Positions 1-14,200 of a stretch of DNA of 14,200 nucleotides are shown piece by piece. Both the position numbers and the translations under genes were made by a program. The DNA is from Promethearchaeota archaeon (GTDB lineage: Archaea; Asgardarchaeota; Lokiarchaeia; Sigyniarchaeales; SOKP01), in assembly GCA_018238625.1 (NCBI GenBank), contig JABCSY010000103.1, positions 1-14,200 of the forward strand. The letters are read 5' to 3'. The notes below the pieces were generated by a model that saw only the letters and a program-made list of their open reading frames with translations, was not told the origin of the DNA and ran no database searches. How positions within the stretch are numbered: the first letter of the stretch is position 1; each line of letters starts with the position of its first letter.

Positions 1-595
1 AGTAACGCTCAGCAATAGCGCCTCCTTTGGCAAATTTAGATACGGTTTCGGTAAGTTCGGGTCTAAGCTGCATCTGGTATTTCTCTCCAATTTGAGCGAC
101 AATTAATGCGCCAGAACGCTCTAAATAATCAAAAGCAACAACTCTTACTAATTCTTCAACTTCTTTTTTGGGAATTTCTAATTTAGTCGATAATTCTTCG
201 ACATCAAGGGGTCTACCTGCTGCGTAAAGAGCGCCTTCAATTAAATTTCTCCGTAGTTCTTTCAATTGTATTTTTAAATCTTCTTTCGTCATTTCTTGGG
301 GTATTTGGGGTTCTTCACCGTTAGTTCCTATAATTTCAGTGTCTAGTTCACTTAATCTTTCTTCTGAGGTTTCGGAACTTAATGTGTCTTCTTCAAACTC
401 TTCATTGGATTCTTTTTCGAGTTCTTCTTCGATATTCTCATCGATATCAATAGTACCCTCTAATTCTTCCGGAATCTTTTCTACTTGAGAAATTTCTTTT
501 TCTATTTCACTTATTTTTATTTCTTCCTTTTCTTCTTCTATTTCAGTTTCAATTTCAGGTAGTTTTTCTGGTTCTTTTTCGCTATTTTCGTTCAT
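1..595 (-). CDS. scpB: SMC-Scp complex subunit ScpB (kite), with ~110-aa acidic N-terminal extension; runs off the left edge of the window
   Basis: Absent from the ORF track; translated by hand from ATG at 595 with no stop down to base 1: MNENSEKEPEKLPEIETEIEEEKEE...LRRNLIEGALYAAGRPLDVEELSTKLEIPKKEVEELVRVVAFDYLERSGALIVAQIGEKYQMQLRPELTETVSKF. IEGALYAAGRPL and YQMQLRPE match the ScpB N-terminal winged helix. It starts 15 nt after the scpA stop. Confidence 0.93.
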   Translation of the reverse strand, partial: MNENSEKEPEKLPEIETEIEEEKEEIKISEIEKEISQVEKIPEELEGTIDIDENIEEELEKESNEEFEEDTLSSETSEERLSELDTEIIGTNGEEPQIPQEMTKEDLKIQLKELRRNLIEGALYAAGRPLDVEELSTKLEIPKKEVEELVRVVAFDYLERSGALIVAQIGEKYQMQLRPELTETVSKFAKGGAIAERY

Positions 596-610
596 AATTT
601 ATAGCCAAAA

Positions 611-1618
611 TTATTTTTTTAAGCTAATTGAAAAATTTTTAAAATCTTGTTCTTGTGATAGTATTAGTTTATTGCCCGTGGACAGGAACATAAGCGCCAA
701 AAACATTCTTATAAAAGCAAATTTTTTCCCAAGGTCGCTTTCTTCTTCAGTATTAATAATTTTTGTTATATCAAAAAAACTCGTTTCTTTACCATCAAGT
801 TGTATTTTCGATTTAATGCGGTTAAACCAAGAATTGTGAAGTTCTTCTACCGTTTGTTCCCTTCCACTAATATGCTTCAAAAGTTCTTTTGGTAATTGAG
901 CTTTTGATTTCGTTTGAATTCTTTGTTGTTTTATTTCGTCCCTCCGCATTCTCCGTCTTTTTAATTTTTCTTTCTTTTGCATAGTTTCGATTATGGCAGA
1001 CCTCATCGCGTCAAATAGTTCATCTTTAGTGGAAATCAGCATTTTTGGCTGAATAGGTTGCGGTAATGTCTTTGGAATTGTTCGAGAGTGTTTTTGCCGG
1101 AATTTCTCTAATTCTTCTTTTTTTTGAATTTGTTCTTCTTCTCTTATAATACTCGAAATTTTATAATGATGAAGTACTGCTGATGTTTTAAGAGCAATAC
1201 CTGCAATTTTATAGTTGATTAAATCTTCATGTAGCATGTTATCAAAAAATTTATCTACCAACGATGATAAATCATAGAACGCAACATTTGATTCTTTTGC
1301 GATTTCGCTATCTAATAACGAATTATAGGGGGGTTTTTGCCAAAATTTCAAATCAAATGATTGTTTATGAATTAGTGCAGGATCTTCTTCTTCGCCAGCA
1401 ATTAATTCTTCTTCAATGATTTCTTCCACATCTTCTTGTTCTTGAGTTCTATCGACAAATTCTGGATGAGAAGTTACCTCAGTTAGAAACTTCACAATAT
1501 CGTTCTTTTTGGACTTAGAAGGGATTTTAATCTTATTTTTGCTCGCAAATTCTCTTAACTGCTTAACGCTCCATTCCGTGAAGGCGTACTTCTTTTCTGA
1601 GGTATTTTTTTCAGGAAT
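611..1618 (-). CDS. scpA: Kleisin ScpA with predicted N-terminal helix-extension-helix (Rho_N/SAP-like) domain; start extended from GTG 1495 to ATT 1618 (335 aa)
   Basis: Kleisin N-domain YDLSSLVDKF...NYKIAGIALKTSAVLHHYK and C-terminal wHTH FLALMFLSTGNKLILSQEQDFKNFSI; lies between smc and scpB. The frame stays open upstream of 1495 until a TGA at 1627-1625 and reads IPEKNTSEKKYAFTEWSVKQLREFASKNKIKIPSKSKKNDIVKFL. Gene identity is firm; the start position is inferred. Confidence 0.85.
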   Translation of the reverse strand: MPEKNTSEKKYAFTEWSVKQLREFASKNKIKIPSKSKKNDIVKFLTEVTSHPEFVDRTQEQEDVEEIIEEELIAGEEEDPALIHKQSFDLKFWQKPPYNSLLDSEIAKESNVAFYDLSSLVDKFFDNMLHEDLINYKIAGIALKTSAVLHHYKISSIIREEEQIQKKEELEKFRQKHSRTIPKTLPQPIQPKMLISTKDELFDAMRSAIIETMQKKEKLKRRRMRRDEIKQQRIQTKSKAQLPKELLKHISGREQTVEELHNSWFNRIKSKIQLDGKETSFFDITKIINTEEESDLGKKFAFIRMFLALMFLSTGNKLILSQEQDFKNFSISLKK

Positions 1619-1624
1619 AATATT

Positions 1625-1630
1625 TCACCT
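1625..1630 (-). promoter_or_regulatory. Shine-Dalgarno-like AGGTGA upstream of the proposed scpA ATT start
   Basis: Minus strand reads AGGTGA AAT ATT ATT CCT; the motif ends 6 nt before ATT 1618. GGTGA is the typical archaeal SD core. Confidence 0.7.
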
Positions 1631-1644
1631 AAAACTTTTAATTT

Positions 1645-4600
1645 TTAATTTTCCTCTACATTTGAGGGTACATCTGGTAGTTCAAGTAATCTTTTGGCTT
1701 CTTCTTCCAAGTCTACGCTAAAGATATCGGTTATTCCACTTTGTTGCATGGAAACGCCATAAATTCGATCGGCATTTACAATATTTTCCTCTCTATGACT
1801 GATTACCATAAATTGTGCTTGGATCGCAAATTCCTTTATAACCACACTGACTCTATGCACATTTGGACCGTCTAAAGCGGCGTCAATCTCATCCATAATG
1901 TAAAATGGAGCAGGATAAAATTCTTGAACGGCAAATATAAAGGATAACGCAACCAAAGTTTTTTCACCCCCACTAAGGATTTCCAAACTAGATATACGTT
2001 TTCCACGAGGTCGAGCTTCAATAGTAACCCCTCCCTCAAACGGTTTATCTGGACGATCAAGAATCATTTTAGCCGATCCCCCGGGTGAAAGTTTCTGGAA
2101 AATGCGTGAAAACTCTCGATTTATCTCGTGATAAGCTTTCATGAAGGTTCTAGTCTTTTCCAATTCAATTTTATCAATTGCGTCAAGTATAGATTTCCTC
2201 TCGCGTTGAATCGTCTGTCTCCTCATATCAATTTCGTCGAATCGCTCTTTTACAGTATCGTATTGTGTAATTGCCTTTAAATTAACGGGTTCTATAGCTT
2301 TTTTCTTGTTATTGGCAGTTGAAATATCTGATTGCAAACCAGCTTCAGATAAGTCGTCAGTAACTGGGGGTAATGAGCCATAATCTTTAGAGCGTTGATA
2401 TAACGTTTCAATTTGATCCGTAGTGATAATTTTTTTAGAATCGTAATTATTCAATTTAGAGCGTTCCATAGAGTGGTCTGATTTAAGTTCATTCAATTGA
2501 TTCTGATAATTTTTTTGCTTTTTCCAAGATATATCCTTTCCTTGAATTTCTTTGTTTATCTCTTCTTGTTTGAGGCTTTTTTTATCGTTTTCTTGGTTTA
2601 GGTCATCTTCAACCTTTTCAATATCTTTTAATATGGATTCAACTTGTTTTTCGGCATCTTTAATATCTTCGTGTAATGATAGGATTTTTTGTTCTCTTTC
2701 CTTATTTTTATTTAATTCGTTTAATTTAGCTTGGGATTTGTGAAGATCTTTGTTTAATTTATTTAATTTTTTCTGAGCTCTCTTCTGGGCGTCTAACTCT
2801 TTGTTTTTATCCTCATGCATTGAATTTATTATTTGTTGTACTTCGTCAACTTTCTTTTGTACTCCGTCTACCTGAGAGTTATGTCCTTCTATATCTTGAT
2901 TGCAAGTTGTAATGTTTTTGCTTGCTTCGCCATTTTCCTTAGATAAATCTTCAATTGAATTTATAATCATCATTACGTTTTCAAGGCCCCTTAACTTATC
3001 CATTGTCGTTTCTAAATTCTTGTTCTGTTCATCAATTTGCGTTCTCAACTTTTCAGTGCTTTCCCAAAAATTATCTTTTTCAGAAAGACGGACTTCTATT
3101 TTTGAAACTATTGCGTCTTGTTCTAGCTTAAGATTCTTTATATTTTCTTCAGTATTGATAATTACTTTTTTCTTCTCTCCTATATTACTATTTAATTCTT
3201 TTATATTACTTTCAACTTCAATAATATCGTCATAGAATGATTGAATACCTTGTAAGTCTTGTAGTTTCTTTTGCAACCCATCTAATTCTATTTGTTTACC
3301 TTCAATTTTTTTTTTTATTATCGAAATATCGTCCCAATAGATGTTTTTTTGTTGCTTTAAGTTTTTAATCTCAACCTCAAAATTTTCTTTTTGCTTCTCT
3401 TCTATCGCCAAGTTCCTCTGCCCAAGCTCATCGTCAGATTTCTTAATTTTTTCATTAATTTCGCTAATTCTTTTATTAACATTTTCTAGCCTTCTATTAC
3501 AAGCAGAAAGATCTACTGAGTCGTGCTTGTTTTGAGTGCTAATCACGCTTAATCTATTGTCAATAGTATTTAAGTCGTTATTTTGAGAATTAAAATTTTC
3601 AGTGATTTCTTCGAGTTGTTTATATAAATCTTGACTTTTCGACATAGTTAACTTTCTTAAAGAAAGATATACATTTTCAAGGATCTCCATTAAATCTTGT
3701 ACAAAGCTATCAAAGGTTGAGGTAGATTCTTGTATCTCCACATCTGCTGATTCTTTTACCTTATCTATTAATTGATCTATGGTAGAATCTATGTTTTCCG
3801 TGAAGAGTCCTAAAGTTTGAAGGATAGATTTAAGCGTTTCAGACATTTCAGAAGTATCAGATCTTTCTTCAGCTTCAGAGCTAACTCCTTCAATAGTTTT
3901 CATAATATCAACTATGTCTAAAACAAATTGTTTAAAATTCATTCCGCTGGTTTCGATAGCTTCTGCGTTTGATTGTTGAATGTTACCCTTTATTGATTCA
4001 ACGGATATATTGATGTTTTGAGTTAACATATTTAAAATCTGAAGGATTCCTGTAATATCTTCTGTGTTTCTTTCGTATTCTTTTTCTGTACTTTCAATCT
4101 TCACCAATAAATTATCTTTCTCAGTTGAAAGTTCCCCCAGGCGCCTTTGAATATTTTCTTTTTTCTTATTCAAATTTAGTGATTCTTTATCAGTTTTAGT
4201 AAGGTTATCACTTAAAGTGGATGATTTTAAATCCAATTCACGCTTTTCACGTTCAAGATTTGTTAATTCTTTTTTAATTAATTTTAATCTAGTATTGATA
4301 TTTTCAATCCTAGTTTTGTTATCATAAATTTCATTTACGATAGAATCTTGTTTCATTAACAATAATTCTAGATTTTGTTCATTTTTTCTATAAGTAGAAT
4401 CTTCTTCTTTTGCTTGTCTTCTAAACTCGTTAATATCTTTAAGCAAAGCATCTCTTTTTTTCAGCAATTCTTTTAAAGCTTCTTCCGTATCTTTTCCTTT
4501 ACTGAGGTCTTCAATTTTATTTTCAGTAGCTAATTTTCTCAATTTTAATTTCTCAATACGGTTACTATTCATTTTAATTTCCGTGTTTAATGAGGATAGC

Positions 4601-6102
4601 ATAGAGTTGAAATCGGCTATTTTCGAATTTAATTGGTTCTTTTCATCTCGTAACCCGTTTATACCTTTTTCTAATTCTTTCTGGTTATCATTTTCCTTAG
4701 AGATTTTTACATTTAGGTTAGCTACTTCTTTTCTTATAATTTCCGCTTCCTTTTTTGTGTTTTTTATCGCTTCTTCTACGCTCTCAGAATCTCCTTTCAA
4801 TTTATTAAGCTCTGCTTCTAACTTTATTTTCTTCTCTTCATTTTTTTTAATGTTTTCTTTTAGAAACTTTAATTTGGCTTTAGTTGAGGAAATACTCTGC
4901 TTAATCGTTGAAATTTCTCGATTAAGTGTCGATTTTGTATTGTTATTATTTTTGATTTTAGCATCAATTTCTGCTTGTTTTTGTTGTTTGCTTTCGATTT
5001 CGCCTTTAGCCTCTTCAATCAAGTTATCTGTTTCCGTTATTACCTTTGATTCTGACTCAATTAAAGAATCGTAAGTCTGACCCTCTTCAAGTTCCATTTG
5101 TAAATTTTCTAAAGTTTTTATCTCTTGAGTTAGTTTTTCTATTGATTTATTAAAATTTTTTAAGGAAGTTTGATTCGAAGATTGTTGGGTTTTTAATAAA
5201 GTAATATTTTCGGTAATAATTTCTCTTTCTTTTTCTTTCTCGGATATGGTTTTTTGTATGTTTTCCATAACTAAAGTTTCTTGTTGTAGCAACTCTTCTT
5301 GTCTTGTTAATTTTTCCTGCAATTCTTCAATAATATAATTAGATTCCTCTATTTTGACCTCCAACTCTTCCTCTTCTTTCCTCAATTTTGAAATCTTTAA
5401 AGCGATCAATTGAGCATTGTAATACGAAACTTTTTCATCTAGCTCCTTCCAAGCTAAAGCATCGTTCTTTTCTTTTTCAACTTTTTTAAGTTGAGAAGAA
5501 ACTTCTTTAAAAATTGCTTCAAATTGTCCTAGATCACGCTCGGCTTTTTCTAACTCTTTCATCGTTGCGTCCTTCATTTCGTCGTACTTCTGGAGGCCAA
5601 TTAGATTTTCAATGAATAATCTGCGACCCACTTCGTTCATATGAGTCAATTCCACGATTTTTCCTTGCAAAACAAACTGATTGCTACCGTCAGGATCTAC
5701 GTTAGCTACAGCTAAAGCGTTAAGAATTTGTTGACGGGTAGCTTTTTTCCCATTCATTTTATAGCCGCCACCGCCACCTCTTTGTATAGTTCGACTAATT
5801 TCAAAAGTATCAGTTCCGCCTGGAAATATTTTTTCGGAATTATCAAAATATAGAGACACTGTGGCTCTATTTGAAGGGTTTTTACCTCGAGAACCGGCAA
5901 AAATTAAATCTTCAAGACTTTTGGCTCTCATAGTTTTCTTGCTTAATCTACCTAAAGCAAAAGTTAATGCGTCAATAATATTCGATTTGCCGGCCCCATT
6001 AGGTCCTACGATGCATGTAAACCCTGAAGAGAGCCTTATAGTTACAGTGCGATCTCCGAAGGATTTAAATCCTGTCATTGAAATTTTTTTAATATAGGTC
6101 AA
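1645..6102 (-). CDS. smc: Chromosome segregation ATPase SMC, atypical (1485 aa, no canonical hinge); TTG start
   Basis: GFKSF, Walker A GPNGAGKSN, Q-loop FVLQG, PVNLKAI, signature LSGGEK, Walker B/D-loop YIMDEIDAALD, H-loop ISH; long coiled coil; directly upstream of scpA and scpB. Confidence 0.96.
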   Translation of the reverse strand: MTYIKKISMTGFKSFGDRTVTIRLSSGFTCIVGPNGAGKSNIIDALTFALGRLSKKTMRAKSLEDLIFAGSRGKNPSNRATVSLYFDNSEKIFPGGTDTFEISRTIQRGGGGGYKMNGKKATRQQILNALAVANVDPDGSNQFVLQGKIVELTHMNEVGRRLFIENLIGLQKYDEMKDATMKELEKAERDLGQFEAIFKEVSSQLKKVEKEKNDALAWKELDEKVSYYNAQLIALKISKLRKEEEELEVKIEESNYIIEELQEKLTRQEELLQQETLVMENIQKTISEKEKEREIITENITLLKTQQSSNQTSLKNFNKSIEKLTQEIKTLENLQMELEEGQTYDSLIESESKVITETDNLIEEAKGEIESKQQKQAEIDAKIKNNNNTKSTLNREISTIKQSISSTKAKLKFLKENIKKNEEKKIKLEAELNKLKGDSESVEEAIKNTKKEAEIIRKEVANLNVKISKENDNQKELEKGINGLRDEKNQLNSKIADFNSMLSSLNTEIKMNSNRIEKLKLRKLATENKIEDLSKGKDTEEALKELLKKRDALLKDINEFRRQAKEEDSTYRKNEQNLELLLMKQDSIVNEIYDNKTRIENINTRLKLIKKELTNLEREKRELDLKSSTLSDNLTKTDKESLNLNKKKENIQRRLGELSTEKDNLLVKIESTEKEYERNTEDITGILQILNMLTQNINISVESIKGNIQQSNAEAIETSGMNFKQFVLDIVDIMKTIEGVSSEAEERSDTSEMSETLKSILQTLGLFTENIDSTIDQLIDKVKESADVEIQESTSTFDSFVQDLMEILENVYLSLRKLTMSKSQDLYKQLEEITENFNSQNNDLNTIDNRLSVISTQNKHDSVDLSACNRRLENVNKRISEINEKIKKSDDELGQRNLAIEEKQKENFEVEIKNLKQQKNIYWDDISIIKKKIEGKQIELDGLQKKLQDLQGIQSFYDDIIEVESNIKELNSNIGEKKKVIINTEENIKNLKLEQDAIVSKIEVRLSEKDNFWESTEKLRTQIDEQNKNLETTMDKLRGLENVMMIINSIEDLSKENGEASKNITTCNQDIEGHNSQVDGVQKKVDEVQQIINSMHEDKNKELDAQKRAQKKLNKLNKDLHKSQAKLNELNKNKEREQKILSLHEDIKDAEKQVESILKDIEKVEDDLNQENDKKSLKQEEINKEIQGKDISWKKQKNYQNQLNELKSDHSMERSKLNNYDSKKIITTDQIETLYQRSKDYGSLPPVTDDLSEAGLQSDISTANNKKKAIEPVNLKAITQYDTVKERFDEIDMRRQTIQRERKSILDAIDKIELEKTRTFMKAYHEINREFSRIFQKLSPGGSAKMILDRPDKPFEGGVTIEARPRGKRISSLEILSGGEKTLVALSFIFAVQEFYPAPFYIMDEIDAALDGPNVHRVSVVIKEFAIQAQFMVISHREENIVNADRIYGVSMQQSGITDIFSVDLEEEAKRLLELPDVPSNVEEN
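2524..3336 (-). repeat. Three exact 90-codon periods in the SMC C-terminal arm (protein-level repeat)
   Basis: KNIYW, KDNFW, KNKEL and KDISW end at W923, W1013, L1103 and W1193 (codons at 3336, 3066, 2796, 2526; 270 nt apart). In-register KL (KKL/DKL/AKL/SKL) and Ile positions are retained. Confidence 0.75.
3670..4059 (-). repeat. Duplicated 56-aa helical module at the SMC midpoint (aa 682-737 and 756-811)
   Basis: Ungapped alignment of DITGILQILNMLTQNINISVESIKGNIQQSNAEAIETSGMNFKQFVLDIVDIMKTI with TLKSILQTLGLFTENIDSTIDQLIDKVKESADVEIQESTSTFDSFVQDLMEILENV gives 15/56 identities by hand count. Confidence 0.75.
4198..5073 (-). repeat. 97-98-codon periods in the SMC N-terminal arm (protein-level repeat)
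   Basis: Gly-containing breaks EGQTYDSLI, KGDSESVEEAI and KGKDTEEAL at aa 344, 442 and 539. KSTLNREISTIKQSISSTKAKLKFLKENIKK aligns in register with KNQLNSKIADFNSMLSSLNTEIKMNSNRIEK. The left boundary is approximate. Confidence 0.7.
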
Positions 6103-6220
6103 ATTAAAACTGCCATTTCTTTATGTTTTTTTAAAAATAAAGAATACATTCATATATTTATATACTAATACTCAGCATTTAAAAAAATAAGGTTGTGGTT
6201 TTTTAAGAGCATAATTGAAA

Positions 6221-7423
6221 TTAAAAAAGAAAATTGTTTTTATTAAAAATTGCGTCTAAAATGCTTTTTAATTGTCGCGGATTTAGCACCATGAAATAAA
6301 AATTGTAGTTTAAGATGTTGTCGGAAAAATATCTATAATCGTTTAGGTTATTTTTTTTAGAGGCGTTTAAAATTCCAATGTTTCTGAGTGTCGTAATTAA
6401 ATTTTTAAATTCTTCCATATCTTTTTCGTAATCAAATGATTCACACGAAACAAAATAAAGCTCTTTTAATTCCTTTATAGTTATGTAAAGATTTGAGTTT
6501 TTTAAGAAATGGTTCGATAGATTGTCTAAAAAGATTATTGTGAGTAATTCTGCTTCAGAAATATAAGAAAGCATGCTAAATTCATCTGTAGTTTGAAGCG
6601 AATCGAACTGGTTTCGAAGGATTTCAGAGATTTCTAGATTGTTCAAACTAACTTGTTGATTTAATACGGGATAAATTTCCCTTAATATTTCGATCCCTTT
6701 TCCGGGAACTGGCACATAATGCTCAAAAATTAAATCAGTTATAAATTCTACTAATTCCTTGTCAACTTCACGCAAAAAAGTTAAGGAAACTCTTTGTTTT
6801 AGAATGTCGAAAAGTTCTTTATATGAAAAATAATTTAATTTTTTCTTTAAGTCAAATTCACTTATAAGATCTAATGTTGAGGGTTTTAAAGCTTGATTTA
6901 CGGTAGCTAGAAAGCTAACGCTCGTATCTTTACCGTATTGCAAGAACTTTTTGAAGAATTCTGGTTCCAGATGCTCGATATTGTTAAAAATGAATATAAG
7001 ATTGTGATCAACTTTTCTACACGTTAGTTTAAATAGGTTCCATAGATTCGATAAATTCGAATTTATAATACTTTTAAAATTAATATTAATCTTATTTTGA
7101 TTTTGACCAATTTTAGTTAGTAACGAAATAATAATTTCATTGAGATTTTTTTCCCTACAATCAACTTGGATGTTTAAAAATTCAGTGTTCAAGTTAGATA
7201 AATCTCTAATAACTTTATTTATAATAACTTGCTTTCCAATTCCTTGAATTCCTTGATATAATATAGATAAACTAAAATCATCTGAAAATGAATCTTTTAG
7301 AATTGAAAATAGAGATTTTTCTTCTCTATTGCGATACAATATTTGGGGGGGGACATAATGTGCGTCAAATAAAGCTCGAGGCCCTACATAACTACTTTTA
7401 TTAACATTTGGTGTTGATATCAT
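6221..7423 (-). CDS. Orc1/Cdc6-family AAA+ protein with degenerate ATPase motifs
   Basis: N-terminal FDAHYVPPQILYRNREE, Walker A-like GIQGIGKQ, Walker B-like FIFNNIEHL, lid FSYKELFDILKQRV, C-terminal wHTH ELKELYFVSCE...LITTLRNIGIL. Confidence 0.85.
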   Translation of the reverse strand: MISTPNVNKSSYVGPRALFDAHYVPPQILYRNREEKSLFSILKDSFSDDFSLSILYQGIQGIGKQVIINKVIRDLSNLNTEFLNIQVDCREKNLNEIIISLLTKIGQNQNKININFKSIINSNLSNLWNLFKLTCRKVDHNLIFIFNNIEHLEPEFFKKFLQYGKDTSVSFLATVNQALKPSTLDLISEFDLKKKLNYFSYKELFDILKQRVSLTFLREVDKELVEFITDLIFEHYVPVPGKGIEILREIYPVLNQQVSLNNLEISEILRNQFDSLQTTDEFSMLSYISEAELLTIIFLDNLSNHFLKNSNLYITIKELKELYFVSCESFDYEKDMEEFKNLITTLRNIGILNASKKNNLNDYRYFSDNILNYNFYFMVLNPRQLKSILDAIFNKNNFLF

Positions 7424-7464
7424 TTTTTTTATTTTTTATTTTTTATTATTATTTTAAATTTTCA

Positions 7465-7472
7465 TATATAAA
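7465..7472 (-). promoter_or_regulatory. Candidate TATA box for the cdc6-like gene
   Basis: TTTATATA on the minus strand about 42 nt upstream of ATG 7423. The AT-rich context weakens specificity. Confidence 0.45.
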
Positions 7473-7590
7473 CCCCTCGGGGGGGATAGGTCATTGGAAC
7501 TAAAATCTTTTTAAAAATTAAAACATGAAACCAATTATCCATATAGAAAAAAAATTATAACCAAAATTAAAAAGTATGATGCTTAATTTC

Positions 7591-8406
7591 TTACATCTTA
7601 ATCTTTCTTACTTTTATTGAGTTCTTGTCAATAATCTCTTTAAATCGCAATTTTCTAAGTTTTTTTGGAAAGTCTAAATTAATATCGTCGAAAACACATC
7701 CACTGGAATCAATAGGACCTTCAATTACTCGTAACTTAGAAGGCGAAATATAATCTTTTATAAACGAAATTATTTTACTTTGTCCAGGAAATTTTCTTTT
7801 AAATAAACTTCCATAAGTATTGCAAGCTACTACAGGAATTCGATTTTCAAGCGCGCGTGCTTTTAAATATATTTCCCAGTTTTGGATTCCCTCCGCTCTG
7901 ATTTGCGTAGGGGAGAATAAAATCTCCGCTCCATTTTCAGCAGCCAGCCTGGGCGTTTCAAAGAAAGCCATATCAAAGCAAATTAAAATTGCAAAATAAA
8001 TTTTATTAAATGGAAATAACACTAACTCTTTTCCGGGTTCAAAATTTTGTCTTTCGTAAGAATATAAGTGGATTTTATCTTGTCTACCAATCTCTTCCCC
8101 GTCTTTATTAAAATAATAACTAGTAATTCTCGGTTTGATAGAATTTTTCCTTCTTTCCCAAATAGCTCCTGAGATTATACTTATACCGTACTCTTTAGCC
8201 AGATTTTTAATAAAGTTGTAATTATTTCCTCTTTCATTTTGTAAGTTTAGTTCTTTTCCGTTTGTTAAATTTACCCACCTTTCGGGTAGACATACAATGT
8301 CGCAGCTGTCAAATTCTTTGATTAATTTTTTTAATATTTCTTCTACTTCAAAATAGCATTTATCTCTTTCTTGGAAAACTTCTGGCTGAATACACGCAAT
8401 TCGCAT
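7591..8406 (-). CDS. Carbon-nitrogen hydrolase (nitrilase superfamily)
   Basis: Catalytic triad motifs CLPE, QDKIHL, ICFD; also RALEN and N-terminal MRIACIQ. Confidence 0.93.
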   Translation of the reverse strand: MRIACIQPEVFQERDKCYFEVEEILKKLIKEFDSCDIVCLPERWVNLTNGKELNLQNERGNNYNFIKNLAKEYGISIISGAIWERRKNSIKPRITSYYFNKDGEEIGRQDKIHLYSYERQNFEPGKELVLFPFNKIYFAILICFDMAFFETPRLAAENGAEILFSPTQIRAEGIQNWEIYLKARALENRIPVVACNTYGSLFKRKFPGQSKIISFIKDYISPSKLRVIEGPIDSSGCVFDDINLDFPKKLRKLRFKEIIDKNSIKVRKIKM

Positions 8407-8408
8407 AG

Positions 8409-9164
8409 TTACACTTTACCAATATAAAATTTTTTATTTATGTCAATAATTATATCAAAGAGTTCATCCAACTTAGAGATTTCGTAATCAGGTTTATATT
8501 CATTTGGAATCTGTTCACCTGTTATTTTGGTATCGTATTTACCACCGCGATGTATGTATACACTATGAATGTCGTTTAGTCTAGCAGGCACTATATCTTT
8601 ATATATATTATCTCCAATGTAAATTGTCTCGTGACCTTTTACATTGAATTTATTTAGGCAGTACGAGAAAAGTTTGGGGTTTGGCTTTCTAATCCCGATT
8701 TCGTCTGATATAACGACTAAATCAATTAAATCGTCAATATCAAGCCTTAATATTTTTTCGTATTGCTTGATAGGGATCCCATCCGTAATAATTGCTGTTT
8801 TAATAGAATTCTCTTTAAGTTTCTCTAAGCAACTTATTACATCGTCGTATAACTTTATAAGCTTAATTTTTTGGGCGTGATAAGCCATTACAGCAGCGGC
8901 AATATATCTAACCTGATCAATGAATGAAATAGAAAACTTTTCAAGCTCGTTTAATCTTCTAATAAAATAATTGTAATGTTTCGGAGAATTGCTTCCATAT
9001 TCTTTAACGATTTCATCGATTAATATGAGAGCTTTTTGGCGATCAATTTTTAACCCGAAGTTTATCATCGCGTCTATACCCTCAATTCTTGCTTGTTGAG
9101 AAAGCGTCGTAGAATCAAAAAGACAGTCATCCAAATCAAATCCTACTAGTTTTATTGGACACAT
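8409..9164 (-). CDS. HAD-superfamily hydrolase, subfamily IA (archaeal TIGR02253-like)
   Basis: Motif I FDLDDCL, motif II ITDG, motif III GIRKP, motif IV IGDNIYKDI. The stop is 2 nt before the nitrilase start. Confidence 0.93.
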   Translation of the reverse strand: MCPIKLVGFDLDDCLFDSTTLSQQARIEGIDAMINFGLKIDRQKALILIDEIVKEYGSNSPKHYNYFIRRLNELEKFSISFIDQVRYIAAAVMAYHAQKIKLIKLYDDVISCLEKLKENSIKTAIITDGIPIKQYEKILRLDIDDLIDLVVISDEIGIRKPNPKLFSYCLNKFNVKGHETIYIGDNIYKDIVPARLNDIHSVYIHRGGKYDTKITGEQIPNEYKPDYEISKLDELFDIIIDINKKFYIGKV

Positions 9165-9247
9165 AATCTTTTTCGGTTTAACTTTTTAGTTTTAATTTAT
9201 TGAAATATTAATACAATATATTTTACACTACAGTAATAGATGACTAT

Positions 9248-9272
9248 GTAAGATAAATTTATTTATCCTTAC
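9248..9272. promoter_or_regulatory. Imperfect palindrome in divergent promoter region
   Basis: GTAAGATAAAT-TT-ATTTATCCTTAC: 11-bp arms with one extra base in the right arm. Confidence 0.35.
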
Positions 9273-9370
9273 GAATATATAATTTTTAATATTAATTTAT
9301 TCTAGGTAATACTATAAATAATTTAACCATGAAGATATTGAAAATATAACACTTAATGGAGTTAAATTAA

Positions 9371-10531
9371 TTGAAACCCATCGTTGCATTATCTTATTTT
9401 CATCGAAAAATCGGCCCACTAGTTTTTTATTCCTATCCAGATAGTATGCTAGACGATCAACTTTCAATCAGAATCGCAAACATAATGGATCAAACAGTCT
9501 CTGAAGGGTTTTTCACCCACTCGTTCGAGAAAAATAACTCAAATAATTATTACTTCGAAATTTCTTCAGATTGGGCACGGGGGAATAAAGACATGTTAAT
9601 GGTTTCAATTATCTTCGATGAACAAACTACTCAAGAAATCGAACAAATTGTGCATAAATTATGCTTAGAATTTTCAGAAAAGCTTTTAAAAACAGAAGAG
9701 ATTTTTGCTGCATTTTACATTTCCGACATTAATAACTTTGAAGAAGAAGATAAAGAGGTTATCTATAAATACAATGCTTTGGTTAAACTATGGGTTCAAG
9801 AATTATACTGGAATGTACTTGAAGATACTAGAGAAAAAAGCGAAGAAGAAAAGATTGCAACATTATTGAACAAAAAACACATGTTCCTGACACTAAAAAG
9901 GTTATCCAGAGGCCCAACTACGCTAGAGGGCTTAAGAGAATGGTATAATGACGCCTTTCCAGAATTAGATTTTAAAGAATTAATTGATACGCTTGTTAGA
10001 AAACAGTTTATCTTCATAAATCAGATTGGAATTGTAGAAAAATATGTATTACTACTTAAAGAGGTTAACGCTGAAAGAATCCCTCCCGATAGCGTCATAG
10101 AATACATCGACGAAACTCCTGAACTAATTGAACCCGAATTAATAGAATTATTACTTCCGAAAGTCCAAGAATTTTTTAGTAGTTATGAGAACAAAAGTAA
10201 GAAAGAATTAGAACAAGATACTTTTACATTATTTCAAATAGTATCTGACCCTAAAAAATATAATATACTTTCAGAATTAAGGCATGGGCTAATAGATAGT
10301 GATAAGCTACCAAAGTTAGTCTCCAAAACGACTTTAGACCATTTAAATTCGTCGTTAAATTTTCTAAAAAAACACGATATTATTGAAGAATTAAAGTTTA
10401 AAAATGAGAGTTACATCTTTTTAAAAGCAAATATCCAAATAACAACCGCATTCCCCGAATATTTAAGAAAATCCTTATCGAAAGAATCAAAACCCGTCGT
10501 AGCAAAAAAGCAAAAACCAAAAGGGAAATAA
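9371..10531 (+). CDS. Longin/uDENN-like domain protein (folliculin/SMCR8/NPRL2-like N-terminus) with probable C-terminal winged-helix domains; TTG start
   Basis: VALSYFHRKIGPLVFYSYP resembles the uDENN start of NPRL2-type proteins. YFEISSDWARGNKDMLMVSII resembles the ARG loop of folliculin/SMCR8. FKELIDTLVRKQFI and LNSSLNFLKKHDII look like wHTH. GGAG lies upstream of the TTG. Confidence 0.65.
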   Translation: MKPIVALSYFHRKIGPLVFYSYPDSMLDDQLSIRIANIMDQTVSEGFFTHSFEKNNSNNYYFEISSDWARGNKDMLMVSIIFDEQTTQEIEQIVHKLCLEFSEKLLKTEEIFAAFYISDINNFEEEDKEVIYKYNALVKLWVQELYWNVLEDTREKSEEEKIATLLNKKHMFLTLKRLSRGPTTLEGLREWYNDAFPELDFKELIDTLVRKQFIFINQIGIVEKYVLLLKEVNAERIPPDSVIEYIDETPELIEPELIELLLPKVQEFFSSYENKSKKELEQDTFTLFQIVSDPKKYNILSELRHGLIDSDKLPKLVSKTTLDHLNSSLNFLKKHDIIEELKFKNESYIFLKANIQITTAFPEYLRKSLSKESKPVVAKKQKPKGK

Positions 10532-10532
10532 C

Positions 10533-10787
10533 ATGAGTAAAGTCGACGACTCTCTCAAAGATATAAAGTATTTACTGGGGAATATGGGTATGGACATCTT
10601 TTTTGCCATAGATAATGGAGCGAAAGATTGCGAAACTATAAAGATCTTCTCTGGACTTCCAATGGCTTGCGTTAAGGGACGATTACCAGTTCTCCTCGAC
10701 CTCCTACTCGTTGTAAAAAACGATGATGGCTACTTTTTAACTAATAAAGGATTAAACTTTAAAGCTCAGATCGAAAATAACCCTTAA
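10533..10787 (+). CDS. Small winged helix-turn-helix protein
   Basis: 84 aa; RLPVLLDLLLVVKNDDGYFLTNKG has the typical wing Y.LT.KG; starts 1 nt after the upstream stop (TAA C ATG). Confidence 0.7.
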   Translation: MSKVDDSLKDIKYLLGNMGMDIFFAIDNGAKDCETIKIFSGLPMACVKGRLPVLLDLLLVVKNDDGYFLTNKGLNFKAQIENNP

Positions 10788-10792
10788 TTAAG

Positions 10793-10875
10793 ATTTAAAT
10801 TTCAGATTGGGGCGACAACGTCATCGCTAGAGCTTAGCTCTTATCTATTGTCATAAGTTCATCATTAATCTAAAT
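10793..10875 (-). ncRNA. Box C/D methylation guide sRNA, predicted target 23S rRNA G2251 (E. coli numbering)
   Basis: Minus strand: ATTTAGATT A [C: ATGATGA 10865-10859] ACTTATGACAA [D' candidate: TAGA] TA AGAGC TAA GCTCT A [C': GCGATGA 10827-10821] CGT TGTCGCCCCAAT [D: CTGA 10805-10802] AATTTAAAT. There is a 9-bp terminal stem (one G-U) with a 3-nt K-turn bulge. The D guide is complementary to the P-loop UGGGGCG. Confidence 0.88.
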
Positions 10876-11413
10876 TCTTATTTTTATTAAGGTCGTTATT
10901 AGTTAAATTTTTTGCTCTATGATACTTCCTTTCAAAGTAGCCAGGCGTCTTTAAACCGCCACACTCGTTTATTAATTTCTCTAAACCCCCCTCTTCTTTT
11001 ATCCGAATTTTTAAGATATTGTATTCTTGGAGGGTTAATTCTTTTCTTTCTAAAAGATAATCTAAAATAGCAAATGCTTCCTCGTCTTTCGTACAACGCC
11101 TAATGAAATCAATTGCACCAAGATTTCGTAAATCCTCGCAATAATCGTTAACTTGAACCAAGTGTGGCTCCTCATCACATCGTTCAATCTCGTAATCGAC
11201 TGACTTAATCTTTAAAGAACTATTCTTTTCAGATAATTCGTGTATTAATCTAGGAAATTGACGTTCTAATTTTGCTTTATCGTACGACAATTTCAAACCG
11301 TCTTCATTAATAACCTCTATATTTTTCTCTAAGTTTTTAAGCACCTTCTCTTTTGCCTTTTCTTCTTTTACCATTTCACCGTTTTTGTTTTTTCCCGTTT
11401 TCTCCATTTGCAA
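10865..11413 (-). CDS. DUF2095-family conserved archaeal protein
   Basis: YDKAKLERQFPRLIHEL, IDFIRRCTKDEEAFAILDYLLERKEL and KTPGYFER match the family as I recall it. The start is uncertain (TTG 11413, ATG 11407 or a later ATG). Confidence 0.8.
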   Translation of the reverse strand: MQMEKTGKNKNGEMVKEEKAKEKVLKNLEKNIEVINEDGLKLSYDKAKLERQFPRLIHELSEKNSSLKIKSVDYEIERCDEEPHLVQVNDYCEDLRNLGAIDFIRRCTKDEEAFAILDYLLERKELTLQEYNILKIRIKEEGGLEKLINECGGLKTPGYFERKYHRAKNLTNNDLNKNKNLD

Positions 11414-11540
11414 ATCGATTTCCTATAGTAGTAAATTCTATGAGAGTTTGTTAATTATAAAAATCCAATTAAAATTATAAAAATATCTGTTAGTAAAAAT
11501 TGGAAAAGATTAACTTATACCCCCTTCGAAATGGAAACTA

Positions 11541-11556
11541 TACCCGCTGAACTTAA
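11541..11556 (+). promoter_or_regulatory. LSU rRNA helix-11-like segment upstream of rpl15e (candidate rRNA-mimic leader element)
   Basis: TACCCGCTGAACTTAA matches the conserved LSU rRNA 5' sequence (the LR0R primer site ACCCGCTGAACTTAAGC), in sense orientation to rpl15e. Confidence 0.35.
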
Positions 11557-11735
11557 ATTTTAGCAATTATAGAAATTATAATAAAAATATAACCAAATTT
11601 AATAACTGCAAATAAAAGATGTGAATATTTTAAATAATACGACCAATTCAAAAAGCCAACAAAATAATAAAATTAATTAATTTTACATAATTTTAATATT
11701 TATTAATATTAGATTGCTATTGGAGATTGCCTAAA

Positions 11736-12323
11736 TTGACTAAATCGGGATATAGTTATGTAAAAGAAACATTCGAAAAACATGAAACTGGATATCAAAC
11801 AAATCACTGGGAAAGAGGAATCAAATACAGAAAGGGAAAGTCTGTCGAACGGGTTGAAAGACCGACGAAATTGCATAGGGCACGAACTCTTGGCTATAAA
11901 GCTAAACAAGGCTACATCGTTGTTCGAGCGAGAATCAGAAAAGGGGGCATGCACAAGGTTCGACCGAAACGAGGTAGAAAGCCTCGCGCGATGGGTGTTT
12001 CTAAATATACTACGGGTAAAAATTTACAATGGGTAGCTGAAGAACGTGTACAACGTAAATATCCCAACATGGAAGTACTCAATAGTTATAAAGTATATGC
12101 CGACGGACGAAGTTGGTATTACGAGGTTATACTTGTAGATCCATCGCATCCTGTAATAAAAGCAGACCCAAAAATTAATTGGATTTGCGAAGCACCTCAT
12201 AAAAGGAGAGTTTCCCGGGGTTTGACCTCTTCAGGAAAGAAAGCTCGAGGGTTACATAAAAAAGGATGGGGTTCTGAAAAGACGCGTCCGAGCTTAGGCG
12301 CAAATAAAGGCCGTGGTAAATAA
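11736..12323 (+). CDS. rpl15e: 50S ribosomal protein L15e (eL15)
   Basis: RVERPTKLHRARTLGYKAKQG, KNLQWVAEERVQRKYPNMEVLNSY, YEVILVDPSHP, RGLTSSGKKARGL. The second TTG (11736, MTKSGYSY) is preferred over 11727 because GGAG at 11722-11725 is 10 nt from it but only 1 nt from the first. Confidence 0.97.
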   Translation: MTKSGYSYVKETFEKHETGYQTNHWERGIKYRKGKSVERVERPTKLHRARTLGYKAKQGYIVVRARIRKGGMHKVRPKRGRKPRAMGVSKYTTGKNLQWVAEERVQRKYPNMEVLNSYKVYADGRSWYYEVILVDPSHPVIKADPKINWICEAPHKRRVSRGLTSSGKKARGLHKKGWGSEKTRPSLGANKGRGK

Positions 12324-12347
12324 ATAGGTTTTTATCTAAATTTATCC

Positions 12348-12383
12348 TCCTTTTTCCGTAAACATAAAAAGGAAATTCTTTTT
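12348..12383 (+). terminator. Possible hairpin/T-tract terminator after rpl15e
   Basis: TCCTTTTT (12348-12355) and AAAAAGGA (12366-12373) form an inverted repeat followed by TTTTT. Confidence 0.35.
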
Positions 12384-12501
12384 AATCCACGGTTATTACT
12401 CTCATGGGAAGCTTAGTAAAAAATTCTAATTTTTATTTATAAACTTTAATAATTATTGATAATTTTGTTATTTTAATTAACTTTTTAAAGACGAAATTTC
12501 C

Positions 12502-13692
12502 ATGTTTGAAACAGAATTTTTACTTTTGCCGCTTCGAATTGACAAACACAATAAGGGATATGTAGATTTTTATATAGGTCCAAAAAAAATTCGTAAAATC
12601 GTTGACAATGAGGTTTTAACTTCACCAAACAAACTTCTAACCGATTGCAAAGCTTTACAAAAAGGTTTGTTTAAACAAGGTTACGATATAAAACGCGAGC
12701 GGTATATAGAGAAAATGTTAACGGCGATGAGGACTTCGATTGAAATCCTAATCGGAATCGATATTCCTTTTAAGGAGCAATTTTTAAGGCTATATGATGT
12801 AGTCTTACACCCAGTTAACGAATCTGAATTAGATAACTTAAAAGAAGAGATTAACACAGCGTATGGTGGTCTTGGAAGCTTAGAAAGACGAATAAACGAT
12901 TTAAAAGTTCAACGAACTGTTCCTGAGGGTAAAGTATCTGAATTATATAAAAAAGCTCTCAACATCACGAGAGAGCGAACTAAAGAGTTATTTGTTGATC
13001 TTTTACCTCAAAAAGAACGAATTGTTTTGGAATTAGTCAAAAATAATGATAAAGTAAAATGGAGTTATTACAATTGGTATTTGGGTAATTTTCGTTCCCG
13101 AATAGTGGTTAACCCAAATTATAATATGTATTGGACAGCGTTTTTGTCTGGTGCCGCACATGAGGGTTATCCAGGACACCACACAGAATTTGCTATCAAA
13201 GAAAAAGTGTTATACCGCGAATTAAATCAATATGAACACTCATTATTACTGATACATAGCCCTAAATTAATACTCTCAGAAGGGATCGCAGATTTAGCAA
13301 TAAATATGCTCTTTTCAAATCGGGAAGCAGTAGAAATTAGTTTACGAGAATTGTGCCCAGATTCATCAAACGAAGATTCTCTTGAAATAATGATGGCACA
13401 AAACAAAGTAAAAGGGAAAATAACACTTTTTTGGTATAATTTTGCATATCATGCTCTTATTGATAAATATAACGATGATGAATTAATGCAATATGGAACA
13501 AATTTTGAAGTTTTTAATAAAGAAACCATAAAAAATCAACTTAAAAGAATCTCTAACCCAGTTTATTCAAAAAACGCTTTTTTATATAACCTTGGAACCA
13601 ATCTCATAAAGCACAAATACGGAGACCCTCCTTCAGTTAAAGATTTTCGATATCTTCTCATTAATCCAATTTTACCTTCAGATTTAATATGA
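12502..13692 (+). CDS. DUF885-like putative zinc metallopeptidase
   Basis: AHEGYPGHHTE motif followed by downstream SEGIA (third ligand Glu) and C-terminal FLYNLG. Confidence 0.75.
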   Translation: MFETEFLLLPLRIDKHNKGYVDFYIGPKKIRKIVDNEVLTSPNKLLTDCKALQKGLFKQGYDIKRERYIEKMLTAMRTSIEILIGIDIPFKEQFLRLYDVVLHPVNESELDNLKEEINTAYGGLGSLERRINDLKVQRTVPEGKVSELYKKALNITRERTKELFVDLLPQKERIVLELVKNNDKVKWSYYNWYLGNFRSRIVVNPNYNMYWTAFLSGAAHEGYPGHHTEFAIKEKVLYRELNQYEHSLLLIHSPKLILSEGIADLAINMLFSNREAVEISLRELCPDSSNEDSLEIMMAQNKVKGKITLFWYNFAYHALIDKYNDDELMQYGTNFEVFNKETIKNQLKRISNPVYSKNAFLYNLGTNLIKHKYGDPPSVKDFRYLLINPILPSDLI

Positions 13693-13976
13693 TACTTCAT
13701 TGTATATGCATCGAAGAATTCCTTTCATAGTTTTTTTCATTTTTCACTGGAGCGTCTAAGACTAAACTTGATGATGTAAAGAATTTAGAATTGATTTGAC
13801 TAACATTTATAAAAATTACATTTAAAAATCCCCAAGAGCATGAGTTGGTTATCTTATGCTAATCACTTTTCACTTTTTTTAGGAGTTTAAATAAATTTTG
13901 TCTAATTAATAAATAAGCTTGAAATTAAAAAAAAATTAGTTAAATACAATTCACATAACAAACAAAGTGAGAAAAA

Positions 13977-14006
13977 ATGCCTGGTCATGACGGTACAGGA
14001 CCATAA
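13977..14006 (+). other. Micro-ORF MPGHDGTGP* (DUF5320-like N-terminus; micropeptide or gene remnant)
   Basis: ATG CCT GGT CAT GAC GGT ACA GGA CCA TAA, preceded by AGTGAG. Confidence 0.45.
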
Positions 14007-14009
14007 TTA

Positions 14010-14051
14010 GATGTCTATTACTAAGACATCATATATTTTCCTTTTTTTTTT
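14010..14051 (+). terminator. Hairpin plus T10 tract after first micro-ORF
   Basis: GATGTCT (14010-14016) pairs with AGACATC (14024-14030); T10 at 14042-14051. Confidence 0.4.
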
Positions 14052-14156
14052 AAATTGAGTAGCTTAAAAGTATAATGTAATATAATTAAATAGATCGGTT
14101 TCAAATTAAAGAAAAATGAGTTAAATTCTTTACAATTATTAAATGAAGGGAGCAAA

Positions 14157-14186
14157 ATGCCTGGTGAAATTGGAATAGTACCATAA
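14157..14186 (+). other. Micro-ORF MPGEIGIVP* (paralog of the first)
   Basis: ATG CCT GGT GAA ATT GGA ATA GTA CCA TAA, preceded by GGGAG and followed by a T-tract at the window end. Confidence 0.4.
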
Positions 14187-14200
14187 TTTGGTGTTTTTTT

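Follow-up and report, generated by a model that had tools for sequence, protein, structure and literature searches.

A Hinge-less Condensin-Type Smc with Remodelled Kleisin and ScpB Partners in an Order of Lokiarchaeia

Introduction

The locus described here encodes a version of the prokaryotic condensin Smc-ScpAB, belonging to one order of Lokiarchaeia, in which a very long Smc with ordinary condensin-type heads has lost its hinge, the kleisin ScpA carries a predicted DNA-binding-type domain at its N-terminus, and ScpB bears a long acidic extension. No other condensin-type SMC complex turned up in its genus. The hinge is regarded as a universal and defining part of SMC proteins, and proposals for its role range from dimerisation and DNA binding to service as a DNA gate; its contribution to SMC loading and loop extrusion is still debated. 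An Asgard order whose condensin-type Smc lacks the hinge and keeps ordinary heads, kleisin and kite provides a natural test of what the hinge is for. In many genera the hinge-less form is the only condensin-type Smc, and genera that hold both forms supply an internal control. The add-on of the kleisin, the acidic tail of ScpB and a neighbouring dead initiator offer concrete ideas as to where DNA gripping or targeting may have moved and, since the lineage lies among the close archaeal relatives of eukaryotes, its SMC diversity bears on the origin of eukaryotic SMC complexes. A literature look-up found neither a published description of a hinge-less Smc system with remodelled partners nor linkage of a Cdc6-like gene to smc.

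Organization of the Locus

The window, meaning the whole stretch of DNA that was analysed, comprises 14,200 nucleotides of a Promethearchaeota genome and is an entire contig (C86), which is why the 3′ end of scpB is missing. An initial annotation had described contiguous and co-oriented cdc6-like, smc, scpA and scpB genes, with a long Smc devoid of a hinge, an extra HeH-like domain at the N-terminus of ScpA, an acidic extension on ScpB and a degenerate Orc1/Cdc6 beside smc. Each of these points has held up on closer analysis, the ScpA domain as a predicted one; the four genes lie on the minus strand within positions 1–7423, in the order given (Table 1).

Table 1. Coordinates of genes and protein segments in the window.
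Feature	Position	Strand	Remarks
cdc6-like gene (degenerate Orc1/Cdc6 paralogue)	6221..7423	-	400 aa
smc	1645..6102	-	starts at TTG, 1485 aa; heads of condensin type, arms long, hinge absent
Smc aa ~540-1068, helical stretch in hinge position	2899..4485	-	BLASTP and AlphaFold2
Smc apex repeat 1, aa 681-737	3892..4062	-	self-match to repeat 2
Smc apex loop, aa 738-754	3841..3891	-	acidic, of variable length; indels in orthologue alignment
Smc apex repeat 2, aa 755-811	3670..3840	-	most conserved block of orthologue alignment
scpA (kleisin)	611..1621	-	~336 aa if the start is ATT 1621-1619 (or 1618-1616)
Predicted HeH/SAP-type domain, ScpA N-terminus, residues ~13-50 from ATT	1472..1585	-	Pfam and AlphaFold2
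scpB fragment	2..595	-	
ScpB acidic N-terminal extension, aa 1-117	245..595	-	PF04079 begins at residue 118
ScpB core, first winged-helix part, cut by contig end	2..244	-	PF04079 match (E 5.6e-13) covering profile positions 2-74 of 160

Directly ahead of it, smc has an AT-rich, TATA-like region of its own. Contigs from RNA libraries of close relatives (two runs of one study) span smc and, in one of the two runs, also scpA, including positions 1496–1599; they carry ATA in place of the GTG found at 1495 in the window. Because such libraries can hold DNA, these contigs count as weak support.

Heads, Arms and Apex of Smc

The heads of Smc are those of an SMC-type ABC ATPase, with Walker A, Q-loop, LSGGxK signature, Walker B DE and H-loop all present; Walker A (GPNGAGKS), the signature (LSGGEK), Walker B (MDEIDAALD) and the H-loop (ISHR) were read in the translation. 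The head matches PF02463 (E 2e-38), and the best match in the PDB is the Pyrococcus Smc head 5xei (E 1.7e-117). The protein scores 580.6 bits against TIGR02168, above the cut-off of 567.35, and 586.9 bits against the archaeal-type model TIGR02169, below its cut-off of 729.4.

At 1485 residues, the protein is considerably longer than the 21 ordinary hinge-type Asgard Smc proteins extracted for comparison (1174–1206 residues). BLASTP against five ordinary Asgard Smc proteins aligned residues 1–510/540 of the long form with residues 1–511/518 of the ordinary form, and residues 1069–1470 with residues 754–1186. About 530 all-helical residues are found in place of the hinge and flanking coil (ordinary residues ~515–750), and each arm strand has grown from ~340 to ~575 residues.

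No hinge was found in this region by profile, structure prediction or fold search. The hinge profile PF06470 had no match in the Smc, even when the centre alone was searched at E≤10, and the same profile detected the hinge of an SMC5/6-like paralogue of the same genome (38.6 bits) and, with 111 bits, that of an Smc of 1206 aa from the same order. Across 61 genomes of the family, PF06470 gave zero matches to the ~1480-aa frames and did match SMC frames of ~1150 and ~1200 aa in those same genomes; none of the 120 listed among 171 database relatives of the Smc centre carries a match. AlphaFold2 modelled residues 580–980 entirely as helix with a single loop, the arms flanking the apex having a pLDDT above 85, and Foldseek searches with this model returned helical hairpins, with the hinge absent among the matches.

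The arms terminate in a conserved, internally duplicated, hydrophobic-rich and acidic helical hairpin. Its two repeats align without gaps over 57 residues (28% identity, 60% positives, E 2e-8), and the hydrophobic fraction of the apex is 0.40–0.46 as against 0.23–0.32 in the adjoining arm segments in all 18 orthologues compared. The sole non-helical part of the AlphaFold2 model is residues 745–750, and in the monomer model pLDDT drops to 50–70 at residues 690–800. There is no cysteine in the translation of residues 681–811, and hence no CxxC zinc hook. Foldseek matches the Smc centre best to the chemoreceptor hairpin 2ch7 (E 7e-5). The apex may mediate dimerisation; the monomer model shows a plain hairpin, and the high hydrophobic fraction could instead serve an intramolecular fold-back.

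The Kleisin and ScpB Subunits

ScpA follows the kleisin plan, its N-terminal domain being helical and its C-terminal one a winged helix, and falls short of the PF02616 cut-off. A profile of its family matches the ScpA N-domain 6ivh (E 0.0068) and the C-domains of ScpA/Scc1 (E 0.5–0.9), and a Foldseek search with its AlphaFold2 model puts C-terminal winged helices of kleisins in the first seven places (TM 0.68–0.80 relative to the target), among them 4i99_C at 0.80.

The additional N-terminal domain lies upstream of the GTG start of the called ORF, in a frame that remains open for 43 further codons and is conserved as protein in three genera. This conservation, together with a Shine-Dalgarno-like site (AGGTGA, 1630–1625) ahead of an ATT codon, suggests that translation of scpA begins at ATT, and it is this apparent start that conceals the domain from gene callers. 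The stretch matches the HeH, SAP, Ish1 and Rho_N families of Pfam (PF12949, PF02037, PF10281, and PF07498, respectively). In the window copy the Ish1 (E 7.2e-4, 20.3 bits) and Rho_N (E 7.5e-4, 19.9 bits) matches are both below cut-off; an orthologue reaches 28.1 bits for Ish1 (cut-off 26.6) and 26.2 bits for HeH, and matches to the HeH/SAP clan were obtained in all five orthologous segments that bear the motif. The AlphaFold2 model of the N-terminus comprises a helix (19–28), an extended loop and a second helix (39–50) with pLDDT 81–84, followed by an acidic linker predicted to be disordered (residues 61–88, pLDDT <50). By profile and model the element appears to be an HeH/SAP-type domain, a family of DNA-binding type.

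ScpB has the tandem winged helices of a kite subunit, the fragment in the window scoring 49.2 bits against PF04079 and a full-length copy on contig C164 (280 aa, 92% identical) scoring 116.8 bits. The 117 or so residues that precede the PF04079 domain have a net charge of -30 in the C164 copy, with 37% Asp+Glu.

The Cdc6-like Neighbour

The product of the gene preceding smc is, on the strength of its sequence, a homologue of Orc1/Cdc6 and not a standard member of that family. Its Walker A reads GIQGIGKQ (aa 58–65; Orc1/Cdc6 consensus GxxGxGK[ST]), and its Walker B reads LIFIFNN, the two asparagines (aa 147–148) aligning with the DE of Orc1. Against NCBIfam Orc1 models it scores 22–45 bits where cut-offs are 181–501, including 45.4 bits for NF001624 (cut-off 354) and 39.5 bits for TIGR02928 (cut-off 181.3); set beside the genome's three ordinary Orc1/Cdc6 copies, which reach 207–378 bits on TIGR02928, it scores 34.6. 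The C-terminal winged helix PF09079 reaches 16.8 bits (cut-off 25.1). The protein falls in a fourth, order-wide Orc1 group with 100% SH-aLRT support. Loss of the Walker B DE extends to 13 of 13 members of this group examined, and 10 of 11 aligned members from family f1, as well as one of two from family f2, have a different residue at the Thr/Ser of Walker A.

The gene was found in 56 of the 61 family genomes. It adjoins smc in most genera of family f1, being located ~0.1–0.25 kb upstream on the same strand in 33 of the 36 genomes that have both genes on one contig. In genus g14 the two genes are 30–39 kb apart, and in family f2 they are distant from each other; linkage is limited to family f1. 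No repeated DNA motif that might be a binding site for the Cdc6-like protein was seen near the locus.

Distribution of the Long Smc and Its Partners

Long hinge-less Smc proteins form one well-supported clade confined to a single Asgard order, and the proposal that the locus represents a distinct condensin subtype is upheld, the form being distinct and stably inherited there. A search of the genome for a canonical smc, which the initial annotation had called for, found none, the only SMC proteins being the long Smc and the SMC5/6-like paralogue on contig C101, which has a hinge. With the head as query at E≤1e-20, 18 of 21 genomes of the genus gave a match, one each and always to the long form, and a ~1200-aa hinge-bearing frame was found in none of 20.

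The modifications of the partners track the long Smc. An N-terminal add-on is present on the kleisin in 10 of 10 long-Smc operons examined, and a long acidic ScpB extension in all nine in which it could be measured. Of nine other Asgard operons sampled for comparison, eight hold both scpA and scpB, and in these the ScpA domain begins no more than 61 residues, and the ScpB domain no more than 16, from the N-terminus; the three ScpB genes that neighbour an ordinary Smc within the order also have short N-termini. The suggested co-occurrence of traits was confirmed for the add-ons as such and not for the HeH domain itself, whose place is taken in genus g14 by a zinc-finger-like motif and in family f2 by a basic Lys/Ser/Thr-rich tail. 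The further suggestion, of a joint rewiring of dimerisation and DNA gripping, stands as a hypothesis: the traits all arose once, on one branch, which makes their co-occurrence a single event.

Proposed Mode of Action and Alternative Readings

With modest confidence, we lean towards an account in which the complex is a Lokiarchaeal Smc-ScpAB with apex-joined Smc, a DNA anchor on the kleisin, acidic gating and a candidate Orc1/Cdc6 partner. It would still be an ATP-driven, kleisin-closed machine that holds DNA or forms loops. Two Smc molecules would pair at their apex hairpins to give a four-helix bundle, in the manner of chemoreceptors, replacing the hinge, and the hinge's contact with DNA would have moved to the N-terminal add-on of the kleisin. 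The acidic tail of ScpB, the acidic linker and the acidic apex may act as built-in competitors that gate this anchor, and we infer that the changes in Smc, ScpA and ScpB are co-adapted. The most speculative step concerns the Orc1/Cdc6 paralogue, dead in Walker B and with its winged-helix-like C-terminus kept, as a candidate partner or loader that recognises DNA sites. A fully integrated version, in which all four genes form one machine and the ATPase-dead Orc1/Cdc6 picks out particular chromosomal sites and loads or positions an apex-dimerised condensin whose HeH grip is gated by the ScpB tail, seems improbable; were it true, archaea would have a counterpart of ParB-dependent Smc loading, and the initiator-linked SMC loading of eukaryotes a prokaryotic precedent.

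It is also conceivable, if rather doubtful in our judgement, that the hinge-less Smc-ScpAB is real and its add-ons and Cdc6-like neighbour are unrelated lineage-specific decorations that are not co-adapted, the charged tails and mobile HeH being products of drift or of a general need to tether chromatin, and the arrangement of the genes a historical accident. The exchange of one type of ScpA add-on for another between lineages, the single origin of everything and the unlinked Cdc6-like genes of g14 and f2 are all in keeping with this. However, an element of a nucleic-acid-binding kind has been kept on the kleisin in every long operon examined despite the exchange of types, and the ScpB extension stays acidic throughout the order (22–45% Asp+Glu) though its sequence is poorly conserved. 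Neither add-on occurs in ordinary operons, whether these come from the same genomes or from nine other Asgard genomes, and the order of the Cdc6-like gene and smc persists between proteins that are only 47–60% identical.

On the account favoured above, the long Smc is a condensin proper. That it is instead a specialised paralogue acting in repair, tethering or Rad50- or Wadjet-like defence, with housekeeping left to the SMC5/6-like or an ordinary Smc, is in our estimation unlikely. Rad50-type hinge-less ATPases with long coiled coils do work as tethers, and an ordinary hinge-bearing Smc coexists with the long form in genera g2, g14, g16 (two of four genomes), g18 and g73, so the long form need not fill every role. 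In a quick tree rooted with SMC5/6-like proteins, whose stem measures 3.5 substitutions per site, the long clade has a long stem (0.84) and does not group as sister with the order's ordinary Smc. Against this, the long form is the one SMC found across the order, and most genera of the family have no other of condensin type. With 40–49% identity, its heads resemble ordinary Smc more closely than those of any other paralogue do, and of the two whole-protein cut-offs it passes that of TIGR02168 and not that of TIGR02169. It also has its own kleisin and kite, and the apex has no CxxC hook and the four-gene cluster, by domain search, no nuclease or defence gene. Last, that an ordinary hinge in a standard architecture is present and merely too divergent for sequence profiles is highly improbable and already largely refuted: divergent hinges are indeed weak in Pfam (only 23–43 bits in SMC5/6-like paralogues), but such weak hinges were still detected in 57 of the 61 family genomes, and the permissive PF06470 search, the all-helical model with its confidently predicted flanking arms, the Foldseek matches and the make-up of the apex as a tandem duplicate of a helical unit all speak against it.

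Comparison with Known Systems

The locus has in common with the Smc-ScpAB of Bacillus subtilis and Pyrococcus heads of the ABC type, complete in their motifs, as well as a long antiparallel arm, a kleisin, a kite and the smc-scpA-scpB gene order. It differs in the absence of a hinge, in arms ~1.7 times longer in residues that end in a duplicated helical apex hairpin, in a kleisin that has a putative HeH/SAP domain and acidic linker and scores under the PF02616 cut-off, and in the ~117-aa acidic N-terminal tail of ScpB.

Homologues from marine Actinobacteria described as "hinge-less" have SMC-type heads and a coiled coil with neither a hinge nor a Rad50-type CxxC hook; they are bacterial, come from metagenome catalogues, and their partner genes are undescribed in the accessible portion of the source (PMC12153180). 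By this description, which is the only basis of the comparison, there is no indication of a common origin, and the present locus is set apart by lengthened arms and remodelled partners.

The Rad50 coiled coil 7zr1_C is among the Foldseek matches of the Smc centre. Rad50/SbcC and RecN are SMC-like ATPases without a hinge, consisting of a head and a long helical hairpin whose tip mediates dimerisation. Unlike Rad50/SbcC, the Smc of this locus has an apex without cysteine and hence without a zinc hook, scores only 36–95 bits on Rad50 NCBIfam models (cut-offs 700–1087) with heads much nearer to Smc, and is partnered by a kleisin and kite rather than Mre11. The cytoplasmic domain of a methyl-accepting chemotaxis protein (2ch7), which pairs into a four-helix bundle on dimerising, is a long helical hairpin resembling the Smc centre; at 12% identity the sequences are unrelated, TM is only 0.36–0.45, and the likeness is an analogy for dimerisation and not a family assignment. 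The Cdc6-like protein shares with archaeal Orc1/Cdc6 initiators an AAA+ plus winged-helix layout, its length and a full-length alignment, and its group differs from them in lacking the Walker B DE and in scoring far under the cut-offs.

Among archaea, a second complete SMC-kleisin-kite operon, related to SMC5/6, has been described in TACK and Asgard lineages by Yoshinaga and Inagaki (PMC8665677) and by van Hooff et al. (bioRxiv 10.1101/2024.01.07.573240). As far as the accessible text of these surveys goes, archaeal SMC proteins fall into two categories, with a possible third in some Asgard archaea that has an Nse3-like kite, and hinge loss and long arms are unmentioned (PMC8665677; bioRxiv 10.1101/2024.01.07.573240). 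The genome studied here has an SMC5/6-related operon of this kind on C101, and the Smc of the present locus belongs instead to the condensin-type branch.

Gene Layout

The initial annotation described a co-oriented cluster of cdc6-like, smc, scpA, and scpB genes in which the Orc1/Cdc6 is degenerate and all three subunits of the Smc complex are non-standard, and this observation was confirmed in every part. The genes of the window are collected in the table; tRNA and Rfam scans of the window found no RNA gene.

Genes of the 14.2-kb contig
Feature	Position	Strand
scpB	2-595, cut by contig end	-
Kleisin gene scpA	611-1495 from GTG 1495 by standard ORF calling; ATT-start alternative upstream	-
smc, 1485 aa, TTG start	1645-6102	-
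Orc1/Cdc6-like gene, 400 aa	6221-7423	-
CN-hydrolase and HAD hydrolase genes	Upstream of the four-gene cluster	-
386-aa protein of unknown family	Beyond the hydrolases, 9371-10531	+
DUF2095	Beyond the hydrolases	
Ribosomal protein L15e	Beyond the hydrolases	
DUF885-like protein	Beyond the hydrolases; the C164 copy matches window 12532-14091	

The 386-aa protein has no Pfam match, keeps its position in two genomes of the same genus, and has as its nearest Atlas clusters unnamed families, mostly from Promethearchaeota (score 0.98). The window spans an entire contig (C86), and the genome bin to which it belongs comprises 4.29 Mb in 201 contigs, with a completeness of 97.9% and a contamination of 7.6%. 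On contig C164, a second scpB with the last ~50 codons of scpA (L032:15111-16126, 92% DNA identity to window 3-759) abuts an ABC-permease gene, and the DUF885-like gene has an 85%-identical counterpart at another place on C164. These duplicates probably reflect a second strain in the bin, given its level of contamination, or a chimeric contig.

A Long Smc Without a Hinge

The heads of the window's Smc match SMC_N at E 2e-38 and solved Smc heads in the PDB down to E 1.7e-117, and the Walker A, signature, Walker B, and H-loop motifs read from the translation are all intact. The protein scores 580.6 bits on TIGR02168, above the cut-off of 567.35, and 586.9 bits on TIGR02169, below the cut-off of 729.4. 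No PDB sequence match covers the center, the region where ordinary Smc has its hinge. The hinge profile PF06470 has no match in the protein, even when the center alone is searched at E<=10, where it resembles helical-repeat families only. The same profile finds the hinge in the SMC5/6-like paralog on contig C101 of the genome (38.6 and 33.5 bits in two runs) and in a 1206-aa Smc (111 bits) from a genome belonging to the window's order. In BLASTP comparisons with five ordinary Asgard Smc proteins, residues 1-510/540 of the long Smc align with ordinary residues 1-511/518, and residues 1069-1470 with 754-1186; from these end points, the ordinary hinge and its flanks (~515-750) have been replaced by ~530 residues.

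An AlphaFold2 model of residues 580-980, built from an alignment of 18 orthologs, consists of two long helices joined by a single loop at residues 745-750 (mean pLDDT 81.8; above 85 in the arms and 50-70 at residues 690-800). Foldseek comparison of this model against the PDB returned long helical hairpins, namely chemoreceptor 2ch7, the MukB elbow, and the Rad50 coiled coil, with no hinge among the matches. The claim of a very long Smc lacking a hinge thus stands, on length, profile searches, and the all-helical model alike. The apex is the best-conserved block of the center and is a tandem duplication (residues 681-737 vs. 755-811, 28% identity over 57 ungapped residues, E 2e-8). It is net acidic, lacks Cys, and has a hydrophobic fraction of 0.40-0.46 vs. 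0.23-0.32 in the arm extensions in all 18 orthologs. Such a composition is more in keeping with a helical bundle than with a two-stranded coil, from which we infer that two long Smc proteins would dimerize through the apex as a four-helix bundle.

Distribution and Phylogeny of SMC Types

The long Smc is widespread in the one Loki-type Asgard order to which the window belongs. Of 41 related genomes, among them the window's own, 34 have a match to the center query, in frames of ~1480-1500 aa where the contig allows; identity is 59-93% within the window's genus and 25-36% across the order's other families. The head query finds a match in 178 of 251 genomes of the phylum. Among the 151 matches listed, those of at least 67% identity all fall in the window's family and a second family (f2), with one odd genome as the sole exception; their frames measure ~1447-1514 aa except where a contig ends inside them. 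Matches in the same list with 50% identity or less all lie in frames of up to 1264 aa. In a large protein database the center query has 171 relatives, annotated among those listed as SMC or AAA ATPase and originating from Lokiarchaeota/Promethearchaeota bins; PF06470 matches none of the 120 listed, and those of the 120 not flagged as partial are mostly 1469-1487 aa long.

Hinge-bearing proteins were surveyed with PF06470 in 61 genomes of the window's family, each at least 90% complete. The profile matches in 57 of these. Cut frames aside, the matching frames are either 1146-1174 aa (SMC5/6-like) or 1196-1203 aa long, and none is of the ~1480-aa type. The ~1200-aa hinge-bearing Smc is present in genera g14 (4/4 genomes), g16 (2/4), g18 (1/1), and g73 (2/2, seen only as cut frames of 238/247 aa), as well as in genus g2 of f2; the 20 genomes from the window's own genus gave no such protein, nor did g12, g13, g15, g17, or g72. 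Some genomes thus carry three SMC systems and the window's genome two, a check for a canonical smc having found only the long and SMC5/6-like genes there. The SMC5/6-like operon on C101 (L010:5983-11960) encodes a 429-aa protein of no known family, the SMC-like protein with its weak hinge (frame 1166 aa), and products of 216 and 186 aa with no Pfam match, presumed to be kleisin and kite.

A quick tree built from the heads (32 rows, SH-aLRT support, SMC5/6-like outgroup) places the long Smc proteins in one clade with 100% support and a stem of 0.84, and the ~1200-aa Smc proteins of the order in a separate clade, also with 100% support. The two are not sisters in this tree, although its backbone is weak and long-branch attraction is flagged by the program. 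A long Smc was also found in G220, a genome of a distant Asgard family that has its own ordinary Smc. It lies on an 8.6-kb contig (C70, L041); its sequence is nearly identical to the long Smc of one genus in the Loki-type order, with which it clusters closely in the tree. It is most likely a binning contaminant rather than a gene transfer.

A Kleisin With an N-Terminal HeH-Like Domain

The frame of scpA stays open for 43 codons above GTG 1495, and the translated upstream stretch (...EWSVKQLREFASKNKIKIPSKSKKNDI...) is conserved at the protein level in genera g1, g16, and g18. In the window and three orthologs, the stretch is devoid of ATG, GTG, and TTG and contains an AGGTGA or AGGTGT site followed 4-7 nt on by ATT or ATA; one ortholog has an extra downstream ATG and another starts at ATG. 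Close relatives in RNA-library contigs have ATA at the position of GTG 1495, so this GTG is not a conserved start, and its use in standard ORF calling cuts off the HeH domain. Translation in the window apparently begins at ATT (1621-1619 or 1618-1616), a few bases past AGGTGA and ~25 nt beyond the stop codon of smc; this arrangement, with ATT or ATA, recurs in four genera. That the stretch is the end of Smc in a shifted frame, or part of a fusion, was considered and rejected: smc closes with its own stop codon (1645-1647), 17 nt ahead of the in-frame stop from which the scpA frame opens, and AGGTGA followed by ATT at normal spacing is seen across four genera.

The proposed HeH-like domain is supported by this conservation, by matches to the HeH clan, and by a helix-loop-helix model. 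Matches of the window segment to the HeH relatives Ish1 (E 7.2e-4) and Rho_N (E 7.5e-4) do not reach the Pfam cut-off; in one ortholog Ish1 reaches 28.1 bits, above the cut-off, and HeH 26.2 bits, and other orthologs match SAP and SAP_new25. The AlphaFold2 model of ScpA from the ATT start (10 orthologs, mean pLDDT 70.7) has a helix at residues 19-28, an extended loop, and a helix at 39-50 (pLDDT 81-84), followed by an acidic disordered linker (61-88), the kleisin N-terminal helices, a long helix, and a C-terminal winged helix. Its best seven PDB matches are C-terminal winged helices of ScpA and Scc1, and a profile of the family matches the ScpA N-domain 6ivh (E 0.0068). PF02616, the ScpA profile, is not reached by the window protein, which is thus a divergent kleisin. 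The HeH domain is replaced in g14 by a zinc-finger-like CPYC...H..C motif, as in G177, where the kleisin of the long Smc (L058:4686-4985) begins with MPKCPYCGKIFQRLSQHKCP, and in three f2 genomes by a Lys/Ser/Thr-rich tail of 85-95 aa.

The acidic extension attributed to ScpB was likewise upheld. The ScpB domain begins at residue 118 of the window fragment and occupies residues 116-266 of the complete C164 copy (280 aa, 92% identical). The extension measures 113-174 aa with a net charge of -22 to -68 in seven long-Smc operons (G235 left out), and the same can be deduced for two further operons from the lengths of their ScpB frames, 291 and 297 aa. In G007, a genome of the same genus, the 291-aa ScpB frame (L023:5148-6050) has no ATG, GTG, or TTG before codon ~166, and its acidic extension may depend on a non-standard start, as with scpA.

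Nine ordinary Asgard operons from other families served for comparison. Eight have the order smc-scpA-scpB, their ScpA measuring 218-265 aa and their ScpB 178-198 aa; in the ninth, a kleisin-like gene of 285 aa and a masked stretch are present. PF02616 matches the N-terminal region of five of the ScpA proteins, with the domain starting at residues 22-61; in ScpB the Pfam domain starts at residues 7-16 (8/8). ScpB beside the order's own ~1200-aa Smc is 188-197 aa long with a short N-terminus. In G032, G177, and G174 (L028, L029, and L030), the short ScpB gene comes directly after the gene for this Smc, without an intervening scpA. The kleisin of this Smc may be encoded at other sites in two of the three genomes, where PF02616 has weak matches.

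Contigs from metatranscriptome libraries (relatives 90-99% similar, two runs of one study) were compared over positions 1-7500. They cover smc in both runs and, in one run, scpA to position 1599 and the scpA-scpB junction, which lends weak support to expression of smc and scpA, as such libraries can hold DNA. There is zero cover over 6001-7500, which includes the Cdc6-like gene, and this gap proves nothing.

The Degenerate Orc1/Cdc6 Neighbor

The genome has three good Orc1/Cdc6 genes, scoring 378, 256, and 207 bits on TIGR02928, vs. 34.6 bits for the gene beside smc. Across 11 aligned family members, Walker A reads GxxGxGK followed by K or Q (T in g14 only), and the DE of Walker B is replaced by x-N. 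A quick tree that includes the four paralogs of two f2 genomes resolves four orthologous Orc1 groups; the degenerate group (100% SH-aLRT) includes f2 members also lacking DE, and the dead paralog is thus as old as the order.

The Cdc6-like gene was found in 56 of the 61 family genomes. Among 36 genomes with it and smc on one contig, it precedes smc in the same orientation at a distance of ~0.1-0.25 kb in 33 (g1, g12, g13, g15, and g16); the gap is 1.2 kb in one genome of g18, and the two genes are separated by 30-39 kb in two of g14. None of the four f2 Orc1 paralogs is near smc. Genus g14 is at once the genus of the zinc-finger-like kleisin, of a Cdc6-like gene not beside smc, and of a retained Walker A Thr. 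The linkage is real within the family; a functional meaning for it would be an inference. The smc gene has its own AT-rich upstream region, with a TATA-like stretch ~50-60 nt before its start; the TTG (6102) directly follows an in-frame TAA and has no obvious Shine-Dalgarno site. Within 5900-7800 there are no origin-like or repeated binding sites, just short AT-rich repeats at chance level. In its accessible portion, a paper on the Asgard replisome mentions neither this Cdc6-like paralog nor SMC.

Comparison With Known SMC Systems

The reading of this system as a distinct condensin subtype is supported, and dimerization and DNA gripping may plausibly have been rewired together. The accessible text of two surveys of archaeal SMC proteins (Yoshinaga and Inagaki, PMC8665677; van Hooff et al., bioRxiv 10.1101/2024.01.07.573240) divides these proteins into a canonical and an SMC5/6-related category, raises a possible third complex for some Asgard lineages, and does not mention hinge loss. 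The full-text literature was searched for hinge-less Asgard Smc; the supplements of both surveys lay outside this search and could list such proteins. The closest reports, besides general phylogenies of archaeal SMC, concern the hinge-less SMC homologs described in marine Actinobacteria in the accessible part of PMC12153180.

Follow-up and report, generated by a model that had tools for sequence, protein, structure and literature searches.

A hinge-less, long-armed SMC paralogue with a duplicated helical apex from a single order of Loki-type Asgard archaea

The window analysed here is the entire contig C86 (14.2 kb) from an Asgard genome bin of 4.29 Mb with a completeness of 97.9% and a contamination of 7.6%; the GC content is ~31%. 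Close homologues of the proteins encoded at the locus carry the source names Lokiarchaeota or Promethearchaeota. An SMC gene lies on the minus strand, in which positions 3670..4059 (-) encode aa 682-811 of the 1485-aa product. A 294-aa ORF and then an ScpB gene follow downstream in the same orientation. The gene order SMC, kleisin, ScpB was found in all three loci examined (the window and the genomes G135 and G149), and these genes appear to form a genuine SMC-kleisin-kite locus. The features and their coordinates are listed in Table 1.

Table 1. Features of the SMC locus in the 14.2-kb window, with the evidence for each.
Feature	Coordinates	Strand	Evidence
Hinge-less SMC gene, 1485 aa, TTG start	1645..6102	-	ORF; SMC_N 132.5 bits; TIGR02168/TIGR02169 scores
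N-terminal ATPase head half, ~aa 1-170	5593..6102	-	Pfam, motifs, hhalign E 4e-70
N-terminal arm strand, aa 171-673	4084..5592	-	No Pro; two hydrophobic heptad positions in most windows; aa 601-673 helix (model)
Apex unit 1, aa 674-737, predicted up-strand of tip hairpin	3892..4083	-	hhalign, AlphaFold2 helix, heptads
Ser/Glu-rich linker, variable, aa 738-747	3862..3891	-	AlphaFold2 loop, entropy, composition
Apex unit 2, aa 748-811, predicted down-strand of tip hairpin	3670..3861	-	hhalign, AlphaFold2, heptads
C-terminal arm strand, aa 812-1270, 90-aa periodicity	2293..3669	-	Autocorrelation; aa 812-889 helix (AlphaFold2)
C-terminal ATPase head half, ~aa 1271-1485	1648..2292	-	Pfam, motifs, hhalign E 1.4e-73
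Putative kleisin (ScpA-like), 294 aa	611..1495	-	ESM Atlas, JGI names, PDB profile matches
ScpB-like kite, acidic N-terminal extension, cut by contig end	2..595	-	PF04079 49.2 bits

The whole protein matched five Pfam families at E ≤ 0.1, namely SMC_N and generic AAA families. It scored 580.6 bits with TIGR02168, above the cut-off of 567.35, and 586.9 bits with TIGR02169, below the cut-off of 729.4. All five ATPase motifs are present: Walker A (GPNGAGKS, aa 33) and the Q-loop (VLQG, aa 144) in the N-terminal head, and the signature (LSGGE, aa 1376), Walker B/D-loop (FYIMDEIDAALD, aa 1400), and H-loop (ISHR, aa 1434) in the C-terminal head. Both head halves were aligned with canonical Asgard SMC heads by hhalign at 100% (E-values in Table 1), and the heads of the hinge-less clade are better conserved than those of the canonical paralogue.

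Three lines of evidence point to the 294-aa ORF as a kleisin. In the ESM Atlas, the SMC_ScpA set accounted for 26 of the 30 matches, with scores of 0.90-0.92; many homologues bear the JGI name 'Rec8/ScpA/Scc1 (kleisin family)'; and the family profile A2, searched against 177,635 PDB sequences, gave as its best five matches ScpA or Scc1 domains (E 0.05-0.14), located at the correct N- and C-terminal positions. The ORF itself is without a Pfam match, and PF02616 (ScpA) matched neither this ORF nor any other part of the genome. The ScpB copy in the window, which is cut by the contig end, was matched by PF04079 over profile positions 2-74 of 160, and the orthologues neighbouring the SMC genes in G135 and G149 scored 116-118 bits with the same family. 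The first-pass annotation had called the product an otherwise genuine Smc-ScpAB ATPase. This description stands as regards the SMC-type heads and the adjoining putative kleisin and ScpB genes, but the protein is a distinct long-armed paralogue and not merely an Smc minus its hinge.

The absence of an SMC hinge and of a zinc hook, which the same annotation had claimed and for which it had anticipated no profile match, was borne out. Neither PF06470 (SMC_hinge) nor PF04423 (Rad50 hook) matched the whole 1485-aa protein at E ≤ 0.1; when aa 550-950 were searched alone at E ≤ 10, 14 sub-threshold helical families were returned, and these two were not among them. When the profile of aa 600-890 of the hinge-less clade was compared by hhalign with a profile of the hinge regions from 16 canonical Asgard SMCs, the probability was 0.1%. 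The hinge search was effective on this genome, in which one hinge was found, on contig C101. No CxxC motif occurs in the protein, its only cysteines being at positions 30, 868, and 1067, and proline is absent between aa 138 and 1244, a stretch of ~1100 residues. These searches show the architecture of the Lokiarchaeial SMC, as far as it can be read from its sequence, to be hinge-less and hook-less.

The arms form a long antiparallel coiled coil, as judged from the predicted hairpin of aa 601-889, the proline-free stretch, and heptads throughout. Each strand measures ~577 residues from head to turn, versus ~364 in the canonical protein of G135 (~1.6x); at 0.1485 nm per residue, this corresponds to an estimated arm length of ~85-86 nm versus 54 nm. 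Autocorrelation of the C-terminal arm revealed a lag of 90 (z 4.8) and one of 180 (z 3.0); in the N-terminal arm, lag 195 ranked first, and the eight strongest lags did not include 97. A relative of 1296 aa, P0141, is without 97 aa of the N-terminal arm and 75 aa of the C-terminal arm, matched on both strands. The account of the B. subtilis Smc(Zh) chimera by Burmann et al. (2017, PMC5344682) describes arm length changes in ~91-99-aa steps, and the deletions of P0141 fit such natural and engineered steps.

A gapless local alignment of aa 680-737 with aa 754-811 contained 16 identities in 58 positions with a period of 74. Its score of 87 was reached by none of 1000 shuffles (30.5 +/- 5.5); by itself, this single-sequence score is weak because the best of 78 unrelated arm-segment pairs reached 83. 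Family profiles of the units aa 674-737 and 748-811 were aligned in register over 64 columns (hhalign, 98.4%, E 6.9e-15), whereas all 24 control comparisons of the units with 12 arm segments gave at most 3.3%. Moreover, an HMM of either unit found the other among 6584 frames (i-E 9e-8 and 4e-9). The profile evidence shows the two apex units to be truly homologous, and the duplicated module with a 74-aa period, proposed on first inspection, is upheld, as is the location of the chain midpoint (743) within the linker region aa 738-755.

The monomeric AlphaFold2 model of aa 600-890, built on a 46-row alignment (45 homologues), consisted of two uninterrupted helices, 601-743 and 751-889, with a mean pLDDT of 85.6 (stalk ~95, apex 77-83, loop 54). 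A loop at aa 744-750 (fragment residues 145-151), which takes in the first three residues of unit 2, joins the two helices of the model; the apex units are thus predicted to pair as antiparallel strands of a single hairpin that turns at the Ser/Glu linker. Homology links the final 64 residues of the up-strand with the first 64 of the down-strand, so that the tip would be a pseudo-two-fold antiparallel helical hairpin. The earlier description of two copies flanking a Ser/Glu-rich linker is correct in that the linker lies between the copies; they enclose no separate domain, and in the model the linker is the hairpin turn. The all-helical, duplicated character of the apex agrees with the model, with the profile homology of the units, and with their conservation. 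Foldseek and VIA-align returned only long helical hairpins for the apex model, including chemoreceptor signalling domains, dynein stalks, and the arms of Smc, Smc5/6, MukB, and cohesin, with VIA Z-scores of at most 13.9, within the range that the tool calls common for long helices. Naming a fold family for the apex from these matches, which are generic to long hairpins, was dropped. A phmmer search of aa 600-900 against PDB sequences yielded three irrelevant matches only (E ≥ 0.07).

Conservation and composition were calculated for 33 sequences sharing under 80% identity. The apex ranks with the best conserved regions of the protein, with an entropy of 1.1-1.3 bits in its units versus 1.4-1.7 bits in the arms; within the apex, the highest value (1.93 bits) was obtained for the linker aa 738-752, in which D+E make up 40%. 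The fraction of large hydrophobic residues is 0.37-0.38 in the tip versus 0.26-0.27 in the arms, and that of K+R 0.05-0.08 versus 0.17-0.20; the net charge of aa 674-811 is -19. In windows of 28 residues, three hydrophobic heptad positions were found in 11 of the 12 apex windows, versus a mean of 1.9 in the arms (n=125, exactly two in 85). A two-helix hairpin needs two hydrophobic heptad positions, and the presence of a third hints at an additional helical contact. A conserved, acidic tip with such a position would fit an interface of a helical bundle.

That the architecture is an artefact, either of a chimeric assembly or of a decaying gene that has lost its hinge, has a negligible probability. 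The window is a short contig of 14.2 kb with both ends in repeated DNA, and the contamination of the genome bin might be cited in favour of such an origin; but a contig from another study spans positions 2800-5000 with three differences, contigs from two further DNA studies bridge 3670-4059 with zero indels, and intact frames of ~1470-1510 aa occur in 133 genomes, three of them single-contig. The good conservation of the apex also argues against it. The misassembly that the first-pass annotation had named as a possible source of error is thereby excluded. As a separate observation, RNA-library contigs of a ~95%-identical relative cover positions 3153-4778, a coverage that is itself no proof of transcription.

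A search with the apex only retrieved 34 clusters among 1.84 billion representatives, of which the full-length ones (1296-1487 aa) contain SMC_N and have no hinge. The apex was present in 133 of 400 genomes of the phylum, and three closed single-contig genomes were among the carriers. Within one Asgard order, it was found in 131 of 154 genomes (this genome is included in both counts), with family counts of f1 113/134, f2 1/1, f3 14/14, and f4 2/4. Outside the order it was detected in two genomes only, which are probably misbinned because G039 has 70-75%-identical pieces across three contigs, and the sequence of G063, on an 8.6-kb contig, is identical to P0130. Among the genomes searched, the hinge-less clade is confined to a single Loki-type Asgard order.

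The hinge family was present in 305 of the same 400 genomes. In the genus of the window, a single hinge match, and a weak one (E 6e-5 to 5e-11), occurs in 37 of 41 genomes. The one match of this genome is the C101 protein, whose TIGR02169 score is only 184.6 bits and whose gene precedes two small ORFs; in the head tree, it groups with similar proteins of G135, G138, G149, and G115, apart from canonical SMCs, and is probably the SMC5/6-related archaeal SMC of PMC8665677. In addition, a ~1200-aa frame matches the hinge family strongly (E 1e-25 to 1e-35) in 10 of the 14 f3 genomes, in three of the four f4 genomes, and in 13 f1 genomes, the latter belonging to the genera g2, g3, g7, g10, and part of g11. 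In G135, the canonical Smc adjoins its own ScpB, and the hinge-less one is accompanied by a kleisin of its own and by a longer ScpB. A tblastn search of this genome with canonical Smc and ScpB sequences from G135 and G149 hit only C86 and C101. By these searches, the hinge-less SMC is the only condensin-type Smc of this genome, which has no canonical SMC and only a divergent hinge-bearing paralogue.

The head-half tree (35 rows, 425 columns, IQ-TREE LG+C20) comprised Asgard sequences only, with no non-Asgard outgroup. The hinge-less proteins formed a clade with a support of 100/100 and a stem of 0.95. It is nested in the canonical Asgard clade (100/99), where it branches from a polytomy, and is separate from the C101-type clade. 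Taken with the gene content of the related families, the tree indicates that the hinge-less SMC is a distinct long-armed paralogue clade that coexists there with canonical Smc.

We consider the region to be the arm tip of a hinge-less, long-armed SMC paralogue that has its own SMC-kleisin-ScpB complex and belongs to one Loki-type Asgard order, with a probability of roughly 60%. Each chain would run ~577 residues up from the head, pass through the short acidic turn at aa 744-750, and return. The extra hydrophobic seam seen in the sequence may serve as an arm-to-arm joining surface, by which two tips would associate as a four-helix bundle and take over the dimerising job of the hinge. All four helices of such a bundle would occupy near-equivalent positions because the strands of the hairpin are homologous, an arrangement that usually results when a self-associating helix is duplicated. 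Any DNA-binding function that a hinge has would probably be absent from an acidic tip; by analogy with Smc-ScpAB, ATP-driven head engagement and kleisin bridging may be retained. Joining through the tips gains plausibility from B. subtilis Smc, in which a zinc hook can stand in functionally for the hinge, as reported for a chimera with the hinge swapped for the hook of Rad50 (PMC5344682; also PMC6969161).

In its fullest form, the proposal is a hinge-free SMC-kleisin-kite motor with ~85-nm arms joined by a pseudo-D2 four-helix bundle, built of four copies of an ancestral 64-residue helix, two per chain, that replaced canonical Smc as the sole condensin-type complex in most genera of the order. 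We advance this tentatively, at somewhat less than an even chance. Several points weigh against the main reading of the tips as joining elements: the AlphaFold2 model is less confident in the apex and loop than in the stalk, the third hydrophobic position could just as well bind a partner protein or make a fold-back contact, the repeat score from the single sequence barely exceeds that of the best unrelated arm pair, and the structural matches are those of any long helices.

The tip may instead be a docking site whose conserved hydrophobic seam binds another protein, for example a loader, anchor, or DNA-binding adaptor, the arms being unjoined at the apex and dimerisation being due to the heads and kleisin only; this we regard as unlikely, though by no means far-fetched. 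The module of ~170 aa occurs twice in tandem in non-SMC proteins (~1000-1180 aa) of the sister family f3, which combine a beta-rich central part with a Lys-rich tail, and may be a portable interaction domain because of this second context. The acidity of the tip would suit such a role, and a hinge-less SMC clade of marine Actinobacteria whose joining mode is unknown has been described (PMC12153180). However, no second module protein is encoded in this genome, in which only the SMC scored below E 0.1 among 6584 frames; no conserved extra gene occurs in the three operons examined; and the pseudo-symmetry of the strands fits self-association at least as well. The model of aa 1-520 of one tandem-module protein (G135 L018) was all-helical, with eight helices and a mean pLDDT of 86.4 on a 6-row alignment; it is uninformative on module packing, and Foldseek found nothing meaningful for it (TM ≤ 0.23).

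A third reading, in which the tip folds back onto its own complex (the arm, the joint, the heads, or the acidic/basic tails of ScpB or kleisin), is improbable. The hinge folds back in the elbow-folded cohesin and MukBEF, whose elbows are among the structural matches of the apex, though those matches are generic. The arms are ~1.6x the canonical length, and their modular 90-aa periodicity could permit folding, but no elbow-like break was found: the arms are without proline or conserved glycine, and the helices are continuous over the 291 residues modelled.

The hinge is treated as a defining and universal part of SMC-kleisin complexes, in which it dimerises the arms, binds DNA, and is the proposed DNA gate. 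The hinge-less clade would be a natural experiment without it, having its own kleisin and kite and arms lengthened in ~90-aa modules, and canonical Smc is gone from many genera that carry it. If the proposed joining of the arms is true, the roles proposed for the hinge in DNA binding, in DNA entry, and in the opening of the arms can be dispensed with or now lie elsewhere, and this in a lineage near the origin of eukaryotes. The hinge-less SMC is accessible to biochemistry, imaging, and Hi-C. The finding also bears on the number of SMC complexes that the eukaryotes' archaeal ancestor had. [quoted passage not shown] A literature search turned up no account of an Asgard SMC without a hinge, and the supplements of the same preprint may list the present paralogue.

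Among known systems, the Lokiarchaeial protein resembles Smc-ScpAB (TIGR02168/TIGR02169; PF02463 with PF06470; Asgard Smc of ~1200 aa) in its heads, motifs, antiparallel arm, and adjacent putative kleisin and ScpB genes. It differs from canonical Smc in having no hinge, in its longer arms, in its duplicated helical hairpin apex, and in forming a separate paralogue clade. No MukB-family model (MukB/MksB/JetC) was among the Pfam or NCBIfam matches listed.

With Rad50/SbcC and the archaeal ASRP/ClsN/Sph proteins, it shares SMC-superfamily heads and a hairpin with no globular hinge. Those proteins dimerise via a small element at the tip, which is only proposed for the Lokiarchaeial SMC; the latter has neither CxxC nor a hook, and its gene adjoins kleisin and kite genes, not Mre11. 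An identity as Rad50 or ASRP was rejected, as the NCBIfam scores were far below the cut-offs and neither CxxC nor PF04423 was found. RecN, a protein of ~550 aa with no kleisin or kite, dimerises through its coiled-coil tips without a hinge or hook, and for both the presumed joining element is a tip that is all-helical. The RecN models scored 24-25 bits against cut-offs of 408-418, and this identity was also rejected, given the length of 1485 aa and the adjoining kleisin and ScpB genes. Most ASRPs carry a zinc hook, according to PMC9389158.

The hinge-less SMCs of marine Actinobacteria, described from predicted structures as having neither hinge nor CxxC (Sussfeld et al. 2025, PMC12153180), are alike in their SMC-like heads and arms, a likeness that is one of description only. 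They are bacterial, and the description available to us states neither a kleisin/kite context nor a duplicated tip. The Smc(Zh) chimera is likewise an Smc with a non-hinge apex; it is man-made and dimerises through a zinc hook, whereas the Lokiarchaeial apex is natural and, as predicted, purely helical.

Apex modules, the duplicated helical hairpins at the SMC arm tip, were also found outside SMC proteins, and the loci concerned are listed in the table together with the other features discussed here. The protein encoded in the related genome G135, together with P0143, P0145, P0146, and P0149, makes up a set of non-SMC proteins with apex modules in the sister family f3 of the same Asgard order. 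These proteins are about 1000-1180 aa long and contain the whole module twice in tandem (aa ~54-219 and ~304-470); after the second copy come a region rich in beta structure and a Lys-rich tail that includes KKTTTKK-type repeats. They are without a Walker A motif, and no Pfam family was matched. The occurrence of the module in these proteins shows that it is a portable domain. Among 400 phylum genomes, the sole apex matches beyond the order were in G039 (C256, C234, and C278) and G063 (C70); the contigs are short, the matches are nearly the same as within-order sequences (G063, identical to P0130; G039 pieces, 70-75%), and misbinning is a more probable origin than gene transfer.

Coordinates of the features outside the SMC, kleisin, and ScpB genes of the window
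Feature	Location	Strand	Remark
Non-SMC protein with apex modules	L018:6997-10122	-	G135
400-aa ORF	window 6221-7423	-	upstream of SMC gene
396-aa ORF	window 12502-13692, extending to 14200	+	weak DUF885 match
Copies related to 396-aa ORF	C188, C164, C24 (2), C121 (2), C46 (2), C152
Second SMC operon (L014)	G000:C101:7407-11960		divergent SMC and two small ORFs

In the C-arm of the window SMC (aa 812-1270, window 2293-3669), the sequence is periodic at 90 residues (z 4.8, with z 3.0 at lag 180). P0141, a relative of 1296 aa, is missing 97 aa of the N-arm and 75 aa of the C-arm, which suggests that arm length varies by matched modules. A stretch of the SMC gene (window 3153-4778) was covered at high word depth by metatranscriptomic-library contigs (run X17) from a relative roughly 90-95% identical, which hints at expression, with the limit that such libraries can contain DNA. 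The 400-aa ORF yielded solely sub-threshold matches to Cdc6 C-terminal winged helix and AAA/STAND NTPase models and is not kept beside the SMC gene in the related genomes G135 and G149.

The 396-aa ORF belongs to a multi-copy family, with at least nine related copies in the genome bin (72-90% DNA identity), which probably explains the contig break at the right end. At the left end, window 1-759 is 91.7% identical in DNA to C164:22610-23617, the common segment comprising ScpB and the final 50 kleisin codons. The C164 copy encodes a complete ScpB (280 aa) and is neighboured by ABC-permease genes, not SMC. It represents either a second strain within the bin, consistent with the bin contamination of 7.6%, or a genuine partial duplication.

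The divergent SMC on contig C101 of the same bin comprises 1125 aa counted from the first start codon (open frame, 1166 aa), with a weak but significant hinge match (33.5 bits). Two small overlapping ORFs (216 and 186 aa) are located 3' of it; they had no family matches and are candidates for the kleisin and the kite gene of a complex related to SMC5/6.
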